A stretch of DNA of 62,854 bases, counting the filler, from Hyphochytrium catenoides (lineage: Eukaryota > Protista > Hyphochytriomycota), in NCBI GenBank assembly GCA_900088475.1. It is 6 parts of 6 records of this genome, joined end to end, with 100 filler letters (N's around TTAATTAATTAA, not from the genome) between each part and the next. Parts side by side here need not be neighbours in the genome. Positions count along the whole stretch, not along the records: positions 20,359 to 44,164 come from FLMG01000215.1; 5 more parts are not named here. One strand, 5' to 3'. The notes beneath the pieces are model-generated. The model made no database searches, had not been told where the DNA came from, and worked only from the letters and a program-made list of their open reading frames with translations. This document shows, piece by piece, positions 1 through 62,854 of the stretch. How positions within the stretch are numbered: the first letter of the stretch is position 1; each line of letters begins with the position of its first letter. Made by a program: the position numbers and the translations under genes.

Positions 1-6
1 GGTTTC

Positions 7-408
7 GCGTGCACAAAGCCTCACCAGCAACTTCAACGTCCAAGAGCCTGGTCTCACTTGCCACGTTGCAGTAAGACCAGCAGCCCGGCAAAACCGACCA
101 ATTACACGCTCTGTTAAGTTCCAACGTCGCCTAGTCGGCACAGCCCGTGCCTGGCTCCGCTGTAGCCCCGACTCTCTGAGCGTACCACGGTGAGGCTTGA
201 GTGACACGAAAACCCGACCGCTGGGTATCCGCGTGCCCAAACCCTCACCATCAACTTCAACGTCCAAGAGCCTAGCCTCAGCCGCCCCAATGCTGTAATG
301 CCAGCAGCCCGTCAGTATCCCGGCCAACCAGCCGCTAATGTTAAATTCCAATGCCGTCTAGTTGACACATCCCAGTCTGGCTCCGCTCTCGCCCCGAGTT
401 TGAGCGTA
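7..408. repeat. Diverged direct repeat, two copies about 224 bp apart
   Basis: Positions 7-~185 and 231-~408 align, e.g. cctcacca(g/t)caacttcaacgtccaagagcct and ccagcagccc...tgttaa.ttccaa.g.cg..tagt.g.caca..cc...ctggctccgct...gccccga. The array may extend beyond the window start. Confidence 0.8.
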
Positions 409-1317
409 ATATTACATTGAAGCAGGTAAACTAGAGATCTCTATAATCAGTACGTGGTACATTTCAAGTGTGAGAGATTCATTGAGGGCTAAGGATCTGC
501 GCCGCGTCAGATCCTTCTCTTGTGGACGAATCAGGTCGACCAAATGACCAGCCAAAGATGAGGCAGAGAAGGATCATTCCCCTCATCGATGCATCAAATG
601 GCTACCGTTAGAAAAATCTTGCAGTGGATGGCATGCAGCTTTCAAAAAGACGATCAGGGTTAGCTGGATAAGTTGGTTAGAAGTATGGACCAGAGCCTCA
701 TGAAACCTAAGGAGGAGTCATGAAAACCTTAAACCTGGTCATGGCATACAACGTAAAGGGCGATGAAGAACATAATGATGCAAGCCTTCACCTTCAGTGT
801 AAGGGCCTCAGGCTTCCTTTCAAGAGAAATATCTGTATCAATGTGGATAGAGTGGACGTCACTAGTAAGTGAGGAGAGCAAGGACGAGTTTTATTGTTAG
901 CCCTAGCAATCTGATTGAACCTTGACTCATATTGCTAAGGTGGCTCGCCCCGCTTGTCCTTAATCCTATAGCTCCGGTTTCCGGTACCTCTAGATTTGCT
1001 CCGTACAAAGTGAAGCTGAAGATGCGAAAGTCTGCTGACGATTGAGTCCGTCAGGCAAACCAAGAAGAGAAGGTGTTCCGCAGAAGCTAGCCATGCTGCC
1101 CGCCACTGTGCCTTGATGTTTGCGCTCTTCTCTTCACTAATGGGTCGTGGCCTTCCTCGTGGACCAGGTCCTATCGCCTTACATCCGTCAAGCATCGGCA
1201 GCGGTTCTTGCTGCCTGTTATTCTTTTGATAAAAAAAAGAGGGGCCTAGACAAACGTCTTCACCGATGCTAATGTACAACGCCTTTATTTGCCTCTTCAA
1301 TGGTGTCGACGCTATAG

Positions 1318-4300
1318 CTATTGGAATTCAGGTTTCAGAAACCACACGCCGCCCTTGATGCTTGCCAGCTCCCTCAGCATTTGGCGGAAGACAAGTTTGT
1401 CCTGTTGTCCAACTCTCTCGCCAAACTCTTCTATAACTTCAGCAGAGCTTAGTCCTCTTTCTCCGGCACCAATGAAGGCGCTGTGAAGAGCTTCTAGGAG
1501 TTCTATATGACGCTTCTCGGCAACTGCTCCACGATCCTGAGCATGCTCTTGGTCTTCGTTTGCCAGTAAGTTTAGACCGACCCTGCAAGGGACACAGAGC
1601 ACTTTAGCCATCTTGCTAACAGAAGCCATATACCAAAGGGTCAAACATTGAACAAGAACTCCGCTCCACTAAGAGAAGGCAATGTTTGGGGAAGACAGAG
1701 ACCTTTGGCTGGGTACCGTGCCCTGTTCTTGTCGCTGCCGTATCCGCTGCAGTAAGCTCCGGGAATCAAGAGGCTTTGTACTTCCTTCTCCGTCGTTTCC
1801 GCCAATCTCACTGGCGGACTTTCCCAGCCCGGCAGACACAGATGGAGGCCTAGAACCCGAAGCCGCAGTTGCCTGCAAAGGATGAGAATGGGCGTGGGGA
1901 TAGCAGTGAGGCAAAGGAGAGTGTAACCAGAGCTTTGACTTGGCCATCTTACCGCTGGGGAGGGCAATTTGGTTTGAAATGCGTTGCTTGTCCGACCAAA
2001 TCGTGGCTTGGGCTGCTGCTGCTGCCTAGGAGCTCCTGCTTCGCCATGACTTCCTTTGAAGACAGAGGTCAGAGTTTGCCCTTTGCACTTACTGAAGGTG
2101 TCCTTCTTGGGTTGTTCCTTTCGTCAAGGCTCTTCTTTGAACGTTTAAATGTGCCATCTTCTCTACCTACGCGCCACCTTCATACCTGTCCAAGTCGGCG
2201 CGAAAGTGGCAGTGCTCCTTCTGACGGCGAGAGTGGACCGCTTCAACGACTCTAAGGCCTTTTTCGCTATCGAGGAAGCCTCGTTCTCCATAATCTGACG
2301 CTCTCCTCCAAGGCCACCGCCCTGCAAGAGGACAGGATGTTGAGGGCCAGGAACAACTGAAGCCAATGGCCTCTCTGTAGCCGTCGCACTCATTGTGCCA
2401 CTTAATAAGCTCCTCCCCATCTCGTCTGACGCTCTGCGTCTCCTCTCTGGTAACGTTGCTTACCTTCTCAACTATGTTGTGCCTGAAAGCACCTTGCAAG
2501 TCTTTACCATTGATTAACGCTTCCAGAATGGCTTGATTATCCTTTTTCTCAGTCTCTTCAGGTTGCTCTTCGCTGCTCTCTTCCGAGCTTCTTTCGTTAG
2601 CCATTGTATATCGTTTTCTTCGCCGTTTGCCTTTGCTCTCTTTCTCTTCTCGTTCTCTCTTTTCTCTCTCTCTGTCCCGCGCAAAATCTATTCTACCAGC
2701 TGGGAAGAGGTCAGTGGTCTCGTTCAAAGACTCTTCCGTCTTATTCTTCTCCTCGTCTTCCGTATAGGTAAAAAGATCTCGAAGATCCCTCGTCTTAAAA
2801 AATCGGCGTTGTTTGGGATCCTTTGCATGAACACAATGTTAGCCAAGAATATCTGACAGATCTTTGAGACCAGAAAGAGACAGATAGATATGTACGCTGA
2901 ACAAAAGAGTGAGGCAAAGAGAGGGCAGTTCCACCTCGAACTTAGGATGGTGAAGCAACAGCGATCCATGCAGGGCAAACCTTGAGTATCTTGTTGGTAA
3001 GGAACTGCTTGTAAATCTGTCGATGGTAGATCTTCTCCTCTATGGTCCCACTTGTGATCAACCGGTATATCGTGACAGACCTTTGTTGTCCCAAACGCCA
3101 TGCCCGCTCTCGCGCTTGGCTGTCTGTTGAAGGATTCCAGTCCGGATCGTATAGTAGAACGCGGTTGGCGCCCGTGAGATTGACTCCAAGACCGCCCGCT
3201 CGAGTCGTAAGAAGGAAGAGAAAGATGGAAGGGTCGGAGTTGAATCTGAAGCGCAAGGTGAGCAGAAGGGAAGTGAGAAAAGCGGCCAACATCTGCACTA
3301 TATGATTCAACTTTCAATGAAATTGGGAATGTCTGGTGAGACTCAAAGAAAGCAATGGCGGCAATAGAGACATGCAAAGATGGCGGAAGTACGGATAGGT
3401 GCACCTGTCGATAAGTGGCTGCCGAGACTTGATGCTACTATTGCCATCAAGCCTGGCAAACTTCCACCCTCTCTCCTGTACGTACTGCTGAATAATATCT
3501 AACATCTGTCGGGTCTGTGTAAAGAAGAGAACACGATGACCCTGTTCCTTCCATAAAGGGAGGATCTGGGATTCAATTCATGGTCAAGATTGTCAATGGT
3601 TAGCACTGATGGTGGCCCCATGTCAAGAGCAAAGAATCATCTCCTTACTTGGTCGACCACCAACAATTTGCCCGCCTTTTGCCAGTATCCGTAGTCATCA
3701 GGCCTTGTGAGACTTGTGCCCTTATAGATTTTTCCATTCGGCAGCCGTTGCATGACCTGCGGTCGCGGACGGGAGGAGTCATTGAAGTGCATGAAGGACA
3801 CGGCTGAGTCCTTGGAGAAAGAGGTAGGCCCAAGCAGATGGTGGCTGTTGCCATCATTTGCCCTTATACCTTGCTCACTATTAGGGCTGATGGTTACTCT
3901 GGTTTCCTCATCTTGTTATCTTTCCAACCAACCTTGCTCTCTTGCTTCCCCATCCTTTACATCCTAAACATGACTTGCGTAACGCATTATATCACTTCTT
4001 TTGCCTGTATCTCTCACCTCATGCATCAGGTCGGGGTGGTTGCAGATCTTCCTCAAAATTGTAATGGCTCTGAAGGCGTGGACTTTCCTCTCGAGCACGT
4101 CTGTCACCTCCTTGGACGAGAGGAATGACTTGTACTCTGCCTTTTGCTCAGGAGTAAGACGACAAAATAGAACTTGCTCCGTCTTTGGAGGCAGCTTCGC
4201 TATGTGTTGAACATCAGCCTGAAGAAACATATGAAAAGAGGACGAATTAAAATTTATGACTCCGACGAGGTTTGTTGGAAGGCTGTGACTGCCTCGTTCA

Positions 4301-7002
4301 AAACGGGCCATGATCCGCTTCCGTTCGCTACTATCTATTGCAATCTTACCTTCATTCTTCTCAACAGATAAGGGCTAATAAGATCTCTTAGAATCAGGGC
4401 ACACTTATACGCCATTTGGACCTGCATGGGAGAGGCGTTCGCATACCCTCCCAGGCGGATGGGAAGGGCTAGCTCCGCCTCGAAGGTGGGCAACACCCCT
4501 AACCGACCAGGAAAGGCAAAGTCAAAGAGAGACCAAAGCTCTCGGAGGTTGTTCTGTATAGGTGAGCCCGTCAGGATCAACCGATTGACGGTCTGGAAGC
4601 GCTTGCATACCTAACAAGAGCAGGATATTTGGCAGAGAACACAGTGAGCAATGACCCGCTAGAGAATATTACATGGGAAAGACGGCCACCAGTGTGATGT
4701 CAGCGTCAGGGTTGCGTATCTTGTGGCCTTCATCCAGAATTACATAGTCCCATTTCACGTTCAGAAGTATTTCCTTGTTGATGCGCACCCCTAGTGTACA
4801 GCCATGACTCTGAGACGCTGAGCACTAGGATTGCCAAAGAAACCAGCCACAGGGATAGCCAAAAGCATGGAGCGGGAAAATGGAGGAATGTCACCAAGAG
4901 CACAACAACCGCAGAGGTCGCATCTAGAGACCCCTTTGATCTTGACTGATACTATGTCGTACCTTCATAGGTCGTGATAAGAATGCCGCCATCTCGACTG
5001 ACTTTATTCACCACCTCGGTTCTCGATAGGGAAGACCCTACAGAGCCAGAGGAATGTAGAAGTAGGACCCTGCGTAATGCAGCATATCGGGTCAATGAGG
5101 CTCCGCCTTATTTCTTCCGTCGCTGTGCTCAGCAGCACTGCTGTCTGACCCTTTTGTACGAAGGTTGCGGCCCAGGCACTACCGTGAAGTGAGATGAGTT
5201 CTATTGCTAACATCTTTCTGACCTGAATAGTGGGTACCAGCGGTGTAGCTCTCTCACCCAGTGCCCAAGCACAGATGCAGGAGCGGCTATCAGCGTCGTC
5301 TGCAGCCGATTACTGTGTGCCAGAGATGCAAGATATGCAGCCACCTGAACCGTCTTCCCTAACCCCATCTCATCGCCAACAATACCCCCAGCGCGCTGCA
5401 TGCAACAGCAACAATAGCGAGAGCTCGTCAATAAAGGGCTAATATACAGAGATAGGGAAAGAGGACGCCGAAGCACTCATCCCGGCCTATGTCGTCTGGA
5501 CTTGTTCTTACCTGGGAAAAGAGCTCCCAGAGCCACTTTATCCCAACTCGTTGATAGGCATAGAGCTTTCTATAGATAAAGTTAGGGATACGAAGGCCGC
5601 CGTCCAGGATAATTTCTTCTTGGTCAAAGTATTCATCCGGATCATGGTCTTCCAAAGCCGTCAATCCTCTCTCTTCTTGTTCCTCCTCCTCTTCTTCGTC
5701 CTCCACAACCTCCTCTTCCGCCATGTCTTGTTCCTCTCCCTCTTCTCTCTGCTGCTCTCGAAGCCGTCTTGCCCGAAGCCTGTCTATATATCGTCTCTCA
5801 AAGGTCCGGAATCTCTCTTGTCTCTCTCTATACGCATCGCTATCTCCATCATCAACGGTACTGTGGATGGGACGAGTGGGAGAGACGGAGGTGCTGCTCT
5901 CTTCCAGCTCTTCTTCTTCTACTCCTCTTTCCATTTCCTCGATCCCTCCTCGTGTTCTCTCCCTACTGGAAGTCTTCCTAAGTCTTTTGAGCTTCTTTTC
6001 CTTATTGCGAAGGTGCTTTAGCCGCTGAAGGTTGCGCTGCGACTGTCCTCCAAGCTGGGTCTGGACCTTCTCTCTCCTCTCTGTCCCCAAACCTTCTTCT
6101 TCTGAGGATGAAGACTCTGCAGACGAGGAGAAGGACGACGTCGAGCCGTCCTTTTCTTCCTCGCTGGAATCAGCCGACGTAAGCTCTTCTCGTTCGGCAG
6201 CACGCGTTTTCTGTTCCTCAAGGGCTGTAGAAAGCTGCGTTGACCGCGGGCGCGTCAGGCAGCGGTCGATGTGACGGTTGATGGTGATGTTTGAGGTGGA
6301 AGAGGGGAAAGCGTTCCCGCAGACAGGGCAACGTGACGCACCATTTTCGTCATTCTTGGGCTCATCGTTGGTCTTCTTCTCCTTCTTCTTCTTTTTCCTT
6401 CCTCTTCTCTCCTCTGCCTTTCTTTTCCTCTTCCTCTTCGTCGTCTTCCGTCTCTCTCTCTCCTCAACGATAGCTCCGTCCTCGTCCAACTGGCCCTCCG
6501 CGTTTTCCAAGTCTTTGCCTAGCTTATAGTACATCATACTCCGGCGCGGTTGTGGGGCAGCGGTCGTCTTGTCTAAGCCTTGAATGCGATCGAAGGGTGT
6601 GATCAAGCCCAATCGGATCTTCCTCTCTCTCTCTGTCTCCTCCAGAGATAAGCCTCCAATGGTAGTCTCTCCTTGTTTGTCCTCTTCTTCCCCCACCCGC
6701 TCTTCATCGTTCTCAGTGCTCTTGGCGGTTAGGAGAGCACTCTCAAGAAGAAGGAGGATGTTCTCTTTCAGCTTAAGCTTTTCTCTCTCTCTCTTCCATC
6801 TCCTCAAACCTTCCTCCCGGCTCTTTTGCCCTGGAGGTTCCCTCATTCTCTGTTCCTCTCGAGTAACACTAAGAGCATGACGGACGGCGGAGAGAGAGAA
6901 AGAGGGGAGAAGAGAGGCCACCACGGAGCCAAAGCCCAACTTGGCAGCCTCAGGAGAGCGCTTAGCCCCGCGCATTGCTTTCTGCGGAGACACAAAAGTC
7001 AC
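1318..7002 (-). CDS. ERCC6: ERCC6/CSB/Rad26-like SNF2-family helicase (transcription-coupled repair); multi-exon, 5' end uncertain or cut by the scaffold end
   Basis: Spliced exons give [47 protein letters not shown] (motif I), [12 protein letters not shown] (motif II), [63 protein letters not shown]...[29 protein letters not shown] and PTWTG..G.AGAP. The C-terminus is the CSB-type FRQMLRELA...WFLKPEF with the stop at 1318. GT-AG introns were checked, e.g. 5396-5511, 5070-5222 and 4791-4962. Confidence 0.95.
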
Positions 7003-7464
7003 GAAGCTTAGTGAGCGCTTGGGGAAGGAGGAGAAGAGTATTTATAAAGCGCTAGGTGGAGAGGGAGGAGAAGGTAGAGATTGTACTCGTGCTCACTGGT
7101 GCCGTGTGCCAAGGACAGGCACCAGCGATGATGGGATGTGGGCGTGTGAGGAAGAAGAGAGAATAGAGAGCGAGAGGAGAGAGAGAAAGGGAAAGATAAA
7201 AGCTACAAGTGGTGCCAGGGTCAAGAAGCAAGAGGAGATTCAAAGAGTGCGAGAGAGACAGCAGAACAGAGAGACGTCAAAAGACATGGGGGGAGACCAG
7301 CCAGAGAATGCGTCTGACGAGAGGAATGGAGCTAGAAGGGAGAACGTCAGCAGAAAGGCGAGACAAGGGCTCAGCCATTGAGTGAGGCAAAGCCAAGGAG
7401 TGAGCTTGGCTTCAGAAATGGGAAGATAGCAAAGTACAACGGCGACAGAGACAGAGTGAGAAGC

Positions 7465-7564
7465 NNNNNNNNNNNNNNNNNNNNNNNNNNNNNNNNNNNN
7501 NNNNNNNNTTAATTAATTAANNNNNNNNNNNNNNNNNNNNNNNNNNNNNNNNNNNNNNNNNNNN
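7465..7564. other. Artificial scaffold-joining spacer
   Basis: 44 N + TTAATTAATTAA (stops in all six frames) + 44 N; the same spacer occurs five times. Confidence 0.97.
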
Positions 7565-8626
7565 GACACGCTGACCCATCTGGTTCTCCATAAAGAGAAT
7601 AAGCTTCAGTAAATGTTTGAAAGTCGCAATGTTGACAACATAGTTACCACCATAATAATGGGGTATCTTACCAACAAACAACAAGATGTAGCCACCCTTC
7701 CAGCCTTTTCTTGCAGAACAAAGAGGCAGATGATGGGATCTCATCGAGGAGATGATGCGAATGAAGGGTTTCAAGGACAAGCTACGCATGAACGGAATAC
7801 TGATGAACCTACCAGACTCTCTGAAGGCTGCAGTAGACGACATTCACCTTCAACGAACCGGAAACCTGACCACTGATCCGTCGGAAGAGTATCTGCTGAA
7901 CGAAGTTCACCGCCACCAAGCTCAGGAAGCTAGAACAGCCAACAAAGCAGACGATTCGGCTGTGCCCTATGTCGTTGCAAACGCACTTGATCTAACCAAA
8001 CACGTCTCCAAACAAAGAACAACCGCAACTGATCGTCTGCTCTCACTGCAAGCGCCGGGGAAGACACAAACCAGAAGCATGTTGGGAACTAGCTAAGAAT
8101 GCGCATCTTCGCCCATCATCGTCTCTCAAGCACACCCGTAAAGAGAAGAGCGTACCCGCCGACGACTCAACCGCACTATTTGCAGCTTTTATCAATTCGT
8201 TCGATCCGAACGAAAAGACCAAACTCATAAAACTCTCTCGGAGGAGCTTCCACTTATTCAACAGCGCATAAACCCGATAGGGACAAATCAATCGTAGGGG
8301 AAGTGAATTCGGCATGTACTCCTTTCTCCGAGACCCTAGGAACGTCGTGGATCTTTGATAGCGGCGCATCCGATCACATAACTGGCGATAGACAACAATT
8401 GGATACATACGAACAAATTGATTCGGTCAACCCTACAGACAGCAGACAACAGAACCGTTCAAGCAGTAGGCAGAGAAGCCGTCCGGCTAAATCTTTATGA
8501 ATCATCATCATTCTCGAGAATTTCCGACACACACCTGGCTTTACGAAGCATATTCTCTCAACTGGACAAGAACTTAAAAGGGATATCATGTAATTTTTAC
8601 CACAAGACGGTGGCGTCTACTACCTA

Positions 8627-9213
8627 GGAGGCCGTCCGGGTAATAATCAACAAAAATACCCACTTTTCTTCCAATTGTCCCACTTTTGGGCGTGGGACAT
8701 TTACCCTTATGGCTAGGCATTCCCGCCGCGCAGCGGCGAAAATTTGAGCGGAAGTAGATTATCGGCCGCGAAGCGCCGGAAAGTTCTTGGGTATATTCGA
8801 TGGATAAAGGTAAAATAATGACTAAAAAAGAACAATTTCAAGCAAATTTTGGCACTGGGAGATACTTTTCCCGTCTTTCACACAGTGACTTTTCCCGTCT
8901 TTCATACAGGGACAACCGCCAATGGAAAAGACAGGCTTAGTTCGAAGCCCACTTTTGGGGGTCATTTGCACTACAAAAACAATAGAGTGAAACCTCAAAG
9001 TGGGCTTCGAACTAAGCCTGTCTTTGAACACCGCAAGGTGTCCCTGTGTAAATGTAGGGCGGGACGCTCATACAGAAAATCCCCATACAAAGTNNNNNNN
9101 NNNNNNNNNNNNNNNNNNNNNNNNNNNNNNNNNNNNNNNNNNNNNNNNNNNNNNNNNAAGCCTAACATTGACCCATTGGAAAAGAGCCCACTTTTCTTAT
9201 GCGGACGGCCTCC
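8627..9213. mobile_element. Non-autonomous DNA transposon (MITE-like) inserted in the copia fragment
   Basis: Ends CCTAGGAGGCCGTCCG (8623-8638) and CGGACGGCCTCCTAGG (9202-9217) are perfect 16-bp inverted repeats that include a palindromic target (TA, CTAG or CCTAGG). There is no coding capacity, and an N gap lies at 9094-9157. Confidence 0.75.
8927..9025. repeat. Perfect 29-bp inverted repeat with a 41-bp loop inside the MITE
   Basis: aaagacaggcttagttcgaagcccacttt (8927-8955) is the exact reverse complement of 8997-9025. Confidence 0.95.
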
Positions 9214-12200
9214 TAGGAGCTCAATATCACTCATCATTACTACTCGTAGGAAGAGGCGACCACTACTATATTCAGCAGAAGCAGCAGTGGTATCTTAATG
9301 CGACAGAGCGCCTTCTTCCTCCCTTTCAAACCTTCAAACGGCCTCCATCAAGAGGATTCCCTATCGAACGGTAAGTGCAGATAAGCCGGTAGCAGGCGAT
9401 CGATCGAATCTTCAACACAAATAATAAATCAGGGGACAGAGGTTTCTGAAGAGCTCTCACAGCTGGAGGTGTGATGTGTAATAATACTGGTTGTTTCCGG
9501 TCGGTCTCCCATCACCGTTATATCTCTTCCCTGCGTGATGGGACGGAGGTGGAACAGTAATAATGGTGAAGAACAAAGCACAGTGAATCTGCGAAAAGAC
9601 AGCCTTTTATATCTTATTTGCTGCTGCTGGTACCGGCGGACGGTGCTTCTTATCTTTTTTTGTGTTGGTAAAACAGTAGAACTACTGGTACGGTAGGGAT
9701 GTGCCTTTTTATTAGGGTGTCTTTTTCTTCAGTTATTAGAATAGTAGACATGTTACGGTTTTCTTTTTCATCATTTCGAGACGCAGCTTTATTGTCTCGA
9801 GGCATCGAGGCTCTATCACTTGGGCTTCTTTATAAGAGACTGAGAGGAGAAAGGAATAAAGTGGTGTCTTGGGTTCCAATTCGCCTCTTTAATTTGTTTT
9901 ATTACTAGTAGTGAACCTGAGCCTCTTTGGAAGAGTAAAACGGCTTCTCCTGTCCTCAGCGTTGGGTTGGAGAAGGAACTAAAGTGGGAATTTGCAGCTT
10001 GAAGGCTCAATATTATATTCTAATCAGAGTCGTATTGCTTCCCCTTATTTTATTAGATCTGGCTAGTTGCAGTACAAGTACCTGCTTTACGTTTTTTTTT
10101 TTGTTCTGGCTTAGCTGCACTACTGTTTTACCGCATCAGAGTCTATTCTTTGTAGAAACTCTAGAGAAGATTCTGCAGACCATGGACACGTGTTACTATC
10201 CTTGGATTCGTTATTATTGTTACGCTGGGTAGAACGTTGTCTTCCCTTGTCCGAGTAAGGCTCCGTTATTACTACTACCACCCGAGAGCCTTATTATTAC
10301 TATCGGTGTACTACTACCGCCCGTGAAACGGTTGTTGAAGGTGATCATAGTCGTCGTGGGACATAGCAGACGATAAAGACTCTCTCTCCAACTATTATTG
10401 TCTCCACCTCTCCTTATTGACTTGACAGCTCGAAGGTCTTGCCTGCATCGCTCTCCTTCGGCTGACCTTGCTTTCCTTTCGTACTCCGCCGAGGTCACGG
10501 CAGGCCCACAGCGGATTCCACGTGCTGCAACGACAACGACAGTAGTCCTGCTTCTTATTAATCGAGTCATTCAGCAGCTCCTGTCCCTAGCGGGTTTCGT
10601 ATGAATAGTGAAAAATAAATGAGTCATAATGAATGTTCTTCTGTGGTTCTTCGGCAACAGGTTCTTTCACAACAACTCCATTGAGTTGCTAGTTCTTCCT
10701 CCCCCACTGCCATCTGTTTCCCCGCCCAATGATGCTCCCTTTCCTCTTTAAAAGGACAAAGCAGCTTGAGGATAACATCAACGCGAAGTTCTCTTCCTCA
10801 AGAGTTTAATTGTTTTGTGAGGATGATTACAGAGTGTGATGAAGAGTGCTTTGCTACAAGCTTACTTTGGAGCCATGAAAGACAAGTGAGAGAGAGGCGA
10901 GTGAGGGAAGAGTATAAAAGAACAGCTAGCCACCACCTTTCTCAGTCAACAAGGAACATAGGTATTGACAGCAGGTTGACGAATGTAGCTCTAGGAAGTG
11001 AACAAGGAGAGCGTCAACAACAGATCCATGTCTATTACGGAGTATAATCAGCCCCTCTATGCATCACTCATATTATCGCTCATGTGCTCAGCGGCCGTTA
11101 TTTTCAGCTGGAAGCGCCAACCAGGTATCTAGTGGCGTTCGTCCCTAGATGATGAGGGGGCAGCACATCGTTATTTGACAAAGGATATCTGCTGTTTCTG
11201 TGTGAAGGTTATTAGACGCCTGTCGCAAGAGGCTCAATGTTTTAGTTGGAACTGCTAATGATGATGAGAAAGGGCGTTTCCTCTTGGTCTTCCTATAAAA
11301 AGAAAAATTGAGAATGTACTGCTTCCACCACAAAGCATTAGAAAATTGTAGTCCATGTATGATGCACTTTGTCTGTCTATCCTCAGCAGTCTCAACACGG
11401 ACCCTGTGCTTTGCTGCCTTCTTTGAAATAACAATGGGAGCCTGACCAAATTTTGCTGAAGACCTGTCCTTTGTAGTAGGTCTCCCCCTGCTACTATCCT
11501 CTGAGAGAAGAAGTCTCCTTCTCGTTGCCTTGCTCACCAAAGGAAGACTCTCCTATAAGGCTACTGCTACTATCGAGTGAAACTACTCACTGATGACTGT
11601 TGCCGAGTGGGCGAGTGCCTGTCGCATGGATGATAACTGCCGTGGAGAGCCAGCAAATAAGTAAGGATTCTCCTTATTTACTTCTTTATTATAGACGTAT
11701 CCTTAGGCAGTGACGCAGCAGAAGCCCACAGGAGAAGAAGCTGACAAGATGCTCGCTGCGACCACCACGGGCCTCACTATAATAAATAACAGCATTCGGG
11801 AGTTGGTCAATATAACTGCATAAAGTTGCCCAGTACCAGCCAGCGTCGTCCCGGCATCCCCACGATTCCCATGAGGTACCACCACCAACAGCCTTTCAAC
11901 TGGCAGGAGGAGAGGCAGGGGCCGTACCCAGATCCTGGTGATTTGTAACCCTCGTCTTCAGCAACAGAGACCAGCAGTTAAAGGTAGTGCCTGATGGTGA
12001 TCGGCTCTCATATCTTGTCAAAGGTTACGTATGAGAAGAAGAAGGAGCTAACAAGATACATAGATGCCGCTCTACTAACTCCTTTCCTAACCGCCCTGAA
12101 CCTTGTTTATACTTATTATTACCTTTCTCTATTCTTTCCCTCTTTATGGAATGATGATAAGGCATTGCCTTCGGTTCATGGAGGCCGTGGTTGGCAAGCT

Positions 12201-13909
12201 TAAAGCAGCCAGAGCTTTCTATCATAAATAGAGAGTGCTGCAGTTAGTTGATACGAGTCGTAGTCGTTTCCTTTAACTGGCGATGAGACGGGACATCGGC
12301 AGCCTTAAGAAGTGCATCCTCCTTCGCCTTGTCTTGTGTGGAGGACCACGCAGCAGGCACCTAAGGCCCAGAGCGTTAGCTGAACTGACTGTGGAAAGTT
12401 CATCTTCTCGACAACCGAAGGATGAGGACAACGGAGAGAGGGGAAGGAGGGAAGAAAGAAGTGTAACAACCACTAAGATGACGGTGATAATGATGTGCAG
12501 TCATTCTCTCCTCCCCCACAGAGTCAAAATGATGATGGATGATGAATGAGGAGCCTAAGTCTAGCTTTTCTTCAGTGCCAGCAACCCTTGGCAGCAGATC
12601 TCTTCATCGTGATAGAATTCTGAGTGCAGATCTCCTCGAGAACAACTGCCATTCAAGTCGACAACTTATCTAACAACGTGCTACTCTCTTTAAGAGCTTT
12701 GACGACGGGGGCACCAGAAGAAAAGCGAGACGGTTGAAAAGCAGGACACATCGTTGGAAATCAACTTTCTTCTTAAGATGGCAAGGTCCAGGGGCGCAGA
12801 GAGGAGAATGGAGAATATCAGGAGGATGCAGCACCCGGCTGTGCACGGTTAAAGTCGTCGTAGGGGTGCTGTTGACGACGGCTTCATCAGCTACCTTATG
12901 ATGAAATCTACTAGTTAGCCTGTAGTTTTTGAAAAAGGAGACTGACAGTGCAGCCCTTCCACGGTTCGTGACAATCATCAAGACTATGACCACTATCCTC
13001 CTCCGTGGTGAAACAGGTGAAAAAGATAGTTACACCGTCGGTACTAGCGGTGATTAAGTTTATAAATAGAATAGTAGTACCAGTCGCTAACCCTGATCCA
13101 GGGTCGTCCTCCTCTCTCTTCTCTCGTCAGCAGCGCAGTATCAGCCTGTACGGAGAGATTGAGGGCTTAGTTCTTCAATCTTGCTTGGAAGCAGGAAGAA
13201 GATGGAGGTCGGCGGACCAGCAGCTCAAAGCGAAAGAGAAACTGCTTCAACAATGATCCTCAGTAGGAGAAGTTAGGTAATGGTGGGAGCAGGACGGGGA
13301 ACTAACGTGAGAGAAGACGAGGCGCCAAGGTGGAGAAGGAGAGTAATTCCGATACTGGCAAGGAGGAGTGATCGGGCGCCGCTTCTTCATCCAGCAGTTA
13401 ATAAACTTAGGGCGTGCGTTGGTTACAGCGGATCGATCCCCACCAACTTCTTGCTGCACCAGAGCGAGGGGGAATAATAACAACAGACGAAAGGAAAACC
13501 ACCACGACGGAGCAGAGCAGAGCAGATCTCCCTATGCTATGGGATTCTTAGTATCGATGTATGCCTCTTGCGCATAAAAAAGGCACCGCTGAGACATCAT
13601 CCATGAATGGCACCTGCAAACTTCAGTGTCTTAGCTTTTTTGTAGAGCTGCGCTATCCTAGTAGTATAGTCCGCCGATGGGATGGGTTGTTCTCAAGGTT
13701 GACGGCCGATCGACAGCGAGTGATGACTGCCATTCATCATCTTACCTCGAGGACAGAAGAGAGGAACCTGCTGCAGGACGAGGTTCTTCCTTAGGGCCGG
13801 ACCCTTGCAAGAACCTTGCAGGATCTCATAACAGCGATTCTAGCCCTTACAGCTGTCTGTCTTCTGCCTTGTGTTTTGGTGGTGCTAGCAACTTTCCTCT
13901 GAAGACGCC

Positions 13910-16900
13910 ATGATGGTGGCACCGGCCAAGTGTCAGCGGTCCCTTAATTGGACGAGGGCCGGAGGGGCATGGCTGACAGATTCCTTTGGCAGCAATGGTG
14001 GTTTTCTCCTCTCCTCCTTGGTTCTCCTATTGATGATGTCTCAGCTGGCTTCATCTCATAATGAAGACTGGACCAAGACCAGCGTTACGCAGCAGCAAAC
14101 AGCAACATCAGAAAGGTCATTGACGACAGCTTCAGATCGCAGTGGGACAGGAATAGTAGCTCTGGCAGAGCGTGATGATGGTGACCTGTCAACAAACATA
14201 ATGATTGCTGGAGGAACACTGTCCAGCAAGCTAATGTCGCGCGTGACCCGCTTTTATAACTATCTCAGTACCGTCGACGGCTCTGGCATGACACCCAGTG
14301 TGGTGAGCTATGCAGGGGTTGGCAGTAGCGTGGCTCGGGACAATTTCTTCCTTAAAAACACGGCAGATATTGCCCTTGTGGATGCTCCTCTTACCTCTTC
14401 AGATCTGGCAACCAAGTACACTGACCCCGATGTACAGATGCTTCCTGTTGCGGCCTCTGCCATCTGCCTCGTCTACAACTTGCCAGAGGCATCTAAGACG
14501 ATCACTCTCGATCGGCAAACCACGGCTCTTATCTTCCTCGGCGACATCATGTGGTGGAATGACTCAAGGATACTGGCCCTAAACCCTAACGCTGACATCC
14601 CTCAGCAGAAGATACGTGTTATCGTCCGTGCAGACAGCTCAGGCACAACTCAGGTCTTCACTCAAGCTCTCGGCAGCTTCTTGCCAGCATTTAGCACGCG
14701 TATCGGAACCAAGAGTCTTCCCGACTGGTGCGAGGGCCGCCAGGTATCGAGCGCTGACAAGAACCCTACCTACGGAGAAGTCACTTGCAACAAGGCAGCA
14801 CACTCAGAGTCCTGGACTTATTATCGCGCTAAAGGAACAGAAGGTGCAAGTGTCTCGGTGAGTTTGATACCGTATTCCATTTCCTATGGAACGTACGGCG
14901 AGGCTGCAGACATGAAGCTATCCATCAGTAATCTCGTCAACAAGGCAGGCACCACGGTGGCGCCAGGAGTAGATAGTATTGTCGGGGCCCTAATCATGGC
15001 TGAGGCGACACTAGACCACTACTGGAGAACTCCGCTACTTATCGACACGGACGCCCTTGGTGGCTGGCCCATAGTCGTCCTTCCCTACATCATCTATCAA
15101 AAGAAGACGCATATCGGAGACTGCACCACCCGTAAAGCACTCGTGCAATTCTTGCACTGGCTTCTAACAAGCAAGGACTTTGGCGCCATTGCCAGCGCTG
15201 TAGGCTTTACTTCGCTGACGGAGTTCACAAGGAATCGCATTGACAAAGAGATATTAGCTCAAGTACTTTGCGTGGATGCACCTGCCGACACCCGCCTTAC
15301 GCGGAAGACCTGCAATTCTCCGTCAAGCAACCGCTGCATAAGTCCTGGGTTCAAGGCTATGGTCATTCCTACGGTCTCTTTCCGTCATCCTGAGTACGTG
15401 TCTAGCATCGTGACGACCTACGCAGATATCATCCAGCAGGTACGCCCCTTCAGGCTGGAGCAGGATTCTACGCACATCTCAGACGAGGCCACGGCCTCTA
15501 GCCTGCTGGATCTTGCTTCACAGGGCACGATGGCCGTAGTCTTTCCCACGGAGCTGCTTGGCAAGGATGCGAACTATACGATGGTACTAGCTGCTTACGA
15601 GGACACCTCCATTGCCCCTTTCTTCGTCACGCCTGTGAAAATAGCCTTCAATTTGGGGTCAACTATCACAGAGCTGACTCTTACCAGCGAGACCTTAGCA
15701 CAGATCCTCATGGGGACGATTGAAAACTGGAACGACCTCAAGCTTGCGCCGCTGAACCCTTATATCAAGCTTCCTGACCTCGCAATCACCGTCTTAGTAG
15801 ATGATGTGAAATCGCCGGTGGCTAGAGCCCTTGCCAACTATCTCTCAGCCACGGACAAGCGCTTTGATGAGCGCTTGGGCCTTCCGCTGGCCGCCTCAAA
15901 GGCCGCGATCCGGCCGCTGGGAAGTCTCCAGGTGGTGGCGGCAGGAGTCACGGCGACGAATGGATCTATTGGCTTCATCTGGGGAACAAGTGACAAGTCC
16001 TTGTATGGGGCGAGCCTGGCTTTGAATGACAACAAGGGCGTGGTCAAAAGCGACATCGCTTCGCTTCAACAGTGCATCGACAGCTTGGGTGATAGCGCTA
16101 TTCTGACACCGTCTAAGTACGTGTCCATGTTTCAACCGATAGGTTGGGCAAGCAACTGCTGGCCGATCACCAAGTCCTTCAACGTGGGCATCAAGCGCGT
16201 GTGGGCCAGTGGTGAGAGCGTGGTAGCTGCTCGTTATGCCGATACCTTCCACTGGCTCGCTGAGGCCACAGTTGATGTTGTTGCCATGGCCCCACTTTCT
16301 TCCCGGAGCCGCGTGGCTAGATCAGTTTCGGAGATCCGGCTTGGCGCCAAATCTATTCTCAAGCCGGAGCCCTTATGCGGGCTTTCTGACATGGCCTTCA
16401 ACATCACTGAGTGCCTTCCGTCGAGAGGGGCCATGGTGGCAACGTTCTACTGGCTAAGGGGTCCAGAGGAGAAGTGGTGCTTAGACGGTCTTCCACTTCC
16501 ATCCGAAGTGCTGGTCGAGTGCGATCATATGCCACTAGACTCTCCTGTGACGAAGATGCTGCTAGCGCTCATCACGCTCTTCACAGCGATCTGCGTAGTG
16601 GTGCTCCTGCTGGCGCTTCACTTCCGCAGGACCAAGGTCATTACCTTGGGCCAAAGGACTTTCACGAACATGTTTCTCTTCGGCTCGATTCTCTTGAACC
16701 TCTCTGGGCTAACGCTCTTCGGGGAAAACACAAAGAGTTCGTGCAACCTTCGTGTCTGGCTGCTGTCCCTGAGCTTCACCATTACGTTCGCCCCTCTGCT
16801 GATGAAGCTCTACAGAATACACCGTCTCTTTAACCAGAAGCGGTTGAAAAGGATGACAATATCTAACATTGTCGTCATGATGGAGACCAGTGCCTTCATC

Positions 16901-17455
16901 GCTGTTGATCTGATTATCCTTGGCATCTGGAGCATCATCGCTTCACCAGGATCGACCTTAGTCAAGTTGTATATGCCATCACTGCTGTCGGATGTCACCT
17001 ATGAGCGCTGTGACTATGGTGATAGTACAGGTATCTACTTTGTCATCGGATGGAAGGTCGTTATCTTGGTCGTCGGGGTTCTGCTCTCCTTCAGAACCTG
17101 GAACTTGGTCGAGGACTTCTCGGAAGCAAAGCCTCTAGCCATCGCCATTTATAACACGATCCTCCTCGGCATTCTGGCGCTGGTGCTGACCAGCATGCCG
17201 TCAGCAAGCTCCTACACCTCTATCATTATCCTATCTATGTCTTGCTCCTTGATAGCGACAGTCCCGGTCATCCTCGTCATGGGCCCCAAGCTCTACTACC
17301 TCTACAAGTACAAAGAGGCGCGAAGCAGCGGAACTTCAATGGGAGTTACAGGCACCACCACATCGGCCAACGCTCGCAATGGAGAAAGCACCAAGAACGA
17401 GAAGAAATCTTCGCAACAGGTCCAGCCTGAGAAGGTCGACCCCGCCACAAAGTAG
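13910..17455 (+). CDS. Class C-type GPCR (7tm_3) with two N-terminal PstS-like phosphate-binding domains; intronless, 1181 aa
   Basis: Signal-like hydrophobic segment at aa ~32-49. PstS motifs: AGGTL, YAGVGSS, VDAPL, LVYNLP, IFLGDIMWWND...LNP, VRADSSGTTQVFT, NKAGTTVAP and WPIV. A second, degenerate PstS repeat has LAQILMGTIENWND...LNPYIKLPDLAITV and GSIGFI. A four-Cys linker leads to seven hydrophobic helices with CNLRVW, KLYRIHRLF, FSEAKPLAIAIYN and PKLY. Confidence 0.9.
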   Translation: MMVAPAKCQRSLNWTRAGGAWLTDSFGSNGGFLLSSLVLLLMMSQLASSHNEDWTKTSVTQQQTATSERSLTTASDRSGTGIVALAERDDGDLSTNIMIAGGTLSSKLMSRVTRFYNYLSTVDGSGMTPSVVSYAGVGSSVARDNFFLKNTADIALVDAPLTSSDLATKYTDPDVQMLPVAASAICLVYNLPEASKTITLDRQTTALIFLGDIMWWNDSRILALNPNADIPQQKIRVIVRADSSGTTQVFTQALGSFLPAFSTRIGTKSLPDWCEGRQVSSADKNPTYGEVTCNKAAHSESWTYYRAKGTEGASVSVSLIPYSISYGTYGEAADMKLSISNLVNKAGTTVAPGVDSIVGALIMAEATLDHYWRTPLLIDTDALGGWPIVVLPYIIYQKKTHIGDCTTRKALVQFLHWLLTSKDFGAIASAVGFTSLTEFTRNRIDKEILAQVLCVDAPADTRLTRKTCNSPSSNRCISPGFKAMVIPTVSFRHPEYVSSIVTTYADIIQQVRPFRLEQDSTHISDEATASSLLDLASQGTMAVVFPTELLGKDANYTMVLAAYEDTSIAPFFVTPVKIAFNLGSTITELTLTSETLAQILMGTIENWNDLKLAPLNPYIKLPDLAITVLVDDVKSPVARALANYLSATDKRFDERLGLPLAASKAAIRPLGSLQVVAAGVTATNGSIGFIWGTSDKSLYGASLALNDNKGVVKSDIASLQQCIDSLGDSAILTPSKYVSMFQPIGWASNCWPITKSFNVGIKRVWASGESVVAARYADTFHWLAEATVDVVAMAPLSSRSRVARSVSEIRLGAKSILKPEPLCGLSDMAFNITECLPSRGAMVATFYWLRGPEEKWCLDGLPLPSEVLVECDHMPLDSPVTKMLLALITLFTAICVVVLLLALHFRRTKVITLGQRTFTNMFLFGSILLNLSGLTLFGENTKSSCNLRVWLLSLSFTITFAPLLMKLYRIHRLFNQKRLKRMTISNIVVMMETSAFIAVDLIILGIWSIIASPGSTLVKLYMPSLLSDVTYERCDYGDSTGIYFVIGWKVVILVVGVLLSFRTWNLVEDFSEAKPLAIAIYNTILLGILALVLTSMPSASSYTSIIILSMSCSLIATVPVILVMGPKLYYLYKYKEARSSGTSMGVTGTTTSANARNGESTKNEKKSSQQVQPEKVDPATK

Positions 17456-18789
17456 CAGCTTACGCTCAGCTGTCGGTAAGGACCTGATAGTTGATAAGAA
17501 GTTCGCCTCTATAGCGAATAACCCCAAATAATCGAAGACCCAAGCTCCTCTGAACGTCCTTCTCTTTGACAGTTCTTCTCGCTAGCTTGCATACCCTAGT
17601 GTCCTTGATAGACTTTACCCTCCACGGTCATTCATACTGATGCCGACATCATCATAGAGACGCTTCTGTCCGTTTGTCTCCCATGCCTTCAACGTGCTGT
17701 CAACGATTAGCGGGCTGTTGTCCGCCAGGAGGCTTGATGCGGCGGTCGGTTTGCCTGTAGAACACCGGACTGTAAAGCCAAGAAGAGCAGATGAACTGTC
17801 AGGAAATGACCCGCCTGGCGCAATGCGGTACCATCAGAGTGCCCAAGGGTCGGGAAGTAGTAGAGCGCCTGGGCGATAGACAATCCTTCTCATGTGTCTG
17901 GGAGGGCCATTCGACGTCTCAGTGTGCCTGTGGTGCGCACAGTGACCATCTCTCCTGCCCTTGGCGTACAGCTTACCCTCGTCTCAGCCTCATAAGTAGC
18001 GGATTGGAGGGCCCTGTGCCTTTCAAGCGAGGCAGGACAGACAAGATAGACACAGAAGACAAGCACACATCCCAAACCCCATCAGCTAGCAGCGGAGATG
18101 CGTGCAGTGGATGAACAAAGAACTGAGGTCCATCTGTCCGCTGGTGACGACAGAGACTCTGCGCCATCAACATCCGGTGCAATGGCTGGTAATAGATTTA
18201 TTGAAGGCATGGAGAAACCTAGCATGTTCCACTGCGGGAGGTCACTATGGATGCCGCCAGAACCCAGGTCCGCAAGGCCAGGTTGACGGCGCCGCAGCCT
18301 AGTAAACAGCCCAGCTCATGAACATCAAAGGCTTCTCGCGTGTATCCTCACTTGCAGCGGGAGATGTGGCTCACCTCTGAGAGGAGGAAGCCATGGCAAA
18401 GGGAAGGACAGAGCGCAAAGAGCGAAAGAGAGAGAGAAAGAGAGAGAGAGAGCGGCTGACAAAGATGAAGGAAAGAGGCAATACATCGGACCCAGAGCAG
18501 TGCGTGGTCAGGAGAAAGCAGACCACAGAAGGCCGAAGACTCAGTCTCTGCTTGCTGGTCCAGCCTCCAGGTCAGGCATCGTGAGAGTCTATGAAGAGGA
18601 GAAGGAGGATTGCCAGTCAGTCCTGCTCCTTCGCCGCCGCTCGCTGGTGATGCCGTCAGGAGACGGAGCAATTTTGGAGCTGACAAGGACCAAGAGAGAC
18701 AGAGAAAGAGAGAGAGAGCTCGCAATGATGAGGAGTTTGAGGCGGGCCCAGTGATCATCGAAAGGTCATTCATACAGACCAAAACCCAA

Positions 18790-19500
18790 TTAGAGAGGGA
18801 AGGGGGAGAGACAGAGAGAGAAAGAGTCAATGACAGAGAGAAGGAAGAGAGACAGAGAGAAAGAGTGAGACAGAGGGAGAGAGAGAGAGAGAGAGTGAGA
18901 GAGAGACAGAGACAGAGGGACAGAGAGAGAGTGAGAGAGAGACAGAGAGAGAGACAGAGAGAGACAGACAGAGAGAGAGAGAGTAAGAGAGAGAGAGAGA
19001 GAGAGANNNNNNNNNNNNNNNNNNNNNNNNNNNNNNNNNNNNNNAGAGAGAGAGACAGAGAGAGAGAGAGAGACAGGAGAGAGAGAGGAAAGAGAGCACC
19101 TGGAAGTTGTTGGGGGTTGGCGGGAATATTCGATTGGAGTCCCACCCACCTTGGCCCCAAGCGATATGAGCTTTATTGGTGGTGGGTGGGTCGGCCCCTA
19201 GAGAATCAGAAGGAAGTTCACCATTGATCCTTATCAGCCCATATTAACCGCCCCCTCTCACCTAATAAAGCCTTCAGGGATTGAACTACCTGATACTTAA
19301 CCGCGGCGAGGGAGGATGAGGGTGTGGAAGCGCACGTTCAGCTAGCTCTCTAACCCTCTCTCTCTCTCTCTCGCTCTCGCTCTCTCTCTCTCCTCCCTCC
19401 CTCTCTCTTTTCTCTCTCTCCCTCTCTCTCCCTCTCTCTCCCTCTCTCTCTCTCTCTCTTTCTTTCTCTCTCTCTCTCTCCCTCTCTGTCTGCTCACACT
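18790..19500. repeat. (GA)n/(CT)n microsatellite-rich tracts
   Basis: Long GAGA/GACA runs at 18790-19095 (with an N gap at 19007-19044) and CT runs at 19345-19490. Confidence 0.9.
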
Positions 19501-20258
19501 TATGTGGTTTTCCATCCCAATTTTTTCTCTCCCTTCAATCCCTTGAGAGAGCCTTCCCTCTTCTGTCACCTTGTGTCCGTCAATCTCTCTCTCTTGTGAT
19601 TATCGCGCTTGTCTCTCCTTTGCTGCCGGCATCCACAGCGCTCCTCCCAGCAGCCCACTACTAGGTGACAATAGACACATTCAGCGGTTGCTCCTGAAGT
19701 GCCTGCAGTTGCTCTCACTTCGGTCTCTCTACTCCCAGCTCAACAGGGTGCTTCTTTCTTTCTCTCAGTCTCTCTCTCTCAGTCTCTCTCAGTCTCTCTC
19801 TCTCTCTCTTGATGCTTAGTAGAGCACCGTCTCTTTGAGGTTTCTCTTTCTTTTCACTGAGGCAAGAGAACAGAGGATAAAACCTGATCTTCGCATCACC
19901 TTGTGGCTGGAAAGAACTGCACCATCGGCTTTTCTACCTTCAATTGAAGGCGAAAGACTTGCAGCAGAGCTGGGAGAGCGAAAGGAGTAAGGAAGTCGGT
20001 CACCGTGCTGGCAGTATGTCAGGTTAGAGCATCTTTCTCTCTCTTTGTCTCTCTCTCATCCTTGCTCTCTCCCTCTCTTGGCTGCAGGCTCTCTCTTGCC
20101 TCCTCCCCCTATTGGGCTTTATTTCTCAGGCCTCCGGGCTGCTTTTCTTCCTCTCCCCTTCTGGAGCCCACCATCCTCTGGCAGCGAGACTGTGCTTATC
20201 TTAATATTGACTTGCATATCTATCTATGTGAGGCGTTAGACCTTCTCTCTCTCTCTCT

Positions 20259-20358
20259 NNNNNNNNNNNNNNNNNNNNNNNNNNNNNNNNNNNNNNNNNN
20301 NNTTAATTAATTAANNNNNNNNNNNNNNNNNNNNNNNNNNNNNNNNNNNNNNNNNNNN
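20259..20358. other. Artificial scaffold-joining spacer
   Basis: N44-TTAATTAATTAA-N44. Confidence 0.97.
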
Positions 20359-23300
20359 AGAGTAATCAGCTTCTTAGAATGCCCATGATAGATAAGCAAG
20401 GCTGCTTGACAGAGCACCTGCTGTACCACCGACCTGCTGCCCCAGGGGAGAAGAAAGCTTGAACTGAAGGCCCTTCCCTTATTATATGGCGATGATAAAA
20501 GCTACTGGTAGGGTCCGTAACTCAAAACAGACAGGTCCGATGCTGATGCTCCTCCTTTCTTCTTCCGTTTTTTTTGTGGATGATGCTCTTCTTCTTCTTC
20601 ACCACTGGTGGCGAGTAATAATAGGGCCTGCTACTGGGTCCTGCCGCTAAATAATGACAGGAACGATACTAGCTGGTCAAATATTGGTTGGTACAGGCTT
20701 ACCAGGAAAGGCGACAACTTGTACAGCGGTATCGCGTACCACGGAGGATGATGTATGTTGTTTGGTGCTCTCTCCACCTTATAATTATTCCGCTTATTCT
20801 CAATATCCTGATAAAGGTCGGTTGGCCAGGCACTCGCTTCATAGTGTGAAAGATTAGCAGTGTCTCTTAATGTTGGGTGTGGTATGAAGAGGAGGAGGAC
20901 GACCCAGACACAAAAAAAGAGTGATCAAGGAGGAGAAAAGTGACAAGAAGAAGAAAAGAAGACGACCCCTTGTTGCATGGTTTGCCTCCTGCTGAACGCC
21001 TGTAGAACTTTATTAATGGTAGAAGATATAGGGACGACGTCTTCTCACAAACAGCAGTTCCTGGACAGAAGGCGGCGCTGCTGCCGCCAATTTGGTGAAT
21101 TCTTTGTCTGCTCTCTTTCGTATGAGATGCGTTTGTCTATCTCTTGTTGCGTTGTTGTAAGCATACTTTTCTAAATAAACCGATTGCTGCCTCTACAATC
21201 CGCTATGAGTACTTGGGTTTTGCTTGCCGCCGGACGAACTATCTTGCTAGATAAGAAGCTCAGCGCCGTTTTCCAAGGTCTATCGAACGTAACAGCAAGC
21301 TACTTTGGCGCCTTTATTCCTTTTTTAGTCCTCATTCTTTGGTGATGGTGGTGGTGTTCAGGTTGCTTCTACCATTTTTGAGCCTGCCCTGTTGCAGTGC
21401 CTACTACTACTGCTTCTTTCTTCTGCTACCTCGTTTGCTTCTTCAGGAAGAGCCCCTCTCCACCATCTTGTTTTTTCTTCCATGTCTCCTCCTTCTTCCT
21501 TTCTTGTTTCCTTTTCTGCGTCGTGGTGTCTCAGGGCTGTCAGCTCCTCCTCCCTCAAGGCCGTATTAATAAAGGCCCAGCAGCGAGTGAAGTGGCTAGT
21601 TCCCTTCTTTTTTGGTGCCAGCAAGCAGACGCTAAGAAAACCACACACAAGTAGCGTTTCATTCATACTCCACTATAGGTCTGGTGTTTGGTCTTTTCAC
21701 ACTGCCCAGAAACGAGAGGCCACCTTACTGTCTACCTCCTACCTACTAGCTAGTTCCTACAGCGAGCACCTACTACTGCCAACCAACAATCAATGGGAAT
21801 ATGGAGCAATCGTGCTATTTTAATTATACCTCTCCTTTCATCCTCCCACCACGAATATTGCCTGTAGAACTACCTACTCAGAATTTTGAATGCTCTCCAT
21901 ACTTCTTGTGGTGCTTCTTTTTCCTCATGACCCATCAACCATCAACCTGCGCTCTCTTCTTCTTCTTTCTCTGCAGCTACCTTCCCCTTTTCCATCTTCC
22001 TCTTCTGCTTCCTGACTTCTTCTTCTCCTTTGTCTTCTCCCTGTTCTTCTTCTTGTCCTTCTAATCGTAACCTTATACGTCCTTATAATAGTACAGGCAA
22101 ACAAAGGCAGGAGGAGAACATCATCATCAGCAAAGCGAAGCAGCAAGAAACGAGGAAGAAGGTGAACGTGTTTGGCCCTTAAAAGCTGCCTCTGATGTCC
22201 CTCTCTATTCTTTGTCACATTTGGCTGCTGGATAGAAAAGGCTGACAACGCACTACAGCAAGCCCAGCAATCCAGTAACAGCCAGAACAGAACCGAGACC
22301 AGGATATTATTTTACAAAGGCCCGGTAAGGTAACCACATCTTGGCCATCTGAGGTCATTATTACTTCACCAAATCGTACCTGTGCAAGGCTTGACAGCCC
22401 TTCGTCACACACGACAGAGCTTAACATGCACAACGCACATCACGGACAGTCGTGGATGTATGGCCTCAGTCAGGCTTCTTACTGGTCAGATGGGCTTTCA
22501 TTGAGACTATCTCAGGGTATATACTACTTGTGGAGATTAAGAAAGCACTAAGTATTATACCCTTTGAATAGAGGAATGGATAATCAAGAATAAGCCTGTG
22601 ATAATGAAAAGATTAATACGACGATATTAGGAGGTTTTGGTCAGATCTTTTGGCATCTTTGAGGGGCACCACATAGCCTTTTGGCCGTGCACTCTCCTTC
22701 CTCCTCCCTCTTCCTTGCGGCTTCCTTCCCTTGGTCCTCACGCAACAACAGCAGCGGCCATGGCTGAATCTTTTTGATCGCCGCGGCAGCGCAGCTTCAA
22801 CTCACGGGGCGGCGCCACTGGATTTCCTGCTGATGGTTCAGAGCGCGAGGCGTCCAGCTGCTGAGGTGGAAACGAGAAGTCACAGTTCACTTTCTAGAGG
22901 GTCTTGAGGGGCGAGGTGGCGGGGAGGCTTCGTAATGGGTGGACTGCAATAGACAGATTAGTCTTTGCTGGCATGTGGAAGAGACCACTAGTTCCTATCC
23001 CGTCACAGATGGCTCTTCTTCCTCCTCCTCCTGATAGCTGATAAGCTGGTGGGACGGTTCCCTACTATCGGCCTCACATCTGTCTTCACGATGTTCCATG
23101 CCTCGCAATGACCTCTCTTCTAAGGGTTAACTAAGATAGTTGGCCTTACTTGTTCTCTTCTTCTTCTTCTTCTTCTGTGGAATGGACCTCTGCATGCCTG
23201 ACCGAAGAGCCAGTCCCAATCGTGGCATTGTGCCGCTAGTTGAATCAAGATGTGGTCATGTGAAGATCTAGTAAAGGGAGAGCCGAAGGCGAGCCTCACA

Positions 23301-23839
23301 CTTAGGAGATATACCAAGTTGAAGGGGTGATGACGTGGTGGGCGATAGCCTTTCTCAGAGTCATATTCTTCTCCTTTTCGTAGCCCTCTCCTCGTCTTCG
23401 TCACCTGCTCATGGTCCTCTAATAAGAGCTCCTAGTCAGGACAAACGCCAAAAGTGAGGAGGGATAAGGACATGTAGGCAAAGAAACAGCTGAAGCTGCA
23501 GAGAGCTTGTGGCCAGAATGGAATGTTGCTAACCTTCAGTTCTTAAGAACCTTTGTCTTCCTCATCCTCCTCAAGTGTTGGACAGCTTCTGTCTCTACGA
23601 GTATGATAATAGAAGAAATTCCCTACTAACTGAGCACTAGGAACTAGCTCAACTATCACTGAGAACTGGGCGGCAGATTCTTCAATCATCTGCCATTTCT
23701 CATTCTTCAACTTCCTTCATAACTTCAACACCATCAGCTACTACTACTGACCGATACTCGGTCGCTGCGATCGACAAGCAAGAGGTTTCTAAAGCGGCAG
23801 GCCCTTTATTCCTGTCCAGGCATCTAAATCACGGACATC

Positions 23840-25414
23840 ATGGGCTTCTCTTTAAGGAATCTTATGACGACAGAAGATCTGAAGGCTTCCTTCAATCTCT
23901 TCTGCTGTGTCTATGGCATCGGTACATTGGGCATGCCTGCAAACTTTGCCCGAGCAGGGCCAGTAGCGGCTAGTTTGGCGCTCCTATTTATGGCAAGTGC
24001 GAATGTCTTTGCCTCGTTTGCAGTCAGCAAGGCCCTTCTGGCTGCACCACCGGGAGTGAGGACCTTTGGCGATCTAGGCGAATGGGTCTTTGGGAAAGCA
24101 GGGCGATGGGCTGTTAACCTTTCTCAGCTTGGCGTATGTCTGCTTGTACCTTGTGCCTTCCTGGTGCTCGGCTCAATCCTTCTTGATGTGCTCTTCCCGG
24201 ATGCGCTATCTCCGTATATATGGATAGTCCTGATGGCAATTAGTCTCACTCCATTCTGTCTCACGCCGACGCTGAAGGAAACAGCTGGTGCAGCCTTCGC
24301 TGGAGCCGTAGGAACTCTTCTAGCGGATGGGATTGCTCTAGGCATCATGTACTATTATTTAACTCCATTGAAGAGCCCGAGACCAGCTCCTGATGTGACC
24401 TTCGAACAGGTGATCGCAACTTTCGGTAACCTAAGTCTGGCCTATGGTGCGTCCATCGTCATCCCAGCTCTCCAACGGCAGCATTCAAACCCCAAGAGAT
24501 TGCCTGGCGTCATTGCAGGCACTCTGGCCTTCATCTCAGTCCTCTTCCTGATCATCGCGGTTACGGGATACGTTTTGGTCGGATGTCAAATCCCAGGGAA
24601 CCTTCTGTTCGCTGTCTCTGGGACGAGCTTGGGGTTTACGGCCTCCAGGGGCTCTATTGTTCTATCCTTCTTAGCCATGCAGCTCCACATCACAATCGCC
24701 TTTGCAGTCATCCTTCACCCTGCGCTTTATCTAGCCGAAAGGGCAATCCTTGGGCTGCACAGTTCTTCCCAAGGGCAAGGACAGCTGCCAACGCATTATG
24801 GCGCTCATGGAGATAGGACTGGCTATGGTGATAGGCATCGTGGTGGTATCGACAGCACTCATGGAGTAGGTATGGAGGTGACAACTCCAGAGATGCTGGG
24901 CTCGGCATCCGGGCGGCATAAGGAGCTGGCCTCTCCAGGAGGACTTAGAGGCAGCACTCGTCAAAAGAGTATCCATTCCATTGCATCCTTGGTGGACATT
25001 GCGGGTCATGATGAGGAAGATGAGGATATGAAGACCTATCGCCAACCGGGAGTGATGTGGAAGGTCACTTTGCTGCGCTTGTTCATTATCGGTGCTCTAG
25101 TTGCGCTTGCTTGTGGCCTCAAAGACCATTTCCTCGACCTCCAAGACTTCATCGGTGCTTCTGCGATGAGCGTTTGCTGCATCATCCTTCCATGTCTGTT
25201 CTATTTGAAGGTCTTCTGGCGGACGCTTCCCGTCTATCAGAAGGTTTACTTTGGCATCGTCGTAGTCGTCTGCGCCCTTGTAGGGGCATACTCGACCTAC
25301 AATGCTGGGAGAAAACTCTTTTTAGCCCCATCTAGCCCAAAGTTCCCCTTCTGCCCTGAGGGTGATTATCAGAACGTTGTCTACACCAACCAGACAGTGT
25401 TCCCGCTTAACTAA
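23840..25414 (+). CDS. Amino acid/auxin permease (AAAP, Aa_trans) family transporter; intronless, 524 aa
   Basis: About 11 TM helices. Motifs EDLKASFNLFCCVYGIGTLGMPANFARAGP, TFGDLGEWVFG, FGNLSLAYGASIVIPALQRQH, GCQIPGNLLF and FLDLQDFIGASA...ILPCLFYLK closely resemble the oomycete-expanded AAAP subfamily as I recall it. Confidence 0.92.
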   Translation: MGFSLRNLMTTEDLKASFNLFCCVYGIGTLGMPANFARAGPVAASLALLFMASANVFASFAVSKALLAAPPGVRTFGDLGEWVFGKAGRWAVNLSQLGVCLLVPCAFLVLGSILLDVLFPDALSPYIWIVLMAISLTPFCLTPTLKETAGAAFAGAVGTLLADGIALGIMYYYLTPLKSPRPAPDVTFEQVIATFGNLSLAYGASIVIPALQRQHSNPKRLPGVIAGTLAFISVLFLIIAVTGYVLVGCQIPGNLLFAVSGTSLGFTASRGSIVLSFLAMQLHITIAFAVILHPALYLAERAILGLHSSSQGQGQLPTHYGAHGDRTGYGDRHRGGIDSTHGVGMEVTTPEMLGSASGRHKELASPGGLRGSTRQKSIHSIASLVDIAGHDEEDEDMKTYRQPGVMWKVTLLRLFIIGALVALACGLKDHFLDLQDFIGASAMSVCCIILPCLFYLKVFWRTLPVYQKVYFGIVVVVCALVGAYSTYNAGRKLFLAPSSPKFPFCPEGDYQNVVYTNQTVFPLN

Positions 25415-26000
25415 GCAGATCGTCCATGGTATACTTCGTGTGTGGAGCTCTCAGCTCTGAGACTTCACTCGTATCCTCGCTGTTTGTGCACTCCTTTAGA
25501 GACTATCTATATGTGAATAAATACATCTGTTATGGCAGGTACCTTCCCTTGTTGACCCTGGCCTAGTCTCTCCTACTGTTGGCATTGCCAGAGAAGATGT
25601 GTCCTGTGAGCTTGTGCAGAAGTAATAGCCTATTCCAGGTGCATTGCTCTATCAAAAGCAAGGACTAATAAGCGCACTGGCCTAAGTGATGCTTCCACTC
25701 GTGTCACGAGACCAACTGCATCATACTTGCCGGTCTGACTATATGTGAGCCGACTAACCGCGAATGCCCCCAACAGGCACGGCGACGATTCACTGCTGCC
25801 AACAATATATGAATTTGCAGAACACTGAGACGAGAAGATAGACAGAGACTCGAGACTGCCTGTAGGGCCTATGCCAGTAAATACATTTAATAATTAGTTG
25901 TCTCTTGGGTCGGGAAAGCTCTATCAAACTGTAGAGTGACGTCAAGACAAGCAACATGCAGAGAAATAGTAGTTTCCTTGCGGAGTCAAGAAAGCCTTGC

Positions 26001-27680
26001 TTATCGCAAGTGTCGCCGATAACCATCATCGGCTGGCGGGGCAGAGCAAATGTTGGCGGGAAGTTGCTTCCGCAGCTGAGCAACCACCTTATTCCAGCCA
26101 GGTTTGGGCTTGGCCTGAGTGATGCCGATTACGCCGTCTGCTATCCTTGCCTTAAGATTTTCGACCTTGTCCCAGGCCTCATCATGTCCGGTGGACCCTC
26201 CGCCAGAGCCATAGCCGGTGTCAGCAATGAGCTTCTTGCCAGTCAGGCTCGTCATCCAACCCCACTCAATGAGATTGTTATTATCACTCCTAATGCGCTT
26301 CATAGAAGCCTGGGTCCTCCCGCCACTCGTGTGGATAAAGTCAAGGTCGCTGGATTTGAAGTTGCTCCACCACGCTTCCTGCTGGGCACCGTTAACCCAA
26401 GGACTGATGTCCCACGATGTCTTAGCGTTTGGCAGCTCCTTCTTTATTGCCGCAATAATATCGTCGAGCAGTGCCGTCATCTCTTGCTTCTTTAGTCCTC
26501 CACCGCGCTGTACATACGTCTCGTGCTTGTTATCTGAGTATTGGTAGTAGTCGGGCTCCAGCAGCCAAATCATCATCGCATTCTTTCCGATGATCTTGGC
26601 TGTCTCTTTTGCATACTGCGCATAGGTTTTAAGGATAAGGTCGCGGTTTTTCCGGATAAAGTCTGCGCCTCCTTCGCACAGGGTTAAGCCTCCGGTGTCG
26701 CAGTCTCGGAGGCCTGCTTTGGCTCGACCTGAGAAGGCAATAATATAGCCGTAGTATACTGGTGTGAGCTTGTACTTCATCGCTGTCTCAAGCATTTTTC
26801 CATGAAAGTAAGGGTTAAAGTCAGTGCTCCCCGTTTCAGAATTTGGCGCGCCAGCCCAGACTGTCAGATAGTCCAAGCCTTCATAATAATCCTTCTCCCC
26901 ATCGTAAGACGTGCCGAAGTTGAACTTGCAAGGGTTGAAGCCTCCGGAAGAAGACACGCTCGTGCCATTAGAAGAAAGAGCTGGCTTGTTGGGGCTTGTG
27001 ACCGCTGGCGTAGGGGCAGGTGCCGGTCCGACTACGGGTGGCTTCGGCTGAGGTTTCGAAGGTGGAGAAGGAGGCAGTGGCGAAGGATAACTGTCTGACA
27101 ATGGCGGCGAAGGCAGCGAGGGATAGTCGTCTTTAGAGGGAGATGGGGATGGGGAGGAAGGAGGATGCAGTGGCGAAGGATAAGGTTCTGACATTGGTGG
27201 CGCAGGAACCGAGGGATAGTCGTCTTTGGAGGGAGATGGAGATTTGGGTGAAGGAGGAGGAGGGGGCGCTGGAGATGGCCCAAGAGGTTTAGGTGAAGTG
27301 CTTCCCCGAGCTGGTAGACATTGTGAGTACCACTCGCCAAAAGCCGTGCAAGTGTTACCAGGGTTGCAGCAGGTCGGGCCCTGCCACCCTTTGCCGCCGC
27401 ACTGGGCATAGCGTAGGGCACAAGCTCCAGAAGCAGATGAAGAAGAAGCGTCCGGTAGGCACTGTGAGTAGTAGTCATTCTGCACGACACATTTGGAGCC
27501 TGCCTCACAGGTCGTACTTCCTTTCCAGTTGATGCCCCCGCATTGCTCATATACATAGGAGGTAGCTCCAGACTGAGCCTTATCATGCCCTGATTTCCTT
27601 TTGCACCCGGCTGTAGCCGTTTGAGGAAGAAGCAAGGCTGCTGACCATAACAGCAGCCCTACACTGCGATGACTCAGCAT
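26001..27680 (-). CDS. Secreted protein with two CBM1 cellulose-binding modules, a Pro/Ser linker and an unassigned putative glycoside-hydrolase-like domain; intronless, 559 aa
   Basis: Signal peptide aa 1-24. CBM1 motifs [15 protein letters not shown]...NDYYSQCL and [15 protein letters not shown]...EWYSQCL. A Pro-rich linker is followed by a ~310-aa globular domain containing [25 protein letters not shown] and IADTGYG. Confidence 0.9.
27060..27250 (-). repeat. Coding tandem duplication (~96 nt, 32 aa) in the Pro-rich linker
   Basis: [25 protein letters not shown] versus [25 protein letters not shown]. Confidence 0.85.
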
Positions 27681-30323
27681 TGTGATGGTAAGAACGGCAC
27701 GAAGATGATAACCACAAAGGGCCCAAGAAACAATGTGAAGACAGTAATGGGAGTAGCCTGCGTTGACAATTGCAAATCAGGGACTGCTAGGCCAATGATG
27801 CTTCTTTTCGATGGCTAGGTACTAGCGTCTGCCGAGAGGTATGGACAATGATGACACACTGCCAGGATGTGCGATGCCGTCTCAATGCCGTGCGACGTAA
27901 CCACGAGAAGGTCATGCAAGATGATGGCATCGGCGCTGTCCTTCTCTCTCGCCCTCACAGCTGGCACTGCTAAACCCTAAACGCAAGAGAGATTGGGCAT
28001 CGCTAGCTCTAGAAACAACGATATCGTCTTGCTTCAAATGTCACTGACAGATAGTGGAGCGCCAGGAGGAAGATATACGGAGGTCTAGGGAATAGCTCTA
28101 GAGGTACTGCGGTGTGTGGCTACTCTGAATTCTACCACCGGCCATGCTAGCCAGAACAACGATCAGCATAAAAAGCTAGACTCGGAAATAGTATAGATCA
28201 GCTGCTCTGTATGCCTCTCCGGCTCTAGTGCTAGTTCTAGCCGTCTTCAGCCAGATTTCATAGATGCTTGACGGGCTCCAGCTAAGAGTATTCTGTCTTG
28301 ACAAAGGGCTATGTACCCTAAGATCTGGTAGTTCTACGACAGAAGTGGTCGTAGACTACATGGCAGTGCGTTCCGTGCTCTTTCACTGTCTCTATCCAGA
28401 CTCTTCCCCAGGTTGCTGACGGATTGCATCTGTAGTTCGTCTCCCTTCACATCAGCCTTTCTTTCCTTATTATTTTGCTGAAGATCACAAGGTTTGGTCC
28501 GTCCCCATTGTTAATATTAGCAGCAAGGGCGCCAAATGAACGAACCAGTACTGCAAAACAGTAGACCTATTGTTAGAAGTCAGGCTATGATGATGTCTAG
28601 GTCAGGAAGTGACAGAGCTTGCTCGTCACATTGCGTCAAGGCCTGTACCAGAGATGTCACACATGTCACAGGGCCTAAGACCGTCTTTCGTGCTTCCCTC
28701 CCGTTGGAACTATTACTATCCCGGTTCAATGAAGGAGTGAAGCCTGTGGTAGATTGACAACCTTTCTTAGTCCATAACATGCACTTTTTCTGTTGTCTGC
28801 TGTCGGCTGCATCAGACTCCGACAGCTTTGGGCGCATGTCTACATAACCGTAGTGTACCTAACTCCTCATCTCTCAACCTCCAGCGTGCCAGCAAGCATT
28901 AGTTCTAAGTGGCCCTCTTCCAAACCTGAATGCGGCTGTTTGCGACGAACTTTCTTCAAGGTTGGGGTTACTGGCTAGCGGTTTTTTTGGAACTATCTGT
29001 TGAGAGTCAAGGGGCAACGGAGGCGTTTGGAAGGAGTTTGGAGCAACTTCACCACCAATGAGAAGGATGCCACATGATGAGGACGTTCTACGAACATGGA
29101 TAGTCAGTCAGCTATCCGAACCTTTCTTGCACTAATTATAGCTCTCCTATCCAACCTTCACTTGTTCTATTAGTGCAGTACTTTGAGGAGGCTTCGATCG
29201 GTGGTGCCAGTGCATAGACAGTAGAACCTCTTGACTTGGACATCCTGAGATCTCCGTGTTTGTTGGATCAACGACTGCTAATAAGTAGATCTAGCGGGTG
29301 TGCCTGGAGTCATTAGAGAAAGAGAGAGCAGAGAAACACCTGCCAGCGACATCCTGCCACAACAGCAGAATGCAACCTCCACCGACAATAACGAATCCAA
29401 CAACATAACCCCTCCGCCGCCGCCACAACGTTCGCGAAGAAATCATAGAGATTTGACGTCACCTGAAGAACAACCGGCCGCAAAAAGAAGAATGACAATA
29501 ACAAACAAGGACATCAGCGCCCCCTCACTATAACTATGACATGCTAAAACATAAGTATACTTCGTCGATTAGCATGTCATAGTTATTGGGAAGGAGAGCG
29601 AGGGCCTTCAACGCCATCTTCTTGCAGGCGACCACGACAGCCACAGTATTATCAAATAAAGAATCTAATCCCAAACCCAACTACCAACATAAACATGTGC
29701 TGCACATAGTATTTGGTCGGGGTCGGAGCGGGCGACGGCCGAGACATACGAGCCTTGTTTCTTTATAAGAGCGAGCGGGTTCAGAAAATCACCCACTACT
29801 TACCAGGCAAATGCCGAACGAAGTGAAGGTGATGCGCATCTGTTGTTATGAAAGCCTTGGTAATCACCGACCTGACACTTCTCTTTCTCTCTTCTTCCCT
29901 CGCTTGTCCCGGCCAACTCACACTTCTTAGACCTCTCTTTGCTCAGAAAAAGATCAGAGGTAAACTTCGAAGACCGGGAAGTAGAAGGGTTGGATGTGCG
30001 TTGATCTAGCCATTACGGTGCGAAGTAATATACACATAAGATTGCACATGGTTCTATCCCCTCGCGTCCTCCCGCCCCGGATGCATTTGACCGACTCACT
30101 AGGTTGATACTACTGGAAGTGCTAGAATGATTAGAGCGGTCATGTCCCATGTGCCCGAGTATGAAAAGCTATGGAGGAAGAATGACGTGCCTTGCCAGCC
30201 TTGACCTGATAAGGATATCAATCAGCTGGCCCATTGTCGGGGACAAAGTCAATGAGGCACAAGAAGGCGTCGCTATTCTTACTCTCGCTGCCACAAGGGA
30301 AGCAAGATATAGCCCTAGTAGTG

Positions 30324-32571
30324 CTAGCTCGGGCGATTGACCTCATCCTTTATGATGATGGCATTATACTCAATGCTGGAATGAAGGGTTAGGAGCAAGT
30401 CTGGATGCCTGTAGACCTTGACGATGTTGCGCATTGTGTATATAAACAGGTTGAAGAGAGCATCCAATGAGGAGCTCGAAGGGGGCCGCGCAATGAAGGT
30501 GGCAAAGAGCGTCCAATCCTTCTGTTGCAGCGATGAAAGCGGTGTTTGCTTCTCTTGACCGCTGTCGCGACGCGACCGTGATGCAAGATAGAGAGCCAAG
30601 ATAATCTGGACAGCAGCGAGGAGAGAATTGCTAAGGACCACCCACTTTCTTCTACTCTGGGGAGGAAGGGGTATGGCATCTTGGGCTAAGAGTAGGGTCG
30701 CTGTGATCATGCTAATGGATCCTACAACCATTGAGCTAAGAGGGGTTGCAAGTGGGCAGTGAGTACTGTGCTAACATAATGAAGAAGAACAATCATATAA
30801 AGGTCGTACCTGGGACCCCAGCCCGTCAGCTGTCCTGCATAGTAAAATAGCTGGCCAGTGTTAAGTGACAGGAAGAGAACTTCGAAGTCCCTCAAGAGAA
30901 GCAGCAGCAGCTTTGGAACCGCCTTACTTAGGAGCAAAAGGTTACACAGGAAGCTCATCGCCAAGAAAAACCAGATGGCAACGATCGGCGCCTGACTGTT
31001 CACCAATAGAGCTTGAACTCCAATGGCAAAGAAGCTAGAGAGGACAAGACTCCTTTCCCTGCCAATGTGCATGAATCCGAGGAAGAGAGATGATGTCAGC
31101 AGGTTATCCTTCTCTCTATTTCCCTTCGATAACGGCTTGATATACGGGGAGTGCCCTGTCGATCGTTTATATCTGGTCCTAATGCTGTGATAAACATCTT
31201 CGTGTGGTGCTAGGAGCATCGTTTCCGCTATAGGATGAAGCGTGTAGCCTCTTCGTCCTCTTCCAGAATGAGCCCTAAGGAATGCAAGATGAGTGCACGT
31301 AACGGATATCGCATCCTCAACAGGCAAAGACTCGGTGGACGGAAACCCAACTTACCCTTTCGCTCGTGCAGGTCCCGTTACCTCGGCCTGATGAGCAGTG
31401 TGTTCCCCTACCTTCATCGACAAGCCGCCATCAGTTGACGTTGCGACTAATGCGTTGCGGCCCTGTAGCGCCTTGGCAGCACGGCTTGCGGGAGGCTTCT
31501 CTAACCCTTCCGCCGCTATTATTGTGTCACCGGTGGCGGCAGCAACTTGTTGGATCTGAATGGGCCAGCGGATAGTGACGAACCTGGATATTCCTTTGGA
31601 AGTGTTTTGGAGCTTTCCTAGCCACTTCGGTACAAGAAGGCAGCAGTAAAGGCCCAAGGCTAAGTTACAGTCTGCGGCTATGATCCATGGCCTGACCGGT
31701 ATGTTATAGATAACCAACTGCGTCATGCGGAGGTTTGGATAGACCTCCATGTAGAAGTACGTGGCAACCCTATAGTCAGACGACACAGACGATAAGCACG
31801 CGCAGCAGCCATCATAAGTAAACCACGTAGTAATGGACAGCGCCCACCAACGAGAAGAGCAGTAAAAGCACTTTACCTGATGAGTATATAAGTTCCAATG
31901 ACTGAACCTATCGCAGCGACAGCTGTCTTGCTCCTGGTATCAGTAATAAGCGGCATTGTATCTGACAGGGGAATGGCAAGGCCACCGCTAAATGTGAGGA
32001 GAGAGAGGCCTATGGCCTGCATGGACTCGGTCCCCGTCGCATGGTAGGCGTGATAGTTTAGCAGGATAAAGCAGGGCAGTACCTGCACCATGAAGAAGCA
32101 GGAGCTAAAGTCTCGCAGAATCATCCGTACCAGCGTGGTGTTGAAGTCTGGCATCGAGAAGAGGAAGAAGTAAGTGTACAAGATTCCTGAGATCACGGCG
32201 AAAGCAGCTTGAACTTCTTTCCCGACGTTTTCTAATGCAATTATGCTGCTAAGAGCACTGATGCTGTACGACACCATGATAATGACCGTCAAAGTCCGAT
32301 AGAATTTGCTTCGCCGAAAGCGCAGGAAACGTTGGCGGAACTTTGCTGGCATGAAGGCCACCGCGAGCGTCTCCCTGGCTTCAATGACAATATCCTCGTA
32401 ACCCGGCGCCGGACTTATCTTCCATAGAATGAGTGCAGAGGACAACGAGCAAGAATCTTGTGATTGAGAAGGAGGGGAAGAGGAGGGAAGATCTCTCTCA
32501 ATCGGCTGCTTCAGCCCAGCAGGAGGCCCGACTAATACTGTCGGAGCCACGCTCGCCGGTGTCTTTCCCAT
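30324..32571 (-). CDS. Uncharacterised multi-pass membrane protein, paralog A (4 exons)
   Basis: ORF pieces 31873-32625, 31352-31786, 30722-31327 and 30324-30731 join in frame across GT-AG introns (31770-31876, ~31276-31355, ~30737-30809). Two internally similar TM bundles carry MILRDFSSCFF and LLLRDFEVLFL. Conservation with paralog B supports coding status. The start codon (ATG 32571) is tentative. Confidence 0.75.
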
Positions 32572-33008
32572 GGTTCCGACAGGCAGCGAGGGCCGTTCTC
32601 TCTGAATAGTAGAGCTATGACGCACTGTGTGAGTTGGGGCGGGGTGCTCACATCCTTGTCAGGCCCGCTAGCTATAGGAAAAGCGGCATTCTCTACGATG
32701 ACGAGGCCTTTGGAGGAGGAGAGAGCTCAGAAAATCATTGGGAGCCGAGCGAGGGGATGAACGGGATCTGTGCAGGGAATGAGGCTGCCTGACTCCTTCT
32801 CTGTTCTCCGTCGTAGTCTTGACCACTGCAATATCCCAGCATATAGGTAGGAATCTATAGCAACTTAGTGGGAGCATCTAGCTTCGCTCTCAGCCTTGTC
32901 CGAGGCCGCGGGTCCATTGCTGCGAGCTAGCTAGATATCACGTCTTCCAGCTGTCTGCNNNNNNNNNNNNNNNNNNNNNNNNNNNNNNNNNNNNNNNNNN
33001 NNNNNNNN

Positions 33009-33063
<55 letters not shown>

Positions 33064-33270
33064 CAAAGATGCACACAGCAGAGAGACTAAAGCTAAAGGA
33101 GCAGAAGAAGAAAGACTTTTGAGTGACATTGATTCCTGACAAGATCGAACGGAAGACGAGCTGGACAAGTTTAGAGAAAGATAGGGATGAAGGCAGACAA
33201 ACGGAGGAAAAGAGTAGAACGAGTAAGAGGAGAGAAGAGACCGAGACGGAGAGAGCGATTGAATTGGAGA

Positions 33271-33301
<31 letters not shown>

Positions 33302-33470
33302 ATAAGAGAGAGAGAGAGAGAGAGAGAACAAGAGAGAGCGAGAGAGAGAACAAGAGAGTGAGTGAGAGCAAAACATGAGAGAGATAGAAAAATGGGAAGA
33401 GAAGAGGAGAAAGACAAAGAGAAAGAGAAGAGAGAGACAGACAGAGAGAGAGGGAGAGAGAAAGAGAGAA
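33009..33470. repeat. (GA)n-rich low-complexity tract
   Basis: Pure (GA)n at 33011-33060, followed by purine-rich degenerate repeats, next to an N gap at 32959-33008. Confidence 0.9.
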
Positions 33471-34878
33471 CCAGTAGTACAGGCAGCTGGTGCTGGCAGT
33501 TTCACTCCTCTGCTACCAGGGGAGGTCTGAGTGGTTGTCAAGGCATAGAGAAGGGTCTCATCAAGGTCAACAGCGGCTTTCATACGTTACGTTGTACAAG
33601 TACTAGAACTCTGATAAACGATCAATGTATCGGAGTCTTCGCCGCCCTCATCCTCTGCCAGCAGCAGCAGCTAACACTTGCCGACCACCACGACCTTCTT
33701 CTTCGGTGGTGGTGCTATCTTCTAAATGATGCATGCAGCTCATTCAATCAGCTAGGTCGGCGCTTTTGCTGTTTGGAGCACCTCTGAGCTCTTCTATCAT
33801 TGAGCGGCGAGCACCATGTAGATTATTAAGGTGAGCATCATCATCATAATGAGAACTGCTGCTGCCGTCTGTCTTTACAAATAAAAGTGAATACATTTTT
33901 ATGAAAGAGACCGGTAGTAAGAAGAGATTGCCTACTGCCTAATGACGGTACTCCTGCATCCCGGTGGTGCACGTGGTCGTCACGACGTCCGTCAAAGGAG
34001 AACTGTAGAATCTCCGTCCGTGGTGCCAAAGAACAGTGTTTAGGTAAATTAATCAACTTCCTCCAGCTGTCACTTACGGAGAGTCGTATCGAAGAAAAGA
34101 CCTTTATTCCTACGTACTCCTCACTTCAAACACCACGCCCGTTCATTCTCCAGCCGTTAAGGCTTCAGCTCTTTCTTCACTCCGTGCAGCGCCGCGCATT
34201 GATACAGTGAGGGGTAGTACCATCATCCCTGTCCACTCCATAAAATAATCCAATGGTTCTGCGGCAGACTATCAAGGAGAGGGAGATGCCGACTGCTAGT
34301 AGTAGGGTGTATCATCTTCTCGTAGTGGCTGTTGGTAACTTACTTCTCTTCCTCGTGTCGCAGGCTTAGCAGAGTGGCGAGGAGTGTTGTTGTTGCTGGA
34401 TATTAACTGTTTCAACTCCAGGTGCCATCATGCTAGCTGGGACGAGTCCGGCGATCGTGGCTGATATGTGACCTATCTATGATGGCAGCAGTATCTTACA
34501 GCCTTGTTGTATGTTGGGCTCGGTTCTAGCTGGTGTGGGCAATATTACTATGATGGTACGGTACCACCAACCGTCGGCGATATGTTGCGGAGCGGGCCTG
34601 CGTGACGATGGTGTTGGTCCAGAGCAAGTGATGCACGCCAAACTTAGGACGCCACGGCATGTTGAACTCGTTTCATCTACCAGAATATATGAAGAATTCA
34701 TTCTCATCTTACTAAGCACCATCCGCGGCAATAACAGCATCCTGGTGGTGGTGGTCTTGCTTTTGCTGCGTTACAGCTCGCCCTTCTTAGTCAGCAGGAC
34801 TGTTAAACGCCCTCTAGAAATCTGCACTTCGTCAGCAGTCCACAGCCCTGTGGGATACGTGGCGCCGCCAATTCAAAA

Positions 34879-35358
34879 TCATCCACGGCCTGAAAATAGT
34901 TGCCCAACAAAGTTGGCTTTGTCCGATGGAGTTCCAAACTGGACACTGAACAACATCTCTGCAAACTTATCAAACGATTGCCGAGCCACTGGGCTCCTAC
35001 TCCCTGCCATCAAACGCATGAACCCTATCATGGTTAGGTAGATTGCAGTAGTTTCCTGCTCCTCGCCGCTGGTGATGTCGTCCCCAACAACTCGGAAGAT
35101 CTTGTACTCATCACTCTCATCATTAGTGAGGCCTCCTTCATCCTGAAAGAACCTCATGGTCTCTTCTCGTCCAAACGCTTCTGCGACGTCTTCAAGCTTG
35201 ACGAAGGTCGAGTCGCGCGTTCCGAATCCTCTTATTTCTACAAAGATTGGCTCATCAGCAGCTTCGCCGCCGTAGAGGAATGGGTGCACTCGCGGTCCAT
35301 ATGGAATGATCGGAGGAGCGAGAGGGTAGTCTCTTAATGGTCTGCCTGGCATACCCAT
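34879..35358 (-). pseudogene. Giant-virus (NCLDV)-like Bro-N-related gene, truncated or frameshifted
   Basis: YPLAPPII...VEIRG...TFVKLEDVAEAFG...IYLTMIGFMRLMAGSRSPVARQSFDKFAEMLFSVQFGTPSDK resembles the Mimiviridae-type pattern Y..AP.II...IE.RG....YF.VKDV...F...FLTY.G.LR.LF.SRS..A..F..WA...LFT.QMGT..QK as I recall it. The ORF ends early and downstream frames contain stops. Confidence 0.6.
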
Positions 35359-37544
35359 TGCACTTCGCGTTTTCTTCTTCTTTCGTCTCTGGTGGATGAT
35401 TGATATTGGGGCTCACTCAGTTCCTTGAGACTAAGCGACGAAGGAGGAAGAAATACCAAGCAACTGCAGCGAGCAGGAAGATGCGCCTTGCGAGCGCAGG
35501 TCGGAAGACAGCAAGCCTGCAAAGCAACTTGTCCGTCTTCTTTCCACAAGAAGATTCATGTTTATAAAAAGCGTTTTCTTCTCTCGCTCTATTATAATGG
35601 CTGGGATATTGCTCCTTTACTTTTAGCTTTTAGCCCAAGGACCACCACGCCGAAGAATACTGTACGATTTATTTCCTCCTGCTTCCAAGAGTTAGGCTAA
35701 CCCTAAGAGTGCTGCCTCCACCCCCTTCTCTCCCCTTTCTTGATCACCGTAGTTCAGACCTCCCCCCCGTCCCGCCTACAGAGATCTATTGATGTGACAA
35801 CTTGGGCAAGAACTGTTCTATCATCGTCGTGAAGATCTGTTCAATAGCTGTCTGTCTCTCTGCTGCAAGCAACAAGAGGCCTCTGGCGTCTGCTGACTAC
35901 TGCTCTTCTCATCCGCACTGAGGCTACTGCTGCTAATAAGGTGCACCAGCAGCCACAAAGGAAGTGGCCAGTGTAAGAAGTGGAAGGAGCTCATTCATCC
36001 AGGGGACGGAGCAGCAGAAAAGGTCTGGGACGCAGCAACCACAGCTGTCAACAACACACTCCTCAGGGGTTGAACAGAAGTCAACAAGAAGAAGAAGTTT
36101 CATCACGACGTTCTATGGTCGACACAGACCTCTCCTACCGAACAAGTAGTTTGGTGACTTGACTGCGAGAGAAACTTGATGATGTCGGCGAGCTGCGAAT
36201 GCGTTCTCTGTCCGCTTTTTTGATGAAGCCATGTCATTCCATGAGCACTCGTTCCGGATTATCTTCTTTTGTTGACAGTTGAATGAGGCATGGTTAGTTC
36301 ATAGAGCGACCCCGGGAGGATTCAACAGCAGCACATCTACGTCAACCCGATGATTCCACCAATATGCCCGATCCTCTTGCGCTTGATATGTACTGGCTAT
36401 GAAAAGTTAATCCGCAACGAGTGCTCACTGGAATGACATGGCATCGTCAAAGCAGACAGAGAACGCTACTCGTAAGACTAATAACCTCCCTTCATCATCA
36501 TCACCGCAACTCTATATTGTAATCATAGATTTTTTACGTAACAAGGAGCAAATTAAGGAGCCACTCTACTTCCTTCGTTATGTTGGGTCAATAGATAGAC
36601 GGTGGACTTGCCTCCTCCTCCTTGTTCCCTGATTATACAACTACTCTATCTGTTCGAAGGCGGAAGGAGCTGAAGAAGATGCGGTCATCCAGGTAGTGGC
36701 CGATGCCCTAATGATGAGCACGAGCTCGACTACTGCTGGGCCACGCTACTTCATCATACATACTGCTGCCAGAGCGTCTACCCGCCAAGGGTTTGGTATG
36801 TAGCGGTCGCGAATGACCTCTGTGGCGCGCAAGTAGTTAGGTTGGTTGGCAGAAGAAGAAGTGCTTGTTGGAAGAGTTAACGGTGCTATTATGGACTACT
36901 GCCTTTGAGAGCAAGCTGTAGGTCAAGGGTCCTGCCACGTCGATGGCAGTGGGGGAGTCTTACTAGTCTTTCTCTCCGGCGACAAGAAGGTGCAATCACT
37001 ACGAAGGTACTGGCTTCACGGTCAACGGTACTGCCACCATGGCAGTGGAGGATGCTTCCTAGGTCTCTCCGGCGAAGCTGTTTAAAGGGCAAGGGTGGGA
37101 TATGTGTATACTCCGTGTAGTAGTACCATACACTCCTCTGAACCACAAGGTCTCGCTTCATCTCTTGGAGCTAGCGCTGGGGCCAGGAGGTGGATAGGAG
37201 GAGGCGCTGGCAGGAACGCCCCGCCCTTCAAAGGAAACTAGCCGACGATGATGGGTAGTTTGAGTCTCCTGGGCTAATGGTTGGCTATCAGCGTAGCGCT
37301 TACTACGAAAAAGGCTGCTCTCATTTAGTTCTATACCTTTGCTCTCTCTTTCGCTCTCTGCTCCTCCCTCTTGAGGTCGGTTTGCTTCTGCTGGCAATGC
37401 TGATCAGTCTATAAAGTTCAATTTCAGAAAAGAGTCCTTTTATCGCCTGAGAAGTCTACCTCTGCGAAGCTTTGTCGGACCGGAGGTCTGGCCAACCCAG
37501 GCGAAGACTTAGCGAAACCCATTGACTCACTCTTCTCTATATCG

Positions 37545-37900
37545 AAGGTCACAAGCTTGGCTGCTAAGTCAGTTGCGACAGTATCCGCTCTCTTTTCCTG
37601 GTTCTTTGCGAGCTTTTTTTATCTATTAGTTCCAGTTGAATGCCAGCGCCATCTCTGGTACGACCATAAGGCTTAGTAGAGGTACGCGGTGAGAGGTTTT
37701 CTCAGCGAAGAAATGGTAGCTACTACTTCGATGGCGGGGTCATGGTAGCACTGATAAGTAAATTGCTGACGCTCTTCAACGGATGGAGTGCATAACTTTT
37801 AGCAGCATCACCACCACGGATTAACCAGACAATTGTCCTGCTGGCGGACACCAGACATAGTTTTATTTCGAAAGGTAGCATGATGGCGTTGCATCAACGG
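37545..37900 (+). pseudogene. Decayed copy of the sequence at 40430-40760
   Basis: attgctgacgctcttcaacggatggagtg...taaccagacaattgtcctg matches attgctgatgctcctcaacggatggagtg...taaccagacaaccatcctg, and the upstream cgccatctc..tacga and ttcctg.tcttt..gagc.ttt also align. Confidence 0.55.
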
Positions 37901-40429
37901 GACGATCTCCATCCTCACTCTCCAAAAAAAATTTTGCTCAATCAACCTTAGCCTCTGCCACCGGCTGCTGACATGCACGGTTAGAGATGGGAATGCCCTC
38001 GCTCCTCACTCACCGACTTTTGCTCGATCGGCCATACCCTCTGTCGACGACGGCTCAGAACCTAGACATCGCGGCAAAGAATAAGGGGGCTACCGCTGAC
38101 TAGAAGCACTGCTGCAGAACCGTCACCCGCCGTACGCCCATCGCTTCGTTGACCTCTGCTAGAGACAGCCCCTAGGTGTTTGATTAATTATTTGGCCCGT
38201 TGTATTAGGTGATGACAACACTGTTCGCTGGGTAGTAGGAAGGGGCGAGTATGTACTTAATCGCTTAGTTCTTCCCACTCCGTAAGTTAGGACTCCGCTA
38301 TAATCTATGCGATTGGAGCCAAGAGCCTCCTTCCGCTTGATCCAGCCAGGCGTCAAGGAAAGCTCCCGGGCTAGTAAAGTGAAGCGCCAGGTTGATCCCC
38401 CAGCCAGAGGCTTATACATGTTTGTGCTCTCGTCATGCACCCGGGCGAGCAGACAGGAAACATATACTCAGTCTCATAGATGAGTCCTTCTTCTGCTTCT
38501 TCTCTTGAAAATCTTTTCTCCCATTTAGAATCACCTTCAACATAGTCAGCTTAGACCTTGTGGCCTGCGGACAGCAGAACAATGTCTTTAACATCACTTT
38601 TTCGAGATGTGATAGTGAACTACTACCAGGATGTTGAGAAGATAGTCTACCTGCACTCGCAGAACCAAGGGATACTCTACACTTTTGGCAACGACTAGTT
38701 TTCAAAAAAGGCAGCCCACCGTCGTAGTAAACTTTGGAGGAAGGGGCCGGACCGAGGGAGAATAAGCACAAGCTTGCTGTCCTCCACTTCCCAGTCCCGC
38801 TTCCTACTTCTATCCTTCTCCAAGATAAGCTCTAAAGATGATGAAGTTATCGCTGCTGCGGCGGCGGCAACGACGTGATGATTATTGTCTTGTTGGCGGC
38901 TAATGCCCATCGTAGCAGAGCTTGTTCTCCATAACATTTTGTTGTTTGATTGTGAGTGGTACCGGTAGGTGATACTTCTGGGAAATCCTTCCTCGTCATC
39001 TTCCCTGAACAGTCGTTTCGTATGATAATGATTCTGACAGCAAACGCAGCGAGAAGGAGGACGGCAGAAGTGGAGGAATGATGTTTCCTTGGTAGTGGAG
39101 AAGAGGTCTAGGCAGGATGTGGTGATTATTTGTGCGTGTAGCTACTCCCTCACTCATCAGAAGGACATTAACACCACCAACTACTCTTGTTGCTGGGCGA
39201 GGAGAGTACTTCTGTAGCATCACATGCACACGATTGTAAGCAGGCAGTAAGTTGAGGTACTGTCTGCTGTTCATCGGGACCGTGTTACTACTCCCCAAGG
39301 TGGCGCGCGCCTCGTTATCCGTTTCTTCTTGCAAGAACGAAGAACTGAGAGTACTTCACGCAAGCCTATTACGTCGCCAAAAGCTAACTTTGGCCGGCAA
39401 GAAGAGTCCAAGCTCATCATCTGTGTCCTCTGAGAAGATTGTTCTTCGCACCTTCAGTCTTCAGTCGTCTGTGTTTCGTTAGACGACTGTGCCGACCGAG
39501 CACGAACAAACAATGAGAATGTGTCTCCGAAGAAGAACAACCCATGGTGGTGCTTCTTTTTGTGGCTCCTTCTTCTTTGCAGCACGCTCCACTACTATTC
39601 TTTGATATCCAACATAATAGGAGGCGGTGGTCTCATCAACGGTAGCAGCAAAAGCATCACTGCGCTGATGATGGCGGTGAATGAATATTATTATTGGGCA
39701 ACAGCAGCGAGCCAGCAGTGAAAGCTCTACTGGCGCAAGGTTCCTGGCGTGTCATCAATGAGACTGGGTTGTTGGAGAGGGACCGCAGGACGTTTATTCG
39801 TGGGTGGGGGTTAACTCCTACCACTGTTATTACCATCCAATACTACCTTGGGTTATTCTTATGTGGAGGGTTCTTATTATGAGGAAACGCCTCCCAGCCA
39901 GACTATCAGCAGAAGAGCTACTCCTGCCGACGGTAGTATCAACCGCGCCTGTTACTACCTACTAACAAGTCCAAAACGAATGTTGATGACTGTCATAACC
40001 TCATAATAATGACAAGGGGTACGGACGACAAGAAGAGTTTTGCTAAGGCTTTTACAACTACTAAGGTTGCTTAGTGCTGTTTTGGTCTGCGCATGGTGGG
40101 AAGGTTGTTAGTTCTGCCTCTATTGGTCAGTGGTCATGAAGAAGAGACACAGGATAAAACCTGCGTTTACCTGTCTCATGAGATTGAATGCTGCCTGCTA
40201 TCGTCACCATGATGGGAGATGAAGACTGCCTTCGACTACCACGTCCCATCATCATCATCATCCAGTCATCATCAAGCCTACTTTCCCATTCAACAAGTTC
40301 CCATCGTTATCAGAAGCAGTCATCTAGCTTTCGTCGTGAGTGGTGGATGAGCGAGTGTCTGACGACGCGCCTCCTCCTCCTCCTTGTTGCCTCTTCGTGA
40401 GCTTCTCTTCTTCCCCACAACAGTAGAGG

Positions 40430-40960
40430 ATGATGAAGAAGACCCAGTCGTCAAAACCGTGGTTGAAGATTTTTGCCACCCTTTCGTTCGTGCTCTTCCT
40501 GCTCTTTATGAGCCTTTACATCTACTTCCAGCATCGCATCGCCATCTCGGCTACGAACAGCGTAGAGATTCACTTAGCAGCAAACTCCTCAAGAAATTAC
40601 GGCTTCAGCGGCGAGGCCATGATAGTGAATAGTATTGCTGATGCTCCTCAACGGATGGAGTGTGTAGCATCATTACGGGATAACCAGACAACCATCCTGG
40701 TAATATGCACACCAGGAATATAAAGGCATGATGAGCGTATGAGGATCAAGGCGAGCAACTGACGATGGTTTTGACAAAGCTGCCGTGCGCATCATGAGGG
40801 GCAGAACGGGTACACTCGTTCTCAGAGCAATTTTGAAGATCTTCTTTGGTGGGTTTTATCTGCTCATTGTCTTCTTCAAGGCTGTTCAAGGTGCGAATTG
40901 GTGGCAGTGTTTCGCTCTTCTTCTCGTGATATGCCTCCTAAGAAGCTATCGTAACGCCAA
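40430..40960 (+). pseudogene. Putative decayed membrane-protein gene
   Basis: A 97-aa ORF with an N-terminal TM segment (KIFATLSFVLFLLFMSLYIYF). The same frame continues past several stops into further hydrophobic segments (ILKIFFGGFYLLIVFF, WWQCFALLLVICLL). A paralogous copy lies at 37545-37900. Confidence 0.4.
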
Positions 40961-42266
40961 GTGAATCTTCTTGTTATCTTAGCAACTGTGGTACCACTAT
41001 TTACTTCCTCGTTAAGCGTCAATGACGTTATCTAAGCCTCTCTACTGGGCGATGATATGCACCATACTCTCAAGCATATCTGCGATATCTCCGTGGCTCA
41101 GTGAAGAAAGTGGTCCTGTTGTCTGACCGAATGACTCCCAGCGATAATGACCGCCTCAGTACGGGTTTTGAGAAGGAATCGTCACTCTCTTGTTGTCGCG
41201 AATGATGATGGAAGGAAGTCTTTCTGCCTTAATGGAAGCCTATGGCGCCTTATCATTGATGTGTGACCTTATATCTCCTCTCTGGCCTGGCCGCTTCTCG
41301 CAAGACAGTAGGTTCAATTGTGAGGACTGGTGATTATCAAAGCCCTACAGCAGCCTTGCAGAACCTGCTCTAATCCGCAAAAGAGAACGAAGTCAAGAAC
41401 CAGGGATAGTTTGGTCTACTTTGAACTGCGGCTACTCGTCGTCGGGATATGATGCGAATAGTAGGACGGTGTAAACCGGCAGAGATTCTAACCCACACGA
41501 TATTCTGGAAGACCTACCAGACATTGCACTCTTAGTAACTCTTGCGGCGGCTGACAATGCATCTTAGTGGGCTGGCCAGCATACGGGTCTGTCCATCCGT
41601 GCTACTGCTTTGAAACTTCGTTGGTGTAATGTATCCATCAACTGGGGCGACAACTAAAGGGCAGCAACAAGGTGGTCCATGATGTAAGGCTATAGTCCGT
41701 CCGTGCGTCACCTTGCTACTCCATGGCCCAACTAGGGATAGGATCCTTTCAGATTGGCATTCTTTAGCGTGAGGGCAATGCTGGAAGACACTTACGCTTA
41801 TAATGATTCTCCAAGACCTGGCGGAATAGCATTATGATGGCTCTGCTGTCCCCTATCGCATCTCTGACAGGTGACTTTTCTTGCGTCGTTCCTATTGCCT
41901 GCTCACCAGGGCACTCTCGCCTTCGTCCTTTAAAATAATACGTCGGCAATCTTCAATCTAAACAATTATCAATACTCAACAAGCACACACAGAGGGCTTG
42001 AAAAACGACCAAGGTTTTGTCTGCTTTACTTAGGTCTCAGTCATAGTGGTGATAAGTGATGGGAAGGAGAGAGCACTACAAAGTAGAGAATCGTAGTTAG
42101 GGGTCACAACCCACGTGATAATAGACAGCCTCAGTGTCGCCAGGAGACTGACTACCTTTATGTCACCATTACAAGGTAACGGCACTCACAGAAGATCAGC
42201 AGCAGCACGATAAGTTGCGTCTCTATCTACCTTTAGGCGGGAGCCATCATTCGCTCCTTTTAAGCA

Positions 42267-42333
42267 ACGCCCATCATTCAAGAGACCCACGCCCATCATT
42301 CAAGAGACCCACGCCCATCATTCCAGGAGACCC
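42267..42333. repeat. 22-bp tandem repeat, 3 copies
   Basis: acgcccatcattcaagagaccc twice, plus a variant third copy. Confidence 0.9.
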
Positions 42334-42564
42334 TCATGGGACCACGTTCTTGTTGGCAATTTGAGACGCGATGACGACAGGCGCAACTAGATGAGGGTAG
42401 CTCCAAGATGAATGCTGCTGTAAAGTAAGAAGGCAAAAATGATAGACTGATATATTATAGCATAGTTTATACTTATGATAGCAGACACGAAGCACATCAT
42501 GCCGGCATTCCCCTTACTATAAGCCTTGCCTCTCTATATTAAATTTGATGTCACGTTGCCAAGG

Positions 42565-44074
42565 TTAGGTCGTGGTCGCCTTTCTATCTTCCTGGATAAT
42601 AATAGACTTATAAGCCACACTTGAGTGCCACGTCAGCAGCAGTTCTGGATGTCGGTACGCCTTGATGCAGTTCCGTACAGTGTAGATAAACACGTTCATG
42701 AGGGCGTCTAGGCAAGAGCTCAACGGCGGTCGACCGAGAAAAGCAGCCAAAAGAGTCCAGTCCTCGCGTGACAGCCAGGGCGCTAATTGTTTCTCAATTC
42801 TCTCCGGTGAGTGTATAATGAGATACACAGCCAGCAAAACCTGAAGAACCGCCAGTGATGAGTTGCTGAGTACGATCCATCTCCTCCGCGTCTCAGCGGG
42901 AAGCAAGATTGCGTCTTGCGCGAGGACTAAGGTCACAATGGTGATGCTGATGGATCCCACCAAAAGCGATCTGAAGACGTCAGAGTGAGTTCTAATGACC
43001 AGCAGGCAACAAACAAAGGGGTTCGGCGTCATGGTACTTACCCGTCTCCCCATTGTGTCAACAAGCCTGAGTAGTAAAAAAGCTGCACCGTGCACATTAT
43101 GAGGAAAAGAACCTCAAAGTCACGCAGGAGGCCTTTCAGAAGTTTGGGTGCGCACTTGCCAAGCAGAAAGAGGTTACAGAGGCTGCTTAATATAAGACAG
43201 ACCCAGTTCAAGCTTATAGGCGCATGGAAGAAAACAAGGAAAGCTTGGAGTACAATGGTTGAGATGCAGGTCAGCGTCATAGTGGTCTGGATGTCTTGCA
43301 GGAGTCGACTGGCTGCTAAGATGAGCACAGCTGGAAGCAGATGATGCGGTGCCACCGCAACCTCAAACGAGGTGATAGCACGGTTTGGACGCTTAGTCGC
43401 CTTGGTCTGAGGACGATAAATGAAAGACCAGACCCTTCCAATCCTCACTGCTTGGGTCTTGATAAGCGTGAGAAGGTTATCACTGTCATCAAGCAAGAAT
43501 GGCTCCATTGTCGGGTGCAAGGTATAACCCCTCCGTCCCTTGCTATGCTGCTGGTGGACTCTGCGGTCGGTCGTAGGGAGCGATCATCAGTCTTTTTTGT
43601 GCCTCGCCTCGCACTAGTGAATACGCATCTTACCTTATCTGTGGTGGCTCGGATTCTCTTTGAGAAGGATAGTTAATCTTTATTCCCCTGGCGGTGTGCT
43701 GCCGAGAGAAAAAGAAGGACGTCTGTTGCTCTCTCTTCTTTGCCTTCAAGGAGTTTTCTTTCTGGTTTGGACCACAAGCAAGAGTGGCAGTACCAGCATC
43801 CTCCGAAGATGGGGGTTCTGCCATCTCTCTGACGCTAGCTAGGTCAACCACTTGACGCACTTGAATCGGCCACCGTATAGTGACAAAACGCGATACACCT
43901 TTCGATGTGTTCCGGAGTTTGGACATCCACTTTGGGACCAGTAGGCCGCAGTAGAGGGCCATGACCAGGTTGCAGTCTCCCGCAAATATCCAGGGCCTTA
44001 TGGGTACCTTGTAAATCGTGAATTGCGTCCGGTGAAGGTCTGGATAGACGTCCAAGTAGAAGTAAGTCGCCAAC
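42565..44074 (-). CDS. Uncharacterised multi-pass membrane protein, paralog B (5' part cut by the scaffold end)
   Basis: Shares with paralog A the segments ATYFY.+VYP.L..TQ..IY..P.RPWI.A.DCNL...LYC.LLVPKW..KL.NTSKG.SRFVTIRWPIQ, RGYTLHP, LLRDFEVLFL, VGSIS.....L.LAQDAI.LP and YRHP.LLLT.HSS..Y. The three intron positions are the same. Confidence 0.78.
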
Positions 44075-44164
44075 CTAGCCGTCGAAGAAAGGGGATATCG
44101 TGAGAACCCAATTGTCCATACCAAAGATTCTCCTACTAAATGAACGATAGATTTTGCTATCTTA

Positions 44165-44264
44165 NNNNNNNNNNNNNNNNNNNNNNNNNNNNNNNNNNNN
44201 NNNNNNNNTTAATTAATTAANNNNNNNNNNNNNNNNNNNNNNNNNNNNNNNNNNNNNNNNNNNN
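44165..44264. other. Artificial scaffold-joining spacer
   Basis: N44-TTAATTAATTAA-N44. Confidence 0.97.
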
Positions 44265-44410
44265 TATTTCCTATGAGAAATCCTTGCGCCATCAACTCTC
44301 TCTTCTCTCGCTCTCTCTCTCTGTCCTTCTCTCTGGCTGTCACTGACGCTTTCCATGTCGTTCTCTCTCTACGTCTTGCCTTCGACCCTAACCACCCCAC
44401 TTGTATAAAG

Positions 44411-44602
44411 GTCTTTGGCACTGGCCCGCACTACTGCGTAGGCAGAGAATATGCCGTCAACCATTTGGTCCTCTTTCTCTCCCTCTTATCGACCTCTATT
44501 GAGTGGACACGCAAGCGTACTCCCAACAGTGATAAGACTCTCTACCTCCCTACAGTCTACCCACGAGACTGTCTCATCAAGATAAAGGCTAAGGCACTAT
44601 AG
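44411..44602 (+). CDS. Last exon of a cytochrome P450, sterol C-22 desaturase type (CYP710/CYP61-ERG5/CYP524-like)
   Basis: Heme-binding motif FGTGPHYCVGREYAVNHLVLF followed by RTPNSDKTLYLPTVYPRDC, the typical C-22 desaturase tail. The exon is preceded by a pyrimidine-rich intron ending in AG at 44410. Confidence 0.8.
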   Translation, partial: VFGTGPHYCVGREYAVNHLVLFLSLLSTSIEWTRKRTPNSDKTLYLPTVYPRDCLIKIKAKAL

Positions 44603-45720
44603 GCCGCTCTCCACTTTCTTTGCTCTTCAAATTCTATTGCTGGCAGCCGGCTACTCGCTTTCTCTCCCTCTTTGTCCACCCTTGACTAGATCTTCCCCCT
44701 CCTCTGTCATTATGAGACTCTCGCTTCTATAGGCTAGTGCCAACCAGCTCTCCGTCTTAACGTTCCCTGCACTCCCACATGTGCCGAAAGCTGGGCACGT
44801 GGGGTTTCCATCAATAAAGAAAGCGTTGCGAATAGGTCAAATCTACTCAGTTGCTACCAGCCCGTATTTCTCTAGGGGCTCCACTTGTTTCCCTGGATAT
44901 TCTCGCGCACTGGACTTTCTTGAAGCCTAACTCTAAGATTTCTCGATGTCTAGCCTCCTATCATCCGCTGCCAGGACAGTGCCCACGCGGCCAGAGTTAT
45001 CTCGCTATCGTATCTCTTTGACAGTCCTAACCCACCGACCTTGCTCTGGAAAAGCTCAAGACCAAGTCCACGAACTCCTAGGGGATCTTTCAAAATCTCT
45101 ATGGCACCTTTTTCACTCTATGCAGTTCCGCTCTACCTGCTCGCTCTCTTACGCCTTCAGTCTCCATCCATTCCCTGTGCTTTTCCTACTTGATCATCTT
45201 CTCAATACTTTCATCGGAAGCATGCCCCACCCCCGGGATGACCCCCACCGAAGCAGTAGGATGTCTGTTGCTTTAGAAAGCCTTGGAATTACCACGGAGA
45301 GTCATAAGCTCTATAAATCTCTTCTTCTGTCCTTTCTTCGTCGCAACCTCTTCTAAAAAGGGATAAAGAGGCACTTCCAATCTCCTCCTTCATCTTTCCC
45401 TCCTTATATTGCGTCTCTTTACCTTCTTCCTATGCCACAGCCCCCTCCTCGTCACCCCTGCTTTCTTCTAACTCTATGGTTGTTCGCTGGAGAGGCGAAG
45501 ACTGTGGCGAGTGCCGTATAAGATTAGAAGCGCAAGAGTCCTGAGAGTGACCAAGAACACGCCCCACAAAGCATCTTACGAAGAAGGATGTGAAGTGGAC
45601 CCACGCAAGGAGCGAGGTAACGCCTCCCACTCGTCCACATGTCTCCGGGAGCGGAGCGGCATGTCCGATCTAGCACATATTTGCGCCCTCTAGTTGGTAC
45701 TGCTCTCTCCAATGGACGGG

Positions 45721-48700
45721 CTAGTCTATCTCTGCTTGGAGATAATGGACGTAGGGCACAGTCAATTGGACTGAAAGAAAGTAGAGAAAGGCCGCCAGGC
45801 AAATGGAGATCGGGAGAGCAGGAAGAGCCTGACGATAGAGTCCTAAGAGCAGGAGAGTGCTTCCCAAACCCTACAGAGACACAGAAAAACGAGAGTTTAG
45901 CTCTGAGAGATAAGGTTGTACAATAGCTTTCATTCATTCAAGATAGAAGGCGTGAGTGCTGATGAGAGAGCGCTGCTGGGGAAAGGAGAACGACGGGTCA
46001 GAGTCGACGCACTGCAGAAATTATGGCCATCAGCATGAAGGCGTGCCACAAAAACGGAATGACAATGCTAGAGCTCCCCAAAAGGGATACGGACAGCCTT
46101 AAGGATGAGATGAGGCAGACAGAGCCGGAACAACTCTATACTAACCCTCGTCACAGAGAGAAAAAGAGAGAGAAAGAGAGAAAAACAAAGATGACGCTTG
46201 CAAAGGCGAGAGAAAGATGAGAGAGATAGAAAGAGAGAGAGATATTGTTACCATGATTATAGCAATCAGACAACTCGCAAAGGCGATGAAGTTATATAAC
46301 GCGGCCCTAGCCACTAGCACGCTGTAGAAGATGAAGTCACCTAAACCTAGCTTGATAGTGTTAACTGCAGGGACAGAGAGGCACATAGAGGAAGAGACAT
46401 GAGTGCTGGGACAAGACAGAGCAAGGTAAAAAGCCTAAACAGTTATTCTTAAGGAAAGGAGTTGGGGGATGAGCATCAAGACTTTCTTGGAGAGCCCACT
46501 CGCTCAGCAGAAAGGTGAACAGCTTACTAGGCCGTTCAAACGACATAGCAGCAGAAGGGAGAGGGGAAGGACATCTACCGTCATCGTCCTTCCGCTGATA
46601 AGGCGCCTTTTCTAAGTATTTCTGCTTGAGGTGCTGCCAAAGAACGTCTTCCCGGCCCTGGTACAGGGCTAAGACCGCCGGCACGGAGTTGATGTTTGCC
46701 TGTGAGCAAAGAGACAGCGCCTCTTTGGTCAACCCTATGTACATATATCGTCGACTCTGACAGACTGACACTCCTTCGCAAAAAGTCTAGCCTCGTCTCC
46801 CGTCCTCCCTCTTAGTTGTCTCTCCCCTCCTTTCCCTATCTAGAAAATTGGCTGAGGAGACAGTCAGCAACTCCCTGCTTACCGGATTGTAGACTCTATA
46901 AAATTGACGGAGGCGTCGTTCCGGGGTGAGGCTAGGATGATCTTGCAGAAGCAGTTCTGCCAGTTAGGAGGCAAGGAAGTTATTTGTTTGTCGTATGCAG
47001 GAGACACGACCCCGTCTCCTTAGCTCCTCGTATCCTTTGGTCATGGATCTGGAGGACTGCCACTCACCGTCTAGACGCTGCTCAGTGATTGTCACTACTC
47101 GCCCTCGCTGTACATCCTCACTGTCTCGCTCTGCGTTGGTCATATGGAAGAACAGACCAAGAATGAAGTAAGGGAGCTGGCGAGCTTAGGAGGAGATGGG
47201 AACTGCAAAGGAGAAACTTGATGCCAAGACGCATAATTCGGGCAGGTAGAAGAGAGACAACATGGCGCCAAAGTCCACTCTCACCTTTCTCCTCATCCTC
47301 TATGCTGTCTAGCAAGATCATAGGGGTCGGCTGGCCAGGGGTGGAGAGAGGAAGAGCAGAGGGTCCTGACCCCTGTCTTCCTCCTAAGGCGTCGAGGTTC
47401 ACATCTGCTTCGTAAAGGAGCCCAGGTAGAGGCTGGCCCTTGGCCTGTACCTCGGCAATCAGCCACCGCAGCGGACCGCAAGGGCTTAGGACAGCACAGA
47501 GATCGTAGAAGGCAAGCGCAAGAAGCAATGCCCACGTTGTCCACTGCAGCGGCGGAGCAAGGAAGAGAGCGGACGCGCAAGGCAAGGTGTGAGACACTTC
47601 TAGGAGTTGGACACCTTCAAAGCTAAAGAAGATGGTCATGGAGGGCAGAAAGATGGCTAAGAAGTTTCTTGACCAATGGAGAAGAGACAGCGAGGAAGTA
47701 CGGCAGAGACATGAAGACGATACAGCTCTGGATGCCAGGCTTTCCTATAAATAGCGAGCGCGAGCAGTCTCACCTCTGGTAGCTGTGAAAGCTGCCAGGC
47801 CATGATCACGGAGATGAGGACCAAGTAGCTCTGAGTAACAACCACATTCAAGCCCTGGGCCACGTGAAGTTAGTAGAGGTGCCAGTGAACTTCACTGCCA
47901 CGAGAGAGAGACATCCAGGGGAGATGGGATATACATATAGAGAGAGAAATAGAGACGGACAGAGAGGCGAGAGACAGATAGGAGACAGAGAGATATGTAA
48001 AGAGAGAGAGACAGAGAGAACATACAGAGACAGAGAGAACATACAGAGAGAGAGAGAAGGAGAGATGCGGAGACAGATCCATACGAAGACAGAGCCACAG
48101 GAGAGGGAGATACAAAGAGAGAAGCATACAGAGAGGGAGCCACGGATGAGGGCAAGGGAAAAGACCGTGAATATTGGATCGGAAGGGCAGCGTATCAGGA
48201 CCCAAGCGCGCGGCTAAGCAACCAAAGAAAGACTTTCGAGCCACAAAGTAGCGGCCATTGAAAGGTGTTTTAAGGGCCAGAGAGAAGAGAGGAGAAAGAC
48301 AGAGGAACGAACCGTGACACATCCAGCAAGAGAGAGAGAATTGAAACGAAGAAAGAGAGAGTCTACTGATATATCCCAAGGGGAGAAGGCAAAGGGTTGC
48401 CTGTACCTTCTGATAGAAGATGGCCGTGATGCCGACGACAGCAAAGTTATAGAGAAGAAGCCCAAACGTGAGCGTGTCAACCGTGAGATGAAGTTGGTCC
48501 AGGACTAAGAGAGAGATGTAGCCACCCATAAACCCTAACAGCGTGACACAAGAGAGAACCATGTATCCCACCAGCAACTGGGCCCGGGGGAGAGAGAGAG
48601 AGAAGAGAGAGAGAGGGCGATGCACTTAGTCAGGGGAAGCACAAGTACAAACGCTGCAAGAGATACGAAAAGGAACGGCAACAGAGAAAAAAAGAAGACA

Positions 48701-49755
48701 GAGAGAGAGAGAAAAGCGAGAGACAGTAAAAAGCAAAGTAAGAGAGATGCTGATGTGTACAGACCAGAACACAAAGAGGCCGAGGAGAGATAGACTGAGC
48801 AACAGCAAGAGGACACTGATCTAAGAGGAAGAGAGCCTGAGTCAAGAGAAGAGAAAGAGAGACTTTCTGGAAGACTCTTACCCTCATGCAGTTCATCTTA
48901 TAGCAGCAGACAATGGCAAAGGTGGCGAGGGCGATGAAGGAGACGATCACCAGCGCGTTGACTGCCGCTCTGGCAATTTCCTCTCCTCTATCTTCTTCCC
49001 CACTCGCCGCTCCCGAGCGCTCTTTGTACACTAAGTACTCGCTGTGAGATAGGAGGAGGGGAAAAGAGAAAGAGAGAGAGAGTAAGAGAGAGCCAGAGAG
49101 AGAAAGGAAAGTTGTGGAGAGAGAGAGCGAGCGAGAGAGAGCGAGAGAGAAAGAGAAAGAGAGAGAGGAGAATAGAGGCAAAGAGAAAGAGAACAAGACG
49201 CAAAGAACAATGACCAACAGTGCTTCATAGAACAGAAAGCGAGAGACAAAGCATGTAGAGAGAATGGAGAGAGAGAGAGAGAGGAAGAGAACAAGAGAAA
49301 GACAGCGACAGAGGATAGAGAGAGAGGGAAGAGAATGGAAGAAAGGAACAGAAAAAGAGAGAGCGTAAAAGAGAGAGAGAGAGAGAGAGCAGCAAAGCTG
49401 GCTCGCAGATGGAGGAGGCTCCTCACCTGACCGACTGTTCCACGACTAGCGAGGGATCTTTGATCCAGACAGCGGCGAGGCTGCTGAGCGCCATCGCGAG
49501 CGTGACAGGCAGGACCACAGCGGCGAAGGAGCCAACAGAGTGGAAGAGCTCCGCCAGAGGCCCATCGTCCTCGCTCTCGCCTCTCTCTCTTTCTCTCTCT
49601 CTCTCTACAGGAGCGGTGACTGTGATGGGAGGAGGAAGGAGAGGCACTCTGCAGTATCCGAAGAGAGAGATCGTCGATGCCGGAGAGAGAACGCGTGCGC
49701 GAGAGACAGAGAGAGTGAGAGCGGGGAGAGAGAGAGAGAGAGAGGAGAGAGAGAA

Positions 49756-49791
<36 letters not shown>

Positions 49792-50086
49792 AGAGAGGCA
49801 AGAGAGAGATAGTAGAGAGGACAAGAGGAGAGACCAACGCACGTTAGAGAAAATCTGAGGGAGGGAGTGCTCAAGAGAGAAAATGGCAAGGTACCGAGAC
49901 AGCGAAGCAGAGTTAACAAGAGAACAAGAGAGAGAGAGAGGACACGAGAAAGTGGGGAGAGAAAGAGAGAGAAGACGAGAGAGAGAGAAGAGGAGAGCGA
50001 GAGGAGAGAGAGGGAAAACACCTAGAATGGAGGAAGGGTAAGTACTAGTTAGTCTCTTACCTCTCATCGGTGCCGTCCATCTCCAT
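45721..50086 (-). CDS. PSEN: Presenilin (peptidase A22A, catalytic subunit of gamma-secretase); multi-exon
   Basis: Exons give VVLPVTLAM, NALVIVSFIALATFAIVCCYK, NFAVVG, QSYLVLISVIMAWQLSQLPE|WTTWALLLALAFYDLCAVLSPCGPL (YD Asp) and IKLGLGDFIFYSVLV (GxGD Asp). The last exon 45721-45870 reads GLGSTLLLLGLYRQALPALPISI (PAL motif). The tentative start is MEMDGTDER at 50086 with donor at 50060. Confidence 0.93.
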
Positions 50087-51269
50087 GAGAAAGCCAAGAC
50101 TTTGCTACGGAAGACGGCTCTCCTCAGAGCTGAAGTCTCTCCTGAGTCTTTCTTCGTCAGCTGCGGCTCTTTCTCTCTCTCCCTCGCCTCTAAGCTTAGC
50201 TCTTCGTGGAACTCTTTCTCCTTCACGGGTATAAATGGCGCGCGTTGAAAGCGAAGAGAGAGAGAGAGAGAGTGAGACTCAGAAGAGAGACTCAAATGAT
50301 GAGAATCTGCACCACTCTCTTCTTCTTGCGAGTCTGTCTTCTCGGCTTCCTCCTATCCTTTGTCCTTACAGTCCTGTCTGAATGGGCGGGTCTTATTCTC
50401 ATGAGAGTCTTCTGCATCTGCCGGCCTCTCTCTCTCTCTCTCTCTCTCCTCTCTCTCTCCTCTCTTTCTCTCTCCTCTCTCTCCTCTCTCTTCTCTCTCT
50501 CTCTCTCTCCTCTCTCTTCTCTCTCTCTCTCTCCTCTCTCTTCTCTCTTCTCTTCTCTCTGTCTCTTTCTGATCTCTCCCTAATCTCTCTCCAGTTGAAG
50601 CTCCACAAGCAACAAAATCTCAGCAGTGTGTCAAGACTGATTTGTTTCATTCACGCGAAGTATTCCAATACTTTTTGGCAGTATATCGATATTAGATGGG
50701 AACGTTGCAAGTGGAATATATCCCTGAAACATTTCCTGTGGGGCAAAATGTAGAGAGAAGGTTCTTGACAAATCTTACTTTTTCTGATCTTCCAGGCACA
50801 CGCTTTCTCTTCTTTCTTTCTCTCTCTCTCTCCCTCTCTCTCTCTCCCTCTCTCTCCCTCCCTCCTCCTTTCTCTCTCTTTCTCCCTCTCTTGTCCGTGG
50901 ACGCACGCAGCAGGCATCTTTGTGTTGCCTCTTCCTCTCTGTCTCACCTTCAGCCGTCGCAGTTGTCTCCTGCTTGCCAACTTCGGTCCAACAGGGCACT
51001 GTTCTCTCCCCGCACCCACTTCTCCGCTCTACGCGCCTCTCAGACGAGGACCTAAGACGGAAGAGAGAAACAACTTGGGCAAGCGGGCAGAGAGAGAGAG
51101 AGAGAAAGAGAAAGACAGGAGAGAGAGAGAGGAGAGGATGTTCATTCTAGCTGTCTACGCAGATGGTGGGGAGGATGGCCTCAGTGGCTTGGCTCCTGCG
51201 CAGCGCCAGCACCTTGACCAGTTTGTCGCGTCTGGATGGTGCGGCACTCTATGGCTGCGAGAGGAAGCA

Positions 51270-51369
51270 NNNNNNNNNNNNNNNNNNNNNNNNNNNNNNN
51301 NNNNNNNNNNNNNTTAATTAATTAANNNNNNNNNNNNNNNNNNNNNNNNNNNNNNNNNNNNNNNNNNNN
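51270..51369. other. Artificial scaffold-joining spacer
   Basis: N44-TTAATTAATTAA-N44. Confidence 0.97.
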
Positions 51370-51539
51370 AGAGAGAGAGAGAGAGTAAAGGGTGAAAGAG
51401 GCAGAGGCAGACAAGGAGCCGAGTGAGATAGATAGCGAGAGAAGAAAATGAGTTAGATAGAAACAAAGGATAAGTAGAAAGACAGAGAGAGAGAGAAGAG
51501 GCCAAGTGATACACATAGAGGGAGAAAGAGAGAGAGACT

Positions 51540-52375
51540 CTCTACCGAGGACGAAGGTGACTCCGATGGGAAGGAGAGAGGCCCAAAAGGCCCAGGCCGC
51601 GGTCACAGCGATGCTTTCACAGTCTCCCCCCAGGCGTCCCACGGCCCGAGGATAGAATAACGTCGCCGCTAAGCCTAAGATCGCACCTAAACCTTGACTG
51701 AGAGCGATCAGAGACGTCGGCACCTGCCAGGAAAGAGAGAGAGAGCGAGAGAGACAAGAATTGTCAGTCTCTCTCTCTCTCTCTTTGGCCTTTTTTCTCT
51801 AGCTTCCCCATTTGCTGTGTCTAACTCCTAACTCCTGTTTGCTTTGGTCCTCTGTCTCTGTGGCTCTCACATCCTCCGACATCCCAAGTCTTTCGCCCAT
51901 TCTGCGCTTCTCTCTCTTACCTTCCCTTTTCTCTCTCTTTCTAACTCTCTCAACATCTACCCCTCTCTGTCTCTCTCTCTCTCCATTCTCCTCGTATCTA
52001 CCTCACCATCTCCGGGGCTAACCTCGCCCTCTCTTGCAAGTTGTCGCTTTGCTTTTCACCGTCTTTAGGATTCTTTTCTTCTTCTCTTTCTCTCTCTCCC
52101 TTTGTGTATGTGTGTCTCTTCCTCTCTCTTACCTTCCTCCAGGTGAGATAAGAAGTATTAAGCGCTCCCTGGTCGAGCACTGACATGAAAAGAAGGCAGA
52201 AGGCCACAGAGGCGAGAAAGACAGGGTGCGAACGGTAGAGAGAGAGAGAAGAGAACAGAGAGGAAGAGGGAGACGAAGCGGAAGAGACAGAAACAGAAGA
52301 GACCCGTTTTGTTTCTGCGAGGCAGAGGCAACGAAACAGTGTTAGGGATTGTGAAAGGAGAGAGAGAGAGAGAGC

Positions 52376-52408
<33 letters not shown>

Positions 52409-54979
52409 GGAGAGAGAGGGAGAGAGAGAGAGAGGACAGAAAGCGAAGGAGCCAACATGGGAAAGAAAGAAATTGAGACAGCGAAGAAAAAAGAGAGAGA
52501 AAGAAAGGCAACGAAAGAAGAGAGAGAGAGAATTGATTGCTTACGAAGAGCTTTAGAACTATAAAAGACTTCGGTCAGAAAGACATATTCCAGAGGGAGA
52601 GACATCAGATTCCACGCTCCTGGTGACAATCACAGGGAGAGAGAGAGAGACAGAGAGAGAGACAGAGAGAGAAAGAAGAGGGAGAAAGACAGGAGGAGAT
52701 GTAGTGAGTGTGCGGCAAACACAGAGTCAGAGCGCGAGAGAGATACTGCGAGAAGTTTGTGAGAGAGGGCAAGAGTGAGGGAGGGCGAGAGAGAGATAGT
52801 ATGGAGAGAAGAGAGACAAAAGGAAAGGTGACTTACAGGAGAGAATGCTGAAGGGACACAGGGAGGGCAAAAAGAAAGAGAGAGCAGGGCGAAATGGGCA
52901 AAAAAGAAAAGACAGAGAGCACGCGTCGACAAACCCAGAAAGTGAAAGAAAGAGAGACAACTCCCAAAGACAGGTCGACAGGCGAGCAAGAGAGAGAAAT
53001 ATACATCTCAAAAGCACTCGCAGGTAAACAAAAGCACAAACGAAAGAAAGCCATAGAGGAGGAGGAGTGAGAGAGCAAGGGAATGAGAGAAAGAGAGAGA
53101 AAGAGAGAGAAAGAGAGAGACGGAGAGAGTGTTCCCACCTACTACGATGGCGCCTGTCACTCCTCGGGCCAGAGGTGNNNNNNNNNNNNNNNNNNNNNNN
53201 NNNNNNNNNNNNNNNNNNNNNNNNNNNNNNNNNNNNNNNNNNNNNNNNNNNNNNNNNNNNNAGAGGGAGAGAGAGAGAGGGAGAGAGGGAGAGAGAAAGA
53301 AGGAGAGAGGGAGAGAGAAAAGGAAAGAGAGAGAAAAGGGGGAGAGAAAGAGACAGTAGCGGCAGATCGGAAAAAGAAGAGAAGCGCCCAACGGGGTGAA
53401 AACAGGGAAAGAGAATACGAACAAGGGACACACCCGATAGGGAAAGAGAGAGAGAGAGAGAGAAATACATACAAGGGTCTCTAGCGTGGGGGAGAGAAAA
53501 GAGCTCTCAGAAAGACGGATATAGTGAAAGACGAGTAGCCAAAGGGGAGAAAGAGGAAGGCATAAATAGAGAAGAGAACGGGGTGAGAGCAAAGAGAGAA
53601 ATGAGAGAGAGAAAGAGATATTGTTTGGGTGGAAGGATTAAGAGAGAGAGGGGCGGAGTGATAGAGCCAGAGAGAGAGAAAGGAGAAGGGGCAAAAACAA
53701 GGACAGGAGAAACCAAAATAGCGAGGGAGAGAGAGAAAAGCGAAAGGGAGCCAAAGAAGGACCGCGACAACCAAAGCAGGAAGAGAAAGAGAGAGAACAT
53801 AGAGAGAGAGACAAAAAGAGAGAGAGAGTGTGAAAGAGATAAAAGAGAGAGAGGGAGGCCTCAGGACACCTTGCAGGTGAGATCAATGGCTCTGATGTTG
53901 CTGTTAAGCGATGCGAGTTGCTGGCGATCCTCTCCGGAGAGAAGAGTCACCCAGTCCCGCTCCACACAGAGAGTCTGCGCCTGACCCAGTGACTCTCCTG
54001 CAGATAACAGAAGAGAAAGAGATAGAGAGAAAGAAAGAGAGAGAGAAAGAGAGAGAGGCAGAGACACAGAGACGGAGAGAGAGAGAAAGGGAAAAGGAGA
54101 GAAACACAGTGAGGAGATTTCCAAAGAGATATAGGAGAAAGAAGGAGAGGACGTACACGAAACCTTAAGCGAAACGATACCAAGAGAGAAAGAAAGAAGA
54201 AGAGAGAGTGAAAAATGAGAGAGAGAGAATGGCAACATCGCGGGAGGGAGAATAGAGAGAGAGAAGAGAACCACATAAAACAGAACACAGAGGATAACCA
54301 CTTAACCGGAAACAGTGAGGACAGGAGAGAGCAAATTAAGAGGCTAGACACCGAGATAGCAATTAAAAGAGAAGAGAACAAAGGGAGAAGAGGGAGAAAC
54401 GAAAGAGAAAAGGACAATGGTAAAAAAGAGAGAGAGAGAGAAGAGGAGAGAAGGACAAACGAGGGAGAAAGAGAGAGAAGCGAAGGAGAGAAGACCAAGG
54501 GGAGATAGAGATAGAGACCAACAGGAGAAGGACAAAAACAGAGAAAGAGAGAGAAGCGAAGGAGAGAAGGCCAAGGGGAGAAAGAGAGATAGCAAAGGAA
54601 CAGAAGGACAAAAGAAGGGATAAAGACAGAGAGACGAAGGAGAGAAGGATAAAGAGGGCAGAGGAGGGCGCGGAGGAGGGAAAGGCCAAGCGAGTAAAGA
54701 GAGACAGGAAGGTTGATATCAAAGTCCTCTCTTTCTCTCAGTCTCTTTTCTCTCTTTCCCTCCCTGTCCTACCGATAATGCCACAAAGGACGAGGGCTGC
54801 GAAGAGAGAGACAAGGAGAGGGCTCCAGGAAGCGCCGTGAGCGCCATCAGCGTGGGAGAAGAAGAGGAGAAGGACCATCAAAGCGCTTGACAGAACTATC
54901 GCCGCATTCTCCCATAACAAAGCTATGTGAGAGAGAGAGAGAAAGAGAGAGGGAAAGAGAGAGAGAGAGGAAGAGAGAG

Positions 54980-55020
<41 letters not shown>

Positions 55021-55490
55021 AGAGCTTAGACACGAGAATAGGACAATGGCATTGAGAGGAAAGGGAGGAACATGAGAAGACGGCAACTAAGAAAGATATC
55101 CAGGGGCCTTTTAGAATAACAAAGAGCGGCAGCAGAAGAGAGAGAGAGAGGAAAAAAGAGAGGGAGAAAGAGACAGAGAGAGAGAAGGTTGAGGCTGTTT
55201 TAATCACAAAATAAAACCAGTGAAGAGGAGGCATAGAATTCAAAAAGAGAGGTAAGAAGAGAAAGAGAAGCGGAGAGGAAGAGATAGAAAAAGAGAGACT
55301 CTCGCTTAGTGAGAGAGACAGGGAGAGAAAGAGGGGAGGGAAAGAGAAAGAGAAAAAAAGAGGGAAAGATGGTCGGGAGAGGTGCAATAAGAACATATCT
55401 CAATCCCAATTCCCGCACCTCTGCGCACTACTTGGAGCCTGTGTCCTCTGTCTATCCAGCGNNNNNNGAGAGAAAGAGGGAGAGAGAGAA

Positions 55491-55540
<50 letters not shown>

Positions 55541-57277
55541 GGAGAGAGAAAAGAGAGAGAGAGAAAGAGAGAGAGAAAGAGGGAGAGGGAAAAAAAAAGA
55601 GAGAGAGAGAGAGAGAGAGGAAGAGAGAGAGCGAAAGAGAGGGAGAGTGAGAAAGAAGAGAAAGGAGACAATGACCAAGAGAGAAGGCACGAAGAGAGAA
55701 GGCACGATGAGAGAAGGCACGATGAGAGAGAGAGAGAAAAAGCACGAGAGAGAGACAAGGGTCAGTTACAGGAGATTAATTCGGAGGGGAGAGGCTGTGT
55801 GTGAGAGGAAGCAAGAGATGAAATGGCATACGCGAGGAAGACGGCGGAAGGAGGAAAAGAATGAAGCAAAAGATATAGGACAGACGCAGAGAAGAGAGAA
55901 GTATAAGAGAATGAGAGAGAGAGACAGACAGACAGACAAAGAAGAGATTGAAAAGATAACCGGAAAAAAGAGGAGAAGAGGAGAGAGAACGGAGACAGTT
56001 GAGAGACAGATCGGGAAACGGAGAGCGTGAGACAGAGAGACAAGAAGAAGAGGTGAAAAGATAGAAGATAGGGAAGAAGATGAGGAAGTTGGAGAGAGCC
56101 ATAGAAAGACTGAAAGAGGAAAGAGAGAGACACAACGTAAGAGGCAGAGAGGAGAGAAAGATGCTGGGATGGAATGAGACAGAAGAGAAAGACGCTGGGA
56201 AGAAGAGAGAAAGAGCAAGAGAGAGTGAGAGAAAAAGGGAACCACTCACCCAGGCAGAAAGCATCCGGGAAGAGAAGAGGAAACATTTTGTCTCCAGAAA
56301 AGACAATTGGCTCTTAGACTGCTCTCTTCAGGAGAGAAAGAGAAAGGGAAAGAGTCACAGGGGAGCCGCCGTGAGCCAAAGAAAGAAAATTTCGTGCAGA
56401 CGGAAGGTAGAAAGAGGAAGAGAGATGCAGGAGAGAAACATCAAGAGTTGAGCTGCGAGAGAACAAAAGAAAGAGAGACACAGGAGAGAGAGAAGGAGAG
56501 AGAGAAACATGAGTAACTCTTTCACCCTAAGAGTCTTCTTCTTTCCTCGTCTGTTTCTGGTTCGCGCTCTCTCTCTGGACTCTTGATCTTCACATAGAGA
56601 GGGAGAAAGAAGAGAGGGAGAAGACAGGACAGAAGGATAACGAGAGAGATAGAGAGAAGGGGAATGCTCGCCGCATTTCCTGCAGCACAGAGAGAGAAGG
56701 AGGGAACCCCTGTGCAGACTAAAGAGGAACGCCATGGAGGGAGAGAGAGAGAGAGGCAGACAGAGGGAGACGGATAGACAGAAAAGAGAGAGAAGCAGAA
56801 GAGCGAGAGGAGAGCGAGATTGGAGAAGAGACCGAATGTTTTTTCGAATTAAAAGAGAGAAAAGGTGGTGTGTGGGAGAGAGAGAGAGAGGGAGAGGCGG
56901 GGAGAGAGAGGAAGAGACACAGAGAGTGAGAGAGAGCCAGAGAGAGAAAGAGAGAAAGAGAAAGATGGGAAGAGAGGGGAGAGACAAGAAAGAGAGACAG
57001 GGAAAGACACATGGTATGATCTCGCAGCAGAGAGCAGCATGCAGAAGATAGAAAGGGAGCAAGAAGATAGGTAGATGGAAAGAGAGAAACAGGAGAAGAT
57101 AGAAGGGAACACGTAGTATGGACGAGAAAGGCAAAGACAGAGAGAGAGAAGAAGAGAGATGAGGAAAGGGAGAGAAGGGAGAAAGAGACTCCGGTAGACT
57201 GAGCGTGCAAGAAAAGAGAGAACGGAGAGAAGAGCGGAGCTTACCTGCGCCATAGCTCGAGACAACACTGGCAACCA
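51540..57277 (-). CDS. FPN1: Ferroportin/IREG (SLC40) iron exporter; partial at both ends, small exons in very large CT-rich introns
   Basis: Exons: RWIDRGHRLQVVR (~55400-55461), LLWENAAIVLSSALM (~54770-54920), LCVERDWVTLL...LASLNSNIRAIDLTCKV (~53870-53997), AWNLMSLPLEYVFL (~52545-52620), YRSHPVFLASVAFCLLFMSVLDQGALNTSYL (~52133-52310) and IALSQGLGAILGLAATLFYP (~51545-51724). These follow the ferroportin motif order. Confidence 0.88.
52340..57240. repeat. Extensive (GA)n-derived low-complexity intronic sequence
   Basis: Near-continuous purine-rich + strand. Includes small tandem units such as gagagaaggcacga(a/t) three times at ~55679-55725 and a duplicated block at ~54470-54595. Confidence 0.9.
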
Positions 57278-57377
57278 NNNNNNNNNNNNNNNNNNNNNNN
57301 NNNNNNNNNNNNNNNNNNNNNTTAATTAATTAANNNNNNNNNNNNNNNNNNNNNNNNNNNNNNNNNNNNNNNNNNNN
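57278..57377. other. Artificial scaffold-joining spacer
   Basis: N44-TTAATTAATTAA-N44. Confidence 0.97.
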
Positions 57378-60300
57378 AGAAAGAAGGTGACTACGTTTCA
57401 GGTAGGCAATAGACATGTTTGTTTGTTGCTTTTGCTCCAGCTATCCTGTCACTGCCCAGTGGTACACGCCAAACGCACACCCCGACTCTGGTCTTATTTC
57501 GCCGTGGTTCTTCTTTCCCTTCGCAATTGTCTACAGCTTGCTGGTCACCGGATGGGCAGCAACTCCTGGTCGGCACCAATACCGGGAAGGTCCTAGTCTT
57601 GGACGGCTTGAATCTGGAAGTCCAGCAAGAGATCGATTCCCCCTCGGAGGTGGACTTCGATGCGCAAGGTACCCCTTTAACTGCAGACCACTGCGACTTC
57701 TTAAACATTGTTAGCGCCGTGCTGAGTGAGGCACCACCTTGGGGTCACTCCTTATGACTGATTAAACTGAAAAGGTCTTCCTTCTGTTGCTCGGATAACA
57801 ATTGACCGTTCTTCTTTCTATTATGCCAGCGCCGTAAAAGTTGTCACCGCTTCGACCGTCTATCTATGAAAAGCCTGACTGAGTCCGTATCCTCTCTTTT
57901 TATCTTGTTCAACAGCACATTACGTTAGTTGGGTAGAGCCTGAGCTCATGACGGTGGGATACAAAGTTGCATCAGAGGAGGAAGAAGAGGAACAACCCAT
58001 TCTCTGTATCATCGAAGGAGGGAGATTCTTCGTGTTCCCTGAAGTTCCTGCCGTCTTCCCGGTTGAAGGCAGACGCCACTTCTATCAAGTCAGTTATCTG
58101 CGCGAATGGTATGAAACTTCTCCACCATGACCAGAAACAATTCCCCTCTCTCTTCCAAATGTAGTCTCCACAACCTCGATTGCGCTCTTTTCAGCTTCAT
58201 TGGTCCTTCGTCAAAGATAAGATTCGTGATGTCCGGTCTAAGCTGACCTCAGACACGCCTGCTTTGTCTGAAATGGTTCTTGTGCATCATTCTATTGGCA
58301 CTAGTAGTGCACCTTCCAATATGCCGCTCAGGGCTTGCAATAGTCTTCTTCCTGCAGTGTGCTAAGCTCTGTATATGCAATCTTCTCCAATTAGGCGGAC
58401 TTTCTTTGTCGGTTGTACTATCAGCGCGGACCTTGCCATCATCGTTTTTGATGAGGAAGATGCCGCGTGGCTCGTATGGAATCTTGCTGAAAAGTATCAG
58501 CCGCGTCTGCCAATGGATAAAGGTGTGTTTGTGCCACGAAAGTAGAGCCACTACCATGTACCACATCAAGTAGTGTGCAGCTATCTGGGAGACCTCAGAG
58601 TCACAGAGATCCTAGGATGGCTTAGCGGTACGCTTAACTCCGCGCTAACATCTTCTTGCTCACCGCGCGTAATGTTCTTCCAGATGACGAAGAAACCTTT
58701 CCCGTCGGCTTTGCACTCTCTCTTAACTCGTCCCTCCCTATCCCTGGAGACGACCCGGACGATGATCCCTGGCCCCCTGCGCCGGTCCTGCTATGTGCTA
58801 CCACTGATGGCGTCCTCCTGCCCTACGCTTACCTTGATATGAGTATCAGCAGTGAAATTCCCTTCCTTTCACCACCCGAAGCGCTGGGAGAAAGCTCTGG
58901 AAGGGAGTTAGAGGAACAAGATTACGATAATGGCGAAGAAGGGGAAGAAGAGGAAGGTGGTGCGAAGGAAGAAGAGGATGGCCAACAGGAGGCAGCCGAG
59001 AGCCATGAAGAGCGTGAGGATTCTGAAGAAGAGGAGAGGAGAAGTGACGAGGAGAACGTGTTCGCCTCAGGAGCTGAATCTGATGAAGATTCCGACCTAG
59101 AAAGAGCAGAGGCCGCTGAAGAGGCAGCCGCGGCCTTCACTCAAATTGACAAGGAAGAGAGTGGGAAGATCGCTTCCTCCTTATTTCCTTCACTGTATGA
59201 AGCGCTGGGCTCAACCTACTGCGAGGAGACACACTCAAAGATAATCCCTAGACTTTCCAAGAATGGGTACATAGCGAAGCAGGACTTCATTGACTGGTAC
59301 GTCCATTTTCTTCTAGACGAAGAGGAAGAAAGCGATGAGGAAGAGGAAGAGAGAAGAGAAGTGGACGAGGAGGAAGCGAAAAAGCCTCTGAGCGAACTCT
59401 TTAAGGTGGACAGTGACAGCTGGAAGTGCCCTGTTTGTATGGTGCCGAACAAGAAAGACGCCAATAAGTGTGTAGCTTGCGAGAGCCCCAATCCTAACGC
59501 CAAGGACGACACCCAGAAAAAAGGTGGCGGTTTCGCTGGGAAGTCAATCGACTTTGGAGGTTCTCAGGCATCGTCATCTTCGTCCTCAACCACCCCGCAG
59601 TTTAGCTTCGGTATAGCTAGCGGCCAGCCCATCTCATTTTCCTTCGGGAATGGCAGCTCCTCAACTGCCCCTTCGTCTTCATTTACTCCTTCCACCTCCA
59701 CGTCCTTTGGCTTTACTTTCAACAGTGCAGCGACCAGTAGCCAAGGGGTTGGCGGAGGATTCTCTTTCGGTCCCACTTCCACTCCTCTGACGACCCCGTT
59801 AAAGGTGAGCAACGCGGAAGAGGAAGAAGACAGGACTGTGAAAGTCGAAGGCAAAGAAGATGATGGAGAAGAGGAGAGAAGAAGTGATGAAGAAAATGAA
59901 TTTGCTTCTGGTGCCGAGTCGGAGGGTGACTCGGAGGCAGAGAAAGAAGAGGCCAAGGAGGAGGCTGTTGCTGCCTTTGAAACCATCGATAAAGACGGAG
60001 AAGGCGAGGTTCCTTCCTCTCTCTTTCCTTCTCTCTTTGAAGCATTGGGCTCTACGTACTGCGAAGAGACACATTCAAGGATAATTCCAAAGATCTCTGA
60101 TGACGGAAAGATTTATAAAGAGCGATTTGTCAACTGGTACGTTGATTTTCTCTTCAGCGAAGAAGACGAGGAAAGTGATGATGAGACTGACGAAGACGCG
60201 TTGAGGCATACAAAGACTGAAGAAACTAAGCCTCTCAGCGAGCTCTTCAAGGTAGACAGCGACAGTTGGAAGTGTTCTGTCTGTATGGTGCAGAACAAGA

Positions 60301-62854
60301 AAGAAGCAAAACAATGCGTCGCCTGCGAAAGCCCCAACCCCGACGCTAAGTCCTCAGCCCAGCAGGAAGGTGGAGGCCTTTTTAGTAAGCCCTTTGACTT
60401 GGGAAAGAAAGGACAGACATCCGGCTTTACTTTTGGTTTGAGTGGTGAAGGCGCAACGTTGTCCTCCGCTCCCTCGTCGGCTGCCACTGCCGGGGCTCCC
60501 TTCGCTTCCTTTTCTTTTACCGGTCAGGCGCCTACCTTCGGACAAGGGGGTGGCGGAGGGTTCTCGTTCAATCCGAGCCAATCCTCGGGAGGCGGAGGGT
60601 TTAGCTTCACACCTTCACAGCCTTCATCTGGAGGTGGAGGTTTCAAGTTCGGCCCCACTCACGAGCAAGGGGCAGCTGTTGGCGGGTTTACGTTCAAGCC
60701 TTCCCAGCCTTCGGAGGGTGAGAAGCTGGACAAGAAAACCGAATCGAAGAGGGGAGAGGTTCAAAGTACAAAGGCGGAAGAGAAACCACAAAAGGAAGCA
60801 GAGACATCGAAGATATCTTCCAGTGCATATCCTCCTGACATGAGCAAGAAACCACCCCCTAAGGTCCCAGCCACCCTAGGCGTCAAGGCTGGCGGCTCGG
60901 CTTACCCTCCAGATCTCTCCTCAAAGCCTGCTCCTTCTCCTTTCTCCTTCAAACCTCAACCTTCTCCTCCTCGCGGCGGCTCTTCGTCGGCCTATCCACC
61001 CGACATGAGCAAGGCCCCTCCACCGAAGGTTCCCGCCTCGTTTGGGGCCAAGCCTTCTTCCTCCGCCTATCCTCCTGACATGAGCAAGGCTCCTCCTCCA
61101 AAAGTCCCTGCCTCCTTGGGAGCTAAAGCTACGGCTTCGTCTTCTGCCTACCCTCCCGACATGAGTAAGGCTCCTCCGCCTAAAGTCCCAGCCTCACTTG
61201 GAGCTAAAGCTCCATCTTCTACGTCTGCCTACCCTCCCGACATGAGCAAAGCTCCTCCGCCTAAGGTTCCTGCCTCCCTTGGAGCTAAAGCTCCGTCTTC
61301 CTCATTTGCCTATCCGCCTGATATGAGCAAAGCACCTCCCCCTGCACCTCTTCATTTTGGTGGTGAGGCAAAGACTTCCACTTCTGCCTCTGCTCCTGCC
61401 AAGTCTAAGGAAGCTCCGCAACCCCCATTCAACTTTGGAGGCAGTGCTTTGTCATCTGGAGCAACTGCGCCTTCGTGGAGTTTCTCTCCCACACCCACGC
61501 CCACGGGGTCTTCTTCGCCCTACCCGCCTGATCTGTCTAAGAAGGCGCCTCCAATGGCATTCTCGTTTGGCTCGCAGAAAGAGGAGACAACTACAGCCAA
61601 GACCTCGGTATCCTCCTCTGCCTATCCCCCTGACATGAGCAAAGCCCCGCCGCCCCCTCCACCCTCCCAGCTAACTGCCAAACCTAAGGCCACAACATCA
61701 TTGTACCCGCCGGATATGTCAAAGACAGCCGCTCCTCCAGCTCCTTTCTCGTTCTCTTCTACCGCCTCTTCTTCTTCTTCATATCCTCCAGACCTCAGCA
61801 AGCACCCTGCTCCAAAGGTTCCGGCAGGGCTCAATGGCAAAGGGAAAGAAGCGTCAACAGGATCGACACCTGCATCCTCCGCTTTCTCCTCATTTAGCAA
61901 CAAAGCTTCTTCTGGCGCGGCTCCCTCTCTCTCCTTCGGTGGAATTGAGAAGGAGGGATCTGGGTTCAACTTCTCAGCCTTTCAGCCCGCCTTAGGGGCC
62001 GTAGGACAACTGGGCGGGGAGAAACCTGAGCAAAAGAAGACAGGGCAAGAGGCAACCGTCTCCAAAGGTAGAACAGCTCGCTATTATCATTATGCCGCTC
62101 TGTATATGACGTCCCCCTCCCTTATGCACGTTTAACCTAGCTTCAGCGGCCAAAATAATATCGACTACGGCTAAAGCAGACGCGACGGGAAGTGGAAAAG
62201 GTAGAGTCCAATTCAGTATCTGGAGCTCACTTAGTGTCCGCACTATCTAACGACCTGGGTTCGTAACGTCTTTATGTTTTTACGGGCTTTCTGCACTTCC
62301 ACGTTCTACTTCCAAGTCGCTTTTGCTACCTTTCTCCTTTCTCGTTATGTCGGGCCTCATTTTTACTTTTACGTTGGTGCTTTCTTCCGCATGGTGGACT
62401 AATCCGGCTCAATCTGCCTGCGTACAGTTGAGAGTTCTCTCTCCGAGCTGCCACAGCTGCCACGGTCCTCTGAGCCTCCGAAAGTGGTAAGGGCCAGCCT
62501 CCTCGATTAGGATCTTGCGCTCAACTTCATCAAACACCTGCTCGCCCCGTCTGTCATTTCCTCTGTCTTTGGGCTGCACTCCGCGATTATGCTAATCAGC
62601 AGCCTGGCTCCTCCTTTTGCCTTTTGCCATTGTCAAATGTGCCTCACTGTTTGCAGAGCTTCGCAAAGGGCAAAGCGAGCAATGAGATGGAGTCACAAAT
62701 TTGGGCGCTGATCACGGACTTTCACAAGGATATAGTGGAGGTCGAAAACCACTCTTCTTGGCATTGCGGTCCTTTCCTACCCTTATCCTTTTCTAGCGCT
62801 GAACAAGTGCCCTTCCTCTTCTGTGTCTGTGTCTTCCTCAGCGGATTTGGTGGT
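57378..62854 (+). CDS. FG nucleoporin, probably Nup214/Nup159-like; multi-exon, partial; large exon ~58684-62067
   Basis: Upstream small exons encode beta-propeller-like pieces (ACWSPDGQQLLVGTNTG, FYQVSYLREW), and the large exon begins with ETFPVGFAL...PAPVLLCATTDGVLLPY, which resembles the end of the Nup214 propeller. It then has two RanBP2-type fingers (WKCPVCMVPN...KCVACESP, WKCSVCMVQN...QCVACESP), FSFG/GGFSF repeats and YPPD repeats. A likely donor lies at 62068. Confidence 0.75.
59025..60350 (+). repeat. Coding internal duplication (period ~840 nt) of an acidic, EF-hand-like and RanBP2 zinc-finger module
   Basis: EEERRSDEEN.FASGAES...AF..IDK...G...SSLFPSL.EALGSTYCEETHS.IIP....DG.I....F..WYV.FL...KPLSELFKVDSDSWKC occurs at 59025-59505 and 59865-60350. 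Confidence 0.92.
60820..61825 (+). repeat. Eleven YPPD(M/L)S peptide repeats (core 72-81 nt units SSAYPPDMSKAPPPKVPASLGAK)
   Basis: Counted directly in the 58656..62135 translation. Synonymous variation between copies suggests constraint at the protein level. Confidence 0.92.

Follow-up and report, generated by a model that had tools for sequence, protein, structure and literature searches.

The metazoan class C GPCRs (mGluR, CaSR, GABAB and T1R) combine a large two-lobed clamshell ectodomain descended from periplasmic binding proteins, a cysteine-bearing stalk placed ahead of TM1 and a seven-helix (7TM) domain with the TM3-ECL2 cysteines, a Lys/Glu lock and the PKxY motif. The clamshell is the type I Venus flytrap (ANF_receptor), an ectodomain that defines the animal class C subfamilies and not the whole 7tm_3 family, and the NCD3G domain of the stalk is missing from GABAB as well. 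The protein encoded by Hyphochytrium catenoides has a homologous 7TM domain with all three hallmarks, a clamshell ectodomain of the same ancestry and, in its subfamily, a cysteine-bearing stalk, but the ectodomain is of the type II PstS kind in two tandem copies per chain and the stalk is a 4-Cys module and not NCD3G. Phosphate modulation of CaSR takes place at anion sites of the type I flytrap (PMC6795806), a mechanism that differs from that expected of a PstS-type ectodomain. Anaerobic gut fungi have class C GPCRs with a type II SBP (Seppala et al. 2016, PMC5168858). These share with the H. catenoides protein the design in which a type II binding protein replaces ANF on a class C 7TM domain without NCD3G, whereas their binding domains resemble sugar-binding SBPs and not PstS (PMC5168858). 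Bacterial PstS (PstSCAB) already acts as a sensory input, both in PhoR/PhoB and in P. aeruginosa, where the chemoreceptor CtpL relies on PstS to sense phosphate (PMC10443332). The fold of bacterial PstS is common to the membrane-distal domain (D1) of the H. catenoides protein (TM 0.92) with identical ligand residues; in contrast with the bacterial protein, the binder is covalently joined to a eukaryotic 7TM domain, is duplicated and has no PstCAB partner.

Among protists and early fungi, the combination of PBP_like_2 and 7tm_3 has been listed for Spizellomyces punctatus SPPG_06488 (Krishnan et al. 2012, PMC3251606) and for four Plasmodiophora brassicae genes (Rolfe et al. 2016, PMC4815078), the latter named "phosphate transporters" and expressed in infection (PMC4815078), and the abbreviation list of a survey of Amoebozoa GPCRs contains PBP_like_2 (PMC10445921). 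The Spizellomyces and Plasmodiophora proteins agree with that of H. catenoides in both Pfam families and in their order: the extracellular PstS-type domain is N-terminal and the class C 7TM domain C-terminal. These reports list domains and do not describe the pairing of an active with a degenerate fold, the subfamily with the 4-Cys stalk or the state of the binding site. No functional study of a PstS-class C GPCR was found in the searched literature, in agreement with the first-pass annotation of this DNA, which knew of no characterised receptor of such architecture. Its claim of novelty holds for the lack of characterisation and not for the architecture, which had already been catalogued (PMC3251606, PMC4815078). 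New here are the single origin of the D1/D2 tandem, the retention of the phosphate site in about one-third of the family and the fusion of PstS modules to other outputs.

Gene integrity and domain layout

The window, the whole stretch of 62,854 nucleotides of H. catenoides DNA that was analysed (GCA_900088475.1), includes record FLMG01004493.1 at positions 7,565-20,258. The single intronless ORF proposed for this record is present with its frame open throughout (Table 1), and an in-frame stop lies 8 codons 5' of the ATG. DNA contigs from three runs of two samples tile the whole ORF, spanning each domain junction. Synonymous changes make up 13 of the 19 SNPs listed for the ORF, with 6 non-synonymous, compared with a chance expectation of 24% synonymous, and the spacer contains an in-frame 3-bp indel polymorphism (a GT+G insertion behind 14060/14061 in X1 and X2). 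Because independent contigs tile the ORF and the polymorphisms are mainly synonymous, it is a gene under purifying selection and no assembly chimera; its integrity and selection are established, as are the architecture, folds and residue conservation described below. The ~9 kb around the ORF contain no further convincing ORF, the flanking ORFs looking non-coding, and the 12.7-kb piece holding it gave no match in an Rfam scan and no sign of ABC transporter components.

Table 1. Coordinates of the receptor gene and its features (positions along the window)
Feature	Residues	Positions	Strand	Evidence
Complete intronless ORF, PstS-PstS'-stalk-7TM receptor gene	1181 aa + stop	13910..17455	+	In-frame stop 5' of the ATG; tiling DNA contigs; SNP counts
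Hydrophobic signal-peptide-like helix (FLLSSLVLLLMMSQLASS) behind a 30-aa n-region	31-49	14000..14056	+	Hydropathy peak; predicted helix H31-49
S/T/Q-rich spacer, predicted disordered	50-94	14057..14191	+	pLDDT <50 for aa 49-92
D1, membrane-distal PstS-type domain, ligating residues intact	95-460	14192..15289	+	Pfam, TIGR00975, PDB, Foldseek matches
Codons R240-A-D242-S-S244-G245-T246 (E. coli PstS R135, D137, S139, G140, T141)	240-246	14627..14647	+	HMMER alignment to 1ixh
D2, membrane-proximal PstS-fold domain, degenerate anion site	488-815	15371..16354	+	Pfam, PDB, TIGR00975, AF2/Foldseek
4-Cys beta stalk (C823, C835, C857, C871), CDH motif at end	816-877	16355..16540	+	Predicted beta strands; family alignment
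Class C (7tm_3) 7TM domain; C945/C1034, K966, R969, E1072, P1126-K1127	878-1133	16541..17308	+	Pfam; mGlu/GABAB matches
S/T/K-rich cytoplasmic tail, predicted disordered	1134-1181	17309..17452	+	pLDDT <50 for aa 1140-1181

The signal-like segment of the first-pass annotation corresponds to the hydrophobic helix near the N terminus. Its Cys linker is real but small, a beta module of ~50 aa with 4 Cys and not a 9-Cys NCD3G. The stalk block is found in 13 of the 40 aligned family members, each with all four cysteines. An NCD3G-like cysteine-rich domain was ruled out for the stalk: NCD3G has no Pfam match in the 1181-aa protein at E up to 1, there are just 4 Cys and the block is missing from most relatives. 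Matches to the Pfam families New_glue, TGase_elicitor, DUF3937 and DUF5840 fall below cut-off and were dismissed as noise. The full-length structure model has a pTM of 0.60, so that the inter-domain geometry is uncertain.

Seven hydrophobic helices are predicted in residues 879-1133, and the Pfam 7tm_3 profile matches residues 876-1127 over positions 3-251 of 251 with E 3e-41 and 142 bits against a cut-off of 33.5. In sequence the 7TM domain matches mGlu7 and mGlu4 (E 9e-18) and GABAB2 (E 3e-15), and Foldseek matches it with mGlu, GABAB, CaSR and GPR156. The motifs KLYRI (966-970), FSEAK (1070-1074) and PKLY (1126-1129) are all present, as the initial assignment to class C had it. Across 40 diverged members of the family the TM3-ECL2 cysteines are nearly invariant (C945 in 40/40, C1034 in 39/40), both partners of the TM3 Lys/TM6 Glu lock are kept in 37/40 (K966 and E1072), R969 is at least 90% conserved with F974 also conserved, and the PKxY motif at the end of TM7 is kept in ~75% (P1126 in 30/40, K1127 in 31/40). 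The cysteine pair, the lock and PKxY line up with their counterparts in mGlu7. ANF_receptor has no match in the protein and the ectodomain consists of two PBP_like_2 folds; the proposal that a type II PstS module has taken the place of the flytrap ahead of a class C 7TM domain is thus borne out, with both Pfam families, PBP_like_2 and 7tm_3, matched above cut-off.

The two PstS-type domains

D1 is closely related to bacterial PstS in predicted fold, with a TM of 0.91-0.92 and an rmsd of 2.5 Å to the E. coli and Yersinia proteins in Foldseek, so that the superposition on E. coli PstS suggested at first pass succeeds, at a sequence identity of 22-24% to solved PstS proteins. The HMMER match to PDB PstS has E 6e-24 and that to Pfam PBP_like_2 has E 2.8e-22, and D1 matches TIGR00975 over positions 4-310 of 315 with 174 bits and E 3.6e-51. 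The phosphate ligands of E. coli PstS, namely T10, S38, D56, R135, S139, G140 and T141 together with D137, have their counterparts in D1, where S139, D158, R240, D242, S244, G245 and T246 align with S38, D56, R135, D137, S139, G140 and T141, and T103 is the equivalent of T10 as assigned by motif and not from the alignment. D158 corresponds to D56, the residue favouring protonated phosphate over sulfate. Since D1 retains the full set of phosphate-ligating residues, orthophosphate is most likely its ligand, and nearly all PBP_like_2 proteins of solved structure bind phosphate (PMC10443332).

D2 is a complete but more distant member of the same fold. The Pfam PBP_like_2 match is just above its cut-off of 27 (E 2.1e-6, 28.1 bits), the match to PDB PstS has E 5.7e-10, and D2 modelled separately with AF2 (pLDDT 84.6) superposes on PstS with a Foldseek TM of 0.74-0.78 and an rmsd of ~4 Å. 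In the anion site D631, V633, P636 and V637 replace R135, D137, G140 and T141 of E. coli PstS, and these columns are unconserved across the family. Of the two PstS domains, only D1 looks capable of phosphate binding as judged by these residues. The two tandem PstS-type folds claimed earlier are therefore both present and complete in the Foldseek comparison, with the anion site degenerate in D2, and the description of the ectodomain as a phosphate-binding module fits D1, where the ligating set is kept, and not D2, where the residues are lost.

Scores for the whole protein have to be read with this tandem in mind. The match to PF12849 has 102.6 bits (cut-off 27), and the 235 bits for TIGR00975 pass the NCBI PstS equivalog cut-off of 205 only through the sum of D1 and D2. 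With D1 (174 bits) and D2 (69 bits) singly below 205, the protein is a PstS family member and not a certified equivalog. The PstS domains also contain conserved putative disulfide cysteines, C405/C454 and C722/C750, which are not a feature of bacterial PstS. GlnPQ, an ABC importer with tandem type II substrate-binding domains (reference 61 in PMC5168858), likewise has a single chain in which two such domains are attached to a membrane domain; there both bind substrate and feed the transporter, whereas in the H. catenoides protein the proximal domain is without a site and the membrane domain is that of a receptor.

Distribution and origin of the family

An exhaustive HMMER search of public data recovers at least 85 diverged family representatives with equal domain order. 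The family is numerous in metagenomes, where homologues with a matching tandem layout occur, and the closest relative of the 1181-aa protein in a 15-billion-protein collection is 35-36% identical. A word-indexed homologue search with D1 as query gave one match, P0159, a 1477-aa PBP_like_2 + 7tm_3 protein. P0159 sits on a gene-dense 54-kb ENA contig of another organism.

The D2 domains all fall in one clade (SH-aLRT 98) and several subclades are common to the D1 and D2 subtrees. Because D2 is monophyletic and the subtrees share subclades, the phylogeny points to a single origin of the tandem before the family radiation and its ancient inheritance as a unit; separate origins of the two PstS domains are ruled out by the single D2 clade. 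The phosphate site is kept in only about one-third of the family members, and the loss of the canonical site in two-thirds means that the family overall is not phosphate-dedicated. Elsewhere PstS modules are fused to receptor kinase and guanylate-cyclase outputs, and in two proteins they accompany a match to a TRP-like membrane domain that is below threshold. These fusions, together with the TRP-like match, fit a sensor role rather than transport.

Predicted function and alternatives

The protein is probably a cell-surface class C GPCR that senses external phosphate via D1, with a relay through D2 and the stalk and signalling through a G protein. The tandem PstS-type (type II) folds would stand in for the usual type I Venus flytrap, and D1 would close on inorganic orthophosphate held by hydrogen-bond donors and an Asp as in bacterial PstS. 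D2 and the disulfide-stabilised 4-Cys stalk may act as a rigid relay transmitting D1 closure to the seven-helix domain, which keeps its class C microswitch residues and would pass the signal on to a heterotrimeric G protein. We infer also that the receptor would dimerise, and that its physiological role may be external phosphate sensing for a nutrient response or chemotaxis.

The ligand of D1 might instead be another oxyanion or a phosphorylated compound (arsenate, phosphite, pyrophosphate or an organophosphate), with architecture and signalling unchanged. Arsenate or tungstate is also a ligand of some PBP_like_2 proteins (PMC10443332), and both the low identity to solved PstS proteins (just 22-24%) and the score of D1 alone, under the equivalog cut-off, would allow for this; the retention of all alignable side-chain ligands of E. 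coli PstS, including D158 (D56) and the R240-D242 pair, makes it unlikely. A similarly low probability is given to a 7TM protein of phosphate-sensor or adhesion type that makes no use of heterotrimeric G proteins: it might engage different partners, serve as a constitutive co-receptor subunit or, like GABAB1, be a partner that does not itself signal. The transducers of many protist 7TM proteins are unknown and one subunit of a class C dimer may not couple, but the Lys/Glu lock, R969, F974 and PKxY are kept across 40 diverged members and are common to the G-protein-coupled mGlu and GABAB2.

A nutrient transporter, in which PstS hands phosphate to the seven-helix domain for uptake, is very improbable. 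Such a role would suit the labelling of the Plasmodiophora homologues as "phosphate transporters" expressed during infection (PMC4815078), as well as the place of bacterial PstS as a transporter component. Against it, the membrane domain is unambiguously a class C GPCR 7TM domain with the receptor microswitch residues present, and PstS modules are also joined to kinase and cyclase outputs. We know of no member of the class C 7TM fold that is a solute transporter, which counts further against uptake. It is hardly credible that the ORF is a product of misassembly or is dead and unexpressed: the protein is missing from the 15-billion-protein collection, where the closest representative is 36% identical, and the neighbouring 9 kb hold no second convincing ORF, but the contigs bridge the junctions of all domains in three DNA runs of two samples, the frame stays open over 3.5 kb, the surplus of synonymous variants and the in-frame indel indicate constraint and at least 85 diverged homologues have an identical domain order.

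For a phosphate-sensing class C GPCR the significance is tempered because the architecture has already been published as a listing of domains and because the function given here is predicted. The H. catenoides gene and the site-retaining relatives, about one-third of the family, are concrete candidate phosphate sensors with one predicted ligand each and a standard GPCR read-out. Such candidates address the open question of how eukaryotic microbes detect external phosphate; in diatoms the choice between a plasma-membrane sensor and an internal SPX-type sensor is undecided (2024 review, PMC11448323). With one active and one degenerate clamshell, the tandem would also provide a natural experiment on how clamshell closure leads to 7TM activation in class C receptors. 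More tentatively, and less likely than not, the PstS-type domain may serve eukaryotic receptors generally as an extracellular module for phosphate sensing that parallels ANF_receptor, with class C GPCRs, kinase/guanylate cyclases and possibly TRP-like domains as outputs, the clamshell pair of the GPCR branch being a cis pseudo-heterodimer. If true, this pair would be an ancient combination of ligand-binding and ligand-dead clamshells in one chain, a counterpart of the division of labour between GABAB1 and GABAB2, and the plasma-membrane phosphate sensors long sought in protists, algae and zoosporic fungi would have been found in such proteins.

Domain content and phosphate-site residues of the candidate receptor

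The piece from FLMG01004493.1 (7565-20258) contains a single long ORF, 13910-17455 on the + strand, which encodes 1181 amino acids and has an in-frame stop 8 codons upstream of its first ATG. The Pfam matches to two PBP_like_2 domains and one 7tm_3 domain confirm the fusion of a membrane-distal (D1) and a membrane-proximal (D2) PstS-type domain with a class C 7TM proposed in the first-pass annotation, and the three 7TM motifs named there (KLYRI, FSEAK and PKLY) are all found in the protein. The NCBIfam PstS equivalog TIGR00975 is also matched, with the whole protein scoring 235 bits against a cut-off of 205, a total that sums D1 and D2; taken singly, D1 reaches 174 bits (profile positions 4-310 of 315) and D2 69 bits.

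Features of the receptor (aa, residues) and examples of the DNA contigs covering its gene (nt, window positions)
Feature	Position	Evidence
Hydrophobic helix	aa 31-49	hydropathy and AlphaFold model
PBP_like_2, D1 stretch	aa 81-467, scanned separately	Pfam E 2.8e-22
D1	aa ~95-460	Foldseek vs phosphate-bound E. coli and Yersinia PstS, TM 0.91-0.92, rmsd 2.5 Å
PBP_like_2, D2 stretch	aa 468-857, scanned separately	Pfam E 2.1e-6, 28.1 bits, barely over the gathering threshold of 27
D2	aa ~488-815	complete PstS fold, separate model with pLDDT 84.6, pTM 0.79
Stalk	aa 816-877	β-rich module, four Cys
7tm_3	aa 876-1127	Pfam E 3e-41, 142 bits vs cut-off of 33.5
Seven helices	within aa 879-1133	hydropathy and AlphaFold model
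Logan contig, X1 record 3	nt 14687-17924	lies over ORF
Logan contig, X2 record 9	nt 13703-14835	lies over ORF
Logan contig, X3 record 18	nt 15306-16374	lies over ORF

The full-length AlphaFold2 model, built from 40 sequences of the family (proteins with PstS-type domains and a class C 7TM), has a mean pLDDT of 77.5 and a pTM of 0.60, with low confidence at aa 1-33, 49-92 and 1140-1181. The D1 model superposes closely on E. coli PstS. The D1 residues Ser-139, Asp-158, Arg-240, Asp-242, Ser-244, Gly-245, and Thr-246 correspond in the HMMER alignment to 1ixh to Ser-38, Asp-56, Arg-135, Asp-137, Ser-139, Gly-140, and Thr-141 of E. coli PstS, the residues that form hydrogen bonds to phosphate in the Quiocho structures, with Asp-56 providing the discrimination against sulfate. 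Thr-103 and Leu-104 of D1, within GGTL, are matched by motif to Thr-10 and Phe-11. The D2 model aligns to PstS with Foldseek TM values of 0.74-0.78; the positions of Arg-135, Asp-137, Gly-140, and Thr-141 are occupied by Asp-631, Val-633, Pro-636, and Val-637, and the phosphate-site columns of D2 are unconserved across the 40 relatives.

The stalk gives no match to NCD3G. In 13 of the 40 relatives it occurs as a block that retains all four Cys; in the remainder a short TLPVxW segment connects D2 to TM1. The 7TM shows homology to mGlu7 and mGlu4 (E 9e-18) as well as GABAB2 (E 3e-15), with aligned motif pairs KLYRIHRLF/KTYRIYRIF, FSEAK/FNEAK, and PKLY/PKVY. Cys-405 and Cys-454 in D1, Cys-722 and Cys-750 in D2, and Cys-945 are invariant in the family, Cys-1034 is retained in 39 of 40 members, and Lys-966, Arg-969, Phe-974, Trp-1007, and Glu-1072 are at least 90% conserved.

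Relatives and history of the tandem domains

An exhaustive HMMER search over 1.84 billion representatives returned 9232 matches at E ≤ 1e-3 and 83 at E ≤ 1e-30. The top match is only 36% identical to the receptor, so the exact protein and close relatives are absent from this collection. The best 150 of the 9232 matches were re-scanned with three query parts, and at least 85 of these 150 have at least one PstS-like domain ahead of the 7TM; tandem PstS is the commonest form among the re-scanned matches and some have three PstS folds. In the ESM Atlas, clusters combining 7tm_3 and PBP_like_2 bear the labels Discosea, Chlorophyta, and Chytridiomycota, and AlphaFold DB cluster matches include more proteins uniting PBP and family 3 GPCR domains. 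One further PBP_like_2 and 7tm_3 homologue (P0159, 1477 amino acids) lies at 902-5335 of a 53979-bp contig, L003 (ENA ERZ25067524), which is eukaryotic and gene-dense with GH95-like, alcohol dehydrogenase, GST, and ferric reductase genes as neighbours, a genome style unlike that of the window.

A maximum-likelihood tree was calculated from 36 copies each of D1 and D2 plus 9 single-domain relatives, the four three-PBP proteins being excluded because their alignment register was uncertain. One branch separates all D2 domains from the rest (SH-aLRT 98), several subclades of the D1 subtree reappear in that of D2, and terminal branches are about twice as long in D2. The D1/D2 duplication is therefore older than the family radiation; the two domains have been passed on as a pair, and D2 has evolved the faster of the two.

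The R-x-D-x-S-G-T signature is retained in only about a third of members; no GPCR fusion has more than one copy of it, and that copy lies in an N-terminal (membrane-distal) PstS fold. The receptor described here sits in the site-retaining clade, adjoining single-domain PstS-like proteins. In a well supported clade of 21 of the 36 receptors in the tree, the D1 phosphate ligands are replaced (for example Gln, Tyr, or Leu for Arg-135 and Ala for Gly-140) and the fold and disulfide cysteines are kept, which suggests a shift to another ligand.

Surroundings and integrity of the gene

No other convincing ORF occurs in the 9 kb around the gene, an area with many GA/CT microsatellites and N gaps. The microsatellites are dense at 18400-20100, where N gaps interrupt them; (GA)n at 18806-19006 and (CT)n at 19356-19491 are two examples. 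They skew GC and AT strongly at 18565-19064 and create spurious SLSL/RERE ORFs on either strand. The more than 6 kb upstream (7565-13909) has no ORF above 150 amino acids, a low gene density for a protist-type gene; a 24-bp tandem repeat occupies 8864-8913 and a single N gap falls near 9090-9160. An Rfam scan of the piece 7565-20258 gave no family. A 41-bp deletion-type polymorphism (a single T instead) at 17977-18019, ~0.5 kb 3' of the stop codon, is seen in one X1 and one X2 contig, with the undeleted form also present.

An artefact or a dead gene is one alternative to a functional receptor. Three DNA runs (X1-X3) on two samples from the same organism yielded Logan contigs that tile the ORF and span every domain boundary, and their depth across the ORF is flat relative to the flanks. 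As the runs may include the data behind the window's own assembly, the tiling is consistent with a real fusion but falls short of fully independent proof. Among the 19 listed single-base variants in the ORF, 13 are synonymous (24% expected by chance) and the sole indel is 3 bp and in frame, indicating that the reading frame is under purifying selection. This insertion (GT+G) relative to the window lies at 14060-14061, right behind the signal-like helix, in X1 and X2 contigs; overall the contigs diverge from the window by about 0.5-1% in SNPs.

Proposed signaling and relation to known proteins

The fold of the receptor, its binding-site residues, and their conservation are established by the models and alignments. 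The best supported mechanism built on them is that D1 would bind orthophosphate, D2 and the stalk would relay the resulting change to the 7TM, possibly within a dimer, and the 7TM would signal to a G protein. The ligand might instead be a different oxyanion. Signaling could also proceed without G proteins. The protein might alternatively be a transporter, the reading adopted in Plasmodiophora, where seven proteins combine 7tm_3 with bacterial SBP or PBP domains, a class believed by the authors to be unique to that organism, and four of the seven were termed phosphate transporters (Rolfe et al. 2016, PMC4815078).

PstS modules on other outputs bear on a sensory role. P0058 (1664 amino acids), one of the HMMER matches, has two PstS-type domains, both retaining R-x-D-x-SGT, followed by a protein kinase and a guanylate cyclase, the layout of receptor guanylyl cyclases with PstS where ANF_receptor would be. 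This mirrors one animal use of the type I ANF_receptor domain and argues for PstS modules serving in sensing. P0002, from the ichthyosporean Chromosphaera perkinsii (EukProt), and P0019 (1.9-2.4 kaa) have four to five tandem PstS-type domains, then Ephrin_rec_like or DUF7630 repeats, then weak TRP-channel matches (27.7 and 19.3 bits, under the Pfam gathering threshold of 28.5). An AlphaFold DB entry named "TKL protein kinase" aligns to D1.

In Spizellomyces punctatus a GPCR of the Glutamate family was listed with PBP_like_2, and other type II domains were listed for Allomyces (Krishnan et al. 2012, PMC3251606); gut fungi carry type II SBP-class C GPCRs (Seppala et al. 2016, PMC5168858), and an Amoebozoa GPCR survey includes PBP_like_2 among its domain abbreviations (PMC10445921). 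The first-pass annotation knew of no characterised receptor of this kind and allowed for uncharacterised homologues. The architecture had already been catalogued (PMC3251606, PMC4815078), and no functional study of any PstS-GPCR was found in the full-text literature, whose coverage leaves out most subscription journals. The receptor is therefore a divergent new member of a catalogued, functionally uncharacterised class, to which the present analysis adds the phosphate-site status of each domain, the single ancient origin of the tandem, a stalk subfamily, and a broader deployment of PstS modules among receptors of eukaryotes.

Follow-up and report, generated by a model that had tools for sequence, protein, structure and literature searches.

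A tandem-PstS class C G protein-coupled receptor from Hyphochytrium catenoides in which the membrane-distal flytrap keeps the predicted phosphate site and its membrane-proximal twin has lost it

In the stretch of Hyphochytrium catenoides DNA analysed here (62,854 nucleotides, filler included; hereafter the window), we identified an intact eukaryotic gene for a G protein-coupled receptor (GPCR) whose outer part is made of two copies of the phosphate-binding protein PstS. The product is a protist class C (glutamate-type) GPCR whose sensor consists of two PstS flytraps in series, not of a LIVBP flytrap and a cysteine-rich domain. The membrane-distal flytrap (D1) keeps every residue of the predicted phosphate site, whereas the membrane-proximal one (D2) has kept the fold and lost the site. 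The likeliest function, which we favor with some reserve, is that of an extracellular phosphate-sensing GPCR in which D2 serves as a non-binding transducer.

The open reading frame (Table 1) is the sole long one in its piece of the window, and its product runs from a signal-like hydrophobic segment through D1, D2 and a four-cysteine stalk to a class C (7tm_3) seven-helix domain. The hydrophobic segment would be cleaved as a signal peptide. Pfam searches returned 7tm_3 (3e-41) and PBP_like_2 (4e-29, over two stretches); matches to New_glue and TGase_elicitor were weak, far under threshold, and were dismissed. The nearest relative over the full length, P0153 (1033 aa), is colinear with the product and 34% identical to it. 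Ten ORFs beside the gene gave no match in a Pfam search, an Rfam search of the gene's piece of the window found no family, and no PstCAB ABC importer genes are present in that piece. The locus could be taken for a relic without function, a copy that is decaying or not expressed and lies in DNA poor in genes: more than 6 kb upstream and 2.8 kb downstream are without recognisable genes, microsatellites adjoin, and an exact-sequence look-up and a metagenome scan for the gene found no identical or close relative in the records searched. However, not a single stop or frameshift interrupts the 1181 codons, and the D1 site residues, the 12 paired ectodomain cysteines and the seven-helix motifs are all kept in comparison with P0153 despite the low identity, which makes a relic highly improbable.

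Table 1. Features of the receptor gene, with positions along the window and residues of the product.
Feature	Residues	Position	Strand	Basis
Tandem-PstS class C GPCR gene	1–1181	13910..17455	+	complete intronless ORF, 1181 codons + stop
Hydrophobic segment, probable signal peptide	30–50	13997..14059	+	Kyte-Doolittle scan: single N-terminal hydrophobic segment before ectodomain
S/T-rich linker	51–95	14060..14194	+	directly after hydrophobic segment
D1, membrane-distal PstS-type flytrap, phosphate site predicted intact	~96–453	14195..15268	+	TIGR00975, AF2, Foldseek
Putative T10-F11 equivalent	T103-L104	14216..14221	+	alignment A2: S/T in 33/34; next column F/L in 34/34
Putative S38 equivalent	S139	14324..14326	+	aligned to S38 of 2z22
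Putative D56 equivalent	D158	14381..14383	+	aligned to D56 of 2z22
Putative R135/D137/S139/G140/T141 loop	R240-A-D242-S-S244-G245-T246	14627..14647	+	aligned to RADGSGT of 2z22
Inter-domain linker with C454, C468, C476	454–480	15269..15349	+	low model confidence; cysteines kept in P0153
D2, membrane-proximal pseudo-PstS, fold complete, anion site predicted lost	~481–815	15350..16354	+	TIGR00975, hhalign, AF2, Foldseek
Degenerate RxDxSGT counterpart	D631-D-V633-K-S635-P636-V637	15800..15820	+	alignment to 2z22 and profile alignment
D2-specific cysteine pair	C722/C750	16073..16159 (first codon to second)	+	C722 invariant, C750 in at least 90% across 51 D2 domains
Four-cysteine beta-rich stalk (C823, C835, C857, C871), D2 to helix 1	816–875	16355..16534	+	model, conservation
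Class C seven-helix domain	876–1130	16535..17299	+	PF00003 3e-42
Cytoplasmic S/T/K-rich tail and stop codon	1131–1181	17300..17455	+	translation; 25% identity to P0153

The membrane part identifies the protein as a receptor. Against PF00003 (7tm_3), aa 876–1127 score 142 bits (cut-off 33.5), and the best solved relatives of the domain are mGlu4/7/8 and GABA-B1/B2 at ~1e-17 (E ~1e-14 in the comparison with the GABA-B receptor). Its segments MKLYRIHRLF, DFSEAKP and GPKLYY align to the mGlu4 motifs K..RI.RIF (TM3-ICL2), F.EAK (ICL3/TM6) and PK.Y (TM7), respectively, and the TM3/ECL2 cysteines C945 and C1034 are kept in P0153. The preceding stalk forms strands in the model at aa 828–832, 841–848 and 867–870, and P0153 as well as the consensus of alignment A1 share its four cysteines. 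Neither ANF_receptor (LIVBP-type flytrap) nor NCD3G gave a Pfam match in the receptor at E up to 1; membership of either family was rejected, PstS-type flytraps and the four-cysteine stalk being found instead. Rolfe et al. 2016 (PMC4815078) named Plasmodiophora proteins that combine 7tm3 and PBP_like_2 phosphate transporters, on domain content alone, and a nutrient transporter, in which a substrate-binding domain would pass its ligand to a permease of seven helices, could be proposed here along the same lines. Yet the membrane domain is that of a typical class C GPCR, the motifs aligned to mGlu and GABA-B lie in the G-protein-coupling region, and Pfam searches of the receptor matched no transporter family. 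We rejected the transporter reading, which is very hard to reconcile with the seven-helix evidence, and the annotation of the Plasmodiophora homologues as transporters is probably wrong.

D1 matches the NCBIfam PstS model TIGR00975 far beyond chance (4.5e-51), over profile positions 5–310 of 315. Its AF2 model (pLDDT 86.5) lies close to phosphate-bound PstS in Foldseek comparisons, with TM 0.87–0.92 and rmsd 2.3–2.6 Å. As PstS reference we used the solved structure 2z22, with mature numbering as in E. coli; the ligand equivalences in both domains rest on sequence and profile alignments. The D1 equivalents of PstS T10, F11 (backbone), S38, D56, R135, D137, S139, G140 and T141 are T103, L104, S139, D158, R240, D242, S244, G245 and T246, and R, S and G of the binding loop are invariant in alignment A2. 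These alignments show that D1 keeps all eight residues predicted to coordinate phosphate, together with the Asp partner of the Arg in the R135-D137 salt bridge of PstS. The earlier note had claimed retention of the PstS ligands from four motifs, all of which we located in the +1 translation (AGGTL at aa 100, nt 14207; GVGSS at aa 136, nt 14315; VDAPL at aa 157, nt 14378; RADSSGTT at aa 240, nt 14627), and the claim is borne out by the full aligned site and by the likeness of the model to phosphate-bound PstS.

The bit score of D1 on PF12849 is 80 (cut-off 27), and that on TIGR00975 is 173.8, under the equivalog cut-off of 205, so that, given also a cysteine-bridged insertion of ~25 residues near the cleft (aa ~268–300), where model confidence is low, the specificity could differ from that of PstS. 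D1 might then sense another tetrahedral oxyanion or a phosphorylated compound (arsenate, phosphite, a phosphonate or a phosphate ester) and not free orthophosphate. All nine PstS site positions are, however, kept in D1, and all nine are identical in P0153; they include D56, the residue by which PstS discriminates phosphate from sulfate, as established by structural work on that protein. Hence, we consider a different oxyanion distinctly improbable, and retain orthophosphate as the favored ligand of D1.

D2 likewise matches TIGR00975 far beyond chance (4.3e-19), with bit scores of 68.7 on this model (equivalog cut-off 205) and 28.1 on PF12849 (cut-off 27), and hhalign relates it to the D1 family with a probability of 100% (E 1e-40, 331 columns). 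For its AF2 model (pLDDT 83.6), all 49 best PDB matches in Foldseek are phosphate-binding proteins of the PstS, PhoX and DING types, the best PstS matches reaching TM 0.72–0.75. The scaffold motifs reported for this domain were found as well: LAQILMGTIENWND at aa 596, KLPDLAITV at aa 620, GSIGFI at aa 685 and WPIT at aa 751. We infer that C722 and C750, specific to D2, form a disulfide. The binding site itself is degenerate. The 2z22 alignment places D631, V633, S635, P636 and V637 at R135, D137, S139, G140 and T141, in agreement with the previously noted replacement of RxDxSGT by VDDVKSPV (aa 630, nt 15797–15820), and profile-profile alignment adds further losses, with E495, Y496 and P546 at T10, F11 and D56; at S38 the alignment can shift by one residue, giving D519 or S520. 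Of the PstS ligands, D2 thus keeps S139 alone or, at most, S139 and S38. Looking for intact phosphate ligands in D2, we found the site lost and the fold kept, as the earlier note had claimed: the alignments show that D2 lacks six or seven of the predicted phosphate-site residues, with a charge reversal from Arg to Asp at the key position R135.

A word-index protein search with the whole receptor gave no match and one with D1 alone only two distant receptors, so that an exhaustive search was needed to collect homologues. The best D1 match is Plasmodiophora P0010 (33% identity), and domain maps of ~60 homologues show a colinear order of D1, D2, cysteine stalk and seven-helix domain. Our family count covers the 41 two-domain receptor homologues whose binding loop is aligned in both domains: in 11 of them the loop is intact in D1 only, in 30 it is gone from both domains, and in none is it intact in D2. 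P0153 again carries Asp in place of the D2 Arg. As judged from such alignments, the predicted site asymmetry is family-wide, extending to homologues what had been proposed for this gene. Since most two-domain homologues are without the D1 site, the scaffold clearly serves other ligands too, and the family is not uniformly one of phosphate receptors. The split between D1 and D2 domains has a support of 97 in FastTree (101 rows) and an SH-aLRT of 99 in IQ-TREE C20 (43 rows). The D2 domain of the query groups with other D2 domains (support 97–99), though all D2 branches are long and part of this grouping could be long-branch attraction. Sub-clades are parallel in the D1 and D2 halves of the FastTree tree, and the position of all D2 domains on one side of a single branch fits one ancient duplication.

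The D2 cleft may not be idle throughout the family. At the G140 position 33 of 51 D2 domains carry D or E, and only one carries G; in one large sub-clade of D2 the binding loop is conserved as R..S-D-T-N, which suggests that D2 may not always be inert. A receptor with two inputs can therefore be envisaged, where D1 binds phosphate and signalling is tuned or gated by a second ligand bound in the D2 cleft; the acidic D631/D632 would suit a cation or else a small molecule, whether neutral or cationic. Such a role would agree with the full two-lobe flytrap fold of D2 and with the replacement of the Arg by acidic residues in both the query and P0153. Nevertheless, the cleft-loop residues of the query and this nearest relative differ except for D631 and S635 (V633/K, P636/D, V637/M), the D2 columns that hardly vary hold cysteines or residues of the scaffold and not of the cleft, and D2 has changed more rapidly than D1 and the seven-helix domain (identity to P0153: D2 31%, D1 40%, seven-helix domain 41%). 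A second ligand thus seems to us unlikely, though worth keeping in view.

Altogether, we favor a phosphate-sensing receptor with D2 as transducer. D1 would close on extracellular orthophosphate; D2, binding no phosphate, would be a module, either rigid or hinged, for transmission and assembly; and the closure of D1 would be passed via D2 and the disulfide-braced stalk to the seven-helix domain, probably within a dimer, such that the receptor signals external phosphate by way of heterotrimeric G proteins. Eukaryotic proteins also join PstS modules with an intact site to other signalling outputs, for instance a kinase and guanylate cyclase in P0060, which fits a role as sensor. Going further, tandem-PstS class C receptors might be the first eukaryotic GPCRs dedicated to orthophosphate at the cell surface, with D2 as an ancient, purpose-built pseudo-PstS transducer that in some lineages carries a second, non-phosphate site (e.g. 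for a cation, at the acidic residues in the R135 and G140 positions) and so integrates phosphate and a second signal in one chain; this is a speculative proposal, and we doubt that it holds as a whole.

Extracellular phosphate detection in eukaryotes is poorly resolved, and the sensors proposed are transceptor transporters or receptors whose main ligand is another one. With all predicted phosphate ligands of its distal PstS module in place, the GPCR described here is a direct candidate for sensing phosphate at the cell surface, and it lends itself to expression and mutagenesis. The putatively non-binding twin D2 on the same chain offers a natural experiment on how flytrap closure is coupled to a class C seven-helix domain when the canonical cysteine-rich domain is missing. 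Members of the family occur widely among protists, the clubroot pathogen Plasmodiophora being one example.

The combination of PBP_like_2 and 7tm_3 has already been catalogued (PMC3251606, PMC4815078, PMC10445921), with a single PBP_like_2 domain listed, in Plasmodiophora brassicae PBRA_005806 / CEO97692.1 (which is P0010), Spizellomyces punctatus SPPG_06488 and Physarum. These receptors are only ~30–34% identical to the query; P0010 resembles it in its colinear architecture, its apparently intact D1 site and its degenerate second domain. In the literature on PBP_like_2 and 7tm_3 proteins we found no account of the tandem arrangement or of the site asymmetry, and no functional study or experiment on the receptor family. 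Compared with bacterial PstS (E. coli 1IXH/2ABH, Yersinia 2Z22), the fold is common to D1 and D2 and all phosphate ligands have predicted counterparts in D1. PstS, however, docks on PstCA, whereas the two domains of the query are fused in series to a GPCR; D1 further differs in its disulfide-bridged insertion and sub-equivalog score, and D2 in being apparently without the site.

Among eukaryotic receptors, mGlu and calcium-sensing receptors share the seven-helix domain and its motifs with the query but not ANF_receptor and NCD3G; for CaSR, a phosphate-sensing role in mammals has been proposed. A serial pair of PBP-fold domains within a single chain also occurs in the Bordetella sensor kinase BvgS (VFT1-VFT2) and in iGluRs (ATD-LBD), one of the two being the primary ligand site and the other modulatory or structural. 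Their outputs are a histidine kinase and an ion channel, respectively, and not a seven-helix domain, and the iGluR ligand-binding domain is membrane-proximal, so that the order is reversed relative to the tandem-PstS receptor. In GABA-B, GB1 binds the agonist, and the GB2 flytrap binds nothing yet is required. The likeness to GABA-B drawn in the earlier note stands for the class C seven-helix domain and for the division of labor between a binding and a putatively non-binding flytrap, but not for the arrangement: the flytraps of GABA-B are of LIVBP type and sit side by side on separate chains, whereas those of the tandem-PstS receptor, for which we know of no heterodimer partner, are of PstS type and follow one another in series on a single chain.

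The earlier note held that the outer, membrane-distal PstS-like domain (D1) of the 1181-residue receptor keeps the phosphate ligands of PstS, whereas the inner, membrane-proximal one (D2) has lost them; all motifs that it quoted for the two domains were found at their places in the translation, and both halves of its reading are borne out. D1 (residues 90–480 searched) matched TIGR00975, the PstS model of NCBIfam, at 4.5e-51, with positions 5–310 of the 315 in the profile covered, and in the alignment to the solved PstS 2z22, whose mature-protein numbers are the same as those of E. coli, receptor residues S139, D158, R240, D242, S244, G245 and T246 correspond to S38, D56, R135, D137, S139, G140 and T141. 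The T103-L104 column reads S/T-F/L in 33–34 of 34 intact PstS-like domains. That D1 would take another oxyanion or a phosphate ester as its ligand we regard as quite unlikely. The D1 model (pLDDT 86.5) superposes on phosphate-bound PstS with TM scores of 0.87–0.92 and an rmsd of 2.3–2.6 Å, a tighter fit than that of the D2 model. Relative to bacterial PstS, D1 carries an insertion of ~25 residues after the binding loop, which is flanked by C274 and C293, conserved in the closest full-length relative (P0153) and modelled at lower confidence, and which could modulate access to the cleft.

In D2 (residues 481–875 searched; 4.3e-19 against TIGR00975), the alignment to chain 2z22 places D631-D-V633-K-S635-P636-V637 on R135-A-D137-G-S139-G140-T141, and the RxDxSGT loop is lost. 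In the profile alignment T10 falls on E495, D56 on P546 and S38, whose placement is uncertain by one residue, on either D519 or S520. Since the ligand positions, which in both domains derive from sequence and profile alignment, read in this way, D2 keeps only S139 and perhaps S38, and the charge of the key arginine is reversed. D2 is an entire PstS domain, as seen from three lines of evidence. Profile-profile comparison of 51 D2 domains with 34 intact PstS-like domains gave a probability of 100% (E 1e-40); the 331 aligned columns begin at the first beta strand and end at the last helix. The AlphaFold2 model of residues 476–875 has a mean pLDDT of 83.6 and a pTM of 0.79, and in the PDB its 49 top-ranked matches are without exception phosphate-binding proteins; for the best-matching PstS chains (321 residues), target-normalised TM scores are 0.72–0.75 over ~340 aligned columns.

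An exhaustive protein search returned 9232 matches, 83 of them at <=1e-30 and none above 36% identity; a word-index search was nearly blind to these relatives. By domain mapping, dozens of them are PstS-PstS-7TM proteins of 1000–1400 residues. P0153, a full-length metagenome protein from the best cluster, aligns colinearly with the query, 34% of the residues being identical (D1 40%, D2 31%, stalk 40%, 7TM 41%), and has the same residues at all nine D1 ligand positions. An HMM made from 28 D1-like domains served to read the ligand columns in all matches, and two-domain receptors with the binding loop aligned in both domains were counted. Among the best 150 matches to the query, which cover the neighbourhood of the query and not the whole family, 11 receptors, the query included, keep the RxxxSGT loop in D1 and have lost it in D2, 30 have lost it in both, and none, whatever the state of D1, keeps it in D2. 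The asymmetry hence recurs in homologues, a point that the earlier note had proposed to check.

The G140 column holds D/E in 33 of the 51 D2 domains and G in one only, that of homologue P0015, whose D2 is nearly intact. A receptor clade that includes P0006, P0008, P0009, P0016, P0018, P0019, P0020 and P0027 carries an insertion of ~250–300 residues in mid-D1, between the lobe matches; most of its receptors retain RDSGT in D1. The D2 loop of the clade is R-x-x-x-S-D-T/V-N, whose conservation in ~17 sequences suggests that D2 there has a site that is functional though non-canonical. In P0153 an Asp again occupies the R135 position of D2, and the remaining loop residues are unlike those of the query. 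A second ligand, bound by D2, appears unlikely to us.

A FastTree phylogeny (101 domains) places the whole set of 51 D2 domains together on the same side of a branch whose support is 97; P0015 D2 is the one nearest to the D1|D2 split, and sub-clades run parallel in the two halves. IQ-TREE under a site-heterogeneous model (43 domains) recovered the split again (SH-aLRT 99), with longer end branches for D2; the D2 branches are long throughout, so that they may to some degree attract one another. This pattern fits a single ancient duplication, after which the D2 site was lost early.

Ahead of D1 lie a hydrophobic segment (residues 30–50) and an S/T-rich linker. Twelve ectodomain cysteines are conserved between the query and P0153; the D1-D2 linker holds three cysteines, and the D2-specific pair C722/C750 is invariant or nearly so across the 51 D2 domains. 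The stalk before helix 1 (~60 residues, beta-rich) has four cysteines and gave no match to NCD3G. The closest solved relatives of the 7TM domain are mGlu4/7/8 and GABA-B1/B2 (about 1e-17 to 1e-14), and the class C motifs of TM3-ICL2, ICL3/TM6 and TM7 align in it. Altogether, we think it probable that the protein is a class C GPCR sensing extracellular orthophosphate, in which D1 would be the flytrap that binds the ion and D2 a structurally conserved, non-binding module, transducing or assembling, with coupling through the disulfide-braced stalk; such a receptor would presumably dimerise and couple to G proteins.

The gene is intron-free, and that this long reading frame is a relic seems highly improbable. 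The surrounding DNA is eukaryotic in character. Elsewhere in the piece (7565–20258) no ORF exceeds 150 residues except two from the GA-repeat region; a Pfam scan of ten flanking ORFs other than these two gave no match, and no Rfam families were found in the piece. The gene is isolated, with >6 kb upstream and ~2.8 kb downstream holding no recognisable coding sequence. The Logan contig that codes for the distant homologue P0001 carries, ~3.7 kb upstream and in the same orientation, another 7tm_3 receptor gene, which has a faint match to Peripla_BP_6 (L001 1-1313 and 5001-8540); that organism may have its class C receptor genes in clusters.

Features of the receptor gene, its product and the surrounding DNA (window positions unless marked aa)
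Feature	Position	Strand	Remarks
Tandem-PstS receptor ORF	13910-17455	+	1181 codons; sole long ORF in piece 7565-20258
PBP_like_2			Pfam; two separate stretches of the query
D1 insertion	14711-14803 (aa ~268-298)		
7tm_3, class C GPCR seven-helix domain	aa 876-1127		Pfam, 3e-41
Upstream non-coding repeat	8864-8913		24-bp unit, 2.1 copies, 92% match
Low-complexity GA-repeat ORFs (two)	around 18.3-19.2 kb		270 and 205 aa
Long GA/AG and CT/TC microsatellite arrays	18806-19096, 19356-19491, 19753-19809, 20032-20083		Downstream of gene
Short assembly gaps (two N runs)	9094-9157, 19007-19044		

The combination of PBP_like_2 and 7tm_3 has been recorded for Spizellomyces SPPG_06488 (PMC3251606), and a legend of the domains in amoebozoan family 3 GPCRs includes it (PMC10445921); in the protein atlas, clusters with both domains occur in Discosea and Chlorophyta. 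In our literature search, neither the tandem arrangement, the site asymmetry nor any experiment on these receptors was found described. The D1 nearest to that of the query belongs to Plasmodiophora brassicae PBRA_005806 (P0010). Proteins of that species with both domains were called "novel transporters" (phosphate and sugar), unique to it (PMC4815078); the evidence for 7tm_3 and the broad occurrence of the family speak for revising both statements, and we hold a transporter to be a very remote prospect for the present protein too. Among bacteria there are tandem PstS proteins that retain both sites, one of them in a Candidatus Brocadiia MAG. Among the homologues, P0002 joins its 7tm_3 domain to a C-terminal RGS domain, and eukaryotic PstS modules are also joined to signalling outputs other than 7tm_3: two intact PstS domains with a protein kinase and a guanylate cyclase in P0060, PstS-PstS-ANF_receptor in P0035, and four PstS domains with Ephrin_rec_like and a TRP-like channel region in P0004 of Chromosphaera perkinsii.

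Follow-up and report, generated by a model that had tools for sequence, protein, structure and literature searches.

A CBM1-tethered barrel domain of Hyphochytrium catenoides and its unannotated family show remote profile homology to glycoside hydrolase family 6

The DNA analysed here (the window) is a joined stretch of 62,854 nucleotides, filler included, from the hyphochytrid Hyphochytrium catenoides. It contains, on the minus strand at positions 26001-27680, an ORF that encodes a protein of 559 residues, whose modules are collected in Table 1. The same ORF was intact in contigs from a second sample of the organism, which differed by 11 SNPs and 0 indels. By inspection, residues 1-24 carry a basic n-region with Arg, a hydrophobic Leu/Ala core and T-A-T-A ahead of the predicted cleavage site, as in a signal peptide. 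The two CBM1 modules were detected as two copies of Pfam PF00734 (E 2e-23 for the pair; score 82 bits, cut-off 20.6), and CBM1 chains of the PDB matched them with E values of 1e-5 to 1e-7 overall (for example 6q8m, 8e-8). Together with the Pro/Ser linker and the C-terminal domain, these modules bear out the layout of a secreted cellulose-targeting protein that had been proposed for this locus, and their order from the N-terminus equals that of fungal Cel6A, namely CBM1, linker and catalytic domain. The range 26001-26950, highlighted in the original prediction, corresponds to the stop codon plus residues 245-559, and the motifs quoted there (RDC, EPD, DISPW, TSGG, ADTGYG and HDEAW) were all found in the order given. 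An exact-sequence look-up in the protein collection matched neither the 559-residue protein nor the product of the neighbouring gene.

Table 1. Features of the gene and its protein, in positions of the window
Feature	Position	Strand	Basis and remarks
Complete intronless gene, 559 codons + stop	26001..27680	(-)	ORF list; homology spans the catalytic domain
Predicted signal peptide, aa 1-24	27609..27680	(-)	Sequence inspection only
CBM1 module 1, aa 43-75	27456..27554	(-)	Pfam PF00734; PDB CBM1 chains, e.g. 6q8m, E 8e-8
CBM1 module 2, aa 88-122	27315..27419	(-)	Pfam PF00734, second stretch; PDB 5x39, 1cbh, E 4e-7 to 7e-7
Pro/Ser-rich linker, aa 123-244	26949..27314	(-)	Translation
93-bp tandem repeat in linker, 2.1 copies, 31-aa unit	27069..27260	(-)	Tandem Repeats Finder: 83% matches, score 279
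Catalytic-type domain, aa 245-559, 315 aa	26004..26948	(-)	AlphaFold2 model; unannotated family; hhalign against GH6
Y312 (domain Y68), end of strand 3	26745..26747	(-)	98% conserved in 209 members; aligned to GH6 signature 1 Tyr (Cel6A Y169)
R325-D326-C327	26700..26708	(-)	D in 208/209 members; D326 aligned to GH6 RDC Asp (Cel6A D175)
E375-P376-D377, directly after strand 4	26550..26558	(-)	E 208/209, P 207/209, D 204/209; D377 aligned to Cel6A D221
D424-I-S-P-W428, end of strand 5	26397..26411	(-)	D 96%, W 97% conserved; aligned to GH6 D-A-G-H-x-x-W
A-D487-T-G-Y-G (aa 486-491), end of strand 7	26208..26225	(-)	D 94% conserved; aligned to GH6 I-D-T-S-R-N-G
Further motifs: TSGG, aa 451-454; HDEAW, aa 499-503			Translation

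The C-terminal domain had been described as fitting no obvious family, and a strong full-length match to an established one was indeed not found in Pfam (2025), NCBIfam release 20 (2026) or the sequences of the PDB, which served as surrogates for the dbCAN/CAZy HMMs. Residues 245-559 gave no match in these collections, whether the query was the single sequence, each of 57 relatives in turn or a profile; occasional matches to Spiralin, Cecropin and Max were noise. The Pfam model of GH6, PF01341, matched neither the domain at E values up to 10 nor the 57 relatives at E values up to 0.1, and a profile run against the full set of PDB sequences (2026) returned zero matches at E 10. A GH6 HMM built in this analysis scored 6.0 bits on the window and 15.4 bits on the best family member, with the gathering score of PF01341 standing at 27 bits.

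Homology searches returned between 84 and 124 homologues of the domain, with E values down to 1e-86, and revealed an unannotated family which, clustered at 50% identity, has at least 590 representatives, most of them from Fibrobacterota and Polyangiaceae. In Fibrobacterota its members are abundant and come in multiple copies, and a cultured F. intestinalis also has the family. Haptophyte and CBM1-bearing proteins, among them the protein described here, make up a eukaryotic clade within it. NCBI names its members no more precisely than "hypothetical protein", "carbohydrate-binding protein" or "InlB B-repeat-containing protein". In these relatives the domain is fused to CBM1, CBM4_9, CBM6, CBM35, ricin/CBM13, F5/8-C/CBM32, BACON and type IX secretion tails, and it also shares a single polypeptide with a GH5 cellulase. 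The Fibrobacterota partners CBM6, CBM35 and CBM4_9 are carried equally typically by hemicellulases and cellulases. Gene context was examined as well: a GH9 gene lies a short way downstream of the family gene in two Polyangiaceae-type genomes, directly in one (L084) and one gene away in the other (L002), where GH48 and GH94 genes then follow, and GH5 genes occur at most 6 kb away in 11 of 80 loci. Three loci in Fibrobacterota MAGs had no carbohydrate-related neighbours and were surrounded by regulatory genes (GAF histidine kinases, FeeM-like and haem-oxygenase-like genes), while the context of two further loci was uninformative.

Using profile-profile comparison with hhalign, we found that the family (209 sequences) aligns with 70 GH6 sequences over 174 columns at a probability of 94.8% (P 4.9e-8), and an independent run of family against GH6 (alignment A1 against A2) gave 91.5% (E 8.7e-7). 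The controls yielded 0% for reversed GH6, 0.2% for GH6 against GH5, and, for the family, 5.6% against an alignment of 14 GH5 sequences and 0.6% against a single GH5 domain. Masking both RDC and EPD still left a probability of 85.3% between the family and GH6, and when the domain was split, its N-terminal half scored 90.7% and its C-terminal half 26.7%, with the register unchanged. The GH6 comparison set was gathered with a DNA pattern derived from the PROSITE signature, followed by a filter for RDC...EPD; its identity was checked against Pfam, where 9/9 tested sequences matched PF01341 with E values of 1e-56 to 1e-68, and against the PDB. Profile-profile comparison thus points to genuine remote homology, and the C-terminal domain is best seen, on these alignments, as representing a very distant sister family of GH6 or an extreme outlier within it, and not as unrelated to every CAZy family. 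The original prediction had dismissed GH6 too early. The remote homology of this unannotated family to GH6, as read from sequence profiles, is what is new here; our full-text literature searches, which covered open-access text, found no described GH6-like family of this kind.

The related claim that the GH6 signature is not recognisable stands for the complete patterns and falls for their core. Neither of the PROSITE-type signatures, V-x-Y-x2-P-x-R-D-C-... and [LIVMYA]-[LIVA]-[LIVT]-[LIV]-E-P-D-[SAL]-[LI]-..., is matched in the 559-residue protein beyond the cores R-D-C and E-P-D, yet R-D-C is present at residues 325-327, 51 residues before E-P-D. Y312 lies 14 residues upstream of the R-D-C Asp, compared with 6 in the pattern, and the flanks of the second core (I-W-L-L-EPD-Y-Y) fall outside it.

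In the hhalign alignment, Y312, D326, D377, D424 and W428, which are 96-100% conserved in the 209 members, pair with Y169, D175, D221, D263 and W269 of Cel6A, and position 487 is Asp in 196 members and Glu in 4. The Cel6A numbers are in part taken from PMC6091422 and PMC2945327. In Cel6A, D221 is the catalytic acid (PMC6091422), D175 is the RDC Asp that has been proposed as a base acting through a water wire, and Y169 is the ring-distorting Tyr (both PMC6091422, PMC2945327). The domain thus resembles GH6 (PF01341), as represented by T. reesei Cel6A/CBHII and Thermobifida fusca Cel6A/Cel6B, in carrying a strand-end Tyr, R-D-C, a gap of ~50 residues, E-P-D, D-x(2-4)-W and x-D-T in the same order and at similar spacing. 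It differs from GH6 in having a helix of 14 residues inserted between the Tyr and R-D-C, and in being far shorter past strand 7, without the long tunnel-forming loop. Whereas S181 of Cel6A positions the nucleophilic water, the domain has a Cys aligned at this site, probably disulfide-bonded to the Cys of RDC, and no equivalent water-positioning Ser. In all, four Cys of the domain are conserved. Two further pairs, W503 with the Trp of WCN and D515 with the Asp of ESDG (Cel6A D401), came from a greedy alignment only and were of low confidence, that of D515 being tentative; we did not rely on them because they fall before strand 8 in the model and after the last strand in GH6.

The AlphaFold2 model of residues 245-559 (pLDDT 90.5, pTM 0.90) consists of eight beta-strand/helix units, in agreement with the alpha/beta-patterned, TIM-barrel-like fold anticipated for this domain. 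Strands 4 and 7 span domain residues 127-130 and 239-243, and the near-invariant residues cluster at or just past the C-terminal ends of strands 3-7, which is the usual active-site face of such barrels. Structural searches with Foldseek, and a VIA search of PDB representatives, placed clan GH-A enzymes nearest to the model, and KDO8P/DAHP synthases also appeared among the Foldseek matches. The comparison that the original prediction had proposed, AlphaFold followed by Foldseek, gave a barrel closest to enzymes of clan GH-A; GH6 structures were absent from the best 50 of Foldseek, of the VIA search and of a VIA re-scoring of the Foldseek list. The GH6 fold is a distorted 7-stranded beta/alpha barrel, whereas the model is a regular 8-stranded one.

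The fold results raise the possibility of a retaining glycosidase of clan GH-A type, with E375 as acid/base and D487 as nucleophile in a "4/7" arrangement, whose likeness to GH6 would be convergent or reflect a deep TIM-barrel signal. The (beta/alpha)8 model is shared with this clan (GH53 galactanases, GH5, GH26, GH35, GH10), but the domain is only 7-14% identical in sequence to the clan GH-A structures, has Leu before the Glu in place of the N-E-P motif, and carries Asp instead of Glu on strand 7; the remaining GH-A hallmark residues were not recognisable in it. Membership of the clan itself, suggested by the fold searches, was rejected on the strand-7 Asp, the absent N-E-P and the hhalign value of 5.6% against GH5, and we regard the wider retaining reading as unlikely. 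A substrate-assisted E-x-D mechanism as in GH18/GH20 was dropped, as no clan GH-K structure occurred among the top matches.

It is also conceivable, though slightly less plausible, that the mechanism is that of GH6 and the family has already been described in the literature or been classified, be it as a deep-branching subgroup of GH6 or as a recent GH family that has neither a Pfam model nor a solved structure. New GH families are created every year, and our literature searches were confined to open-access text; the silence of the 2025 and 2026 releases of Pfam and NCBIfam and of the PDB profile search argues against this, as do the uninformative names of members at NCBI and a Fibrobacter survey without GH6 (PMC6291624). 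Lower still do we rate the chance that the secreted barrel is not a glycoside hydrolase at all, and acts instead, for example, as a module for wall loosening or for non-catalytic polysaccharide binding, as a transglycosylase, or as an enzyme whose target in cell-wall polymers is a non-glycosidic bond. TIM barrels host many chemistries, as the KDO8P/DAHP synthases among the matches illustrate, CBM1 modules also occur on esterases and on proteins without hydrolytic function, and the three MAG loci with regulatory surroundings would suit such a role. Set against this, the near-invariant acidic and aromatic residues of the catalytic face coincide with the catalytic residues of GH6, diverse CBMs and GH5 recur as fusion partners of the domain, as is typical of a catalytic GH module, and the domain sits in a GH9-GH48-GH94 cluster.

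The best explanation, to which we assign a probability of roughly 0.6, is a secreted, modular, cellulose-targeted GH6-like enzyme, probably an inverting beta-glucanase of an unclassified sister family. We infer secretion, catalytic activity, stereochemistry and substrate as follows. After cleavage of the signal peptide, the two N-terminal CBM1 modules would anchor the protein to cellulose, and the linker of ~120 Pro/Ser-rich residues would tether the 315-residue barrel. The barrel may then hydrolyse beta-1,4-glucan or a closely associated beta-glycan by single displacement (inverting), as in GH6, with D377 of E-P-D as the putative general acid and D326 of R-D-C as its partner or as a base acting through water; Y312 would distort the -1 sugar, and D424 and W428 would line the substrate site. 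Such an enzyme could have plant walls as its target, or the cellulosic wall of H. catenoides itself.

GH6 is a classical cellulase family, and to our knowledge it has no known sister family; Fibrobacterota and Polyangiaceae are specialist cellulose degraders. It is a tentative proposal, short of an even chance, that the domain is the founding member, or the first eukaryotic member to be noticed, of an unclassified GH family sister to GH6, that the Fibrobacterota members could be the GH6-type cellulases long said to be absent from Fibrobacter, and that the single eukaryotic clade reflects an old inter-domain transfer of a cellulase. If so, the sister family would give GH6 its first clan partner, and the clade, which unites haptophytes, CBM1-bearing protists and this stramenopile, would be a record of that transfer. 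The retention of GH6 catalytic-centre residues in an apparently regular 8-stranded barrel would extend this enzyme class and bear on the origin of the unusual GH6 barrel. A survey of Fibrobacter CAZymes reported no GH6, and these bacteria have been described repeatedly as devoid of exocellulases from families GH6, GH7 and GH48 (PMC6291624). Part of the machinery missing there would thus have an obvious candidate in a hidden GH6-like family whose members are fused to CBMs and GH5, and the hitherto unexplained cellulolytic mechanism of Fibrobacterota would become directly testable. For annotation, the proposal concerns the at least 590 cluster representatives that are now "hypothetical" or merely "carbohydrate-binding".

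As a secreted stramenopile protein with tandem fungal-type CBM1, the H. catenoides protein resembles the CBEL-type proteins of oomycetes. In these, CBM1 accompanies PAN/Apple modules and a catalytic domain is absent, whereas in the H. catenoides protein an enzyme-like barrel is linked to the CBM1 pair. None of the named matches of the barrel was from an oomycete, the best match overall being 50% identical, so that the source organism appears to possess a secreted cellulose-targeted enzyme without counterpart among the oomycete proteins returned by our searches.

A bacterial origin of the gene had been suggested from its lack of introns. The family is indeed predominantly bacterial, but the reasoning from introns is weak, because the adjacent gene, encoding an oomycete-type amino-acid transporter, is likewise one uninterrupted ORF and shows no difference in G+C from the domain gene. 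The protein moreover falls within the eukaryotic clade, and since it sits there among CBM1-bearing and haptophyte members, any transfer, in whichever direction, was not recent.

Translation of the gene bore out the layout put forward in the original prediction, namely a signal peptide (recognized by inspection), two CBM1 modules, a Pro/Ser linker and a domain of ~310 aa, and all of the motifs it quoted were found in the translated protein. The range it had marked, 26001-26950, comprises the stop codon and residues 245-559. The CBM1 pair was matched by Pfam in two stretches (E 2e-23) and also by PDB CBM1 chains, and the tandem repeat produces a duplicated 31-aa unit of the linker. The gene is also covered by contigs from a second sample of this organism, which show 11 substitutions relative to it but lack indels. 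Just 2 of the 11 fall inside the C-terminal domain, of which one is a synonymous change at near-invariant Arg512; two linker substitutions (27269, 27278) lie just upstream of the 93-bp repeat. The exact sequence of neither this protein nor its transporter neighbour was present in a collection of 15 billion proteins.

Features of the CBM1-domain gene and its neighbour (nucleotide positions along the window; aa, residues of the encoded protein)
Feature	Position	Strand	Basis
Long ORF, 559 aa	26001..27680	-	translation
Signal-peptide-like N-terminus	aa 1-24	-	sequence inspection only
CBM1 modules (two)	aa 43-75; aa 88-122	-	Pfam PF00734
Pro/Ser linker	aa 123-244	-	translation
93-bp tandem repeat within linker, 2.1 copies, 83% matches	27069-27260		
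C-terminal domain, 315 aa	26004-26948	-	translation
Aa_trans (AAAP) amino-acid transporter, uninterrupted 524-aa ORF, upstream neighbour	23840..25414	+	Pfam E 2e-45

The C-terminal domain had no match in Pfam, NCBIfam or PDB sequences, whether queried as the single domain, as 57 relatives singly or as a profile. A word-indexed search returned 84 relatives (124 with longer proteins allowed; E down to 1e-86, identity 34-50%), all named 'hypothetical', 'carbohydrate-binding' or 'InlB B-repeat', and an exhaustive profile search retrieved 590 cluster representatives (clustering at 50% identity), of which 456 scored below 1e-10. Scanning one genome per prokaryotic species identified 234 encoding stretches. 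Among the best 80 of these, 66 were labelled Fibrobacterota (Fibrobacter, including the cultured F. intestinalis ATCC 43854, Hallerella and Chitinispirillaceae), 8 were Polyangiaceae, Sorangium or 'deltaproteobacteria', and many genomes carried at least two copies. The link to Fibrobacterota matters because this phylum has been reported to be without GH6, GH7 and GH48 exocellulases (PMC6291624). Five near-equivalent loci (L055, L056, L063, L065, L067; 37-39% identity to the query) came from a single human-gut study, in bins assigned to Oscillospiraceae, Alistipes, Sodaliphilus, Methanomethylophilaceae and Eggerthellaceae; mis-binning of Fibrobacter-type contigs is the most likely explanation, ahead of true occurrence in these taxa.

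Fusions and gene context provide evidence for a putative carbohydrate-active catalytic module. CBM6 and CBM4_9 were fused to the domain in at least 20 and at least 18, respectively, of 120 listed relatives, other partners being CBM35, ricin/CBM13, F5/8-C/CBM32, BACON and type IX secretion tails; CBM1 fusions occur in eukaryote-type relatives, such as a 914-aa metagenome protein (P0138) in which four CBM1 modules accompany a tandem pair of the domain. In two Fibrobacter-type cases (P0166, 1888 aa, and L048:5926-10689) a single polypeptide holds the domain, at the N-terminal end behind a signal peptide, together with a GH5 cellulase, and 11/80 family loci have GH5 genes no more than 6 kb away. 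Two Polyangiaceae-type MAGs share a cluster in differing gene order (L002:8001-17368 and L084:6001-12868), consisting of the family gene, a GH9 gene and two unknown proteins of 243 and 532 aa, which may be further uncharacterised cellulolytic components. In L002 the run opens with the family gene and continues with an unknown, a CBM4_9-GH9, an unknown, GH48 and GH94, the last two behind the cluster, while in L084 the GH9 gene directly follows the family gene. Short, CBM-less members in three Fibrobacterota MAGs (L001, L003, L005) have a conserved neighbourhood that is regulatory only: GAF-domain histidine kinases, a FeeM/acyltransferase-like protein with a faint PilZ match and a haem-oxygenase-like protein.

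The AlphaFold2 model, for which 57 relatives were used (pLDDT 90.5, pTM 0.90), has eight strand-helix units, in agreement with the TIM-barrel-like fold originally proposed. Its best structural matches were clan GH-A (beta/alpha)8 glycosidases, by Foldseek, by a search of PDB representatives independent of Foldseek and by re-scoring of the Foldseek top 1000, with a flat ranking across families that include GH53, GH35, GH26, GH5, GH42, GH164, GH113, GH10 and GH1; no GH6 structure was among the top 50. In the ESM Atlas, good matches were confined to unannotated bacterial clusters (TM 0.79-0.86), with GH26 and GH39/42 clusters at 0.60-0.65. Residues at least 94% conserved across 209 members (Y312, D326, E375-P376-D377, D424, S426, W428, G453, D487, W503, R512, G516) lie at or just past the C-terminal ends of strands 3 to 7.

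The original prediction had noted that E-P-D resembles the GH6 acid motif, which holds, but in calling the GH6 signature unrecognisable it overlooked an R-D-C located 51 residues upstream of E-P-D, compared with ~46 in GH6. For comparison we fetched metagenome genes by the DNA pattern of GH6 signature 1 and kept 87 ORFs with RDC...EPD; all 9 ORFs tested matched Pfam PF01341 (E 1e-56 to 1e-68), and one hit PDB chains of T. reesei Cel6A at ~1e-101. Profile-profile comparison of the family (209 sequences) with GH6 (70 sequences) gave 94.8% over 174 columns (P 4.9e-8), and a second run 91.5% over 169 columns (E 8.7e-7). Controls scored 0% against reversed GH6 (P or E 0.83), 5.6% against GH5 (0.0069) and 0.2% for GH6 against GH5 (0.27). 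The match persisted with RDC and EPD masked (85.3%; 6e-6) and with the N-terminal half alone (90.7%; 1.3e-6), and the C-terminal half alone kept its register at 26.7% (6.9e-4). Profile-to-sequence scoring of the domain yielded a negligible 6 bits, and GH6 family HMMs therefore overlook it.

The alignment pairs Y312 with the GH6 Tyr (Cel6A Y169), D326 with the RDC Asp (D175), D377 with the EPD Asp (D221), D424 and W428 with D-A-G-H-x-x-W (D263, W269), and D487 with the Asp of I-D-T-S-R-N-G, the Cel6A numbers being our assignment to these motifs. Experiments on Cel6A support D221 as the catalytic acid; D175 is its partner and is proposed to serve as the base via a water wire, and ring distortion has been linked to Y169 (PMC6091422; PMC2945327). 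Several features set the domain apart from GH6: its sequence does not fit either PROSITE-type GH6 pattern as it stands, an extra 14-residue helix lies between the Tyr and R-D-C, and where Cel6A has its water-positioning Ser181 the domain has a near-invariant Cys that probably forms a disulfide with the RDC Cys. Past strand 7 the chain is far shorter and has no long tunnel-forming loop, which would suggest an open cleft, and the modelled barrel, regular and 8-stranded, has an additional N-terminal strand compared with the GH6 alignment. Because of these differences and the structural rankings, the domain falls outside GH6 by the usual criteria, and we regard it as a sister family or an extreme outlier.

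Taken together, we consider it probable (roughly 0.6) that the protein is secreted and anchored to cellulose, and that it acts as a GH6-like, probably inverting beta-glucanase from a family without annotation; its activity, stereochemistry and substrate are predictions from sequence. The GH-A structural matches raise the alternative of a retaining GH-A-style enzyme with E375 and D487 as catalytic residues; we regard this as unlikely given the weak profile match to GH5. That the chemistry is the same and the family already classified elsewhere is also unlikely given the empty Pfam and NCBIfam searches. A function other than glycoside hydrolysis, for which the regulatory neighbourhoods might speak, appears similarly unlikely beside the CBM and GH5 fusions and the GH9-GH48-GH94 cluster.

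In a FastTree phylogeny of 209 domains, the protein falls inside a 25-row clade (support 99) that contains all CBM1-bearing and all haptophyte proteins (Chrysotila, Calcidiscus, Prymnesium and Pleurochrysis transcriptomes), and an IQ-TREE mixture-model tree of 80 rows places the 23 retained clade members on one side of a branch (SH-aLRT 90). Members beyond this clade are bacterial, which fits a single old exchange, in either direction, between bacteria and eukaryotes. The suggested bacterial origin agrees with the make-up of the family at large, but the protein itself groups with CBM1-bearing and haptophyte sequences. The argument for it from missing introns fails, since the neighbouring transporter is equally intronless and has the same G+C (0.53), making intronlessness uninformative. 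All named homologues of this transporter are from oomycetes (Pythium, Globisporangium, Phytophthora, Saprolegnia, Aphanomyces, Albugo, Lagenidium), yet at just 44-52% identity, which points to a stramenopile related to oomycetes whose close relatives are not represented in the collection searched.

The remainder of the piece (28-44 kb) contains no long ORFs. A minus-strand series of ORFs of 135, 201, 144 and 250 aa at 30324-32625, with hydrophobic, membrane-protein-like stretches, may be a multi-exon or degraded gene; its 201-aa and 250-aa ORFs had no Pfam match. An assembly gap (50-base N run, 32959-33008) is flanked by long GA/CT-type simple repeats (about 32930-33420), which account for spurious Ser/Leu-rich ORFs and a strong GC/AT skew at 32359-33358.
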